Virus record (IMG/VR): IMGVR_UViG_2811994932_000001 | Coordinates: 1 to 42,135 of that record | Strand: one strand, 5' to 3' | Length of the DNA stretch: 42,135 nucleotides | DNA from: a virus | In this document: one piece after another, positions 1 through 42,135 of the stretch | How the letters are laid out: each line of letters starts with the position of its first letter | Position numbering within the stretch: the stretch's first letter is position 1 | Program-made: the position numbers and the translations under genes | Notes under the pieces: generated by a model | Database searches by the model: none | Told to the model about the DNA's origin: nothing | What the model saw: only the letters and a program-made list of their open reading frames with translations

Positions 1-1179
1 TCAGAGAATATTCAACCCGTTATCCCGCGCGACCTCGACGAAAGCCTCTCCCACATGCCGGATCTGCTTTTCGGTCAGCCCGAAGGTGTTGAACTTCCAG
101 ACCCTGGTGGAGCCGGGGATGACACCCGTGATACCCCGCTTCTTCATGTCGCTTGAGAGGAAGAAACCACGCTTCTTGTGCCGCTCCGCCACCGTATCGA
201 AGGAGCCGCGAGTATCGATCCTGGTCAGGGTGTGCTGCCTCGGGTAGTCGGAGAGCACCTTCGTTCCCTCGATGGAAAGGAGGGCATCCGTGACCGCCTG
301 CGAGTGCGCCACCTCGGTATCCCAGTGCTGCACGCGCTCTTTAACATGGGGGCACGAGGCCAACATCCCGACCACGGTGCCGCCCATCAAGGTGCAACCC
401 ATCATCTCCACTTCCTTTAACCCGAACGTCCGACCGGTCACGTCCCCCTTCGCCTGTGTCGTCCGGAATACCCGCTCAGCGTGCTCCTTCGTCGTCGCGA
501 GGAGACCCGACGGCGCCGGGGCCGCCATGCTCTTGTGACCCGACCCTACCACGAAGTCGGCGCCGAGCGCCCCGCCGTCGACCGGCATGATCCCGACCGT
601 GTAGGCACCGTTGACGAGGACGGGGACGTCATACTGGTGGGCGACCTTTATGATCCCCGCAACGTCGTGGACGTTCCCGAACTGGTAGTCGACGTGGTCG
701 ACGAAGAGCAGCGGCGGCGTCCGCGAGAACTCCCGGATCACAGCCTCGATCTTCTCCGCGGCGGCATCGGGGGTGATGTGGTTCTTTTCGTCCTTTTGGA
801 TCTCCCGCGGGATCCCGCCCGCCTCCTCGACCGCCATGAACTCGGTGTAGTGGGCGAGCGCCGTGACGATGACCGGATCGCCTTTCTCCACGTAGGTGCT
901 CGCGACCGCCTGGAACCCCCGGCGTGCTCCCGGAACCACCCGCACCGCGTCCATGTTCAGCCACGCGGCAAGGTCCGCATGGAACTGCGCGATGGGTGGG
1001 TTTCTGATGTAGTCGAGCCTCGGGGGGTTTCGGCAATTATCGCAGACCGAGTACCCGTCGCCGAACGAGATCGCCGCTTTCATGGCTTCGGCGGTGAGCC
1101 GCCCGCCCGCCTGGATGGGGTCGATGTTGATGTACATCTCCTCGACGTCGCGGGCCTCGATATCGACTGCGCACTTCAT
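1..1179 (-). CDS. pscS: O-phosphoseryl-tRNA:Cys-tRNA synthase (SepCysS), host gene
   Basis: 392 aa; INIDPIQAGGRL, DGYSVCDNC, HYT, SGHKS (PLP lysine) and GCTLMG motifs typical of SepCysS. Confidence 0.92.
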   Translation of the reverse strand: MKCAVDIEARDVEEMYINIDPIQAGGRLTAEAMKAAISFGDGYSVCDNCRNPPRLDYIRNPPIAQFHADLAAWLNMDAVRVVPGARRGFQAVASTYVEKGDPVIVTALAHYTEFMAVEEAGGIPREIQKDEKNHITPDAAAEKIEAVIREFSRTPPLLFVDHVDYQFGNVHDVAGIIKVAHQYDVPVLVNGAYTVGIMPVDGGALGADFVVGSGHKSMAAPAPSGLLATTKEHAERVFRTTQAKGDVTGRTFGLKEVEMMGCTLMGGTVVGMLASCPHVKERVQHWDTEVAHSQAVTDALLSIEGTKVLSDYPRQHTLTRIDTRGSFDTVAERHKKRGFFLSSDMKKRGITGVIPGSTRVWKFNTFGLTEKQIRHVGEAFVEVARDNGLNIL

Positions 1180-1373
1180 CGCATCAGCTCCTCTTCGATG
1201 ATTGCTATCTGCCGCTTCACCTTCTCAAGGGAGGTTGCGGCACGCTTCTTCTGCGCTTCATCGAGGTCATGCTGCGGAGCGGTCTCCCGCAGCAGGAACC
1301 GGATGTCGGAGAGGAGGAAGAGTGCCTGAAAAACTGCATCAACGGCTCTTTTCGACACGAGATCACCATACAA
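1176..1373 (-). CDS. Small helical protein coupled to pscS; candidate truncated SepCysE-like partner
   Basis: 65 aa, amphipathic helices, ATGA overlap with pscS start; identity inferred from gene context only. Confidence 0.5.
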   Translation of the reverse strand: MYGDLVSKRAVDAVFQALFLLSDIRFLLRETAPQHDLDEAQKKRAATSLEKVKRQIAIIEEELMR

Positions 1374-1476
1374 ATATCAGTGAGGTTAATAATATAGTAG
1401 TATTAAGATAACAATTTGGCTGGCCCCTCAATGCAGGCCCCCCATCCTATTAGGTGAGCCCCACCTATATATCCCC

Positions 1477-1498
1477 GGTTCGAGTCCCGGCTATCGCA
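1477..1498 (+). other. tRNA 3' fragment (T-loop, acceptor 3' strand, discriminator); candidate att core, tRNA-Gly-like
   Basis: GGTTCGAGTCCCGGCTATCGCA; no matching 5' half (GCGATAG) within about 100 nt upstream; T-tract follows at about 1519-1530. Confidence 0.55.
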
Positions 1499-1538
1499 TC
1501 AGGGGTTCAAGTTCGGTTCTTTTTCTCTTTCCCGGCAA

Positions 1539-1808
1539 TTAGACCGCCCCGGCGATCACCATGATCATGATGAGCAGCCCGCCCGCGATCGCGGCAAGAG
1601 CCTGCCGGCGCTGTGCCTGGTACTCCTCCTCGGCCTGACGCGTCAGCTCGATTCCCAGCATTGCGAGCAAGCGCAGTGCGTCGAGGTCGCCGACCTCGAG
1701 GATCCTCGGCCTGAGATATATGCCGTCGATATCGGTGGCGAGGCGCCCGGCGTAGGTCCCTCGCGTCCAGTTGCCGCCGCGAGGTAGTTCGCTGACGGAA
1801 CTAGTCAT
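1539..1808 (-). CDS. Hypothetical protein with C-terminal transmembrane helix
   Basis: 89 aa ending ALAAIAGGLLIMIMVIAGAV. Confidence 0.6.
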   Translation of the reverse strand: MTSSVSELPRGGNWTRGTYAGRLATDIDGIYLRPRILEVGDLDALRLLAMLGIELTRQAEEEYQAQRRQALAAIAGGLLIMIMVIAGAV

Positions 1809-1965
1809 ACCCTAGTTCCTTTCGGCAGTCATCGCAGAGAGGCGGGCCGGAGCGACGAGTGAAAATCTCCCTACACCCGTGGCAGAGCCGGCCTAAACAA
1901 GGTTCAATACCTCTCCAGGCGATAGGGGAGCTGTCTTTGTCCCGATCAGATCTCTGATCTATCAT
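1801..1965 (-). CDS. Small CxxC...CxxC zinc-finger protein (not in ORF track)
   Basis: MIDQRSDRDKDSSPIAWRGIEPCLGRLCHGCREIFTRRSGPPLCDDCRKELGYD, 54 aa; end overlaps the next ATG (1808). Confidence 0.5.
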   Translation of the reverse strand: MIDQRSDRDKDSSPIAWRGIEPCLGRLCHGCREIFTRRSGPPLCDDCRKELGYD

Positions 1966-2014
1966 CACCGTTACGATCTACCCCGGCGGGCATAACCCTT
2001 CCGGCCGGACCGGC

Positions 2015-2022
2015 AAAAAAGA
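2015..2022 (-). terminator. Oligo-T terminator candidate after the tail/lysis operon
   Basis: TCTTTTTT a few nt downstream of the stop at 2027. Confidence 0.4.
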
Positions 2023-2026
2023 GGGA

Positions 2027-2281
2027 TTATTTCAGCGCGTAGACGAGCAGCCCCGATACAAGGGCCGCGACGATGGCGAACACGCCCGACATCAGCCAGG
2101 AGGGGCGGGAGTATTGCATCACCGTCAGACCGTCGATCTTCCCGTAGATCCCGTCGACCCGCTCCTGGATGTAGGCAAGCCGGTAATCCAGCCCCTTCGC
2201 CCGCTCCTCCTGCGCCGCGACCGCCTTCTCAAGGGAGGTGATCCGGCCGAGGACCTCCCCGCGCTCGTCATCCCAGGCCAT
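2027..2281 (-). CDS. Holin-like protein (coiled coil plus C-terminal TM, XhlA-like architecture)
   Basis: 84 aa, heptad N-terminus, single C-terminal TM, last gene of the tail operon. Confidence 0.6.
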   Translation of the reverse strand: MAWDDERGEVLGRITSLEKAVAAQEERAKGLDYRLAYIQERVDGIYGKIDGLTVMQYSRPSWLMSGVFAIVAALVSGLLVYALK

Positions 2282-2282
2282 T

Positions 2283-2417
2283 CTACTCCTCTGCCGCGAG
2301 GGCTGCCGCGACCATCTCCGGCAGGTTGCCTAGAGCAGGGACGTTCTCGATCGTCCGCCGCCCCTCCCGGATCTGCCGGACCCAGATCTTGACGAGCCCG
2401 GAGTCTACCGTGAACAT
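2283..2417 (-). CDS. XkdX/CD1375-like small phage protein (not in ORF track)
   Basis: MFTVDSGLVKIWVRQIREGRRTIENVPALGNLPEMVAAALAAEE, 44 aa; TAATG overlap with the upstream gene. Confidence 0.7.
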   Translation of the reverse strand: MFTVDSGLVKIWVRQIREGRRTIENVPALGNLPEMVAAALAAEE

Positions 2418-2800
2418 TACGCCCCACCTGCGAGGAGCAGCGACATCTCCACAATGGCATCCTCAAGTTCCTGCGTCCGCCGGCGGAGACCCGGGGCCTC
2501 GGTCGCCTCGGTCATCCCGGCCTGCGCCCATGCCCGGATCTCCCCCTCGTTCGCGGCGAGGTAGGCGAGACCCGCTGCGGACAGGACCGGGCGGTATTCG
2601 CCGGGCTCGATATACTCCGGCTCCGGGAGCGGGACCCAGAGCACCTGCTCCTGATACTCCCACTCCGTGCGCGTGCCCATGTCGTCGGTGATCTCCTTCT
2701 GTACTGCGTCCCAGTGCACCAGCAGCCGCACCCGTCCGTCCTGGACGATGTCGGGCTGCAGGGTTTCGGGCTCTACGGTGCTGCCAACCAGCCTGGCCAT
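2417..2800 (-). CDS. Tail fibre-associated protein/chaperone (XkdW-like position)
   Basis: 127 aa, C-terminal ELEDAIVEMSLLL helix, directly upstream of the XkdX-like gene. Confidence 0.55.
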   Translation of the reverse strand: MARLVGSTVEPETLQPDIVQDGRVRLLVHWDAVQKEITDDMGTRTEWEYQEQVLWVPLPEPEYIEPGEYRPVLSAAGLAYLAANEGEIRAWAQAGMTEATEAPGLRRRTQELEDAIVEMSLLLAGGA

Positions 2801-3837
2801 TTCATTCCTCCTGTAGTTACTGCGTGTTTCACTGCTGTACGAATCGCGGGGTTCTCGTAGAGATACTTCCGCCCGAAGTTGTGACAGTCACAATGCTTTA
2901 ACCACCCATGATATGCCCCCAGAGAACCCAGAATCGCGTCCGGGCTCATCGTCAAGTAGTTCTGCTCGATCTCGCGGACCTTCTTCTTCAGCCGGCGAGC
3001 CGAGGATTTCCGGAGGATCGTGTGCGTCCTGAACGTGCGATACCCAAGGAAATCTACCCCGCAGCGGTCGACCGGGAAGATCGACGTTTTCGGGTTCAGC
3101 CGGAGCCCGAGCGTGTCGAAGAACTCCTCGATCCGGTGGAGGACCTCCTGCAGCCACCCCTTATCGCGGTGCAGAACCACGCCATCGTCGCAGTACCGGA
3201 TGTAGTACCGCGCCCGCATCTTCTCCTTCAGCCAGTGATCGAACGGCGTTAAGTACAAGTTCGAGAAGTACTGCGAGAGGTAATTCCCGATCGGCACACC
3301 TGCGTTCGGCGAGCTGTAGATCACGTCCCGGAGGACCTCGAGCACGCTCCGGTCTTTCACCGTCCGCTGCACGATCTCGTACATCTTGTCCGGCCGGATC
3401 GAGGGGTAGAACTTCGAGATGTCGAATTTCAGGCAGTACCGGGTCCGGTCGGTGTCCATCATGAACCGGCGGAGCCGATACGAGCCCGCATGCAAGCCCT
3501 TACCCGGAATTGCCGAATAGAGGTCGTGAATGAACTGCCGATCCCAGATCGGCTGCATCACCTGCATGACCGCGTGATGGATGATCCGGTCGGGATAGTA
3601 CGGGAGCTTGTAGATCGTCCGCTGCTTCGGCTCGTAGATGACTTTCGTCGTGTAGGGCGAGGTCGCGAACGTTCCGCTGACGAGTTCCTCCTGTAGTTCG
3701 CGGAGATAGTAATCCGGGTCCGCATCAACCAGTTTCACCGCGTAATAGTGCGTCTTGCCTTTGCGGGCGTTCTGGTGCGCTCTCCGGAGGTTATCAATCG
3801 ATACCAGGGTCGAGAAGAGGTCGCCGCGGCGCTTCAT
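2773..3837 (-). CDS. DGR reverse transcriptase
   Basis: 354 aa; DRIIHHA, KFDISKFYPSI, GVPIGNYLSQ, YIRYCDD, DFLGY motifs; adjacent TR/VR pair. Confidence 0.97.
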   Translation of the reverse strand: MKRRGDLFSTLVSIDNLRRAHQNARKGKTHYYAVKLVDADPDYYLRELQEELVSGTFATSPYTTKVIYEPKQRTIYKLPYYPDRIIHHAVMQVMQPIWDRQFIHDLYSAIPGKGLHAGSYRLRRFMMDTDRTRYCLKFDISKFYPSIRPDKMYEIVQRTVKDRSVLEVLRDVIYSSPNAGVPIGNYLSQYFSNLYLTPFDHWLKEKMRARYYIRYCDDGVVLHRDKGWLQEVLHRIEEFFDTLGLRLNPKTSIFPVDRCGVDFLGYRTFRTHTILRKSSARRLKKKVREIEQNYLTMSPDAILGSLGAYHGWLKHCDCHNFGRKYLYENPAIRTAVKHAVTTGGMKWPGWLAAP

Positions 3838-4145
3838 GAGGCAAGCCCCCGCAGCCCTGCCGACAGGAGAGAGCGTTCCGCCGCGCTGACGCGAGTACCA
3901 GCACTCTCCTGTGGACGGGTTTTGTCTTTGGCCCCGACATCGTCGGGACTCGGGTCAGTGCGCTGTTCAGGGCCGCTCAGTCGGAACCTGAGCTCGACGT
4001 GGGTGCCATTGTTGCGATTGGAATTCGAGACCGTGTTATTCGCATTCCGATAGCCGGGACCTGCATTCCGCGCATTATTCCAATTGCCCCCTGCAAGCAG
4101 GAGAAGAGGAAGGCCCCCACAGTGTCGCGCACGAACCAGTATCAT
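3834..4145 (-). CDS. ORF spanning the DGR template repeat and spacer (translation uncertain)
   Basis: 103 aa open frame, purine-rich GGGGGAGGGGAG upstream of ATG, ATGA overlap with RT. Confidence 0.35.
   Translation of the reverse strand: MILVRARHCGGLPLLLLAGGNWNNARNAGPGYRNANNTVSNSNRNNGTHVELRFRLSGPEQRTDPSPDDVGAKDKTRPQESAGTRVSAAERSLLSAGLRGLAS
3993..4102 (-). repeat. DGR template repeat (TR)
   Basis: 110 bp ungapped match to 4494-4603; AAC/AAT-rich; 29 coding-strand adenines. Confidence 0.97.
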
Positions 4146-4164
4146 TGTTTGCTCCCCTCCCCCT

Positions 4165-4455
4165 TCAAGTTAGCGTATAGTACCGGTTGATTTTCCGAAT
4201 GGTCGCGACAAACGGCAGATGCTCTTTATACCGTTCCAGTTGATCAGAGATGACCTCAGACCCGGTGAACAGGACGTGCGTCTCCCCACCCATCTCGAAC
4301 TGCACGGTCGTATACCGCGCGTTCTCCTTGAACTTGCTTTGACCTCGCTTGAAATCGAGAATCAGAACCTCCTGGTTCAGCACATCGTCAATGCCCATCT
4401 TCTTTCCGTCGAGAGGTTTCTCCTCCGTCGCGAAATCAGAAAATTTGGGGTGCGT
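4165..4455 (-). CDS. Small DGR-linked accessory protein, not Avd-like; start at ATG 4398 or ACG 4455
   Basis: Open frame HPKFSDFATEEKPLDGKKMGIDDVLNQEVLILDF...RKINRYYTLT; GGAGGTG lies 7 nt before ACG 4455. Confidence 0.75.
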   Translation of the reverse strand, partial: THPKFSDFATEEKPLDGKKMGIDDVLNQEVLILDFKRGQSKFKENARYTTVQFEMGGETHVLFTGSEVISDQLERYKEHLPFVATIRKINRYYTLT

Positions 4456-4469
4456 CTTATCACACCTCC

Positions 4470-5840
4470 TTATGCCTCTTCAGGGGGCCGGAACTCGACG
4501 CGGGCGCCATCGGAGCGAGCGGAAGACGAGACCGCGTTATTCGCATTCCGAGAGCCGGGACCCGCAGTCCGCGCATGACGCCAAGCGCCCCCCGCAAGCA
4601 GGATTCTGTCTCCGGTTGGCGCGTACCAATTGTCGCACAGATACGTGCTGTCCGATCCGGTTACCGCCGACGGCATGGCAGCCATGCCGCCGAGTTCGTC
4701 TTCCAGCAGCCCCGAGACATAGCCGCTCACCTGCGGGACACCCGATCCTGCTTCATAGGACCCATCGGCCATTGTCCCTGCGAGAGTCCCCGATCCATCG
4801 CGCTTGATGGTGCGGAAGATGCCGCCGGCCTTGAAGTTGCATCCGATGATGAACTTCCAGTCGTTGCCGTAGGGGTTCTCGATCCCTCTCCAGCAGATCG
4901 GGGTCTGCCCGTTCGTTCCGGACCCTACTCCGGTGCCGTTCTCCGCCAGCCGGGAGTCGATACTATCCGCACCGGTGTACTTTCCGGCAAACTTGGTGCC
5001 GCTCGCCAGGTCAACGATCCCTTTTCCGAGCGCAGTCTGGATGTCAAACGTCCCGAACTCCAGATACATCAGGAGTTGGTCGCCGACGTAGTCCCAGAAG
5101 TTCGTGATCCCGAACCCGGTGCCGACGAGGCTCGCGCACTTCTCCGCGATGGTGATGGTGAACTCACCCTCTCTTGTAAGGGTGATGTCAGGCACGTTGG
5201 CGTCGATCAGTCCGGGATACGGATCCCAGTCGGCATGTTCAACAGTGTCTCCCGAGTTCCCCGTCACCGGCTTCTTCCCAGCAGCGCTGCCGAGTTTGAA
5301 GGCGCCCGCGTCAACATACCCATACGCCTCGTAAGCCCCGGAATACAGGTAGTCCGTTGCCGTCGGATCCAGCGGGTCGCCGCGCTGCATGAACGCCGGC
5401 CACAGGGTGAACCCGACGTGCGGCTCTGCGGAGAACCAGTGCCGGAAGTAGGGGTATTTGCACTCGAACTTGTGGTAGTACTTCGGCTTCCGGACCAGCA
5501 CATCGCCGGCGGTGCCGTCGAGCACAAGCCCGTCCCCCCGGCCATTGGGTGAGAGCGTTATCTCCCCGGTCGTCCGGTCCCGGGTGCAGCGGCGGCGGTC
5601 GAAGATCAGATGCTTGTCGAAGTAGTCACTCGGCAGGCTGGTGATATATCGGCCTCCTCCGTCGATCCTGCGGAGCACCGGACTGGTGGAAGATGCGTCC
5701 CACTCAAACCCGATGACATCCCCGGAGTATGGGCGTTTCACGAAGTCGACCAGTTTGTTCCCCGGCGCGACGATCTTCGAGTTCATGGTGTCTGCGTGCA
5801 CCGGATCGGTTGTCAGGATATTCTGGAATGATTCTATCAT
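4470..5840 (-). CDS. DGR target: tail adhesin/receptor-binding protein with C-terminal CLec-type variable region
   Basis: 456 aa; WRGIENPYGN and ILLAGGAW...GARVEF motifs; VR at the extreme C-terminus; follows the tail-collar gene. Confidence 0.9.
   Translation of the reverse strand: MIESFQNILTTDPVHADTMNSKIVAPGNKLVDFVKRPYSGDVIGFEWDASSTSPVLRRIDGGGRYITSLPSDYFDKHLIFDRRRCTRDRTTGEITLSPNGRGDGLVLDGTAGDVLVRKPKYYHKFECKYPYFRHWFSAEPHVGFTLWPAFMQRGDPLDPTATDYLYSGAYEAYGYVDAGAFKLGSAAGKKPVTGNSGDTVEHADWDPYPGLIDANVPDITLTREGEFTITIAEKCASLVGTGFGITNFWDYVGDQLLMYLEFGTFDIQTALGKGIVDLASGTKFAGKYTGADSIDSRLAENGTGVGSGTNGQTPICWRGIENPYGNDWKFIIGCNFKAGGIFRTIKRDGSGTLAGTMADGSYEAGSGVPQVSGYVSGLLEDELGGMAAMPSAVTGSDSTYLCDNWYAPTGDRILLAGGAWRHARTAGPGSRNANNAVSSSARSDGARVEFRPPEEA
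4494..4603 (-). repeat. DGR variable repeat (VR)
   Basis: 19 mismatches to TR, all at TR adenines (9 A>G, 8 A>C, 2 A>T), none at 81 non-A positions. Confidence 0.97.
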
Positions 5841-5852
5841 CGTTGTTCCTCC

Positions 5853-6233
5853 TCAGAACTGCTCGGTCCACTGTACCTCGAACCGGGTATCCGCGTCTTT
5901 CGCCTTCGGCGAGAAGTTCTTGTACGCGACAAGACTCCCGTCGGCGTCAATCAGCCCGCAGGTCGAGACGATCTGCCCGACCTCGTGAGCGTAATCCAGC
6001 CGGCCGACGATCGTGCAGACCATCCCGTTTGCCGTCACACTGGAGACCGGCCGGAGGGTCCCGAACTGTCCCGGAACAGTCGTCCGGTTGTCGTCTACTG
6101 CGATCGGGTTTCCGCCGGCGTCGTGCCCGCCGTTCCCGAACGCCAGGTGCGTGATCCGCGGCAGGATGCCAGTCTGGTGCGCCGCAGCGAACTTTGCCCG
6201 GCCCACCTTAGTCGTCGTGATGATCTCTGTCAT
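5853..6233 (-). CDS. Tail-collar fibre N-terminal domain protein (DUF3751-like)
   Basis: 126 aa; IITTTKVGRAKFA..ITHLAFGNGG..GLIDADGSLVAYKNFSPKAKD pattern. Confidence 0.75.
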   Translation of the reverse strand: MTEIITTTKVGRAKFAAAHQTGILPRITHLAFGNGGHDAGGNPIAVDDNRTTVPGQFGTLRPVSSVTANGMVCTIVGRLDYAHEVGQIVSTCGLIDADGSLVAYKNFSPKAKDADTRFEVQWTEQF

Positions 6234-6315
6234 GGTTCTCTTCCTCTGAATTCTGTTCGTTGCGCTTCACAACCCGCAATTCCATCGAGAAACGCGGTTT
6301 AATCTCTGTCCTCAT
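6208..6315 (-). CDS. Possible 35-aa peptide bridging baseplate and tail-collar genes
   Basis: MRTEIKPRFSMELRVVKRNEQNSEEENHDRDHHDD; ATGA overlap with the upstream stop. Confidence 0.3.
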   Translation of the reverse strand: MRTEIKPRFSMELRVVKRNEQNSEEENHDRDHHDD

Positions 6316-7523
6316 GCTGTCACCTCAGTAATTGTCACATCGTGCACCACCAACCCCCGGAGCCCGTTGAACCCGAGCCCTCCAGCGAAGGGGAGGCTCA
6401 TATCGAACCGGCTCACTGGTCCGCAGGCTGCCTGGTGCTCGACACTCTCGACGGTGCCGTGCTCTGCCCGCAGTGCCGTGTATCCATCGAACCGCCGGCC
6501 CCCGGAAAACATGAGGTCCCCCGTGAACCGGGGCATCGTCGGACCTAGCGTATCCGTCGCCGCTGCTGCCTGCTCGACCCCGACCGCCGTATCCCCGGGC
6601 ACCTGGAGGACCAGGCGCGGATCATGTACGGCGATCTCCCGGGACGCATCGAACAGCTCCCGGCCGTTGAACCGGGCAAGTCCCTCGAACCGGTGTTCGG
6701 GTGCGGTGACGATCCGGTGATCGGCAGCGAGGGACTCCTCGTGCTCGACCCGGAGCGCAGAGTATCCACCGTCAAAAGAGGTCGAGCCGTCGAAGGCGTA
6801 TGACCCATCATACAGATGAGATCGCACGGTCCCGAGCGTCAGGTGCGGATGGGCGACCTGCACCACAGAGATCGCACGGTCCCGAGCGGCCTTGAGTATC
6901 GGGAACCATTTCACCCGCACCCCCCCGGCAGCAGACTCTGCCGCGACCGCGACCAGGTCCGCTATCGACGCGAGGATGTCCTCAGCCCGATACGAGGTCC
7001 CGGCCCGGTCGAACGCAGCCTGAATATCCTCGTAGAGGGCATCCAGATCACAGCGGACGATGACCGCGGCCGGCTCCGGAGGTCCGAGGGGGCAGGGGTC
7101 GCCGGCGTCGAAGACCTGAACCTCTGCGTCGAAGCGAAGGCTCCCGTCGAAGTGGTAGTCCCATACCGCGACGTCGGTCCACCCCTCCTGGAGACCGATG
7201 AACGCCCGGCCCATGAATGCATCCAGGATCTCGTTGAACCGCTCGATCTCTCCGCTGGAGGGGATGGTCGCGACCCTCAGCCGCAGCCGGCGGCGATACT
7301 CGATATCGCTCATCCCACCCCGGGGTCGGTCAAGGTCGCGCCCGATCATATCGAGCGCCGCTCCTTCTGCATCGTCGAGTGAGCGCCAGGCACGGACCCG
7401 GTCGAGCGCCGCTCGCATCTCGTCCCGGTCAGCCGCGTCGAGCTGTAGGATCCGGTAGATTACGCTGTCAGGGGCCTTGGCATAGGCGTCCGGCAACCGG
7501 AGGATCTGATCTTCGACGGTCAT
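6312..7523 (-). CDS. Baseplate wedge/tail protein (gpI/DUF2612-like) with FDG repeats
   Basis: 403 aa; AEGAALDMIGRDLDRPR..SDIEYRRRL motif; follows baseplate J. Confidence 0.75.
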   Translation of the reverse strand: MTVEDQILRLPDAYAKAPDSVIYRILQLDAADRDEMRAALDRVRAWRSLDDAEGAALDMIGRDLDRPRGGMSDIEYRRRLRLRVATIPSSGEIERFNEILDAFMGRAFIGLQEGWTDVAVWDYHFDGSLRFDAEVQVFDAGDPCPLGPPEPAAVIVRCDLDALYEDIQAAFDRAGTSYRAEDILASIADLVAVAAESAAGGVRVKWFPILKAARDRAISVVQVAHPHLTLGTVRSHLYDGSYAFDGSTSFDGGYSALRVEHEESLAADHRIVTAPEHRFEGLARFNGRELFDASREIAVHDPRLVLQVPGDTAVGVEQAAAATDTLGPTMPRFTGDLMFSGGRRFDGYTALRAEHGTVESVEHQAACGPVSRFDMSLPFAGGLGFNGLRGLVVHDVTITEVTA

Positions 7524-8665
7524 GGCGACGTCACCGTTATGGTCCCGGGCACGGCCACCTCGGCCTTGGCAACCGCGATGTTCCCTGTCCCCCCGTTCAC
7601 CGTCAGCGTCGGGATATCGATGATCCCGGGGATGCTATGGATCCGGGAGATGAGCCGGGTATAGATCACGTCCTCGCCGAGAGCGAGCCCGGAGAGATAC
7701 CCTTCGATCGCCGCACCGACCTGATCGTCCCCGTCCGGCGGGAAGATGGCTATATCCACTGTCAGCGTGGCGCTGACGTTGACCGTCACGAGGTCCGGGC
7801 GGTTGAACCCGATCGTGTGCGTAACTCCGCGGCTATCGGTGAGCTCGTGCACCTCGTCCTCTCCCCAGCACTGGATCCCCGCCGGCTTCACCGTGTACAG
7901 CGTATCAACGATCCCGTCGGCGTCGCCACCCCACACTATCGGCGCGATGGCCTTCGGCGGGATCCCGGTTACCGGGTCTGTCTCCAGGGTGACATTCTGC
8001 CGGACCTCTGCATCGAGCACCCCCTCGATGTCGAGCAGCGCCGCCTCGATTGCCGCTGCGGATGCTCCGCCGGGTTTCGAGACGCTGCGGACGTACCGCT
8101 CCCTGAGCTGCGCGTCGGTCTCGGCGTCCCGGCCGCCCGAGGTCGGGTCAGGGTTGGTTACGGCAATGACGCCCGCGATCGGGGAAACAACGCGGGAGAT
8201 CGCTCCGGCGCCGACGTTCCCGTCAACCCCGGCGTCGACGGCCTCGATATCGGCCCGGGCAAGAGCCCCGGAGATTGTGGTAGCCGTCGTCGTCCTGTAC
8301 ACGATCCCCGTCGCGGTCTGCACCTCAATCCCCGGGTAGACCTGCGTCCCGTCAACCCCGGAGAACTGGATCGTCCCGGTGGCCCGGGTCGCCAGCTGAC
8401 GCATGATGCCGATATCCTGGCACTTCCGGTCGAGGCTGACCCCTTCTGCCGACGAGACGTACGCGGATAAGTAGACCTCTTCCATCTGCTGCCAGACGGC
8501 CGCCTCGTCCCAGGCGTTCAGCCGGACCAGCATGCCGAGCGGCGAGGAGTCCGAGAGGTTCGCGTCGTTGCCGAACAGTTCTCGTGCCCGGCGCTCCTTC
8601 TCCGGCAGGATGTCCGCGTAGCGTTTTGGAGCGAACCCCTTCTCCGTCAGTCCGAATTCCGTCAT
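7520..8665 (-). CDS. Baseplate J-like protein
   Basis: 381 aa; AEGVSLD..GI.R..AT.ATG and GGRDAETDAQLRER motifs. Confidence 0.92.
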   Translation of the reverse strand: MTEFGLTEKGFAPKRYADILPEKERRARELFGNDANLSDSSPLGMLVRLNAWDEAAVWQQMEEVYLSAYVSSAEGVSLDRKCQDIGIMRQLATRATGTIQFSGVDGTQVYPGIEVQTATGIVYRTTTATTISGALARADIEAVDAGVDGNVGAGAISRVVSPIAGVIAVTNPDPTSGGRDAETDAQLRERYVRSVSKPGGASAAAIEAALLDIEGVLDAEVRQNVTLETDPVTGIPPKAIAPIVWGGDADGIVDTLYTVKPAGIQCWGEDEVHELTDSRGVTHTIGFNRPDLVTVNVSATLTVDIAIFPPDGDDQVGAAIEGYLSGLALGEDVIYTRLISRIHSIPGIIDIPTLTVNGGTGNIAVAKAEVAVPGTITVTSP

Positions 8666-9024
8666 ACTGTTACCTCTACGGTCGCAGGTGTCTGGTCGAC
8701 CGTCGCCGTGAGCCGGATGGTCAGGGTCCGAGCATGGGCATCATGCTCCAGGTCAAGCGACTGGATGCGGATATCCCGCGAATCCTGCTTCACGGCGTCG
8801 TAGACCGCGGCCCGGATCCGATTCTCTGCTGCAGGCATCTTCTGCCCGAGGAGTTCCCCCTGGTCCAGCCCATGCCGGATGTTCAGGAACCACTCCCCCA
8901 TCCGCGTCGCGAGCAGGAGCCGGAGGTGCTGTGCTGCCTCATCCGTGCCGGACACCATCTGCAAACCCATCCGATCATTGATCACGAGATCGCGGGATTC
9001 CGGGTCAAGGTAGAGCGACTTCAT
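8662..9024 (-). CDS. Baseplate gp25/DUF2634-like protein
   Basis: 120 aa; GEWFLNIRHGLD motif; position before baseplate J. Confidence 0.8.
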   Translation of the reverse strand: MKSLYLDPESRDLVINDRMGLQMVSGTDEAAQHLRLLLATRMGEWFLNIRHGLDQGELLGQKMPAAENRIRAAVYDAVKQDSRDIRIQSLDLEHDAHARTLTIRLTATVDQTPATVEVTV

Positions 9025-9332
9025 CCGGCGTTCACATCCTCACTTCCTGTGATGGCGACCCCGGCGCCACCAGGATAGACCACTGCGTCCCCGACCCGGT
9101 GCACCCCGCGACCGTTCGCCGTGACCGTCCCGCTGCCGCCGACCGCTGCCCCGACCCCGCAGTGCGGGCAGGAGTGGACCACCAGGTCCCCAACCCGGAC
9201 CACCCCCCGGCCGTCGGCGCTGACATCACCAGACGCGCTGACGTAGACGCCGGCGACGATGTGCGGGCAGCACGGCAGCCCGTGACTGCAGACCCCTGCA
9301 TGGGCGTCGCCGAGCCTGACTACTCCTGGCAT
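9021..9332 (-). CDS. PAAR-type spike tip protein
   Basis: 103 aa; repeated VRxGD motifs with CSHG/CCPH/CPHCG metal ligands. Confidence 0.85.
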   Translation of the reverse strand: MPGVVRLGDAHAGVCSHGLPCCPHIVAGVYVSASGDVSADGRGVVRVGDLVVHSCPHCGVGAAVGGSGTVTANGRGVHRVGDAVVYPGGAGVAITGSEDVNAG

Positions 9333-9871
9333 TACGGATCCTCCGGCTCTTCCTCTGCTGAACCTGAGTTCAGATTGATTGACTGTGCGTCGATGTTCAC
9401 GATACCCTCCGAATAAACGGTGATGTTTCCTTCCGGGTCCATGACGATCTTGTTCACTCCATTCTCCGTGCTGATGAGGAGATCGGCACCGTGCTGCTCC
9501 GGAAGCGGACGGGGGCGAGGTGTGAACCCGCCGACCACGACTGCGTCTGTCAGGCTGTGCTTCCTGGCGCCGACCCGGTCCGCCTTCTCCCCGGTCGCGA
9601 AGACCCCGTCGATCCCGCGCTCGATGACGACCGCGACGACAATGTCCCCTGGCTGATACGGGGGCCGGATGACGAACCCCCCGGCCCGGAGACAGGAGAC
9701 GGATGCGTGGACGATCGGGGCATACTCGAACTCCGGGTCCTGGATCAGGGGCTGCAGGTCCGCCTGCATCAGCACCGGGTCATACGTCAGGATCTCAGCC
9801 AGGATCGCCGTGTGGAGCCGGGAGACGTCCCGGTTCCCGCGTTCCTCCATGAACTTCTGAAACTCGCTCAT
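9332..9871 (-). CDS. Baseplate central spike (gpV/Gp138-like)
   Basis: 179 aa; PYQPGDIV..ERGID..RKHSLTDAVVVGG motif. Confidence 0.85.
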   Translation of the reverse strand: MSEFQKFMEERGNRDVSRLHTAILAEILTYDPVLMQADLQPLIQDPEFEYAPIVHASVSCLRAGGFVIRPPYQPGDIVVAVVIERGIDGVFATGEKADRVGARKHSLTDAVVVGGFTPRPRPLPEQHGADLLISTENGVNKIVMDPEGNITVYSEGIVNIDAQSINLNSGSAEEEPEDP

Positions 9872-10677
9872 AAGCCCTCCGGCTCTGCGAGCTGCAGGAC
9901 GGTCTTGAACTCGTTCCCGTCACTGACGTGCGAACCCGATTCGACCGCGAACAGCCCGTGAACCTGCTTCGACTCGACCTGCACCAGCGTCCCGGCCCGG
10001 ATACGGTAGTTCAGGAGCGACTCGGCTTCCCAGAGCAAGGCACTGTTCTCGTCGTCGCTCTCGATCCGCTTTGGCGACCCGATCAGTCCGGTCTTCGGAG
10101 AGAGGAGGATCGCCTCGTCGTGCCAGCCGCCCGGCGGGAGGATGTGGATCGTCCCGTGCGTGACGTGGACCTCGGAGCCGCAATCCTCAGCAATCTCCCC
10201 GATGACGTTCTTGATCTTCCCGTCGACCGACCGGCCTTCCGGGTATACCGCATCTCGGACGAGCAGGATCTTCCCCAGCTCCAGTCCACTCATGCTGATG
10301 ATCCGCTCGAGGACCTCTGACGCAACCGTGCCGGGGACGTAGGATTCGCTGATCTCCGTCCCCTGGTAGGCATCGCTCGTGTCGTGGACCTCGACCTCGC
10401 AGATGCGATCGGCGCCCTCATCGAACACCCGTACATGCCGGATCTCGCCGGCCATGACGATCCCGATATCCCCCTGGTACCCGGCCCGGAGGACCATCTC
10501 CTCCCCGTGCTTGAAGACCTGCTCCGTCTCCGGCGCGAGGTTGTAGAGTTCGATGACCGCGAGGTCCGGATCGCCCCCCTTGGCGAAGTCTACCCGGAAC
10601 TGAATCTCATAATCCGGGTAGCGGAACTCTCGCCCGCAGCCGGAGACCACACTCTCACGGATCCAGAACTCGCTCAT
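9868..10677 (-). CDS. Baseplate hub protein
   Basis: 269 aa; IELYNLA, LRAGYQGDIGIV and LSPKTGLIGSP motifs. Confidence 0.8.
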   Translation of the reverse strand: MSEFWIRESVVSGCGREFRYPDYEIQFRVDFAKGGDPDLAVIELYNLAPETEQVFKHGEEMVLRAGYQGDIGIVMAGEIRHVRVFDEGADRICEVEVHDTSDAYQGTEISESYVPGTVASEVLERIISMSGLELGKILLVRDAVYPEGRSVDGKIKNVIGEIAEDCGSEVHVTHGTIHILPPGGWHDEAILLSPKTGLIGSPKRIESDDENSALLWEAESLLNYRIRAGTLVQVESKQVHGLFAVESGSHVSDGNEFKTVLQLAEPEGL

Positions 10678-11009
10678 ATGACTCCCTCCGCCGCTGCGTC
10701 CGCGGGCTCGACCACGTACAGGAACACGGTCTCGCCGAGTTCAGCCCACCCGACCCGCTGCGACCGGCCGGAGGGATCGAGCGGGACCAGGGCCACCCCG
10801 GGGAACCGCTCGTCGTAGAAGGCGCTGAAGAGCGGCGAGCCGTAGACCAGGGGCTCCCCGGCCACGAGGTCCTCGCCTCCCCGGGAGAGATCGACCGTGA
10901 ACCGGTCCGCCTGGAGGTTGTAGTGGAAGGTCAGGCCGTAGGAGACGCCTGCCAGCCGGATCGTGGTCTGGTAGGGAATTGCCTGCTTGTCGATCGGAAG
11001 AATCTGCAT
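10674..11009 (-). CDS. Baseplate small protein
   Basis: 111 aa; IPYQTTIRL..YNLQADRFTVDL..GEPLVYG; position in baseplate operon. Confidence 0.7.
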   Translation of the reverse strand: MQILPIDKQAIPYQTTIRLAGVSYGLTFHYNLQADRFTVDLSRGGEDLVAGEPLVYGSPLFSAFYDERFPGVALVPLDPSGRSQRVGWAELGETVFLYVVEPADAAAEGVI

Positions 11010-11587
11010 CAGAGCCCCTCCCAGATATCAGACCACTTCGGCCCGCGACCGAAGACGCTCTTGAGCGCGTCAACCGACCCGATCATCCCTGCCGGGAGCC
11101 CCATCGGCGCTGCCAGCGGTTGCTCCCGCCCCTTTGTGGTGACCGGTTGCACCTGCGCTGCGGTCTGCTGGTCTGCGACGATCTCCGGGAGAGCGGGGTC
11201 ACGTTTCACCCGGAGGATTGTTGCCGGGGAGACGATCCGCACTTCCTGGAGCGTCATCGCAAACCGGAACCCGTCCCCGACCTCGACATCCTCCGTCGGC
11301 CGGAACTCCCGGATCACGAAGTCCCGGTAGGTTCCGCGTCCGGAGTAGGTGACGAGGAGCCGGTTCTCCTGCCAGGACCGAACGGTAGCGAGCACCCCGG
11401 CGGCGCTCGAACCCGCGACAACGCCGTCGATCGCCAGCGTCACGGGGCGAAGGGCGGCATGATCCGAGATCTGGTTGCCGCCCTCGATCGGGTACTCGGT
11501 GATGTCGGCGACGTAGTCCGGCCGCTCCTCAGAGACGACCCCGAACTCCACCGTGCCCTGGCTCGAGGTGAGTTTCGCTCTGCTCAT
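11009..11587 (-). CDS. Tube initiator/Dit-like baseplate protein
   Basis: 192 aa; ITEYPIEGGNQISDHA motif directly after tape measure. Confidence 0.75.
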   Translation of the reverse strand: MSRAKLTSSQGTVEFGVVSEERPDYVADITEYPIEGGNQISDHAALRPVTLAIDGVVAGSSAAGVLATVRSWQENRLLVTYSGRGTYRDFVIREFRPTEDVEVGDGFRFAMTLQEVRIVSPATILRVKRDPALPEIVADQQTAAQVQPVTTKGREQPLAAPMGLPAGMIGSVDALKSVFGRGPKWSDIWEGL

Positions 11588-14187
11588 AGGGCGGCCCTCC
11601 TCCGCTGCCGGGCGAAGTAGAGTTCTGCGTGACGATCGAACGTCTGCCGGAGGCGGCGGTCGACCGTGGTTGCGATCTCGTTTGCGTCGCTGGTTCCAGC
11701 GGTGACATGGATCGTAGGGGAGTAGACCAGATCCCCGGACCGCTCCCCTGCCATGTACTGGGCGTCTCGCTCAGGGGTGTAGATGAGGGGGTCAGGGAGA
11801 GTGTCAGTCTCCGGCCCCCTGGAGGCCCTTGTATCGTCGATCTCCCGGCCTCCGAACTCAGCTCGGCCCGTAAGGTCGTTGACGTCAGGAAGGCCCACTA
11901 AAACCCCCTGGTACTCGATCACCCCGGCAAGTGTATCGATCGCCGGCTCGGCAATCGTTGGAGTGTAGCGTACCTCTCCCGCACGATCGAGGTTACCCGG
12001 TCCGGGGAGCGTGGCCCCATACTCTATAGTCCCGGCAAGTGCCGGCACCTCGGGGGCGAGGACCTCCGAAAGGTAGGTCACTGCACCGGTCAGCAAGGGG
12101 ATGGCCGGATCCAGCACCGTCGCTACGTAGGTGATCGCCCCGGTCAGGGCGGCGATCGTCGGTTCTGACACCTCGGTTTCGTAGATGAGATCTCCCGTGA
12201 GTGCCGGCACGTCCGGTCCGGCGAGGGCCGACGAGTACTGCACGCTCCCTGTCAGAGGCTTGATGGCCGGCTCAGTCCAGGCCGTCGCATACTCCCCGTC
12301 AAGGGTGATGGCGGCCGGCATCTCGGGCAGAGGGAGGCTCTCGGGCATGCTCCGTGCAACTCCGAGCGCGAATCCTTCGCCGACATGGTGCCCCATCTCC
12401 TGCATGAGTTTCGACGGGCTGGATATCCCGAAGAACCCGGTGACGGCGTTGAGGATATCCTCCCCGATGCCCATGACCGCGTCGATCGCCTGCTGCCGGA
12501 TACCGAGGATCCCGTTGACGAGGCCGAGCAGGATGTTCTTCCCGGTCTCGACCAGGTCAATGCCCTCGAGATAGCCGGTGATCTCGTCCCACTGCCGGAT
12601 GACGATGCCGAGCGGATGGTACTGCCAGAACAAGTCGATTAGGCCGGAGAGCCCGGCGTCAACCGTCTCTGTGAGCCGGTCCCATCCGGCGCCGATCGCG
12701 CCGACGACGGTATCCCAGTTGTCCCGGAGCAGGTTCATCCCGGCGATCGGGGCCGTGACCGGGAAGAGGAACGCAAGGATACCCATGTGGTCTACGAGCC
12801 ACTCGGCGCCGGCAACCAGTCTTCCAACTGTCGCATCCCAGGCTCCGCCGATCCAGTCGATCGCGCCGGTGGCGACGCTGCCGACCTCCTCCCATCGGTC
12901 CATGAACCATCCGGAGACCTCGTCCCAATTCGATGCCAGGAGGTAGAGCGCCACCCCCAGGCCGACGATTCCCAGAACTATCCAGGTGATCGGGTTGGCG
13001 AGGAGGGCCGTTGTGAAGGCCCACGCGGAAGCGGTCGCAGATGCGAGGGACGGCACCAGGGATGTGGTGGATACCGTGCTGTAGAGGTAAGCGGCACTGG
13101 CAGCGGTGAGCATCGCGGTCGAGGTCCCGGTCAGGGCCACGGACCCCACTTCCAGGAGCGGGTTGAGATCCCGACCTAACCCGTGGGCGAGCTTCCCGAC
13201 TTCGGTCTGCACCCACTGAAGCGGGGTTCTGGTCTCAGTGTATGCCTCCCCCATGACGCCGATGTAGTCCGCCCCTCCTTTGATCTCCTCCGTGAGCCGG
13301 GCGACCTGTTCTTCGGTGATGCCAAGTTCACGGTACAGGGCGACCGTATCGCCTTTCGCCTCGTTCATCGCGGATTCAAGACGTTCAGTTGCTTTGTCGG
13401 CTTTCAGACCCCGCTCTTCGAGGGCTGCGAGCATGATGGCGGTGTCTTCAATAGTGAGCTCGTACGCATCCATCTTCTTCGCCATCTGCCCCACCAGATC
13501 GAGGTACTGTTTTACCCCGACGGCGGTGTGGGTCATGACAAACCCGAGCGCATCGTAGGTCTCGCCGAGGTCCCCTGCTTCGATATTCACCGAACGGAGA
13601 GACACCGCCGCCCGGGCGAGCTCAGTGGCGTTCTCTCCAGATGCGGTCCCTACGGCATCCCAGAACCGGGCATACTCCGCGAGTTCGCCCCGGGTCCTGA
13701 GGCCCTGTCGAGCCCCGACCTCCATAACGCCGTACGCGTCCTCGAGACTGAAGGAGAGGTTGTTCAACTCGGCAGCGAGGCCGATCACCTCCCGCCGATC
13801 CAGGTCGGTGATGTACGCGATCTTGTCGGCGGCAAAGTACAGGTCCTGCTGCGACCGGAGGTAGGCTTCCGTCGCGAGCGCTGCTGCGCCGACCGCCGCA
13901 CCGAGTTTCCCCCAGCTCTCGGCTGCCTCCTTCGTAGCCTTCTTGGTGATATCCGCGTGCTCCTCGACCTGCTTGTCGAGCTCGTCGATATCGTCCTCGA
14001 CGCCCTCGATCTCTTTTCCGGCAACACGTCCGTACTCGGTCGTTGCTCGGCCGAGATCGTCGAACCCACTCTGCGTGTCAATGAGCCCGGATTCGATACC
14101 GTTGATCTGGGTGTCGATACCCCGGAGTTTGTTTGAGACGTCATCGGAGAGACCGAGCTCAATCATCAGAGAGCGTAGCACGCCCAT
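11584..14187 (-). CDS. Tape measure protein
   Basis: 867 aa; helical, central hydrophobic segment, FFGISSPSKLM motif; follows chaperones. Confidence 0.9.
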   Translation of the reverse strand: MGVLRSLMIELGLSDDVSNKLRGIDTQINGIESGLIDTQSGFDDLGRATTEYGRVAGKEIEGVEDDIDELDKQVEEHADITKKATKEAAESWGKLGAAVGAAALATEAYLRSQQDLYFAADKIAYITDLDRREVIGLAAELNNLSFSLEDAYGVMEVGARQGLRTRGELAEYARFWDAVGTASGENATELARAAVSLRSVNIEAGDLGETYDALGFVMTHTAVGVKQYLDLVGQMAKKMDAYELTIEDTAIMLAALEERGLKADKATERLESAMNEAKGDTVALYRELGITEEQVARLTEEIKGGADYIGVMGEAYTETRTPLQWVQTEVGKLAHGLGRDLNPLLEVGSVALTGTSTAMLTAASAAYLYSTVSTTSLVPSLASATASAWAFTTALLANPITWIVLGIVGLGVALYLLASNWDEVSGWFMDRWEEVGSVATGAIDWIGGAWDATVGRLVAGAEWLVDHMGILAFLFPVTAPIAGMNLLRDNWDTVVGAIGAGWDRLTETVDAGLSGLIDLFWQYHPLGIVIRQWDEITGYLEGIDLVETGKNILLGLVNGILGIRQQAIDAVMGIGEDILNAVTGFFGISSPSKLMQEMGHHVGEGFALGVARSMPESLPLPEMPAAITLDGEYATAWTEPAIKPLTGSVQYSSALAGPDVPALTGDLIYETEVSEPTIAALTGAITYVATVLDPAIPLLTGAVTYLSEVLAPEVPALAGTIEYGATLPGPGNLDRAGEVRYTPTIAEPAIDTLAGVIEYQGVLVGLPDVNDLTGRAEFGGREIDDTRASRGPETDTLPDPLIYTPERDAQYMAGERSGDLVYSPTIHVTAGTSDANEIATTVDRRLRQTFDRHAELYFARQRRRAAL

Positions 14188-14188
14188 A

Positions 14189-14401
14189 TCACCGCCGCCT
14201 CCGCGGCACGTTCTTGCTCATTTGCTCCTGCAGGAGATCCAGGGCGGCGTTTGCCTCCTCGATCTCATCGTCGCTCATCCGAGATGCGTCGGTATAGGTG
14301 ATCCCGGTGTCGGATAGGACTAGACGCCAGAACCACCAATTCTTCCGCGCTAACTGCCGGTATTCGCTTCTACTCTGCGAGACCTGCGCCGAGTTGAAAC
14401 T
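14189..14401 (-). CDS. Tail assembly chaperone C-terminal extension (frameshift product, no clear own start)
   Basis: Open +1 frame: ..RKNWWFWRLVLSDTGITYTDASRMSDDEIEEANAALDLLQEQMSKNVPRRRR; ends 1 nt before the TMP ATG. Confidence 0.65.
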   Translation of the reverse strand, partial: SFNSAQVSQSRSEYRQLARKNWWFWRLVLSDTGITYTDASRMSDDEIEEANAALDLLQEQMSKNVPRRRR

Positions 14402-14630
14402 CTATCGCAGCGTTCGCGACCTCCTGGCAAACATCCCAGTCCTCGAAATCGTCAAGCGAAACACGAGGGTTCACGACCAGGTGCTCGAAGATCTCCGCGA
14501 GGAATTTCTCCTCGATGATGTTCCCGAACCGGTTCTTGCACCGGTCCCGGAGCCGCGCCCATTCGCGGGGCGGGATCTTCTTCAGGGTGTACTCGACACC
14601 CCGAATCTCGACCTTCTTCTCTGCCATCAC
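14370..14630 (-). CDS. Tail assembly chaperone
   Basis: 86 aa between tube and tape measure. Confidence 0.75.
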   Translation of the reverse strand: MMAEKKVEIRGVEYTLKKIPPREWARLRDRCKNRFGNIIEEKFLAEIFEHLVVNPRVSLDDFEDWDVCQEVANAAIEFQLGAGLAE

Positions 14631-15031
14631 CGCACCTCGTAGTCGGCGATGCGGATAGTGAACTCAATGTCCGGCACGCTATCTCCCGCAGCGGTGGAGA
14701 GGTCCGGGAGTTTCTCTACCCAGGCTTCTGACCCGCCGGCAGTGAACTCACTGGTGTTCCGGTCCACGAGGTGCACCGGATCAACGTCGTCGCTGTTCGC
14801 CTTCTGCTTCAGGTATGCGAAGTCCGGGCTGGTCCGCTTGAGGGTCACAGTGATGTGGCCGAGCGGGTTCCGGTTCCGGGACCGCGACACCTCTCCCTGT
14901 GCGCCGACGTGCGTTTCCCACCGGTTCGCGTCCTTCCCGGCGGTGATCGGGGTCCCGTCGGCGAGACCGGTGATGGTCCGGCCGGCGAACACGAGCATAT
15001 AGTCTTCAGGGTCGTAGTTTCTGACAGTCAT
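14627..15031 (-). CDS. Tail tube protein (DUF3277-like)
   Basis: 134 aa; NYDPEDY..GRTITGLADGT..HVGAQGEVS pattern; follows sheath. Confidence 0.85.
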   Translation of the reverse strand: MTVRNYDPEDYMLVFAGRTITGLADGTPITAGKDANRWETHVGAQGEVSRSRNRNPLGHITVTLKRTSPDFAYLKQKANSDDVDPVHLVDRNTSEFTAGGSEAWVEKLPDLSTAAGDSVPDIEFTIRIADYEVR

Positions 15032-15042
15032 CTCTTCTCACC

Positions 15043-16095
15043 TCACACACTGATCACGCCGCGCACGGTCACGCTGTGAATCGCACCGGCGAGGGTGAAC
15101 TCGAACTCGACGTCCGGCAGGACACGGTTGGCGATGCTGTTCGCGGCGATCTCGCTCCGCTTCGGCGCGGTCACGGACCACATGCCGTTCCCGTCCGCGT
15201 CGCGGGCAATGATGCCCTGCGCCGTCGCCTGCTGCATGACGCCCTGGACCTCAGAGAGGACCATCGCGATCCCCCGGTCGTCGTACGGGACCTTCGGCGA
15301 CGTCGCGAGCAGCCGGAACACGCCTTCGGCAATCCGGGCCTTGACCCAGTCCTGCGACCGGATCACGTCAATGAACTCGCCCGAGAGAACGGTCCCTTCA
15401 GTCGTGTGGAGGATGCCGCCCTGGGAGATGACCACGTTGCCGTGCTTCTCCTTGATTGCGGCAATCTCCGTCGGGGTGTAGCCGGAGACCGAGATCCCGG
15501 ACAGCGTCTTGAACTTCCAGGTGATCGAGCCGGGGAGCTCCGGAGCGCACCGGCCGACCCAGGCTTCTGCAGGGTACTGGGTCGCTGCACTCTTGTGACA
15601 GAGGATGACCGCCCGGTCGGAGGCGAGCGTCGCGTCATCGAGCGTCTCGAACGCCGTGTTCGTCATGCTGCCGAAGTAGAGTTTGCCGTTCGCTGCCGCA
15701 AAGGCTGCAAGCGCGTCTACGTTCGCTGCCGTCTGGCTCTCCGAGAGGAGGAAGTACCAGTCGTTGTGCCCGGCCGCCATGAGCGCCGTCAGCGCCGTTG
15801 TGAGCGACTCCGGCGAGGTCATGTCGAGCCAGACGACCGCGATCTTCTCCGGGGCAGGGGTCTGCGCGAAGATCTTCTGCGCGATCTTGTAGACCTCGGT
15901 CCCTGCCGTGCCCGGGTCCTCCCCATCCGCCGGGACCAGGGCCGCAACCTCTGCGAGGGTGTTGCAGATACAGTACCCGAGGGTGTCGTAGGTCGTCGTG
16001 CCTTTCGCTCCCACGATGAGCGGGAGCCCGAACCCGGCCTGCGTGACCGGGGTCGTTTCGCGGGTGATTACCACCTGCACATCTTCGATTGTCAT
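15043..16095 (-). CDS. Tail sheath protein (DUF3383-like, compact)
   Basis: 350 aa; GSITWKFKTL, GEFIDVIRSQDW, KVPYDDRGI motifs. Confidence 0.9.
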   Translation of the reverse strand: MTIEDVQVVITRETTPVTQAGFGLPLIVGAKGTTTYDTLGYCICNTLAEVAALVPADGEDPGTAGTEVYKIAQKIFAQTPAPEKIAVVWLDMTSPESLTTALTALMAAGHNDWYFLLSESQTAANVDALAAFAAANGKLYFGSMTNTAFETLDDATLASDRAVILCHKSAATQYPAEAWVGRCAPELPGSITWKFKTLSGISVSGYTPTEIAAIKEKHGNVVISQGGILHTTEGTVLSGEFIDVIRSQDWVKARIAEGVFRLLATSPKVPYDDRGIAMVLSEVQGVMQQATAQGIIARDADGNGMWSVTAPKRSEIAANSIANRVLPDVEFEFTLAGAIHSVTVRGVISV

Positions 16096-16637
16096 GAATC
16101 ACTCCTGGTGGAGCCATACTCCACCATTTCGATGGTCTCAATGTCGATACTGATCTGACTGCAGACCCGAAGCCCCACGTCGAACCCGGCCCGGTACTCG
16201 GCTTCGGTCTCGTCGAGGATCAGAGACCGGTCCTGCACCGGCTCGATCCGCGCGACGACGATGCCCCGGGCCTGCAGCCCGTCGCGGCCATCCAGCGCGA
16301 ACCATCGCCGCGCGTGCATGACCGCCTCATAGCACCCCTGCTGGGTGCCGGCGACGGCCGTGAGACTCCAGACGATCGTCGGGTACTCGGTGCGCTGTTT
16401 CCGGCTCCAGTTCTCCGGGGCGCCGGGCTCCTCCCCCTCCTCCGCCGGCGGGACCTTCACGACGTCCGAGTACTCGATGACCGGCGGAGCGGCCTGCGGG
16501 ATGTAGGGTGAGGTGATGGTATAGGCGAGGAAGGGTTTCGCCGGCCGCGGGCTGTCGTCGTTCGGGACGACTGGCATCGTCAGGTACTGGTAGAGCCGCC
16601 CGACCAGCCAGTTGCGGAGCCCGATCACGTCGTACAT
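16092..16637 (-). CDS. Tail terminator/neck protein (probable start MYDVIG)
   Basis: ATGA overlap at 16637; PFLAYTITSPY and YRAGFDV motifs. Confidence 0.75.
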   Translation of the reverse strand: MYDVIGLRNWLVGRLYQYLTMPVVPNDDSPRPAKPFLAYTITSPYIPQAAPPVIEYSDVVKVPPAEEGEEPGAPENWSRKQRTEYPTIVWSLTAVAGTQQGCYEAVMHARRWFALDGRDGLQARGIVVARIEPVQDRSLILDETEAEYRAGFDVGLRVCSQISIDIETIEMVEYGSTRSDS

Positions 16638-16984
16638 CAGGCCCCGCCCTCCCCGATACGCCGGGCGAAGTAGACCCGGAACCCGCCGTTCGGGCACTGG
16701 ATGTAGACCTTGACGTCCTGCCGGGTGTAGGTCCCGCCGACGTCGTACTTGAGGTCGGACTTCGAGAGTGGGAGGATGATCGCCTCGATCTCCGTCTCCG
16801 TCGGCTCACCGGGGACCCAGATGCCGCCCTGCTCCCAGTCGCGGTACCCTTCTCCCGGGACGCGGAACGTGTAGGTCCCGCCCCACATCGCGAAGACGGA
16901 ATCCCAGACGAAGTGGCCGTCGTGCGGGAGGACTTCCTTGAGTTCGTAGTCCTGCCCGAACCAGGTCACCGTCGCGCCGATCAT
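16637..16984 (-). CDS. Head-closure/head-tail joining protein with apparently permuted segments
   Basis: 115 aa; GGIWVPGEP..AIILPLSKSDLKY..GTYT.QDVKVY and terminal VYFARR motifs; neck position. Confidence 0.75.
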   Translation of the reverse strand: MIGATVTWFGQDYELKEVLPHDGHFVWDSVFAMWGGTYTFRVPGEGYRDWEQGGIWVPGEPTETEIEAIILPLSKSDLKYDVGGTYTRQDVKVYIQCPNGGFRVYFARRIGEGGA

Positions 16985-17511
16985 ACCGGTACCACCTGCC
17001 AGGTAATCGAGTCCCGGAGTTGCCCGGTGTCGATCAGCGGGTTGCTGCTCCCCTTACGCTTGATGGTCGATTCGGCGAGTGGGGGGGTCTTGAGGTCGGT
17101 GAGGTACGCCTGGATCCGGGTGGCGACGAACCCTCCGATGGCGTTGAGGGCCTGCTGGCCCGTGATCTTGCCATCGAGGACCAGACCGAGCAAGTACTCC
17201 ATCTTCCCCTGGATCTCGTCGGCGTTGGCATCGAACCCTGCACGGAGATACGACCGCTCGGGGATGATGATCCACTTCGCGGACTCGTCGCGCTCTTTCG
17301 TCGACCCCCACGGCCCCTGAACGTGCGTGGTCTTGAACCGCTTGGGGATCTTCGCCCCGAACTCGTGCGCATACGCGATCACGAGCATCGTGGCGTCGTC
17401 GGTCCGTTCGGCGTCGGCGAAGATCCCGATATGCACCTGGTGCGTGGCGAGGTAGTTGAGTTCCCTCACCAGGTCAGGGATCCGGTTGAACTTCTCACCC
17501 GTCGTGGTCAC
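16981..17511 (-). CDS. Neck/tail completion protein (HK97 gp10-like)
   Basis: 176 aa; HEFGA, IPERSYLR, SSNPLIDTGQLRDSI motifs. Confidence 0.82.
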   Translation of the reverse strand: MTTTGEKFNRIPDLVRELNYLATHQVHIGIFADAERTDDATMLVIAYAHEFGAKIPKRFKTTHVQGPWGSTKERDESAKWIIIPERSYLRAGFDANADEIQGKMEYLLGLVLDGKITGQQALNAIGGFVATRIQAYLTDLKTPPLAESTIKRKGSSNPLIDTGQLRDSITWQVVPV

Positions 17512-17756
17512 CGGAAGGCCCTCCGATACTTCTGGATGATCCGCCGCATCGAGGTTGGTAACCCGTCGGTCGCAAACGATATCGAGAGGTCAGAGGCTGA
17601 CTGGCTTGCGATGTTCGGATCCCGACCATGATGCTGCATCAGGTACGGGAGGAGGATGTATTCGATGTCCGGCGGGAGCCCGTCGGCAAACGAGCGGTTG
17701 CACTCCCCCTCGATCAGCACAATGTACGCCTGCCGTACCGGGTCCTCGTCAGCCAT
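17508..17756 (-). CDS. Head-tail connector/adaptor
   Basis: 82 aa; ECNRSF.DGLP..SQS.SDLSISF pattern; position. Confidence 0.7.
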   Translation of the reverse strand: MADEDPVRQAYIVLIEGECNRSFADGLPPDIEYILLPYLMQHHGRDPNIASQSASDLSISFATDGLPTSMRRIIQKYRRAFR

Positions 17757-17759
17757 CCT

Positions 17760-17837
17760 CTACCTCCGCTTCTTCTGTCTGTTTTCCTTGAGCCGCCTAT
17801 CCCTGGGGGGTCCGGGCTTCACCCGCCCCTTGGCCAT
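17760..17837 (-). CDS. 25-aa highly basic peptide (not separately in ORF track)
   Basis: MAKGRVKPGPPRDRRLKENRQKKRR fills the gap between two structural genes. Confidence 0.45.
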   Translation of the reverse strand: MAKGRVKPGPPRDRRLKENRQKKRR

Positions 17838-17841
17838 CCGA

Positions 17842-18462
17842 TCATGCCTCCGGGATCGCGATGACGAACACGGTGACTGCCCCGGCCGCTGCGGCACCCC
17901 CGGCGGTGATTGCGATCTGGAGCGCCTTGTTCGCTGCCAGGGTCCCGGCGCCCACCAGGACGTCGCCCGCCGTGCCGGCAGTGACGTCGAGGAGTGCCGT
18001 TGCGTCTTCGTCCTCGATCGAGAACTCCGCGCCGTCGGCGATCGTCTCGCCGACCAGGGCGACGACCAGGCAGGCCCGGGCAGCGTCGTCGGCAGTGAGC
18101 AGGGCGATCGGGGACCCTTCGGAGTCATGGGCGACGGTCTTCACGGCCCCGAGCCCGGCGCCGAGGGCCGACGCGAGCGACGCGGTATCCGCGAGTTTAT
18201 CTGCCGTTACCGCGCCTGCAGCGATCTTGGCAGATGTTACAGCATCGGCTGCCAGTTTCTCACCGGTTACCGCGGCGTTTGCGATCTTGCTGGTAGTTAC
18301 TGCCCCTGCAGCGATCTTGCTAACGGTCACCGCACCGTCGGCAACCGCGGCTGCCGGCTTCGAGTTCACGCCATCGTGGTCGTGACCAGCTGTCGGCGAG
18401 AACAGCTGCTCAAAAAACTCCCGCTGCGAGCGCGGGAAAGGAACTTTGTCTAACAGGCCCAT
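17842..18462 (-). CDS. Head fibre/decoration protein with 10-aa repeats
   Basis: 206 aa; GHDHDGVNSK then 5 x (I/L/V)AxxAVTxxK. Confidence 0.65.
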   Translation of the reverse strand: MGLLDKVPFPRSQREFFEQLFSPTAGHDHDGVNSKPAAAVADGAVTVSKIAAGAVTTSKIANAAVTGEKLAADAVTSAKIAAGAVTADKLADTASLASALGAGLGAVKTVAHDSEGSPIALLTADDAARACLVVALVGETIADGAEFSIEDEDATALLDVTAGTAGDVLVGAGTLAANKALQIAITAGGAAAAGAVTVFVIAIPEA

Positions 18463-18520
18463 ACGGGTTTACCTCCTTGAGTATGGGCGGGGATATCCCC
18501 CGCCTGTAGTGGTCGTCTGT

Positions 18521-19054
18521 CTATGCTACGAGCGTGTCAGTGATGGTGTCCTCATCGACGTCCGAGCCGAGGATGGCATCCTGGTCGGTGCCGGCGAGCA
18601 CGTCCCCGACGATGAACACGACCGTGTCCGCAGCGGCCCACTGGTCGCCGGCGGTGCCGTCGGTACCGTAGATGACGTCTATGGACCCCCGGCCGTTGAC
18701 GAGCGAGATCTCGGTGTCGGCGCTCGGGTGCGCGAGGTCGCCGTCCTCAAACGTCGCGACGCCGTGGGTCGACGCCACAGTGGCGACGAGGTTGATGGCA
18801 AGGTCGCCGTCGAACCCGTCGAGGACGTGGCCGGCCCCGTCCACCAGGGCCACTTCCAGCGTCCACCGGAACTCCCCGGTAGACTCGATGGCCTCGTTGA
18901 TGGCCGCTGCGCTGTGTCCCGGGGCCGCAGTCTGGATCTCAGCGGCGAGGACGTCCAGGATTGCTGCCCGTGCCAGATTCAGCACGGAATACAGCTTGTT
19001 CGGGACGTAGGTGTGCTGCTTGAAGGTGTCGAAGGTTGCGCTACGTTCTGCCAT
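18521..19054 (-). CDS. Putative capsid decoration protein
   Basis: 177 aa, acidic, beta-rich, directly after MCP. Confidence 0.55.
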   Translation of the reverse strand: MAERSATFDTFKQHTYVPNKLYSVLNLARAAILDVLAAEIQTAAPGHSAAAINEAIESTGEFRWTLEVALVDGAGHVLDGFDGDLAINLVATVASTHGVATFEDGDLAHPSADTEISLVNGRGSIDVIYGTDGTAGDQWAAADTVVFIVGDVLAGTDQDAILGSDVDEDTITDTLVA

Positions 19055-19065
19055 GCTTCGTCACC

Positions 19066-20004
19066 TCAGGCGATCCTGTGCGTGTACTTGACGATCCGCA
19101 CGTTCTTCGGCTCGTAGACTCTCAGCCAGTTCGCGGGGTTCGCGAGTTCGGCGTTGGTCGGGCTGGACCCGGCGACCGCTGCATCGGTCCACCGGACCCC
19201 CCGCGGGTGCAGGAGGAAGTGCCGCCTGTTCACGAGGATGTCGTCGCCGGAGAGGGCGTCCCGGGTCGTCTCGGTCGGGACCGGGGCTCCGCCTTCACCG
19301 TAGCCGATCGCACCCTGCCCGAAGATGTACGTCGTATATACCCCATTCGCGACCGGGCACCCGTCATCGACGATGACACGCTTCCCCAGGTAGGTCGGGA
19401 CCTCGGCGCTCACGGAACTGTCCTTGACGAAGTCGATCAGGTCCTGCCGTGCGAGGTCGGCCTCCACGGCCGAGTGCATCATGAACCCGGTCAGCTTGCT
19501 CTTCGCGTCGCCGAGGCACTGGATCGCGAGGATCGCGTTGTCGGCACTGATCCGGACGTCCGTGTCGTAGACGTTCGCCGCCATGCTCGGCGCTGCGAAC
19601 ACGCCCGCGAGGGTTGAGAGGAGCGTCGCCTGCATACGGCGAGCCCAGTACCCGGCGACCATCTGGCCGATCGTGGCCATCGGGTCGTCGCCACTGAGGG
19701 CCTTGGCGAGATCGTTCACGGACCAGGCTTTCCCACGCATGAGGAGCGCGGCGATGTCCTGACCGGAGGTGATCCGCTCGACGTCGAGCGCGGCAATGTC
19801 CGAGAGGACCTCGTCGTCGCCGTCCAGGTCGTTCCAGAACGGCATGTTGATGAGCCGCCCCCCTGATGCTGCGAGGCTGTTCAGTTCATCACTGGTCGCT
19901 ACGATCCCGCTCTGGTAGAGCGCAGAGAGTTCTGCGGTCTGCTGGACCACATACGGGTTGAATACTTCCGGGACAATGACGTCCGCAATTCTCGTCTTCG
20001 GCAT
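19066..20004 (-). CDS. Major capsid protein (HK97 fold inferred)
   Basis: 312 aa; TRIADVIVPEVFNPY, INMPFWNDL, YLGKRVIVDDG, FLLHPRG motifs. Confidence 0.92.
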   Translation of the reverse strand: MPKTRIADVIVPEVFNPYVVQQTAELSALYQSGIVATSDELNSLAASGGRLINMPFWNDLDGDDEVLSDIAALDVERITSGQDIAALLMRGKAWSVNDLAKALSGDDPMATIGQMVAGYWARRMQATLLSTLAGVFAAPSMAANVYDTDVRISADNAILAIQCLGDAKSKLTGFMMHSAVEADLARQDLIDFVKDSSVSAEVPTYLGKRVIVDDGCPVANGVYTTYIFGQGAIGYGEGGAPVPTETTRDALSGDDILVNRRHFLLHPRGVRWTDAAVAGSSPTNAELANPANWLRVYEPKNVRIVKYTHRIA

Positions 20005-20011
20005 AGTTTCC

Positions 20012-20641
20012 TCACTTCACCCCTGCCTCGGCCTTGAGTCTGGCAGCGGAGTCAGGGTCCTTGCGAAGGAGTTCTCCCTGTTTTGTCAGGTTGAAGGTCT
20101 CCTTCTTCCATGGGTTCTCCTGCGCCTGCGGGGGCTTCCCGGTACCTTCCGGCATCCTTCCCTTCAGATCGACCCCGAACAGGAAGGGGTCGCTCTTCTT
20201 GAGCGCCGCGACCTGCTCGTCGAACCCGAGCAGATTCTCCCCGTCGAGTGAGATCTTCGACGCATCCAGCAGCGCCACCACCGCCTTGACATTCCGGGCG
20301 TCGGCTTTGGCAACCGCCCGCTCGACCGCGAAGGCGAACCGCTGATCCTTGAGCTGCTTCTCGTAGTCCTCCGTGGCCTGCTTGTTCTTGGCCTGGAGAT
20401 CGGCGATCTGCGCTTTCAGGACCTCGTTGTCCTTTGCCCCGGTTTTCAGGCCCGCGAGCTGGGAGTCCCGCTCTTCGACCTGCTCTTTGTAGCGATTCCG
20501 CTCGGCAATCACTTCGTCGAGGCGGCGTTTCGGGACCATCGGATCGTTGGAGTCCACGACAGTGACCTCCGTGTCTCCGAGCTTTTCCTTGACCTGCTTG
20601 TAGAGGTCGTCCCCCAGTATGTCTTTCAGGGTTTTAGGCAT
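20012..20641 (-). CDS. Capsid scaffolding protein (GP20-like)
   Basis: 209 aa; VPKRRLDEV, coiled coil, ARNVKAVVALLD, GFDEQV..LKKSDPFLF. Confidence 0.88.
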   Translation of the reverse strand: MPKTLKDILGDDLYKQVKEKLGDTEVTVVDSNDPMVPKRRLDEVIAERNRYKEQVEERDSQLAGLKTGAKDNEVLKAQIADLQAKNKQATEDYEKQLKDQRFAFAVERAVAKADARNVKAVVALLDASKISLDGENLLGFDEQVAALKKSDPFLFGVDLKGRMPEGTGKPPQAQENPWKKETFNLTKQGELLRKDPDSAARLKAEAGVK

Positions 20642-20739
20642 CTGCTGGCTCCTTTCCGCTGTTTCGCTTTTTTACGTGGTCGCGCCCACGAAAACAGGCC
20701 CGATCACGCCTCGGGCATGGCGATACAGTAGAATAGGTT

Positions 20740-20799
20740 CCAGAATTGAAAAAGAGGGTTGATATAGACTATTTAGACTGTATAGACTGTTTAGACTAC
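20740..20799 (-). promoter_or_regulatory. Late promoter-like element I: 4 x 9-bp repeats, 16 nt, AATTCTGG
   Basis: + strand atagactat ttagactgt atagactgt ttagactac (20764-20799); ccagaatt at 20740-20747. Confidence 0.65.
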
Positions 20800-21144
20800 T
20801 TGCGCACCATCAATCGTCATCGAGATCATCTCGATCTCGGTGTTCCCTCCGCGAACGCTCTTCGCTGTGAAGATAGCATGCACATCGTATCCTCTCCCAT
20901 CGGCCGTCCGGTATACCGTCCCCCCGATCCGGTAGACCCGGGTGTCATCGCCGATTTTCCCTGGAGTCCCGAACCGGAGGTCGTGGTCCTCGACATCCGG
21001 CAGGAGTTTGTACCCGATGTGCTGCTCGGCGTACTTGACTGTGTCCTCCTTCACCCACTGTTCTTCGGCATATGTCGACGTGCAGCCGGCGGCCATCGTG
21101 ATTGCCAGCAGCAGGGGCAGTATGATCAATGCGGTCTTCTTCAT
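20791..21144 (-). CDS. Predicted lipoprotein (moron-like)
   Basis: MKK, hydrophobic stretch, AAGC lipobox; inserted between minor head and scaffold genes. Confidence 0.7.
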   Translation of the reverse strand: MKKTALIILPLLLAITMAAGCTSTYAEEQWVKEDTVKYAEQHIGYKLLPDVEDHDLRFGTPGKIGDDTRVYRIGGTVYRTADGRGYDVHAIFTAKSVRGGNTEIEMISMTIDGAQVV

Positions 21145-21983
21145 GGCCCAACCTCAATGACCATTACGCACCGGCAGTTTATATCGTCTTCGGCCGTTCC
21201 TAGAGCCCCGGGATGCGGTCCGGTCCCGCCGGTGAGGTCGTTCACGAAATCCTCGTTGAAGGGGATGGCATTCCCCTTGCCGTACTTCCGGCCCATATGG
21301 CGATGCCCGGAGCGCACCCGCTCGTCGTCGCTGTCCTTCCACCACTTCCTGACCTCGATCCCCTGGTCGGCAGCACGATCAAGCGACGCCTTTTTCCCTG
21401 CCTCCATGCACCGGTGCCCCTCGGTCCGGACGATGCGGGTCGCCTTGCCGGCATCGATCTCCAGCGAGTTCTGGAGCCGGCCGGCGATGTCCCGGTAGCG
21501 GTCACCTCTGACCAGCCCCCGGGTCATCTCCTGCCGGATTGTGGTGATCGTCTCGTAGCGCCGGACCGCTAGCCGCTCGTTCAGGGTGAGCCCGCTGATG
21601 GGGTTCTGCAGGATCTCGCTGACGATCTCAGGTTTCAGAATCGCTCTGATCTTGCGGCCGGCAGCCACCTCCAGCGCCCCCCGGGAGCCCTCGAAGGAGG
21701 TAGTGACGGTCTTCCGGAGCCCGGTCCGGATCTCGCCCGCGACGAGCCCGGAGTACTTCCGGGTGATCTCCTCGATATCTGCGTTCAGGATGTCGATACG
21801 CCCATACCGCACCATCTGCGAGTAGGTCAGGGTCCCATCGGCGAGCGAGTAGCGATCGTACGTCCGCTGGAGGACCGCCCGGATCTCTCGGAGCATCTGC
21901 CCGTACTGCCGGCCGACATCCTGCTCGGCAACCCGGGTTAGTCTGACCATCTGCTTGTCGAGCCTAAGAAACGCCTTTTCCAT
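21141..21983 (-). CDS. Minor head protein (SPP1 gp7/Mu gpF-like)
   Basis: 280 aa; RIVRTEGHR, DERVRSGH, EDDINCRC motifs. Confidence 0.9.
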   Translation of the reverse strand: MEKAFLRLDKQMVRLTRVAEQDVGRQYGQMLREIRAVLQRTYDRYSLADGTLTYSQMVRYGRIDILNADIEEITRKYSGLVAGEIRTGLRKTVTTSFEGSRGALEVAAGRKIRAILKPEIVSEILQNPISGLTLNERLAVRRYETITTIRQEMTRGLVRGDRYRDIAGRLQNSLEIDAGKATRIVRTEGHRCMEAGKKASLDRAADQGIEVRKWWKDSDDERVRSGHRHMGRKYGKGNAIPFNEDFVNDLTGGTGPHPGALGTAEDDINCRCVMVIEVGP

Positions 21984-22164
21984 GGTCCTCGACCTTCACT
22001 GTGAACACTGTTGCAGAGACCTCGAATGAGGCATGACAGGCGCGACACTCACAGACGATCCCTGCGCCCTCGAGGGTCACCCCGTCGTCGGTGAGCGTTG
22101 AGTCTACCCAGTCATCGAGGAGCCCGAGCGCGGCGCTCCCGCACTCCGGGCAGACGATCTTCAC
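21964..22164 (-). CDS. Small zinc-ribbon protein
   Basis: 66 aa; CPECG...CRAC. Confidence 0.6.
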   Translation of the reverse strand: MKIVCPECGSAALGLLDDWVDSTLTDDGVTLEGAGIVCECRACHASFEVSATVFTVKVEDHGKGVS

Positions 22165-22643
22165 GCACCCGCCTCCATCGCCCGACGGGTCAGCCAGGCA
22201 TAGAACCGCTCATGCCAGAAGGGAACGTCAACCTCATCGCCGAACCAGCGCCACACTGCCCACAGGAGCCGCTGCCACGGGGTCTGCCAGGTGCCCGCGA
22301 GCGGGACCATATCATCGGCCGGCTGCCCGACCGCGTGCAGGACCTCATGCCAGATGCGCAGCACCAGGACGTTGTCGGAGTCGATCGGTCTGACCCGGAC
22401 ACTTGCCCGCATCGGGGCCGCGAGGCCCACCGCCCGTGCAGGGATCTCGTCGTCGAAGATGTAGACAGTGCCAGGACGGACCGGGAACGGGAAGCCCCGG
22501 TTGACCCCCTCGGTTTCGATAGTGACGTCCGGCGTCCCGGTGCAGGCTGAGAACTCGAACCAGGGAGGGATCCGGAGCAGGATGACCGGCAGGAGCCGGT
22601 CACGGAGTGCCTCGGTCTCAAACCAGAGGGTGAAGTGGGGCAT
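22161..22643 (-). CDS. Putative zincin-like metallopeptidase
   Basis: 160 aa; IWHEVLHAVG (HExxH). Confidence 0.55.
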   Translation of the reverse strand: MPHFTLWFETEALRDRLLPVILLRIPPWFEFSACTGTPDVTIETEGVNRGFPFPVRPGTVYIFDDEIPARAVGLAAPMRASVRVRPIDSDNVLVLRIWHEVLHAVGQPADDMVPLAGTWQTPWQRLLWAVWRWFGDEVDVPFWHERFYAWLTRRAMEAGA

Positions 22644-22645
22644 GA

Positions 22646-24046
22646 TTACTCTCCCGCTCCGGGCTGCTCGCCCTCACTCTCCTGCTCATCGCCCTCCTGC
22701 AGGTACCTGGAGAGATCTACCTTGCTCTCCTGCTCGGACTGCAGCCGCGTCAGCTCGGCCTGCGCGTCCTCAACCCAGGGGTGGTGGGCGACGATAGTCT
22801 CCTGCGAGATTATCCCCATGCTTGATTCTGCAATCTGCGAGAGTTCGAGGTCGTTGATGAGCAGGGACTTATTATACGTGATCTTCACGCTGCGCGGGTT
22901 AAAGGTGCCGACGCCCTTGAGGTCAAGGTACTTAGCAGCAAACCAGCAGAACTTCTTGATTGCGACAGAGAACCGGCGTGCCATGACGTTGCTTTTCAGG
23001 TCAAGGAGGGAGTAGAGGAACTTGAGCGCGATCCCGCTCGGCGCCGAGCCGAACGTGTCGGTCTTGACATTGACCCCCTGCCCGTGGATGAAGATGTTCT
23101 CCTCCACCCGGTTCAGGAACGAGTCGATCGCCGTGATCGCCGGATCCACGCTGAGGGTCTCGACGCCGGCGCCGGCTTCTGGGTCCACCTGGATCGCCCG
23201 ATAATACCGGAGGTTCCGGACGAACTCCGTTAGGCTTTGCCCCCCATACCCCTTCAGGACAAAGATGAGTTTCTGGATGTCTGTGAGGTCGTTGGCAAGG
23301 TCGCTGATCACGAGGTCGTAGACATCGATCAGCTCCTTGTAATACTTGAGGTCGGCGAACCGCTCTTCGTTGTTCGCGAACTCGACGAACGGGACCCGAC
23401 CCCATCCCATCGGGGTCCCGTTCAGGAAGAAATGGCCGTCCTCTGACTCGAGAGTATAGGCCCCGGCCTCCGTCTCGATGTAGGTCGAGACGCCCTCGGC
23501 GGTCCACCACTCCGCCCGGGTCTTCGTCTCCCCGCCGACCACAGCCGGGTAGTACCGGAGCATGGCGACGAGTTCTTCCTCGTAGTCCGTCTCGTAGACT
23601 GGGATGCACTGTTCCGCCGGGATGATGATGTACCGGAAATTGCCCGCCGCGTCGATGAACGGCATGAGCCATTCGACACCCTTGTTGCTGGCGTTCTTCG
23701 CGAGTTCCTGCAGCCGGTCGTCCCAGGTCTCGTCCAGGAGGACGTTGAGCTGTTCGGCGAACTGCTCATCTTCGGCGCTGATCACCGGGGGGCGGCCGAG
23801 GAGGTAGGCGACCTTCTGATCGACCAGGAGTTTGTGCCAGTCATGCGAGACGCGCTGGTTCGTGGCCTCGGTATCAATCTTCTTCTCCCCGTCCTCGTAA
23901 TACCAGATCTGCCGGTCCTTGATGCGGGTATCGTTGTTGTAGTAGTCCACCCCGACGAGCATGAGAGACGGGTCGTGGTTCGCGATCAGGGTTGCGATCG
24001 TCTGACTGACGTCACAGGCATCGATGTTCTCTGCGAGTAGTTTCAT
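22646..24046 (-). CDS. Portal protein (SPP1 gp6-like); probable start MKLLAE
   Basis: LVDQKVAYLLG, FVEFANNEE, FGSAPSGIALKFLY, ISQET...HPWVED motifs; ATGA overlap at 24046. Confidence 0.93.
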   Translation of the reverse strand: MKLLAENIDACDVSQTIATLIANHDPSLMLVGVDYYNNDTRIKDRQIWYYEDGEKKIDTEATNQRVSHDWHKLLVDQKVAYLLGRPPVISAEDEQFAEQLNVLLDETWDDRLQELAKNASNKGVEWLMPFIDAAGNFRYIIIPAEQCIPVYETDYEEELVAMLRYYPAVVGGETKTRAEWWTAEGVSTYIETEAGAYTLESEDGHFFLNGTPMGWGRVPFVEFANNEERFADLKYYKELIDVYDLVISDLANDLTDIQKLIFVLKGYGGQSLTEFVRNLRYYRAIQVDPEAGAGVETLSVDPAITAIDSFLNRVEENIFIHGQGVNVKTDTFGSAPSGIALKFLYSLLDLKSNVMARRFSVAIKKFCWFAAKYLDLKGVGTFNPRSVKITYNKSLLINDLELSQIAESSMGIISQETIVAHHPWVEDAQAELTRLQSEQESKVDLSRYLQEGDEQESEGEQPGAGE

Positions 24047-24270
24047 GCCGCATCGCGTTCCATCCGTGCGATGGCCTCCTCGACTGAGCTGTTTGCGTAG
24101 ACCTTGATCTTCTCGTGGCACTCAGCACAGAGAATGAGTCTGATATCGATGAGCGCACGCTCGTCGTAGCCGATCAGTGTCGTGTCGAGTGTCTCTCCTG
24201 CGATCTGCCATTTCTCCAGCGGATGGCCGCAGATTGAGCAGACCGATATATACAGTGAGTCGTTTGTCAT
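24043..24270 (-). CDS. Small zinc-finger protein
   Basis: 75 aa; CSICG...CAEC. Confidence 0.6.
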   Translation of the reverse strand: MTNDSLYISVCSICGHPLEKWQIAGETLDTTLIGYDERALIDIRLILCAECHEKIKVYANSSVEEAIARMERDAA

Positions 24271-24273
24271 GTG

Positions 24274-25482
24274 TCACCTCAGGAACGAGATCCCCGGTCC
24301 CTTGCCGAAGACCGTGTGCAGGAAATAACGTTCCGCGTCTTTACTGTGGTCGTTCTCTTTCACGGGCTTGTCTTCGCCCTTCTGCTGCGCCTTGGCATCC
24401 CAGACGTACGCTCCGTACTCTTCGATCGTGTGGGTGCAGCAGCGGAGGACGAAGTACCTCCCCTGGTGCAGCATGCTGCTCTGGGTGCGGATCCCGTCGA
24501 TGACGGCGTTGTCGGCGTTCTTGACGTTCTCGAACCCGTCCCGGCGGAGCTGGACCTTGAAGGAGAGGGCCGACGGGTCGACGATGATCGACCTGGGGGC
24601 GATGCCGTTGAGGAACTCGGCAAGGGCCTTCGAGTACTCCGCGTCGGTCTTCTGCCGGCCGGTCTTGCCCGGGTCATAATAATACTCCCGCTCCATCCAG
24701 GCGACCTTCCCCCGGACCCCGAAGAGCCCGAAGACCGTCGGGTTGCTGGTCCCGTAGTCGATCGCAACGTAGTATGCCTCTGCCTGTCCCGGCGGCTCGT
24801 CAAGGACGTGCTTGTTCTCATCCCACAGGTCGTAGACCGCGCCCTCCGCCTGCACCCAGAGCCCCAGGATGAACCGCTGGTACCAGAGGCCCGAGTACTC
24901 CGCCTTCAACGCCGCCTTGTACTCCTCCGAGAGCGCCGGGTTGTCGTCGAGCTCAAAGTGGAAGACGGCAGCGTCGATATCGGGGTTCTGGATGTAGTCG
25001 GTGTACAGCCAGTGGAACGGGCTGTCGGGGTTCGTGGTGACAAACAACTTTGCGCCGGCGAGGGAGAGCCGGGTGCCGAGCATCCGGAAGTATGATTCGG
25101 GCAGAACCGTGGCCTCGTCGACGTAGGCGCCGATCAGGGTCATGCCCCGGATCTTCTCTTCGGCCCGCTCGTCGTTCGCGCCGGCAACATAGCAGAGCCG
25201 GCCGGCGATCGTGCACTCCCCGGTGTTCCGGGCATAGTGGAAATTGTCAGAACCGACGATATCCCGGATCAGCCGGAGGACGTTGCGGTAGACGGTCCGC
25301 TCGGTCTTGCCGCTGATCAGGATGTCGCCCGGGGGGGCGTCGGCGATGAACTCCAGAAACCGGGTGACGGAAGAGACGGTCTTGGACGACCGGACCGCCC
25401 CGTGCCAGATGTTGAGCCGCCGGGTGCTCTCGCAGATAGACAAGATCGCTTTCGGAGAGAGCTGGCCCCACTTAATCGCCAC
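24274..25482 (-). CDS. Terminase large subunit (PBSX-like)
   Basis: 402 aa; GAVRSSKT Walker A, AYVDE Walker B, TTNP, IDYG and DPSA and NDHSKDA nuclease motifs. Confidence 0.95.
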   Translation of the reverse strand: MAIKWGQLSPKAILSICESTRRLNIWHGAVRSSKTVSSVTRFLEFIADAPPGDILISGKTERTVYRNVLRLIRDIVGSDNFHYARNTGECTIAGRLCYVAGANDERAEEKIRGMTLIGAYVDEATVLPESYFRMLGTRLSLAGAKLFVTTNPDSPFHWLYTDYIQNPDIDAAVFHFELDDNPALSEEYKAALKAEYSGLWYQRFILGLWVQAEGAVYDLWDENKHVLDEPPGQAEAYYVAIDYGTSNPTVFGLFGVRGKVAWMEREYYYDPGKTGRQKTDAEYSKALAEFLNGIAPRSIIVDPSALSFKVQLRRDGFENVKNADNAVIDGIRTQSSMLHQGRYFVLRCCTHTIEEYGAYVWDAKAQQKGEDKPVKENDHSKDAERYFLHTVFGKGPGISFLR

Positions 25483-25912
25483 GTTGCCGCGCCTCCCGCG
25501 CCTGCCTGATGGCTGCTACCAGGTCGCCGAGGGATCCGGTGTCGCCGCCTTCGCCGGTCTTGTCGAGTCCGAGCAGTTTCGCCCGGCGTTCCATGGACCG
25601 GAGCACACGATCGATCGCAGAGAGTTCGCCGGCGGCAATGTGTTTCCATGCCTTCTTTTCGAGTGCGTCGAGTTTCGCGAGCTCGAGATCGATAATGAGC
25701 CCTGCGATCTTCTTGCGCCCCTCTGCGGCCGCTTGCAGTTCCTTCTCGATGTCACGCTGGACCTGAGACTTCGAGACCCCCAGCTTATCGGCGATCGCGC
25801 GGATGGACTGCCCTGATGCCCGGAGTTCCAAGGCCTCCTCTCGCCGGGTGGCTGCCGGGACCTTCGTCGGTGCAGTTTTCGCCCCATCGTTCCGGGAGCC
25901 GATCCTCACCAC
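25472..25912 (-). CDS. Terminase small subunit
   Basis: 146 aa; N-terminal HTH (SIRAIADKLGVSKSQV), RRAKLLGLD; upstream of TerL. Confidence 0.85.
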   Translation of the reverse strand: MVRIGSRNDGAKTAPTKVPAATRREEALELRASGQSIRAIADKLGVSKSQVQRDIEKELQAAAEGRKKIAGLIIDLELAKLDALEKKAWKHIAAGELSAIDRVLRSMERRAKLLGLDKTGEGGDTGSLGDLVAAIRQAREARQRGD

Positions 25913-26340
25913 CCCAGGAGGTGCGCTGCGGTCTCCAGGCTGCCCGTGAGGAGGAGGAGCGCCAGGACGATCGCGATCCGGAGCACCCAGAACGCGCCCC
26001 GGTAATAGTGGTATTCGTGCTGCAGGTCAGCGATCAGCTCAGGGCTGAAGTCCTCCTTTGCTATCTCGCTGTACCCGAGCGGCCGGAGCCGGGTGCAGGA
26101 ATGGATGAGACCGAATCCGAGTGCGTGGATCTCTTCGTACACGTTACAGAACTCGGCGAGGACCGAGGGCGGCAGGTCACGGAGGTTTATCCAGAGCGTA
26201 TCTCCGTCGATGTGAATCATAGAGATCCGGCACTCTCCGGTCCGACTGTCGATCTCAGCCCGGGTCTTGATGTACCCCTTGCCCCGGAGATACGCGATGA
26301 TCTCCTCGGCCGTCCGACGGCGCTCTTCGATACCTGCCAT
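25906..26340 (-). CDS. Hypothetical protein with C-terminal hydrophobic segment
   Basis: 144 aa; first gene after promoter element II. Confidence 0.55.
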   Translation of the reverse strand: MAGIEERRRTAEEIIAYLRGKGYIKTRAEIDSRTGECRISMIHIDGDTLWINLRDLPPSVLAEFCNVYEEIHALGFGLIHSCTRLRPLGYSEIAKEDFSPELIADLQHEYHYYRGAFWVLRIAIVLALLLLTGSLETAAHLLGW

Positions 26341-26362
26341 ACAATCAAGTGGATATATGGCC

Positions 26363-26422
26363 CCAGAATTTAAAAAAACGGATTAAATAGTCTATTTAGA
26401 CTATTTGGACTGTTTAGACTGT
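26363..26422 (-). promoter_or_regulatory. Late promoter-like element II: 4 x 9-bp repeats, 16 nt, AATTCTGG, with TTTAAA TATA-like box
   Basis: + strand atagtctat ttagactat ttggactgt ttagactgt (26387-26422); ccagaatt at 26363-26370. Confidence 0.65.
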
Positions 26423-26571
26423 TTATAGCGTCGTAACAACTCCCGAACCACTGCCGAGACAGACGGCTTCCGCCACGCTATCTTCAGGGACGCAAGTTCT
26501 GCGGCGACATCACGCTCGATGTACGGTCGGCAAGTGTCTTGTCCCTCGTGCATTGTCCCTTCGTCGGTCAT
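26401..26571 (-). CDS. Ribbon-helix-helix-like regulator (not in ORF track)
   Basis: MTDEGTMHEGQDTCRPYIERDVAAELASLKIAWRKPSVSAVVRELLRRYKQSKQSK, 56 aa; ATGA overlap. Confidence 0.65.
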   Translation of the reverse strand: MTDEGTMHEGQDTCRPYIERDVAAELASLKIAWRKPSVSAVVRELLRRYKQSKQSK

Positions 26572-26900
26572 GCGCTCACCACCTTGCAGATATCAAGTGT
26601 CCCGGTCCTGACCGCGGCGACCTCCCCCTTCACCGCCAGATAGAGGTGGTCCGGATGCACGCAGATCACCAGGTGAGGCGTCACGTCGCCGTCATCGCGA
26701 GACGGGAGGATGTGGCCGGTCTTGCGGCGCGGCTCGCCCCGGAGGAGCGGGGCCGGGTCGGGATCCTGGAGCAGGGCGATATCGCCGGCATAGAGGAGGT
26801 GGGCGGCGTCGTCGGCAGTGACCAGGTGCTCGATGCCCTCGATCACCACGCGGAGCCCCCCGTGGCCGTCCGGGCGGACGTTGCCCGGTGGCGGGGTCAT
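26568..26900 (-). CDS. Hypothetical protein
   Basis: 110 aa; overlap-coupled in early operon. Confidence 0.6.
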   Translation of the reverse strand: MTPPPGNVRPDGHGGLRVVIEGIEHLVTADDAAHLLYAGDIALLQDPDPAPLLRGEPRRKTGHILPSRDDGDVTPHLVICVHPDHLYLAVKGEVAAVRTGTLDICKVVSA

Positions 26901-27070
26901 GACTGCGCCCTCCTCTCCGATGCCGCCTTCTCGAGGAGCGAGTTGTAGAGGAAGTCGTAGGTGTCCTCAGGCACCTCGACGACCGTCATGCCCGGGGTCT
27001 TGACAAAGGAGTGGTTGAGCTCCTCCGCCGTGCCCTGCACGAAGGCTATGATGAATCGTTGCTTGGTCAC
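26897..27070 (-). CDS. Hypothetical protein (GTG start)
   Basis: 57 aa; GTGA overlap with upstream stop. Confidence 0.55.
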   Translation of the reverse strand: MTKQRFIIAFVQGTAEELNHSFVKTPGMTVVEVPEDTYDFLYNSLLEKAASERRAQS

Positions 27071-27270
27071 GACCGCTCCCCCTTCACCGATGGCTTCCAG
27101 TCCGGACCGTCCTGCTCGAGCGGGCACCAGGCGGGGATGAGAGGGTGGTCGGGGAACGTGCGCGTCCGGATGATGCCCCCCTCGTCGCACCAGGTGGTGG
27201 CCCGGCAGCTCCGGGAGCCGACGGCGTGCGGGCACTCGTCGCAGAGGTCGACGCGGATGAGTCGGGTCAT
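27067..27270 (-). CDS. Cys-rich hypothetical protein
   Basis: MTRLIRVDLCDECP...IPAWCPLE; ATGA overlap. Confidence 0.6.
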   Translation of the reverse strand: MTRLIRVDLCDECPHAVGSRSCRATTWCDEGGIIRTRTFPDHPLIPAWCPLEQDGPDWKPSVKGERS

Positions 27271-27698
27271 GGCCGGCCCCCCGTCAACCCTGCTGCAAGG
27301 TTCTCCCACCGGCAATCCCGGGCCGGGTCATCGACCTGGTGCAGCCGGTCGCCATCGACGAGATAGTATCGCCACCCCGCGAGGTCCTTGCCGGTGCACC
27401 GGTCCGAGTAGAGCCAGACCTGCTTCACGACCCCTGCAGGGACCGGGATGTCCTTCAGCCCGACTTTCTTCTCGTCGCCGAGGAGGTCGTGCTTGCAGAG
27501 AGTGGCCACCGCCTGCGGGGAGACGATCCGCGACTTGGTCCGCTTGACCTGGATGAGGAGGAGGAGGTCCGGCCGGGCGGCGTAGAGGTCGAAGGGACCC
27601 TTCGAGGCGTGTGCCCGCCAGGTGGTGAACCCCCACTCCGTGAGGACCTTCCGGGCAGCGAGCTCGGGCGAGTATCCGCGATCATAGTTGCGGGCCAC
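27267..27698 (-). CDS. Hjc-like Holliday junction resolvase (PD-(D/E)xK)
   Basis: 143 aa; G..E..R....GF...RA..SKGPFDL.A...LIQVK. Confidence 0.82.
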   Translation of the reverse strand: MARNYDRGYSPELAARKVLTEWGFTTWRAHASKGPFDLYAARPDLLLLIQVKRTKSRIVSPQAVATLCKHDLLGDEKKVGLKDIPVPAGVVKQVWLYSDRCTGKDLAGWRYYLVDGDRLHQVDDPARDCRWENLAAGLTGGRP

Positions 27699-27720
27699 TC
27701 AGACCGCCCCCGCCGGCGAA

Positions 27721-28067
27721 GTGAGTTCGTGAGTAAAGTGAGTTCCCCGTCGGTCATTCCTGTACTGTATATATACGCTTCCTGTTTTTTCCTCACACGT
27801 TTTTAGGTACTGTAAACTCACATACTCACTAGAGAAAAAGAGATATCTAATAATATTAGATATCTCCACAATCCGGCGCCGGGGCGCGTCCAGATTGGAA
27901 GTGAGTTTGCTATCTGGTGTGAGTTTAGTGAGTTTGTTCCGGTCGTTTTTTCCAGTGAGTTTAGGAGTTATGTGAGTTTGCTCCGGGGTCTGATTCCCTC
28001 CGCGATTTCGGCAAAATGAGTTAGTGTGTTTTGTGAGTTTGTTCCGAGGTATATTAGTTGTGAGTTT
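27721..28067. repeat. Probable replication origin: GTGAGTTT iterons plus a 13-bp inverted repeat
   Basis: GTGAGTTT at 27901, 27919, 27928, 27955, 27972, 28033, 28060, inverted copy at 27814, variants at 27721/27729/27738; GAGATATCTAATA-A-TATTAGATATCTC at 27840-27866; AT-rich; directly downstream of primase-helicase. Confidence 0.75.
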
Positions 28068-31000
28068 CATGTCTCCTCACCTCCTTCTAAGGATGCCTGA
28101 TCGCTGCCTTTCGTCTGGATGATCACCCACTGCGTCGCCCGCTGTACAGTCTTCCCGCGCCGGATCATGAGTCCAGATGGGAACCGCCTGCCTTCCTGCC
28201 TGGCGAGCGCCCGCCCGCAAACTCTGGCGAAAGACCGATGCGGATCCACAAAGGCGTCGGAGAGATCGTCCGGCAGCGTCTCGTGGACCAGGGTCCGGAA
28301 CGCCGTCACTTCCTTCACCTCCCGGTCGAGCCGGGTCTTGAGATCAGAAACGGTCCAGGGGTGCGATCCGAACTCGTCGAACACGGCCGACAGGAACCCT
28401 TCCCATTGCCGGAGGTCCGTGTCGCCTTCCAGGAAGACATCCATTGCGTTTCCGAGGAGCTCCGTGCCTCCAGCATGCTCGAGGATGCCCCCGACGACGT
28501 GCCGCCACCCTTCGTATCCGCCGAGCGGCGGCATCCGCTCCGGCTCAGGGCACCCGGCCCGCACCCAGGCGACACCGAGCGTCAACGCAGCGGCGATCAG
28601 GCGGCCCCGGTTCTCTCGAACCCATCGCAGGAGGTCCGGATGCCGGAAGTCCTCCCGGAGCCAGGGCATGGCCGTCTCTGCATCGATACGACTCATGAGG
28701 ACCCGGCGAGCAAGGTCGCCGCCGATCTGCACATTATTCCCGTTTGCGAACCAGACCGTTCTCGCCGGCAGCGCGGCATCTTCCGTCACGCCGAGGATCC
28801 GATCACTCCACTCCCGGGCCGTCAGAAGAGATGCCAAGATGTCCGACTTGAACTGCCCTTCTAGATTATCCCAGATGTGGACGGGCGCACCTCCGCGCAG
28901 AATCGACATGATCCGCTTGCCCCACTCTTCCTTCGTCTTCGGCGTCACGCTCGCCGGCGGAGTCACTCCAGTGATCGCCAGATACACCGCGTTCTGCATC
29001 AAACTCGCTCCGGACCCGGCCTGCGGCTTCGTGAGCAGCCAACAGGGGCACGGCCCGGAGATGATCGGCCGGAACACGCCCGTCAGGAACGCCCCGACCG
29101 CGTTCCACCTTGACGGTTCATCGATGAAGGGGAAGTCAAGGAACATCTCCAGGATCATCTCCTTCGCGGCTGCGATGTCTGCAGCGGTCGGGTTCGCCGG
29201 CACGGGGGCGAGGACGAAGCCCGGTTCCGGCATGAAGTACATCAACGTCACCGGGTCGTACCCTTCGACGCCATGGATCGTGCCATCCAGGTGCAGGATC
29301 GGGGATGTCGCGATCCCCGCGAGCGGCGGCAACCGCCACTCGTCCGTCGGCCGTCCGAGGACGTCCCGGACGATCGAGACAGGAGGATACTCCGGGATCT
29401 CTCTGATCGCCCCGTCCTTTCCCTCCTTGACCGAGAGCCAGACCGCAACCCGGTCCATAACCCCCCGGAGTGCGTGCTCTGAAAGGGTCTGAATCAGTGG
29501 CCGCTCCTGCTCATCCCGGCAGACCCGCACCAGCGCGGCGGCCCGGTGGAATAACCGGGGCGGGTCGTTCGCCTCTGCGATCGCCCGGACCGTGTCTGCC
29601 GTCACCTCGTGCATGTGGCGGTTCGTCAGGACGATCGTCGGCCGGAGGACCTTGACCTCCGGGACCTCGACCGGTGCCGGCTCGACAGCCTTACCGGTGA
29701 CAGGTGCAGGCACCTCGCGCTTACCGCGCTCCCACTCCCACTCCTTGAGCTGCTCGCCGTAGCCCCGAGCCTCCAGTGCATCGAAGACAGCCGGCCAATG
29801 CCCTTGCAGGCATCCGGGACAGGCATCTGCACACTCGATGATCCCCTCTGCGACCGCGAGAGCCTCAAGCGGACCCCCTCCGGTCTGATGGCGACGGCAC
29901 CACCACTCCTGGTTGTTCGCTGAGATCGTCAGGTTCGTGCCGGTCTCGGAGCCGTGCACCGGGTGCACGCCCTCGATCTCCCCGGTGTCCCGGACGGTCG
30001 GGTTCTGGGGCATCAAAAAATCTGTCACCCTCAACTCGAGTGCGTCCGAGATGGTGATGCTCCGGGGCGTCCGGGGGATGCGGGGAACCGTAATCTCCCG
30101 TTGCGGAGGGGTGCACGGGTCGACGACCAGGGCCTGCAGCTCCGCCCAGGGGATCTCCAGCAGCGGCGCATCGTTCGCTATCTCGTAGCGGCCGCCGGAG
30201 GGATGGATGGAGCCCGGTCCCACGCAGAACGACGGATGGCCACTCCCGCGCAGGTCGCCGAGGTCCTCCCGGATCTCGGGGTCGCGGAGGATGTGCTTCT
30301 CTGCCGGGGCGTCCGGACACCTGACGTAGAAGTGCGAACCGAACCCATCCTTCCTCCCGGTCCGGACGACAAGCGTCTCGAGGAGCCGGTCAAGCACGCC
30401 CATCTCCATGAGCCGGTCGGTCTTGTCTGCGTCGAGGATACAGACTCCTCCATCTGGCATCACGCCGTAGTTCCCGCCGGCCGCGATGTGTGCCAGGAGC
30501 CGGGGATCATCATACGCATAATTCGCCGTCGTCTGCCAGCCTTTCTCGATGGCCGACTTGTCCTTATGTTTAACCAGGATAAACCGACATCCCTTGAGTT
30601 GCTCCGGGATGATCGGCGCGGACTCTACAGATGCTGCCCCGCCTCCATTGCTTCCATCATTCTCCTGGTGACTGCCCCCCCTGACGACGCCCCCCATCTC
30701 ATCGGGCTCACTTTCCTTGGATCCGGGAGTTTCGACGAGTTCGGGTGGGTGTGCCACCAGTATATCGCGTACCTGTTCCACCACTTCCGCCACACGTTCC
30801 GGCGCCACTTCGGGCGCTTCGCTCTTCGTCTCATCGCACAACCTCTTCCATAATTTATCCAGGAGCGCCGGCCCGGTCCGGGCGAACTGCCGGGCATCAA
30901 ACGCGGCCTGCACCTCGGCAGGGCACCGATCGACGAGGAGGACCCGCGCTCCGTCGCTCTCCTGCAACGCCGCTTTCGGGGGGAGCCAGTCCGTCCTGAG

Positions 31001-31135
31001 CGCAATGTAGGTCCCCCCGTCGAGCCGCACGGCGACCCGCTCCCAGTCATCTCTGCGAGACAGGAGATCGGGATCCCCTGCGAGGACCTCGGCGAGGCTG
31101 ACCGATGCCGGGACCCTGAGCACGAGATCACTCAT
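28067..31135 (-). CDS. Primase-polymerase (AEP/Prim-Pol) fused to a helicase-like domain
   Basis: 1022 aa; GGNYGV..ILDAD, VRTG..GSHFY, CVGPGSIHPSG (Prim-Pol); C-terminal P-loop-like QAGSGASL, IWDN, FANGNN. Confidence 0.85.
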   Translation of the reverse strand: MSDLVLRVPASVSLAEVLAGDPDLLSRRDDWERVAVRLDGGTYIALRTDWLPPKAALQESDGARVLLVDRCPAEVQAAFDARQFARTGPALLDKLWKRLCDETKSEAPEVAPERVAEVVEQVRDILVAHPPELVETPGSKESEPDEMGGVVRGGSHQENDGSNGGGAASVESAPIIPEQLKGCRFILVKHKDKSAIEKGWQTTANYAYDDPRLLAHIAAGGNYGVMPDGGVCILDADKTDRLMEMGVLDRLLETLVVRTGRKDGFGSHFYVRCPDAPAEKHILRDPEIREDLGDLRGSGHPSFCVGPGSIHPSGGRYEIANDAPLLEIPWAELQALVVDPCTPPQREITVPRIPRTPRSITISDALELRVTDFLMPQNPTVRDTGEIEGVHPVHGSETGTNLTISANNQEWWCRRHQTGGGPLEALAVAEGIIECADACPGCLQGHWPAVFDALEARGYGEQLKEWEWERGKREVPAPVTGKAVEPAPVEVPEVKVLRPTIVLTNRHMHEVTADTVRAIAEANDPPRLFHRAAALVRVCRDEQERPLIQTLSEHALRGVMDRVAVWLSVKEGKDGAIREIPEYPPVSIVRDVLGRPTDEWRLPPLAGIATSPILHLDGTIHGVEGYDPVTLMYFMPEPGFVLAPVPANPTAADIAAAKEMILEMFLDFPFIDEPSRWNAVGAFLTGVFRPIISGPCPCWLLTKPQAGSGASLMQNAVYLAITGVTPPASVTPKTKEEWGKRIMSILRGGAPVHIWDNLEGQFKSDILASLLTAREWSDRILGVTEDAALPARTVWFANGNNVQIGGDLARRVLMSRIDAETAMPWLREDFRHPDLLRWVRENRGRLIAAALTLGVAWVRAGCPEPERMPPLGGYEGWRHVVGGILEHAGGTELLGNAMDVFLEGDTDLRQWEGFLSAVFDEFGSHPWTVSDLKTRLDREVKEVTAFRTLVHETLPDDLSDAFVDPHRSFARVCGRALARQEGRRFPSGLMIRRGKTVQRATQWVIIQTKGSDQASLEGGEET

Positions 31136-31385
31136 CGGAGATCACCCAGCACTGATTGTACGCCTTGAACCGTTGCCAATCCAGCAAAACTCCTGAATCG
31201 ACCTCGTCTGCTGTAACCGCTGCGTATCGTCCGGGGGATACCGGATCCCAGGAGAGCACCCGTTCGCGGACCAGATTGCTCGGTCCCTCTGCGATGATCC
31301 TGTTCGCGATCCGGTCATACAGATAGGTTGCCCCGGACGCTGGAGCGATACCGAACGCTGCCAATCCCTGATTTGATGAACTCAC
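31128..31385 (-). CDS. Hypothetical protein
   Basis: 85 aa; overlap-coupled. Confidence 0.5.
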   Translation of the reverse strand: MSSSNQGLAAFGIAPASGATYLYDRIANRIIAEGPSNLVRERVLSWDPVSPGRYAAVTADEVDSGVLLDWQRFKAYNQCWVISDE

Positions 31386-32059
31386 TGAATATTGCCTCCT
31401 GAATGATTTGCGCCCGCCCCATCGTCATAATCGAGCAGGTCGAGCGGAGTCTGCTGCATTCGTTCCGTTGCTATCCTATGTGTATCCGGGTCGATCTCGA
31501 ACCCCATGTATCGGAGCCCCAGCAGTTTGGCAGCCAGCGGGATCGTTCCGCTCCCCGCGAACGGGTCCACCACGAGATCCCCCGGCCGGGTGAACCGGCA
31601 GAGCAGGTGTAGGGCCTCATGGATCGATTGTTCCCAGGGGTGGTGAGCCTTCATCCGCTTCCCTTTCACCAGATCGCAGAATGCCTTCGGGGGTTGTTCC
31701 GCGGGCGGGTTCACATAGACGAGGATCGGCTTCCACATCGCCATGACGTGCCGAGCATAGACAACCGCGTTTGCGTTTGCCTGATTGAGCTGAGCGACGG
31801 TCCACCAGTACTGTAGCGCGGACCCGAGGATCTGCATGATCTCCGGCAGGTGATACTGCGGGGCGTACGTGATGAGCCACCCGCCGGGCCTGAGGACCCG
31901 GGGGGCCTGCTCTGCGAGGATCCCATATGCCTCGTCGTACATCGCTGCCAAGTAGGGGGGATCGGTGAACAGGAGGTCTACCGACCCGGCATCCAGGGAG
32001 CCGAGGCCCTCGGCACAGTCCATGCAGTAGATCCGATCGCCCTCCAGCGGAGCAGTCAC
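31382..32059 (-). CDS. Solitary beta-class N4C/N6A DNA methyltransferase
   Basis: 225 aa; motif IV TDPPY precedes motif I DPFAGSGT. Confidence 0.9.
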   Translation of the reverse strand: MTAPLEGDRIYCMDCAEGLGSLDAGSVDLLFTDPPYLAAMYDEAYGILAEQAPRVLRPGGWLITYAPQYHLPEIMQILGSALQYWWTVAQLNQANANAVVYARHVMAMWKPILVYVNPPAEQPPKAFCDLVKGKRMKAHHPWEQSIHEALHLLCRFTRPGDLVVDPFAGSGTIPLAAKLLGLRYMGFEIDPDTHRIATERMQQTPLDLLDYDDGAGANHSGGNIQ

Positions 32060-32355
32060 TGCTCTCCCTCCTCGAACCCATCAAAATTAGCAAGTAATTT
32101 CGTCTGTTTCGTCTCTGGGGGGAGCGGGCGCCCGGACGCTGCGAGGGCAGCCTCTATCCGGTCGCACCGTGCGTTGAGCCGGCCGATGCCCCGGCGGAAC
32201 TCGTCGATGATGCTCGAGAGCCTGTACGCGATGTGGGTGTCCTGCTGATTGAGGTCGTCCAGGGTCGCCTCCAGGGCCTCAATAGTCTCCTTGAGGGTCA
32301 GCGTCTCATCCCATGAGGCGTAGCCAGTGGCCTCCGGTGATGGGTCCGGCGTCAA
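32056..32355 (-). CDS. Coiled-coil hypothetical protein (TTG start inferred)
   Basis: LKETIEALEATLDDLN..IEAALAA; overlaps both neighbours. Confidence 0.55.
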   Translation of the reverse strand: MTPDPSPEATGYASWDETLTLKETIEALEATLDDLNQQDTHIAYRLSSIIDEFRRGIGRLNARCDRIEAALAASGRPLPPETKQTKLLANFDGFEEGEQ

Positions 32356-32486
32356 GGGCACACCTCCTTCGGGCAATGGGGCATGTGCCGCGGGACCACT
32401 CCGGTGACCCGGCACCGGTACCCGAACTCTCCCTCGACCAGGATGAGGTCCGGGCACCCCTGCGCCTTGCACTTCCGGGTGGTCAT
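32352..32486 (-). CDS. Small Cys-rich protein
   Basis: MTTRKCKAQGCPDL..YRCRVTG..HCPKEVCP; ATGA overlap. Confidence 0.5.
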   Translation of the reverse strand: MTTRKCKAQGCPDLILVEGEFGYRCRVTGVVPRHMPHCPKEVCP

Positions 32487-32701
32487 CTGGTCTTGCATGC
32501 CATCCTCCGTGCCGCAGCGGCATGGCACCGCCGGCTGCAGAACATCGGCGTGGTCGTCCCGGTCTTCAGACACCAGGTCAGATACCACAACGGCTTTCGG
32601 AACTCCTTGCCGCACTCAGCACACACGAACACTACGTACTGTGCCCCCTTCTGACCTCGCCGTTCATCCAGGCGGGCGTTCGCCGGCAACTCCGGGGTCA
32701 T
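32483..32701 (-). CDS. Zinc-finger protein (TRASH-like)
   Basis: CAECGKEF...FCSRRC. Confidence 0.65.
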   Translation of the reverse strand: MTPELPANARLDERRGQKGAQYVVFVCAECGKEFRKPLWYLTWCLKTGTTTPMFCSRRCHAAAARRMACKTR

Positions 32702-33111
32702 CGTACGACCCCCATCCGGACCGTGCCACTCAGGGGCACCGGGTCCGGGATCAGCTCCGAGACGATCGCGCCCGGCCACCGGTCGCCCGGGGCCTTGCAG
32801 GCGCTGCGAGCGACTCCGGCGAGCCCGACCCTGGAGGTCGCGAACACCCGTCTCGACAGACAGGGCACCAGGAACAACACGCCCTTTTGCTTCCCGTCGT
32901 CCGGGTCAGGGTTCGACAACCTGGCACGCCCGTACCCTTTCGTCTCGTAGATCCCGAACATTCGCGATATCGGGATCCGTTTCGCCCGCTCCTGCAGGAG
33001 CGCCGAGACATCCCGCACCGCGAGCCGGAACTCGAACGTCTCTCCCCCGTCCCAGATCTCCAGCCTGACGCCGTCCTCGAAGGGGGTGAGTTGGCCGCAG
33101 TTCAGGAACAT
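32698..33111 (-). CDS. Hypothetical protein
   Basis: 137 aa from MFLNCG; overlap-coupled. Confidence 0.55.
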   Translation of the reverse strand: MFLNCGQLTPFEDGVRLEIWDGGETFEFRLAVRDVSALLQERAKRIPISRMFGIYETKGYGRARLSNPDPDDGKQKGVLFLVPCLSRRVFATSRVGLAGVARSACKAPGDRWPGAIVSELIPDPVPLSGTVRMGVVR

Positions 33112-33476
33112 GCATCCCCCTCCCGAACATTTTGTGCCCGACGAAGTTCCGCTGCATCGAGGCGTCTCCTGAATCGGCGGAGTTTCGCCTCTTTCTTGTC
33201 TCGCACGAGCGCATGGAATCGTCCCTCCCCGAACTCTACGTCGAAGATACACCGGATCTGGTTCGTGATGATCTCGACATCCGCCATCTCTTCAGCGATG
33301 TGCTCGATGTCCTCAATATGGCGAGAGCGATCGGATCGTCGGGATGCTCGCATCTCCTTTGCAAGCGCCTGAACCAGTTCGGCGAGTTCCTCCATGCACA
33401 CGACCATCTGTGCGTCTTTACCGTACAGGCGGAGAGCCATCAGGGCATCTGATTCCTCGCCGCGCGTGAGAGTCAT
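33102..33476 (-). CDS. MazG-like nucleotide pyrophosphohydrolase
   Basis: MEELAELVQAL...IAEEMADV acidic helical motif. Confidence 0.78.
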   Translation of the reverse strand: MTLTRGEESDALMALRLYGKDAQMVVCMEELAELVQALAKEMRASRRSDRSRHIEDIEHIAEEMADVEIITNQIRCIFDVEFGEGRFHALVRDKKEAKLRRFRRRLDAAELRRAQNVREGDACS

Positions 33477-33961
33477 CGGCACCGCCTCCGGATCGGGCAG
33501 GTCTTGCCGGCCGGGCATTTCGCCCCAGGAGTGCCGCAGGTATCGCGGCTATCGGACCAGTTGTGGATCCGGCGGTAGTGGGAACAGAGCCCGCGATCAC
33601 CTGCCGGAGGGATGTGTTCCGGCGTGGTCGCCGAGTTGAAGATCTCTATCTCCCGCTCCATTGCTCGCGCGAACTCCTGCCGCGCCCCGATACTCTCGGT
33701 CCATCCCGGGAGCATCAGCACCGCGTCGATTGTAGGGTCAAGGAGGTCAAGGATCGCGAGGTCGCCGGCGAGCCACTCTGCGTGGTCGACGTCGGGGCAG
33801 TCCTCCTCGAAGTGCGCCGTGTTCAAGTGCGGGGCGAACGGCATCCATCCACGCTTCCGCGCCGCCACCGCGTGTGCCCTGGCGACTGCAATGTTCATGG
33901 CGACCGTGCGCCCATGGCCGGCCGAGTAAGGACCAGAGATATAGAGGATCGGGGGCCTCAT
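33473..33961 (-). CDS. DUF4406/nucleoside deoxyribosyltransferase-like protein
   Basis: LYISGPYS..PFAPHLN..DAVLMLPGWTESIGARQE. Confidence 0.75.
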   Translation of the reverse strand: MRPPILYISGPYSAGHGRTVAMNIAVARAHAVAARKRGWMPFAPHLNTAHFEEDCPDVDHAEWLAGDLAILDLLDPTIDAVLMLPGWTESIGARQEFARAMEREIEIFNSATTPEHIPPAGDRGLCSHYRRIHNWSDSRDTCGTPGAKCPAGKTCPIRRRCR

Positions 33962-34329
33962 GGCGTCGGCCTCCATCGCAAGATCTGCGCCTCGATACCG
34001 TCCTCAGGGATAGGGTGCATCCCCTGGAGCACCAGGGCGAGCTCATCCAGCAGGCTCCACGCGCGGTAGTCCATCCCGCTCCCGAAGAGGGCCCCGATCC
34101 CCCCGGGCCGAATCCGGATCGGCCGGGCCATCACCAGGGGGAAGTAGGGGGTCCGGAACGACCACTTGCTCCGATAGGGTTGCCCGGACCACCCGTGAAA
34201 CGACACCAGATCGCCTACGCGATACTTACGACCGACCCGGATCGTTTGCCAGATCGAACCATTGAGCACGCCCGGGATCTTCGGTGCGTAGGTGAGGGGG
34301 ATGTTCCACTTCCGAGGCTTGTCGCTCAC
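33958..34329 (-). CDS. ASCH/PUA-like domain protein (GTG start inferred)
   Basis: KIP.VL.GSIWQTIR..RKYRVGDLV pattern. Confidence 0.6.
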   Translation of the reverse strand: MSDKPRKWNIPLTYAPKIPGVLNGSIWQTIRVGRKYRVGDLVSFHGWSGQPYRSKWSFRTPYFPLVMARPIRIRPGGIGALFGSGMDYRAWSLLDELALVLQGMHPIPEDGIEAQILRWRPTP

Positions 34330-35048
34330 GCCCCCACCTCCAGCGATGTCTGCACGGTCCCCTGCTGGCTCACGGGCGCCGGCACCGGAGTCTTGAGGGA
34401 CTGCACGAGCCACGCCTTCGCCGTCTCCGGCCGAACTCTTTCCCAGAGCGCAACCTGCCCGATCGGGAGCGTCGCGAATGCCTCATACACTTCCATCCGG
34501 AGCGAGTCGCCGTGGATGTGAATCCCCGGAATGCCGTTCAGGATGGCGTTCATGACGCAGAAGGTGAACGCCCGGCGGTTGATATCGGCGTTCGTGAACA
34601 GAAAGTTCAGTGCCCCCTTGTTTTCGGTCATGAAGTGCCTTGCAGTCCGGAGCATGAACCGCCCCGTGCCGCACGCCGGATCGCAGAAGGTCCACGGGAC
34701 CTGCCGGTCGAGCTCGACACCGTGCAGGGTCATCTGCACCATCATGTCAACGACGTCTACGGGCGTGAAGAACTGCCCGTTTCTCTCGGAGGTCTCACCA
34801 TTGCACTCCAGGTATTCGCCGAATAGGTCCGAGAACGGCCCGGCCTCGTCGCTGTACTCCCGGTAGGTCTCCATAAGGGAGCCGAGGAGTTCGATGCTCT
34901 CCATGCTCTCCTCGGCCTGGTCCCGGCGGAACTCCCGGCCGGCGACCAGGATGTCATCGTGGATCCGGTCGTAGAGTTTCGGACCGTTCAACGGGTCGAG
35001 GTCCTCGAGACGCCGGGTCGCACGGTGCGGGTAACGGACCTGGCTCAT
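34326..35048 (-). CDS. HsdM-like (N-6 DNA methylase family) protein lacking motif IV
   Basis: 240 aa; GQFFTP, DPACGTGRF, MNAILNG..HGDSL; no NPPF/NPPY seen. Confidence 0.75.
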   Translation of the reverse strand: MSQVRYPHRATRRLEDLDPLNGPKLYDRIHDDILVAGREFRRDQAEESMESIELLGSLMETYREYSDEAGPFSDLFGEYLECNGETSERNGQFFTPVDVVDMMVQMTLHGVELDRQVPWTFCDPACGTGRFMLRTARHFMTENKGALNFLFTNADINRRAFTFCVMNAILNGIPGIHIHGDSLRMEVYEAFATLPIGQVALWERVRPETAKAWLVQSLKTPVPAPVSQQGTVQTSLEVGA

Positions 35049-35200
35049 ACGATCACGTCCAGCTCGTGGTAGAACTGGCAGTCCGGCGCGTCAGTGCACC
35101 GATTCTGCCGGATCGTAATGAGCATCGGGGACCCGTCGTCGGGATCATCGAAGACGTTACACGTCTCGGTCTTGTCGTCCTGGTGCTCGCAGGGCCTCAT
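35045..35200 (-). CDS. Small Cys/His protein (not in ORF track)
   Basis: MRPCEHQDDKTETCNVFDD...CTDAPDCQFYHELDVIV, 51 aa; overlaps both neighbours. Confidence 0.55.
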   Translation of the reverse strand: MRPCEHQDDKTETCNVFDDPDDGSPMLITIRQNRCTDAPDCQFYHELDVIV

Positions 35201-35526
35201 TCCACCACCCCTTGATCCAGTGCAGTCCGGACCGTTCGCTCGAGCCCGGCGCCATCTCCGCCCGGGAGCGTCACCTCGACCGGCAGCCCATCCAGGTCAT
35301 AGATGGCCGTGCGATCGGCGGCGCGCCGGTCCCGGTGCCGGCGTGCCATCTCCGCGTCACAGACGAGTGTTTCCGCGACCCAGAGCATGGCCTCGTCAAA
35401 TGAGTGCTTCGCGCAGAGCACAAACGGCCCCCTGCCGAACCAGGTGAGCGCCCGGTGCCCCTGCACGAGAAACGACGGGTCAAGGATGTCCGGGAGTTCC
35501 GCCTCGCAGATCTCGCAGCGAGTCAT
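35197..35526 (-). CDS. Hypothetical zinc-binding protein
   Basis: 109 aa; CEIC...LCAKH. Confidence 0.55.
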   Translation of the reverse strand: MTRCEICEAELPDILDPSFLVQGHRALTWFGRGPFVLCAKHSFDEAMLWVAETLVCDAEMARRHRDRRAADRTAIYDLDGLPVEVTLPGGDGAGLERTVRTALDQGVVE

Positions 35527-35720
35527 GCGGCCGCCCCCGGGGCGTCGGGTGCGAGCCAGAATATCGTCTGGATCTCAAGCGAGAGGCGGAGCCCCCTGGC
35601 TCTCAGGAGGTCTCCGCCCCGCAGCGCTGCCGCAAGATTCTGCTGTAGCGCCCGGACCCGTGCCCGGGCCTCCGGAGGGAAGACCCTGGAGTCATCCGGG
35701 ACGACGATCGTCCTGGACAT
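35523..35720 (-). CDS. Hypothetical protein
   Basis: 65 aa from MSRTIVV; TGATG overlap. Confidence 0.5.
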   Translation of the reverse strand: MSRTIVVPDDSRVFPPEARARVRALQQNLAAALRGGDLLRARGLRLSLEIQTIFWLAPDAPGAAA

Positions 35721-36739
35721 CACGACACCCTCCCGGCACCGATCAGCAGCAGGGATTCGGGAGCGATCCAGAGGGTCCCGGACCCGTCGAGATCGATACG
35801 CAGTTTGCGGCACGAGTAGTTGTAGTCCCGTACCAGACCCGTACGTCCCTGCAGCCCGGACTCCGGATCAAGAATCCTGACTCGCATCCCGATCCAGGCG
35901 TGCGGTTTGCCGGTCAGAGGTTTGGGGTCCACTTCATAGTCTGAGGGGAGGGGGCAGTCACAGAGTGTGCCATCCCCCAGGTCATCCTCGAGCGCCGGGG
36001 CGTCACCCTGAGGGGCCTCCTCCGGAGGCTCCTCACACTGCGTGACCGGCGTCAGGTCCCCGGTAAAATCGGGGAGGGGTGCAGGGGTCGCCGGGGGCAG
36101 CTCACGGTCCGGACCGCGAAGTTTTCTCCATTGTGCCTTGATGGCCCCGTCGGTCCTGGCTGAATCCGGATATGCGGCTCGATAGGCTCCGATCGCGTCG
36201 GGCAGAGTCGTGGCCCTGGCGACAACCCAGAGCTCGTCTTCGCTCCAGGCATCCTTGCGCTTGGCCTGAGGAGGGATCTGGATCACGCGTATCGCGTCGG
36301 GGTCCGGGTCCTGGGGCTCTGGCTCCGGTCCCACCTCATTGTTGCCAAGCGGCTGTGGGTCGGCAGGGGCTGGCTGAGGGGCGAGCACGTAATCCGATCG
36401 CGGGACCTCATCAGCGCGGGCAGGGGAGGGGGTGGTCCTCCGCATCGAGGACAGGGCCTCCTTGACCGGGCACCCGATATCGGGGTTGTCAAGATACGGG
36501 CACTCCCCGCCGTAGGTGCATGGCGGCCGGTCCTCCCGGGGGGAAGGGCCGTCTCCATCGAGGGTCAGGGACCCCCCGTCATCGTGGTACCTGCACCGGC
36601 CGTGGGGCTGTTGGGGACGCTCCCGGACTTCGTTGTCAAGGTGCGCCCCGCCAGCCTCGAATCGCGGCCGTCCGATCTCGCGAGCAGCCAGGTAGCGGAG
36701 GTATCCCACCGCCTCTGCACCATCGAGGACGATAATCAT
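35720..36739 (-). CDS. Multidomain protein with Myb/SANT-like helix bundle and C-terminal KOW/SH3-like domain
   Basis: 339 aa; AWSEDEL..AIGAYR..RTDGAIKAQWRKL; GMRVRILD..GRTGLV. Confidence 0.55.
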   Translation of the reverse strand: MIIVLDGAEAVGYLRYLAAREIGRPRFEAGGAHLDNEVRERPQQPHGRCRYHDDGGSLTLDGDGPSPREDRPPCTYGGECPYLDNPDIGCPVKEALSSMRRTTPSPARADEVPRSDYVLAPQPAPADPQPLGNNEVGPEPEPQDPDPDAIRVIQIPPQAKRKDAWSEDELWVVARATTLPDAIGAYRAAYPDSARTDGAIKAQWRKLRGPDRELPPATPAPLPDFTGDLTPVTQCEEPPEEAPQGDAPALEDDLGDGTLCDCPLPSDYEVDPKPLTGKPHAWIGMRVRILDPESGLQGRTGLVRDYNYSCRKLRIDLDGSGTLWIAPESLLLIGAGRVS

Positions 36740-36996
36740 CCCTGCACCCCCTGCGCCGCATAGTGATCCACAAGTTCCGGGGCAAGTTTCCAGGTGTTCG
36801 CGTATCGGTGATCCTTGCTGACGCGCTCGATGCAGCCCCGACGGTGCAGTTTCTGGAGGCTACAGTCATCCGGGGCATCGATCCCCTGTGTCCGGATGGC
36901 GGCCGCGGTGAACGGCCGGCCATCAAATGTTGCTGCGATCTGCCGAATGAACTCCCCGTGCGTTCGGAGCATCATGGCGATGGATTTTGACACCAT
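36736..36996 (-). CDS. Winged-helix-like protein
   Basis: FTAAAI..LQKLHRRGCIERV..TWKL; TGATG overlap at 36996. Confidence 0.55.
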   Translation of the reverse strand: MVSKSIAMMLRTHGEFIRQIAATFDGRPFTAAAIRTQGIDAPDDCSLQKLHRRGCIERVSKDHRYANTWKLAPELVDHYAAQGVQG

Positions 36997-37541
36997 CAGG
37001 GCGCCTCCATGCACTTTTTGCAGAGCGTTTTGTTCATGAAGAGCCGGGAGAGTTTCCCCTGCGCCTTCGGGATCGCACATCCGCACTTCTCGCAGGTTTC
37101 GTCTCCATCGGCCGGCTTGGGGGACGGGGCAGGAGTGGGCTTGGGCTGAGATGCCGCCTGCGCAGGTTTCTCGGTCTGCTGATACGGCAGGTCATCGTCC
37201 GGGCTCTTGTCAGGCATCCCGTTGTCGTACTTGTTCACGGGGGCGGGCTCTGGTGTAGGGGCCGGCTTTTCCGGCATGGGCGCCTTTGCAGGCTTCGGCG
37301 TCTCAGGCGTCGCCGGGGCGAGTGCAGGCTCAGGTATCTGGAGCCCAGACCGACCCAGAACCCCTTTCCGGTACCGGGCGATGGCATCTACAACCGCCGG
37401 GTTATCCGCGTCACCCTGAATGGATGCGAGCGCCTGGTCGAGAGCCATCTTCGCGGTGTCCGCGTCCTCGCCCTCAACCTCGACCCGGAGAGACTCGTAG
37501 TTCCCCAGGTTCACGGCCGCAGCGTACTTAATGGTCGGCAT
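36996..37541 (-). CDS. Hypothetical protein with Pro-rich linker and C-terminal zinc finger
   Basis: 181 aa; VNLGNYESLRVE; CEKCG...LCKKC. Confidence 0.65.
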   Translation of the reverse strand: MPTIKYAAAVNLGNYESLRVEVEGEDADTAKMALDQALASIQGDADNPAVVDAIARYRKGVLGRSGLQIPEPALAPATPETPKPAKAPMPEKPAPTPEPAPVNKYDNGMPDKSPDDDLPYQQTEKPAQAASQPKPTPAPSPKPADGDETCEKCGCAIPKAQGKLSRLFMNKTLCKKCMEAP

Positions 37542-37828
37542 CAGTCGTCCACCTCCGCTACGGTCGCCGGGGCGACGGCGATCTTGCCGTCAAGGACCTG
37601 GAGGGGATCCCAGGTCTTCGGCACACCGACCACCGTGAGGTTCGTTCCCCGGGTGACGTTGTCGGTGACCCACCCGATCTCGACCGTCGGGTATCCCAGG
37701 TCCTCTGCGAGCTGGAGGGCGTTGCGGATCGCCTTGACCTCAAAGGTGCCGATGCTCTCGCCCATCTCGTCGGGGTCCGGGACGACGACGCCGACAGCAC
37801 GGTCTTCCGAGCAAGCGATGATCTTCAC
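37541..37828 (-). CDS. Hypothetical protein
   Basis: 95 aa; overlap-coupled. Confidence 0.55.
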   Translation of the reverse strand: MKIIACSEDRAVGVVVPDPDEMGESIGTFEVKAIRNALQLAEDLGYPTVEIGWVTDNVTRGTNLTVVGVPKTWDPLQVLDGKIAVAPATVAEVDD

Positions 37829-38136
37829 TCCGACCCCCCCTGCTCTTCGCGTCCGGCGCTGAGTCCAAATTCCGAGAGGGTCGTGCCTCTATCCGTTTCG
37901 ATCTTGACAATCAGGGCGGCCTTGAGCGAGATAGGCTCATGGGTTACGGAAACGAATCTGGTTCGGCTCCCCATGCGCTCGGTGTAAAACCGATGCAGTT
38001 GATCGCGGGCGTCCTCTACGGCTTCTTCGGGGCTTTCTCCTGTCCCGGAAACCGGATATCCTTTGATCTCCGCATACCAGAACCCCCCCTTCTCGACAAA
38101 GGTCGCTGTGGTGGTGAGTTCGATGAGGTCGATCAT
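37825..38136 (-). CDS. HicB-like N-terminal domain protein
   Basis: EKGGFWYAEIKGYPVSGTGESPEEAVEDARD. Confidence 0.6.
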   Translation of the reverse strand: MIDLIELTTTATFVEKGGFWYAEIKGYPVSGTGESPEEAVEDARDQLHRFYTERMGSRTRFVSVTHEPISLKAALIVKIETDRGTTLSEFGLSAGREEQGGSE

Positions 38137-38480
38137 AGCCCCCCGACCTCCTCGCCCTCGCAGATGCACAGCACCGGCCCCAGGTCAGGGCCGGTCACGT
38201 AGGCGATATCGGTGTAGATGCCGGCCTCGTCGTTTTCCGCTGGCACGATGACGACGCCTGCGCTGCCCTGCATCTCGATCTCGACCCGCCAGATCCCCTT
38301 GTCCCCGTCGCCGTACCAGACCTTGAGGACGGTCCCGTCAGTGAGGTGGTGTCTCGCCGGGGCCTCCTCGGAGGTGTCGTAGATATCGAACTCCACCCCG
38401 CGCGTGACCCTGGTAGGATCAGACATCTCACGGACCTCGATCAGGTCGTCGGAGGCTCCGTAGACCATGAGCCGGGTCAT
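38133..38480 (-). CDS. Phage hypothetical protein
   Basis: VYGASDDLIEV motif; ATGA overlaps. Confidence 0.6.
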   Translation of the reverse strand: MTRLMVYGASDDLIEVREMSDPTRVTRGVEFDIYDTSEEAPARHHLTDGTVLKVWYGDGDKGIWRVEIEMQGSAGVVIVPAENDEAGIYTDIAYVTGPDLGPVLCICEGEEVGGL

Positions 38481-38668
38481 TCGGGCACCTCCTTGCAGAT
38501 GCCGAAGCGCGCGTCCACAGGGATGAGGTATCGCACTCCCTTGCACTCAACCCGCATGTACAGGAAGCCGCTCTCTGTCTGCGAGTCATCGATCTCTCGG
38601 ACGCGGACGTCTTCGCTGACAAGATCCATTGCCGCGTCGTGAGAGGAGATGCGATGGTATCGGATCAT
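38477..38668 (-). CDS. Hypothetical protein
   Basis: 63 aa; ATGA overlaps. Confidence 0.5.
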   Translation of the reverse strand: MIRYHRISSHDAAMDLVSEDVRVREIDDSQTESGFLYMRVECKGVRYLIPVDARFGICKEVPE

Positions 38669-39249
38669 TCCGCCGCCTCCTGCTCCTCTGGTGTGGGCTC
38701 CAGCCGGCATAGGCGCTGGTTGAGCGTGGATGCATACGTGTTGGTCTCATCCATCCGGAGTTCCAAGTGCTTGATCCGGTCCTCCAGCAGCGCAAGCGCT
38801 CTGCCGTAGTTGTTCGCTATCTCCAGTAACTGCCGGTCGATCTGGGTAATCTGGTCTATCTCTTCCCCGGCTCTCCGGGGAGGCTGTCCCGCAGCGGCGA
38901 GGAGCGCGCTGGCATACTCGCGCTGCCACTGCCTCCTCGCGAACCCGATGTCTATCTGCGTGCAGCGGAGCTCGATGTCTAGCGTGGTCCGCTCCTCGAT
39001 GAGGGCCTGCGCCTCCGGGTTGGTCCGGACCAGGGCATCGGCTGCATCGGACCGCTTCTGCGCGTTGCTGAGTTCCGGGCACTTCTCGACGGCATACTTC
39101 TCTTCGATCAACCTTGCCGCCTGCTTCTGGATCTCCTTCAGGCGCTCTTCGACCGTGACCCGGCGAGTCTCATGGCGGTAGAGCACGATCTCCAGGTCGC
39201 GGATCCTGTCGGAGCCTTGCTGGTCGCAGGTGCAGTTGTCGCAGGCCAT
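38665..39249 (-). CDS. Coiled-coil protein
   Basis: 194 aa; long heptad stretches. Confidence 0.6.
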   Translation of the reverse strand: MACDNCTCDQQGSDRIRDLEIVLYRHETRRVTVEERLKEIQKQAARLIEEKYAVEKCPELSNAQKRSDAADALVRTNPEAQALIEERTTLDIELRCTQIDIGFARRQWQREYASALLAAAGQPPRRAGEEIDQITQIDRQLLEIANNYGRALALLEDRIKHLELRMDETNTYASTLNQRLCRLEPTPEEQEAAE

Positions 39250-39518
39250 CAGGATCCCTCCGTGAAGTCCTGCTGCACGGTCGCGTTGTGCCAGCCGTTC
39301 CCGCGGCCACTGACCTCGAGCACGGTTGCCGGCGGGCTCAGCGCGACGAGGCGGCCGTCGGGCAGACGCACTTCGAGGTATACGATTGTCACTGTCCGCC
39401 CGTCTTCGGAGACGGTGACTGCGGAGTCGGTCACGGTTGCGTGGCGGAGGGCGTCCTGGACGATGCCCTCGCTCCGGGCGCGCCAGGAGACGTCCGCCGC
39501 GGTCAGTTCGCCGGACAT
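39249..39518 (-). CDS. Hypothetical protein
   Basis: 89 aa from MSGELT; TGATG overlaps. Confidence 0.5.
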   Translation of the reverse strand: MSGELTAADVSWRARSEGIVQDALRHATVTDSAVTVSEDGRTVTIVYLEVRLPDGRLVALSPPATVLEVSGRGNGWHNATVQQDFTEGS

Positions 39519-39721
39519 CAGGCGCACCCCCTCGCGGGCTGGCTCTCGGTCACCGGCATGCAGTGCATCTGGGGGTCGTCCGTGAGACGCCAGAGGCCCA
39601 TCTCGATCATGATGTCGCCGATGCCGGCGAGGTCGGGGTTCTGGCGCTCGAACTCGGCGACCCCTCCCCGGGTGACCCACAGGGGGGCGCCGGGATTCGC
39701 AGGAGTGCGGAGCATCAGCAC
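39518..39721 (-). CDS. Hypothetical protein
   Basis: 67 aa; overlap-coupled. Confidence 0.5.
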   Translation of the reverse strand: MLMLRTPANPGAPLWVTRGGVAEFERQNPDLAGIGDIMIEMGLWRLTDDPQMHCMPVTESQPARGCA

Positions 39722-40143
39722 CGCCCTCGGTGCCTGTAGACGGGCTTGATCAGGCAGCCCGCGTAGCGCTCGTTGAATGCATCGATCTCGGCCTGGTTGA
39801 TGACCTTTCCCTTCCAGCGCCGGGGGCTGGGGATGTATGCGACCGGGAGTTCGATGACGCGGATCCTAGGGGAGGCGATATCGTCACGGGCTCCCTGCAC
39901 CAGATCAGTCTGCATCGCATCCATGCAGGGTGCGCAGATTCCGGCGCCGGATCGGGTCTCCGTCCCGCAGGAGCGGCACCGGCGGACCCGGCCGTGCAGC
40001 AGGTCGTCGTTCGCCGGCGCGTTCGCGCGGGTGCGAATCAATATATTCTCGGATGTCGATACCTCAGAGGCGGCCCGGGTTTCCTGCATCTTGGCGGGTG
40101 TGGAACACACGGGGCTGCCGTTCACGAATTCACAGTTAGACAT
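39715..40143 (-). CDS. Hypothetical protein with zinc finger
   Basis: 142 aa; CRSCG...CAPC. Confidence 0.55.
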   Translation of the reverse strand: MSNCEFVNGSPVCSTPAKMQETRAASEVSTSENILIRTRANAPANDDLLHGRVRRCRSCGTETRSGAGICAPCMDAMQTDLVQGARDDIASPRIRVIELPVAYIPSPRRWKGKVINQAEIDAFNERYAGCLIKPVYRHRGRC

Positions 40144-40170
40144 TTTTCCATCCTCGATTGTGACGGGGGG

Positions 40171-40386
40171 TTATGCTGTATTGCCATCGACCGAGGGGAG
40201 ATCAACTCCCAGCGCTTCGAGGCCTTTGATCACAACGTGCCGCACTGCTTCGGTCTCTGTTACCATGTGGTTCTGGCGCTGCACCTCGACGATCTTGTCT
40301 TTCATCCATCGAGGTACGCGATACGCGATTTGCACTAGTTCTGTTCGCTGCTTGTCATGCAATGTAATGCACCAAATAGCAATCAA
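40171..40386 (-). CDS. Ribbon-helix-helix regulator, lytic side (true start probably further downstream)
   Basis: QIAYRVPRWMKDKIVEVQRQNHMVTETEAVRHVVIKGL. Confidence 0.75.
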   Translation of the reverse strand: MIAIWCITLHDKQRTELVQIAYRVPRWMKDKIVEVQRQNHMVTETEAVRHVVIKGLEALGVDLPSVDGNTA

Positions 40387-40441
40387 TTACAGAACATTTA
40401 TTTGTTTCGGTATTTCATTGTCATGCACCGCATGTCATTGG
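40353..40441. promoter_or_regulatory. Divergent promoter region with TGTCATGCA-type operator repeats
   Basis: TGTCATGCA 40353, TGTAATGCA 40363, TGTCATGCA 40419, TGTCATTG 40433; AT-rich. Confidence 0.6.
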
Positions 40442-40457
40442 AGAAAACAGAGGGTGT

Positions 40458-40658
40458 TTGAGAGTGGCTGGTGAAACGAAGCAGGTGTGCGTCCGGATGC
40501 CGGTGGACTTAATTGATAAGGTCGACCGGATGGCAGATATTCAGCATAGAGACCGATCAAACATGATCGTCCATATCGTGGCTCTTTACATGGAGACGCT
40601 CGAAAAGATGGACGATCCGGAGAGATGGGAGACAGTGGAAAACGGGTGGCTAAAATGA
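40458..40658 (+). CDS. Ribbon-helix-helix (CopG-like) regulator, candidate immunity repressor
   Basis: QVCVRMPVDLIDKVDRMADIQHRDRSNMIVHIV. Confidence 0.82.
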   Translation: MRVAGETKQVCVRMPVDLIDKVDRMADIQHRDRSNMIVHIVALYMETLEKMDDPERWETVENGWLK

Positions 40659-40963
40659 TGTTGCTGCCAGTTAGGGTCTCCCCACGCCGCCGTATATGGG
40701 TAGATGTGTCATTCTGCTATGAGAAGCAGGTTTATGCCGGATCTCTAGAGGACATCTCTCGATACATCCTCAAGTATGGCCATGTCGACGGAGTCTATGA
40801 GGACGAACAAATCGCATATGATGTCAAGCGCACCGCTACAGCTATGCTCCGGGACGGGGTCCGTCCTGATCAAGTGGTGGAGGAGATCTCTGCCCTCTAC
40901 TGCATCCCGATCGGGTGCGTCGAAGAGGTCGTTGACGAGGTCGCCACGGCGAGCCCCGTCTAG
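40655..40963 (+). CDS. Hypothetical protein co-transcribed with the repressor
   Basis: 102 aa; ATGA overlap; its stop shares a CTAG with the integrase stop. Confidence 0.6.
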   Translation: MMLLPVRVSPRRRIWVDVSFCYEKQVYAGSLEDISRYILKYGHVDGVYEDEQIAYDVKRTATAMLRDGVRPDQVVEEISALYCIPIGCVEEVVDEVATASPV

Positions 40964-42135
40964 CTCTCCTTCGCCGCCCGGATCCGCTCATCGATCAGCC
41001 GCTGCAGCGCCTCCGGGTGCGCGGCGACGCTGGACCGCATCGCGATCATCTCCGCCATCTGCCGCTGCATCCGGTCATACTTCTCCTGGAGGTCCTGATA
41101 ATCGGCCTCCACCTGCCGCAGTTGTGCCTCGTTGATCGGCTTGGTCTTAAAGATCCAAAGGACAGATTCCGCCGTCAGGTATGCCGTCTCGATCTCCTCC
41201 TCGGTCAGCCGCACATATGCCCCGCTGCAATATCCCTCGTGGCCGAGCATCTGCTCGACCGCGTCGATCGACGCACCGCCCTGGGGGAGCCGGGTCCGGA
41301 AATATTTCCGCATCACATGCAGCCTGAGCACATACCATCCGGTTGTCGGGTCCTTCTCGTCGAGCCCGCACTTCTCCAGGATCCGAACGTACTTGTCCCG
41401 CAACCCATTGTACGTGAGCGGGAACACCCGTTTCGTATTCCGCACAAACTCCTCCGGGACAGTATACCCGTCGATTTTTTCGGCGTATGCCGGATGATAG
41501 TGCATCCACTGCGTGAGGATCTCCCGGGCCTCGGAGGAGAGGTATGTGTCCCGAGGCTCCCCGGTCTTCGAGACCTCTTTCCGGATATGGATCTTCCCGC
41601 GCTCGAGGTCGATATCGCTCCATTCAATTCCGAGTCCTTCTCCCGGCCGCATCCCAGAGGACGTCAGCGCGAAGATATAGGCCCGCATCTGGAGGTCGGA
41701 GTGGTTCAGGATGTGCCGCAGTTCTTCCTGCGTGGGAGCGCGGTCTCGCGTCAAGGGCCGGCCGCCGACCTTGATCCGCCGGGTCATCTCCGCCGGGAGG
41801 TAGATGTGGTTCTCCGCGAGCCACGAGATGATGGCCGCCTTGTAGGTCGAGACCGAAGTGGGGGCCGCGTCCGCGTTCTCCCGGAGAAAGTCCCGGACGT
41901 CGTCCGCAAAATCGAACTCGTCATGGCCGTTGTTGAGGTATTCGAGGGCGAGGGTATCGTAGTGCTCGACGTCCACCAGCCCGCGCCCGCCCGGCGTGGT
42001 CCGTCGGATGTCCTCCTCCTCATTGATCCATGCGAGGAACTTCACCAGGGCCGACCGATACGAGCGGGCGGTATTTTTCGGCCGGCTCTTGACGAAGCGA
42101 GAAATATTGCGGGTTCTTTTTCGTGAGGGGTTCAT
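40960..42135 (-). CDS. int: Tyrosine integrase
   Basis: 391 aa; SGMRPGE, SKTG, LHVMRKY, MLGH, AYVR (R-K-H-R-H-Y catalytic set). Confidence 0.95.
   Translation of the reverse strand: MNPSRKRTRNISRFVKSRPKNTARSYRSALVKFLAWINEEEDIRRTTPGGRGLVDVEHYDTLALEYLNNGHDEFDFADDVRDFLRENADAAPTSVSTYKAAIISWLAENHIYLPAEMTRRIKVGGRPLTRDRAPTQEELRHILNHSDLQMRAYIFALTSSGMRPGEGLGIEWSDIDLERGKIHIRKEVSKTGEPRDTYLSSEAREILTQWMHYHPAYAEKIDGYTVPEEFVRNTKRVFPLTYNGLRDKYVRILEKCGLDEKDPTTGWYVLRLHVMRKYFRTRLPQGGASIDAVEQMLGHEGYCSGAYVRLTEEEIETAYLTAESVLWIFKTKPINEAQLRQVEADYQDLQEKYDRMQRQMAEMIAMRSSVAAHPEALQRLIDERIRAAKES

Follow-up and report, generated by a model that had tools for sequence, protein, structure and literature searches.

A DGR with a predicted OB-fold protein gene in the Avd slot of a putative Methanoculleus provirus

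The locus considered here raises the question of whether a reverse transcriptase (RT) gene and two repeats in an archaeal provirus form a complete DGR, and what occupies the slot of Avd. To our knowledge, no natural system of targeted protein hypermutation other than DGRs is known from prokaryotes, and the mechanism of DGRs is understood almost wholly from one bRT-Avd pair. The analyzed DNA, called the window below, is the whole stretch of 42,135 nt of IMG/VR record IMGVR_UViG_2811994932_000001. We regard it as highly probable that the locus is a working-type DGR at the att-proximal end of a myovirus-like Caudoviricetes provirus in a Methanoculleus genome. The features are listed in Table 1.

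Table 1. Features of the DGR locus and its surroundings (window coordinates)
Feature	Position	Strand	Basis or remark
Host flank, Methanoculleus-like: Sep-tRNA:Cys-tRNA synthetase (SepCysS, 1-1179) and small ORF	1..1388	-	NF006810, 6e-176
127-aa gene overlapping the RT stop	2417..2800	-	kept downstream of RT in relatives
DGR reverse transcriptase, 354 aa, intact	2773..3837	-	RVT_1, phrog_1423, Brt
103-codon frame over TR and spacer	3834..4145	-	probably no gene
TR-RT spacer, structured non-coding RNA (Sp-like)	3838..3992	-	alignment of 9 loci, RNAalifold
Template repeat (TR)	3993..4102	-	29 adenines, 11 AAY codons
Candidate IMH*, last ~15 nt of TR and following bases	4007-3993 plus 3992-3982	-	comparison across loci
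Accessory gene, ~96-aa predicted OB-fold protein	4165..4455	-	AF2 model, linkage to RT
Accessory gene start signals	ACG 4455-4453; SD-like GGAGGTG 4469-4463; internal ATG 4398	-	
Variable repeat (VR)	4494..4603	-	target codons 414-449 of 456
Candidate IMH, G+C-only run GGCGCCCGCG and following bases	about 4508-4483	-	
DGR target gene, 456-aa tail-fibre-like variable protein	4470..5840	-	phrog_5302, TaqVP model match
Tail-collar-fibre N-terminal-like gene	5853-6233	-	Pfam, PHROG
Baseplate-wedge-like gene	6312-7523	-	Pfam, PHROG
Baseplate J	7520-8665	-	Pfam, PHROG

A repeat search of the window yields a 116-nt direct repeat (3987-4102 vs 4488-4603, 82% identity) with a clean core of 110 nt, and the VR is the only TR-like copy within the window. 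The TR consists of 29 A, 29 C, 31 G and 21 T, and the two repeats differ at 19 of the 29 adenines (9 A>G, 8 A>C, 2 A>T) and nowhere among the remaining 81 positions (Fisher exact p = 2.1e-14). This recount agrees with the adenine-only signature claimed in the earlier note, as do the RT and the two 110-bp repeats, all present on the minus strand; the 12 amino-acid changes given there are reproduced exactly in the frame of ORF 5840-4470.

Immediately 3' of the core the two sequences no longer agree (GAGCTCAGG vs GAGTTCCGG), and beyond this point the similarity ends. This divergence had been taken for the IMH*/IMH pair; the divergence itself is as quoted, but the boundary should probably be moved about 15 nt in the 5' direction. 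In particular, the two A>G differences nearest the 3' end (TR GGCACCCACG vs VR GGCGCCCGCG) recur in the window and in the relatives L003, L005 and L088. A further locus, L067, has only the first of them, the second position being already G in its TR, and hence the same-base differences in the G+C-only run are found in four of the five loci read, with one of the two in L067. Because they recur across loci, these differences are more likely fixed IMH*/IMH differences than products of mutagenesis, in which case 17 of 26 adenines are changed in the diversified 95 nt. A search for a hairpin 3' of the VR gave none that was significant.

The RT matches RVT_1 (2e-18) and phrog_1423 (5e-116) in profile searches and is 33% identical to Brt of the Bordetella phage over 322 aa (E 4e-51). 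Its motifs align with those of Brt, PIGNYLSQ with PIGSLTSQ in the PIG-x3-SQ block and YCDD with YMDD at the Y-x-DD site, which places the RT, by its sequence, in the DGR clade. Between TR and RT the cassettes share a conserved structured RNA. It includes a hairpin right behind the TR and is closed by a helix of GGCCCUG (about 3974-3968) and CAGGGCU (about 3859-3853). Over the nine aligned loci RNAalifold gives 28 pairs, and compensatory changes occur in nine of these; pairing is kept in 92.5% of cells (vs 38-53% with slid partners), and the covariation score was reached by none of 500 shuffles. The window's spacer folded as a single sequence shows no significance (z -0.54). The 103-codon frame over this region is probably not a gene: the one family that it matches is phrog_5302 (E 0.0065), a match due to the resemblance of the TR to the target, and its 3' half overlies the covarying spacer RNA. 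The 127-aa gene on the other side of the RT has no family match in Pfam and PHROG searches, while tblastn detects it in L003, L005, L067, L080, L081 and L089, and in L068 it adjoins an RT-less target.

The earlier assignment of the target as a tail adhesin is borne out by its position in the baseplate and fibre module, by phrog_5302 ('tail protein', 7e-44) and by model comparisons, including 34 BFVD matches that are mostly to 'tail collar fiber protein'. Its relatives form more than 4,200 clusters at 50% identity, with Pfam Mtd_N in 6 of 40 relatives. Among structures, the whole-protein model has one strong match, which is also its best: the Thermus aquaticus DGR variable protein TaqVP (PDB 5vf4_C; Z 11.1, rmsd 3.7 A over 232 aligned residues; next match Z 2.2), a protein with the CLec fold. 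The alignment reaches the C-terminal variable region, where the model is of low confidence (pLDDT <50 at residues 373-449, VR included). TaqVP is 15% identical to the target in sequence and, unlike it, is a cellular and not a virion protein.

The DGR had also been called complete, which holds for the cassette in a non-canonical sense only: no match to Avd (PF05635) was found in the six frames of the window at E <= 1, and its slot is filled by another small protein. The canonical architecture B, with Avd, is thus not present; Avd is not required for DGR membership, because accessory genes are missing from 29% of catalogued DGRs (PMC5758913). The small protein has no sequence match in Pfam, NCBIfam or PDB, and its comparison with BPP-1 Avd gives an hhalign probability of 0.3%. 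The AF2 model (pLDDT 82.6) has the topology b1-b2-b3-helix-b4-b5 (strands 29-39, 47-55 and 58-64, helix 67-75, strands 82-89 and 92-95), and its top structural matches are nearly all OB domains (SSB, PriB, RPA-like, RuvBL-DII) with Z 5-7.4, which is middling by the calibration of the structure search. The model points to an OB fold, that is, a five-stranded barrel with a helix between strands 3 and 4. A language-model search, to be read as a lead only, links the protein to a cluster with Phi29_Phage_SSB in 44% of its members. The family comprises more than 750 clusters and has no Pfam model.

The family adjoins a DGR-type RT in 21 of 21 full-length loci examined, ANMV-1 included; seven of these loci are family members sampled regardless of the RT (7/7 beside it), and the other 14 were found via the RT, the target, a phage database or the family profile run against genomes. 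The linkage occurs in two gene orders. In most loci (ANMV-1, vir525, L082, L085, L091-L093 and the P0315 contig) the OB gene lies behind the RT and overlaps its stop, TR and RT separating it from the target. Given this strict linkage and the predicted fold, we propose that the OB-fold protein may be the nucleic-acid-binding cofactor of the RT, replacing Avd. The wider proposal, that the undescribed ~96-aa family is a dedicated cofactor of an Avd-less DGR RT clade that includes the RT of ANMV-1, the founding DGR among those of archaeal viruses, and that in Methanoculleus proviruses it is ACG-started and termination-coupled, is tentative, and we hold it to be possible but a little short of probable.

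Genes right behind receptor-binding fibres are often chaperones, and the window's small gene, directly behind the target, could be a tail-fibre assembly chaperone or another virion gene travelling with the target, in one of those DGRs that have no need of an accessory protein, as the share of catalogued DGRs lacking one would permit. We consider this unlikely, as in most loci the gene stands behind the RT, apart from the target, and the fold is nearer to ssDNA-binding OB domains than to known fibre chaperones. Moreover, the OB family is absent from five more distant RT-bearing genomes, and the target was searched for in two of them: L068 has the target without the OB gene, and G192 has only a weak target match (26%).

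The OB-fold protein is probably made at a low level, with translation likely starting from the conserved ACG. The conserved N-terminal motif of the protein sits upstream of the internal ATG, and this region appears to be translated because its third-base changes between lineages are synonymous. The SD-like site lies directly behind the target's stop codon, and ACG with 7-nt spacing recurs in L003, L005, L067, L080 and L088, being kept behind this site in four separate lineages (the window group, L067, L080 and L088). In the systems studied to date, ACG serves poorly as a start codon. A product made with the ACG unused would not have the conserved N-terminal motif.

The relatives indicate that this DGR lineage has been active in nature. 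The RT of L003, a 92%-identical relative, is 96% identical to that of the window, its target is 94% identical, and its TR is the same (110/110), but the VRs differ at 16 sites, all at TR adenines, vs 35 differences in the remaining 1261 nt of the target gene. Within L003 itself, TR and VR differ at 20 adenine sites and at no other base. Adenine-codon sites have an entropy of 2.35 bits across 24 relatives, as against 0.31 bits for the remaining VR sites and 0.49 bits for the rest of the protein, and because the variability is confined to adenine-bearing codons, mutagenic homing in the lineage is strongly suggested. With this independent rewriting of the VR, next to the RT, the repeats, the adenine-only changes and the G+C-rich IMH-like end, the locus is a DGR as first described.

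The DGR could nevertheless be a fossil, active in ancestors and silent here, for instance owing to ACG in place of ATG or to a defective provirus, with the VR frozen. Loss of function does occur in the lineage, as seen from two decayed copies (L005 and L089), in which TR and RT are deleted and a diversified VR is kept; a second contig, L002, has the same VR as the window, and P0267, a 97%-identical cluster, begins with M where the window reads ACG. Still, the RT, the TR, the spacer RNA and the frame of the accessory gene are intact here, CheckV gives the provirus a completeness of 100%, the VR of L003 differs next to a base-for-base identical TR, and the recurrence of the ACG and its spacing in four lineages speaks for a maintained feature, not a lesion. 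A silent copy is therefore quite improbable, and a working-type DGR is retained as the reading.

As to the host, the flank is 88-90% identical at the DNA level to about 40 Methanoculleus genomes up to position 1388 and to none beyond it, and its protein is 89-93% identical to most named Methanoculleus genomes. An integrase is located at the opposite end of the window; host DNA is seen at one end, the right-hand junction being outside the window. The virion module consists of portal, terminase, capsid, a sheath-like gene (DUF3383), tape measure and baseplate J, and the same cassette is found in genomes from the family and order to which Methanoculleus belongs (L088, L080, L081). These genes point to an integrated myovirus-like Caudoviricetes provirus of Methanoculleus, in line with the methanogen provirus of the earlier note. 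That a bacterial prophage was mis-assembled onto Methanoculleus DNA, the methanogen host being an artefact, is extremely improbable: the portal shares 43% identity with those of Clostridioides difficile myophages, the nearest phage-database RTs include those of Bacillota and crAss-like phages, and host DNA is at one end only, but the G+C content is 58-67% over almost all of the window, matching the flank, IMG/VR classes the record as a provirus, related cassettes are found in genomes within this family and order (G021, G039, G202, G296 and others), named homologues of the target and of the OB protein come from Methanoculleus, Methanocorpusculum and Methanospirillum, and ANMV-1 and vir525, both viruses of archaea, have the OB gene as well.

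By homology to Bordetella phage BPP-1, from which we infer the retrohoming chemistry, a transcript with the TR and the structured spacer would be copied to cDNA by the RT, random bases being set opposite template adenines during synthesis. The cDNA would then replace the 95-110-nt VR at the 3' end of the target, with the G+C-rich IMH as the boundary. Up to 16 codons (11 of them AAY) would be re-randomised, giving about 9e15 protein variants, with the varied residues on the ligand-binding face of a C-type-lectin-like tip, and the likely outcome would be an altered choice of the host surface structure bound by the virion. This particular copy may be active at present; its receptor could conceivably be the S-layer or a glycan, which is pure conjecture.

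Methanoculleus is a cultivable methanogen genus, dominant in biogas reactors, and a host-anchored DGR with evidence of natural activity in such a genus could make tropism switching in an archaeal virus directly testable. Avd-independent retrohoming has been suspected since the 2018 survey and, as far as we know, never tied to a protein; the linkage of OB protein and RT offers a concrete candidate. If the proposal is true, mutagenic retrohoming would exist in at least two mechanistic forms, with a helical-bundle pentamer (Avd) and with an OB-fold single-strand binder, and the ACG would be a rare documented start other than AUG, GUG and UUG in a methanogen virus. The literature searched contains no OB-fold or SSB-like protein linked to DGRs, and in view of the linkage the accessory ORFs that are annotated in ANMV-1 and in catalogues of methanogen viruses deserve a second look. 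Moreover, a compact RT with an OB protein and a structured RNA could serve as a tool for targeted mutagenesis.

Among known systems, BPP-1 (mtd-avd-TR-brt) shares with the window the order target(VR)-small gene-TR-RT on one strand, the att-proximal location in a temperate phage, adjoining a tRNA 3' fragment, and the related RT with its motifs. The repeats are also alike (110-134 nt, adenine-only changes, AAY-rich template codons, G+C-rich IMH), and the VR-to-VR alignment has the GG-x-W and G-A-R landmarks in common. Unlike BPP-1, the window has an OB-fold protein gene in place of Avd, an archaeal host, a contractile-type tail (baseplate J, sheath-like DUF3383) and a target that is larger than Mtd and has no sequence relation to it outside the VR.

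ANMV-1 is an archaeal virus with a DGR and an Mtd-like target among tail-fibre genes (Paul et al. 2015, PMC4372165; KP703175). It encodes an OB-fold homologue (AJP62065.1, 40% identity over 92 residues), but its order is target-TR-RT-OB, and its host (ANME) is only inferred, whereas the window has a host flank in hand. In that paper one ANMV-1 ORF is labelled 'Avd', nanoarchaeal Avd-like ORFs are assigned by size and charge, and the OB-fold family is not described (PMC4372165). The head-tail viruses vir525 (BK063673, Methanosarcinales) and vir215 (NC_092586/BK063676, Methanomassiliicoccales), assigned to methanogens of orders other than that of the window's host, have annotated RTs 44-45% identical to ours, and vir525 has an OB homologue (46%) just behind the RT, annotated only as a hypothetical protein. 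Small non-Avd accessory genes of particular RT clades, namely HRDC, MSL and CH1, may replace or supplement Avd (Wu et al. 2018, PMC5758913), but none of them is a ~96-aa OB-fold protein, CH1 being acidic and of 160-169 aa, MSL MutS-like and HRDC helical. DGRs of archaeal viruses are thus already known, and the element described here is a further member, while its proposed cofactor is new.

A repeat search of the window yields a direct repeat (3987-4102 and 4488-4603, 82% identity), whose gap-free 110-nt core on the minus strand comprises the template repeat (TR) and the variable repeat (VR) of the DGR. All 19 mismatches between the two fall at TR adenines (9 A>G, 8 A>C, 2 A>T), and none of the 81 non-adenine TR positions differs from VR (Fisher p = 2e-14). 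The repeat is thus real and as clean as the earlier note had described it, and the 12 amino-acid changes given there are correct in the frame of the target gene. Origin of the repeat by chance or duplication is ruled out, since the mismatches are adenine-only. TR contains 11 AAY codons, and 16 of its codons are able to change the residue, giving ~9e15 protein variants, with a stop codon out of reach of adenine substitution in each of the 16. No second TR-like copy and no second VR were found in the window by adenine-tolerant matching on both strands.

Features of the DGR cassette and of the provirus flank
Feature	Position	Strand	Description
SepCysS	1-1179		NF006810, 6e-176
RT	2773-3837	minus	reverse transcriptase; RVT_1 and phrog_1423 matches
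TR	4102-3993	minus	110-nt core
Candidate IMH*	about 4007-3982	minus	TR side
VR	4603-4494	minus	in frame, codons 414-449 of the 456-codon target ORF 5840-4470
Candidate IMH	about 4508-4483	minus	G+C-only, VR side

Comparison with related loci indicates that the lineage as a whole has rewritten its VR in nature, because the same TR is found with a different VR and the adenine-codon sites are hypervariable in relatives. In particular, L003, a 51.8-kb contig from another metagenome, is collinear with window positions 13746-2032 at 92% DNA identity, and its TR is identical to that of the window at 110/110 bases. The metagenomes of L002, a second contig, and of L003 are IMG 3300029799 and 3300001567. 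Its VR carries 20 changes, all at adenine sites and none elsewhere; between this VR and that of the window there are 16 differences, 16/16 of them at TR adenines, with 35 in the remaining 1261 nt of the target gene. Each of 24 related target proteins (64-92% identity) has a different VR, with Shannon entropy of 2.35 bits for the adenine-codon sites, compared to 0.31 for the VR sites outside them and 0.49 for the rest of the protein.

Two related loci, L005 and L089, have lost both TR and RT, retaining a diversified VR. The deletions, which represent two independent events, run from inside the gene between VR and TR to the RT end in the former (L005:3272-3547) and to the gene after RT in the latter (L089:8820-9307), removing TR in both cases. 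A further locus (L067:6001-9250) carries the same cassette of target, small gene, TR and RT inside a siphovirus-type tail module (SPP1_Dit, Sipho_tail), so the cassette has moved between tail types; identities to the window are 70% for RT, 55% for the small gene product and 49-51% for the target.

The two 3'-most A>G differences (TR GGCACCCACG, VR GGCGCCCGCG) are identical in the window, L003, L005 and L088, the last being a truncated cassette from a genome of the host's family, and L067 has the first of them only, its TR being already G at the second position. Codon 447 of the target is Arg, invariant in 24/24 relatives. We read these two differences as part of a G+C-only IMH (the VR 3' end element) facing IMH* (its TR counterpart), not as products of mutagenesis, so that 17/26 adenines would be changed in the diversified 95 nt. 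The hairpin 3' of VR is not significant (z -0.84).

RT is 33% identical to Brt of the Bordetella phage over 322 residues (E 4e-51), and the alignment takes in the Y-x-DD site and the PIG-x3-SQ block, which is typical of DGR enzymes. A 127-aa gene (2417-2800) with no family match overlaps the RT stop; it is kept after RT in L003, L067, L080 and L081, its homologue also adjoins an RT-less target in L068, and it could be a further cassette-linked gene.

The usual accessory protein Avd (PF05635) has no match in six frames of the window. For the gene lying between VR and TR, no sequence match was obtained in Pfam, NCBIfam or PDB, and its comparison with BPP-1 Avd shows no likeness (hhalign probability 0.3%). 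As listed, this ORF has 77 codons from ATG 4398, but its frame runs on upstream, into a motif P-K-F-S-D-F-A ... L-D-G-x-K conserved in all homologues. More distant homologues have an ATG start just ahead of P-K-F-S-D-F-A, while in the window, L002, L003, L005, L067, L080 and L088 ACG occupies this place, lying in all seven 7 nt after an SD-like GG-N-GGTG; in the window (4453-4469) the SD-like GGAGGTG abuts the target's TAA. Translation of the extension upstream of the ATG is indicated by synonymous differences in the third base from lineage to lineage. As the conserved translated motif lies upstream of ATG 4398, the protein is about 96 aa long (4455-4168), with ACG as a likely weak start. The protein cluster P0267 (97% identical) has M where the window has ACG.

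The AlphaFold model of this protein, based on a 69-sequence alignment, has pLDDT 82.6 and the order b1-b2-b3-helix-b4-b5, and nearly all the structures closest to it are OB domains. The best match is RuvBL2 DII (Z 7.4), followed by bacterial, mitochondrial and Plasmodium SSBs (Z 5.8-6.2), with editosome OB proteins, PriB and Teb1/RPA among the further matches. The Z values of the model are middling, yet the list of matches is one-sided in favor of OB domains.

Searching with the OB family profile gives 769 clusters, all unnamed, with lengths of 93-113 aa. All seven members sampled, chosen only for lying on long contigs, adjoin an RVT_1 gene. In most of them an Mtd-like target is followed by TR, RT and OB, and the RT stop and the OB start overlap. 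The OB homologues of ANMV-1 (AJP62065.1, 40% identity) and Methanosarcinales virus vir525 also lie beside RT. Among 401 sampled genomes of the host's order, the full-length OB copies are six adjacent to RT and one cut by a contig end, and the partial ones are what the deletion left in L089 and a fragment of 45 residues in one more genome (G233). In five RT-bearing genomes of the order that are more distantly related, both the OB family and PF05635 are absent. By gene neighborhood, the OB gene goes with RT and not with the target, and this speaks against its product being a fibre chaperone. The 2018 survey of DGRs gives avd, HRDC, MSL and CH1 as accessory genes and points out Avd-less lineages with unknown mechanism (PMC5758913); we found no paper linking an OB-fold or SSB-like protein to DGRs.

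The 155-nt spacer between TR and RT is conserved in nine loci, whose RTs are 53-69% identical to that of the window. RNAalifold predicts for these nine loci a hairpin directly after TR, inner hairpins with compensatory changes, and a closing helix of the invariant GGCCCUG with CAGGGCU just before the RT start, at about 3974-3968 and about 3859-3853 in the window. In the predicted structure 92.5% of cells pair, compared to 38-53% with slid partners, two-sided changes occur in 9 pairs (2-4 in slid controls), and the covariation score is reached by 0/500 shuffles. As the structure and the test come from the same small alignment, this is support for a conserved structured spacer RNA rather than proof. 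The single-sequence fold of TR with the spacer is not significant, the comparative fold alone being informative. Given this structure, a 103-codon frame over TR (3834-4145) is unlikely to be a gene.

Although Pfam gives no match for the target itself, PHROG does (phrog_5302 'tail protein', 7e-44); the target's family comprises >4,200 clusters at 50% identity, and Pfam Mtd_N is found in 6/40 sampled members. The AlphaFold model is mediocre (pLDDT 63, with the C-terminal 80 residues <50). Still, by VIA re-alignment it matches TaqVP, the Thermus DGR variable protein, with Z 11.1 (rmsd 3.7 A, 232 residues), the next match having Z 2.2. Foldseek against PDB finds TaqVP at no better than E 1.5e-3 and with low TM, because the model is poor. 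The target also matches 34 predicted structures from viruses, most of which carry the name tail-collar fibre protein; they include the fibre of a crAss-like phage, and the RT of this phage is among the nearest to that of the window. The target profile gives only chance hits among PDB sequences, Mtd not being among them, and hhalign against Mtd gives probability 5%, in VR only; the scan of genome contigs confirmed no relatives. The genes ahead of the target encode baseplate J, a wedge-like baseplate protein and a tail-collar-fibre N-terminal protein. This tail-gene context, together with the TaqVP and fibre fold matches, makes the putative role of receptor-binding fibre tip well supported, and bears out the tail adhesin proposed earlier.

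The provirus record has CheckV completeness of 100%, with portal, terminase, capsid, sheath-like gene, tape measure and PrimPol; its right end carries an integrase. SepCysS, an enzyme typical of methanogens, is 89-93% identical in protein sequence to that of most named Methanoculleus genomes, and DNA identity to Methanoculleus (88-90%) extends to position 1388 and stops there; the flank and the integrase agree with the earlier note's methanogen provirus. A search of 55 genomes of the host's family with RT gave no match at 1e-20; the sole cassette found in the family (G021, L088) comprises target, small gene, TR and the first 25 RT codons, ending there with its contig. RTs at 54-75% identity occur in G202, G296, G071, G349 and G262, which, like G021, are species-representative genomes of the host's family and order. 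On flank identity and these related cassettes, Methanoculleus can be considered a secure host. A bacterial prophage mis-assembled with Methanoculleus DNA would agree with the portal, 43% identical to portals of C. difficile myophages, but is unlikely given those cassettes. The portal likeness (22646-24121; 42-43% over 88% of length to Clostridioides difficile myophages phiCDKH02, phiMMP03 and phiC2) is unusually close for an archaeal virus, and could point to head modules having been exchanged between phages of Bacillota and viruses of methanogens.

Past the end of Methanoculleus homology, in the region 1389-1540, there is a tRNA-like 3' fragment (about 1477-1498). No tRNA gene is present in the window (ARAGORN) or in four loci related to it, and Methanoculleus genomes without an interruption at the junction carry no tRNA there, but a metallophosphoesterase-like gene. 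Between the DGR and the provirus end lie two small genes (1539-2281; 84 and 89 aa), which each encode a C-terminal hydrophobic segment resembling a membrane anchor and may be holin-like. L003 ceases to match the window immediately past the 84-aa gene (L003:11813-17854), continuing into an SNF2-like helicase and unknown genes with no Methanoculleus flank, so its genome end or integration site differs; its far flank has no match in five Methanoculleus genomes, and a second host junction was not obtained.

The cassette and its location follow those of BPP-1: att carrying the 3' fragment of a tRNA, then small ORFs, RT, TR, the small gene, and a target among tail genes. DGRs have been described in archaeal viruses from ANMV-1 on (PMC4372165), published records of methanogen viruses include annotated RT genes, and ~31,000 metagenomic DGRs have been catalogued; the one considered here is a new and unusually well-anchored member. 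Its departures from known DGRs, as judged by comparison, are the OB-fold protein in place of Avd, and the ACG start and spacer RNA, both of them conserved.

Follow-up and report, generated by a model that had tools for sequence, protein, structure and literature searches.

Is a head-closure protein whose segments stand in a different order from those of its relatives a natural product of phage evolution, one state of a switch, or an error in the record? The question is raised by an open reading frame at 16637-16984 on the minus strand of the window, by which we mean the whole 42,135-nucleotide stretch analysed here, a complete 42,135-bp provirus record rated 100% complete. The gene encodes a protein of 115 amino acids, followed by a stop, that begins with MIGATVTWFGQDYELKEVLPHD and ends with ...KVYIQCPNGGFRVYFARRIGEGGA. 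Its start overlaps the stop codon of the upstream gene (ATGA, 16984-16981), and the ATG of the next gene downstream overlaps its own stop (TGATG, 16639-16635). An earlier note, made from the letters alone, had described the gene as internally permuted yet in frame, and re-reading the open reading frame bore out its account of the frame, of the first and last residues and of both overlaps. We conclude that this is very probably the head-closure or stopper gene of a contractile-tailed provirus in which an ancestral hairpin was moved, such that the segment order C-B-D became B-C-D, and that the change is old, was probably fixed once, has been retained by selection and does not involve switching.

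The gene (Hc1-type, resembling gp11 of cyanophage Pam3) is part of a myophage neck module encoded throughout on the minus strand. It is preceded by a head-tail adaptor (17508-17756; PHROG 1161, E 2.7e-10) and, as its immediate upstream neighbour, a Neck1 or 'tail completion' protein (16981-17511; PHROG 222, E 5.2e-47), and is followed by the tail terminator (16092-16637; PF23961, E 4.7e-20; PHROG 1232, E 1.9e-24), the tail sheath (15043-16095; PHROG 205, E 9e-87) and the tail tube (14627-15031). The same place, after adaptor and Neck1 and before terminator and sheath, is occupied by the corresponding genes of Sam46, Roos and AP45, and the sparsely annotated gene order of D6E is consistent with such a module. 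The window also encodes an SPP1-type portal, a large terminase, a major capsid protein and an integrase. Located between the genes for capsid and neck, a 206-aa open reading frame (17842-18462, minus strand) has repeated 'AAGAVT..KIA'-like motifs and no Pfam match; a head fibre or a decoration protein is a possible identity for its product.

Several further features of the window were recorded. A diversity-generating retroelement occupies 2773-5840 on the minus strand, with its reverse transcriptase at 2773-3837 (RVT_1, E 2e-18) and a pair of 116-nt repeats (3987-4102 and 4488-4603) that are 82% identical. The two repeats differ almost exclusively at positions where the copy adjoining the reverse transcriptase has an adenine, which identifies this copy as the template repeat; its partner is at the 3' end of the open reading frame 4470-5840 and would be the variable repeat, and that frame is a probable tail-fibre or receptor-binding gene. 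The ends of the record (1-1179 and 40960-42135, both minus strand) carry a class-V aminotransferase or SepSecS-like PLP enzyme and a tyrosine integrase, the former belonging to the host flank or else being an auxiliary gene. A search for tRNA genes in the window was negative. A scan of GTDB species genomes with the alignment of the permuted clade produced 40 pattern matches, of which none was confirmed as a relative, and identified no host.

Membership of the protein in the stopper family is indicated from several directions. It is matched by Sam46 gp10, an 'XkdH-like head completion protein' (E 1e-6), and scores 85-104 bits against a hidden Markov model (HMM) of its canonical relatives, whose own profile matches Pam3 gp11 (8hdr_A, E 1.1e-4). 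Matches to PHROG 22797 (E 1.7e-9) and to PHROG 939, annotated 'head protein' (E 3.2e-6), cover residues 42-96 only, with an offset of ~20. A Pfam search with the window protein returned only a sub-threshold CarboxypepD_reg match, and nothing above the gathering score for PF05521 (Phage_HCP), which itself matched just one of 54 canonical relatives (E 0.0016). By its profile matches and gene order, then, the window protein is a homolog of the stopper or head-closure family in the family's usual genomic place. Single-sequence matches to AmpDH2 in the PDB (E about 0.09) were discarded as spurious. The stretch GTYTFRVPGEGYRDW at 16837-16878 (residues ~36-49) resembles the G.Y...GY motif of carboxypeptidase-regulatory-like β-sandwich repeats, and this resemblance accounts for spurious multi-repeat matches in the broad search: the long repeat proteins P0018, P0049, P0054 and others align over residues about 18-78 only, through a G.Y...GY..W motif, and were set aside as unrelated.

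The anomaly becomes apparent when homologs are compared along their length. Among the 75 matches from an exhaustive phmmer search of 1.84 billion representatives, only P0011, P0012, P0014 and P0022 were collinear with the window protein from end to end; the truncated P0007 was so over residues 1-75. Of the representatives, about 55 with lengths of 100-135 aa aligned with an offset of about -21 to -25, placing query residue ~29 on residue ~4, and many of them showed a second matched stretch. These are the canonical relatives, and in them the hairpin occupies residues ~75-105, following the KxY strand and preceding the last, YxARR strand, which is the order that the earlier note had given for the family. 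A hairpin of the form G..[IV]...G..Y.[IV]...DY separates the KxY strand from the last, YxxRR strand in their sequences and in those of Sam46 gp10, Roos, AP45 and D6E. The window protein departs from this collinear topology. Codons 2-22 (16919-16981, minus strand) encode the relocated β-hairpin, segment B, with predicted strands at residues 5-8 and 11-18; codons 23-98 (16691-16918, minus strand) encode the core, segment C, which is collinear with the N-terminal three quarters of the canonical relatives and comprises a helix, a long hairpin, a second helix and the KxY strand. A five-residue loop, C-P-N-G-G (codons 97-101; 16682-16696, minus strand), stands at the site where canonical relatives have a hairpin of 20-30 residues, and codons 102-115 (16640-16681, minus strand) contribute the last strand, FRVYFARR, and tail as part of segment D, for which a strand is predicted at residues 102-112.

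Each of the three segments is homologous to a part of the canonical protein. Against a canonical HMM built from 60 canonical sequences, the native protein aligned in three pieces (85.2 bits): residues 3-17 on positions 81-95, residues 25-96 on positions 4-75 and residues 101-113 on positions 104-116. When the 60-nt block 16980-16921 was moved to follow 16920-16690, the frame was preserved and the sequence predicted by the earlier note was obtained; the product aligned as one domain over HMM positions 2-116, at 103.5 bits. Neither shuffled hairpins (94.4±1.9 bits) nor random 20-mers from this phage set in place of the hairpin (93.6±1.7 bits) reached the real score of 103.7 bits in any of 1000 trials each. 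The insertion and the deletion are reciprocal: in alignment A2 the permuted rows have ~21 extra residues at the N-terminus, and all 11 have a gap of about 40 columns at the canonical hairpin site. By these alignments, a two-strand hairpin that lies near the back end of the relatives is at the front of the window protein.

The most serious rival is convergence, according to which an internal hairpin was deleted and an unrelated, similar one gained at the N-terminus, so that nothing homologous was relocated. The moved segment is short (about 21 aa), hairpins of the G..Y.[IV] kind are common in small β-proteins, and no protein with both hairpins was found among the about 75 representatives that could serve as an intermediate. 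Moreover, the window's own hairpin is weak when considered alone, scoring 3.6 bits (E 0.004 for a single sequence) against an HMM of the hairpin, and the argument for relocation accordingly rests on the profile of the clade and on its relatives. Here, however, the comparison speaks against convergence. Aligned on their own with hhalign, the first 23 columns of the permuted clade fell on canonical columns 78-100 with 94% probability and an E-value of 9.6e-8, and alignment of the full-length profiles left a 20-residue gap exactly at the canonical place of the hairpin. The 2000 control segments, as noted, never reached the real score against the canonical HMM. The hairpin-only HMM found one N-terminal match (residues 2-22) in each of the 11 permuted members; in canonical members it found one substantive internal match each, any second match scoring 7 bits or less. 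Proteins that it did not match were confined to the unrelated repeat protein P0063 and the truncated or divergent P0070, P0073 and P0077. The most telling pair joins the two arrangements directly: the hairpin of the canonical protein P0085, KYRGLRYKILEEKLYDKH, resembles the N-terminus of the permuted P0012, RYRGLEYDIMERRLYDKH, with about 12 of 18 residues identical, including the trailing LYDKH. P0085 was the only new protein to emerge from a word-based search with the clade alignment. We consider convergence improbable on this evidence, and the displacement of a homologous hairpin remains the reading that we prefer.

The phylogeny was examined using the 93 shared columns only, both hairpin regions having been removed. 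All 11 permuted rows fell within one clade of 18 rows (support 96/92), of which the other seven are canonical (P0013, P0015, P0031, P0032, P0047, P0072 and P0085). A free search divided the permuted rows into three groups across weak forks; a tree that held them together was 4.2 lnL units better than this (AU p 0.64). A single origin of the permuted order is thus compatible with, and slightly favoured by, the 93 columns.

The order is conserved across a diverse clade. B-C-D is common to 11 protein clusters, down to 31-35% identity and within the same gene neighbourhood; seven of these, from JGI, ENA, NCBI and Logan data, are 69-90% identical to the window protein, and the order also occurs in members at 60%, 47%, 35% and 31% identity. 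In the permuted P0012 and P0014, a gene of Neck1 size precedes the permuted gene and a PF23961 terminator follows it. P0014 (L006:2314-2898) and P0022 possess an extra C-terminal domain of about 80 aa, for a total of 194 aa, without a Pfam match.

Independent assemblies of the locus itself agree. Twenty sequencing runs from 10 studies contained the locus, and the metagenomes concerned were of digester, aquatic, landfill, wastewater and hydrocarbon origin. One contig of 21.4 kb, from a different study, spans it and differs by 17 substitutions, without gaps; another of 537 nt, from a third study, extends over 16486-17022 and includes all of the junctions. Listed variants in hairpin codons 2, 4, 20 and 22 are without exception synonymous third-position changes. 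Judged by its codons and overlaps, the permuted gene has an intact frame, is coupled in translation to both neighbours and is subject to purifying selection. In the downstream terminator gene, contigs of two other studies (X6 and X9) have 12 different letters in place of 45 nt at 16412-16458, a variable patch of indel type between close relatives.

A programmed or recurrent DNA switch between B-C-D and C-B-D, acting through short repeats at the junctions, is scarcely tenable. The earlier note had pointed to a near-repeat shared by the three junctions and had proposed that a circle was excised and reinserted at another repeat. The three 7-mers are indeed present, encoding I-G, D-G and N-G with the usual GC-rich codons, and two of the junctions further share an 11-nt near-repeat (16684-16694 and 16918-16928). 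However, such 7-mers are common in this GC-rich DNA, the window containing 40 copies of GAWCGGC where 29.6 would be expected; a third copy of the 11-mer lies beyond the gene; and the 7-mer motifs are absent from the matching junctions of P0012 and P0014. We ruled out the near-repeats as recombination scars on the strength of the copy number and of the absence in these relatives, and the excised circle loses its support with them. The permuted order, moreover, is fixed in homologs down to 31% identity. Contigs of four runs from four studies, in which rare forms could be missed, contained no alternative order, and no joint was found inside the permuted gene, the sole joint lying in the terminator gene, outside the open reading frame. 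The earlier note's suggestion of a switchable DNA or RNA unscrambling event therefore fails, homologs at 31-90% identity and contigs of other studies having the same order and no alternative joint.

It is just as hard to credit that the order is an artefact of assembly or file handling, or the gene a defective remnant in a decaying provirus. The element is indeed a metagenomic provirus record, and the 60-nt block does fill one line (number 283) of a 60-column listing, a coincidence of which the earlier note had warned. But the block would not align with a line if set in its canonical position; independent assemblies and proteins from JGI, ENA, NCBI and Logan data have the same order; and the frame, the coupling at both ends, the purifying selection and the completeness of the record are not those of a pseudogene. 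The line coincidence is irrelevant because homologs and independent assemblies share the order. Artefact, defective gene and switch are alike rejected by the order in the homologs, by contigs of other studies without internal joints and by the synonymous variants in the hairpin. That close homologs share the order, which the earlier note had listed as evidence against its reading, does refute an event specific to this locus, but not a permutation at the level of the family; the first of the possibilities it had offered, a natural strand-permuted virion protein, is the one that profiles, structure prediction, synteny and the tree support.

Structure prediction is in keeping with a relocated hairpin. 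The AF2 model of the window protein (pLDDT 85.6) contains β5-8, β11-18, α28-34, β36-49, β55-72, α75-79, β91-96 and β102-112, and its N-terminal hairpin is predicted with confidence (pLDDT 90-92). The model of the canonical P0015 (pLDDT 90.9) has the same elements, with the hairpin at 86-100. Pam3 gp11 was the best Foldseek match for both models, at a TM score of 0.42 for the window model versus 0.59-0.64 for the canonical one. When VIA-align was applied against solved neck proteins, the N-terminal hairpin of the window model never fell inside the alignments. In Pam3, gp11 forms a hexameric ring under the dodecameric adaptor, with two downward hairpins that grip the terminator's N-terminal loop (PMC9942802). 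From the predicted strand order we infer that the moved hairpin corresponds to one of these, the 'downward' β5-β6 hairpin of gp11.

We propose that the hairpin would have been moved at the DNA level, in an ancestor common to a small clade, from its place between the KxY and last strands to a position just after the start codon, the old site being closed by the five-residue loop. Candidate routes are a duplication of C-B followed by two deletions, or a duplication of the hairpin followed by loss of the original. The rearrangement would be old, fixed once, kept by selection and free of switching today. The event predates the divergence of members that are now about 31-35% identical, and hence no recombination scar is expected to survive. 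The product would be, as in solved relatives, a small β-barrel ring under the head-tail adaptor that docks the tail terminator. The chances are about even that the relocated hairpin still fills the equivalent place in the ring; that it is specifically the terminator-clasping β5-β6 hairpin, reaching the same ring site through a different chain connectivity, is slightly less probable. Were the same ring site indeed occupied, this would be a natural, sequence-traceable, non-cyclic transposition of a strand pair in a virion interface protein, and the head-to-tail joint would be seen to tolerate topological rewiring.

A search of a limited set of literature for permutation in stopper or head-completion proteins returned no report, only circularly permuted genomes. 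Among known systems, the closest counterpart is the connector gp11 of cyanophage Pam3 (PDB 8HDR chain A), which shares the genomic context, a myophage neck between adaptor and terminator, and gives the canonical relatives of the window protein their best sequence-profile match. The other proteins of 'Hc1' fold, namely the SPP1 gp16 stopper, λ gpFII and XkdH of the B. subtilis element PBSX, are collinear in the order C-B-D, whereas the window protein is B-C-D; the solved Hc1 chains compared were PDB 7Z4W chain 1, 8K37 chain M, which we take to be λ gpFII, and 3F3B. B-C-D is not a cyclic rotation of C-B-D, and the change is thus no circular permutation. As far as alignment of its segments can tell, the permutation is of a rare, non-cyclic kind in which every segment has kept its sequence similarity. 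The clade offers a clean example of this kind of change, and of proteins that annotation tools which assume collinearity will under-score. Rewired folds are known in the form of circular permutations, such as that relating saposin and swaposin, and of swapped-hairpin β-barrels. The present case resembles them in that an element of secondary structure takes up a new position along the chain while the family persists, as presumably does the fold; it differs from most reported rewirings in that all three segments can still be recognised by their sequence similarity.
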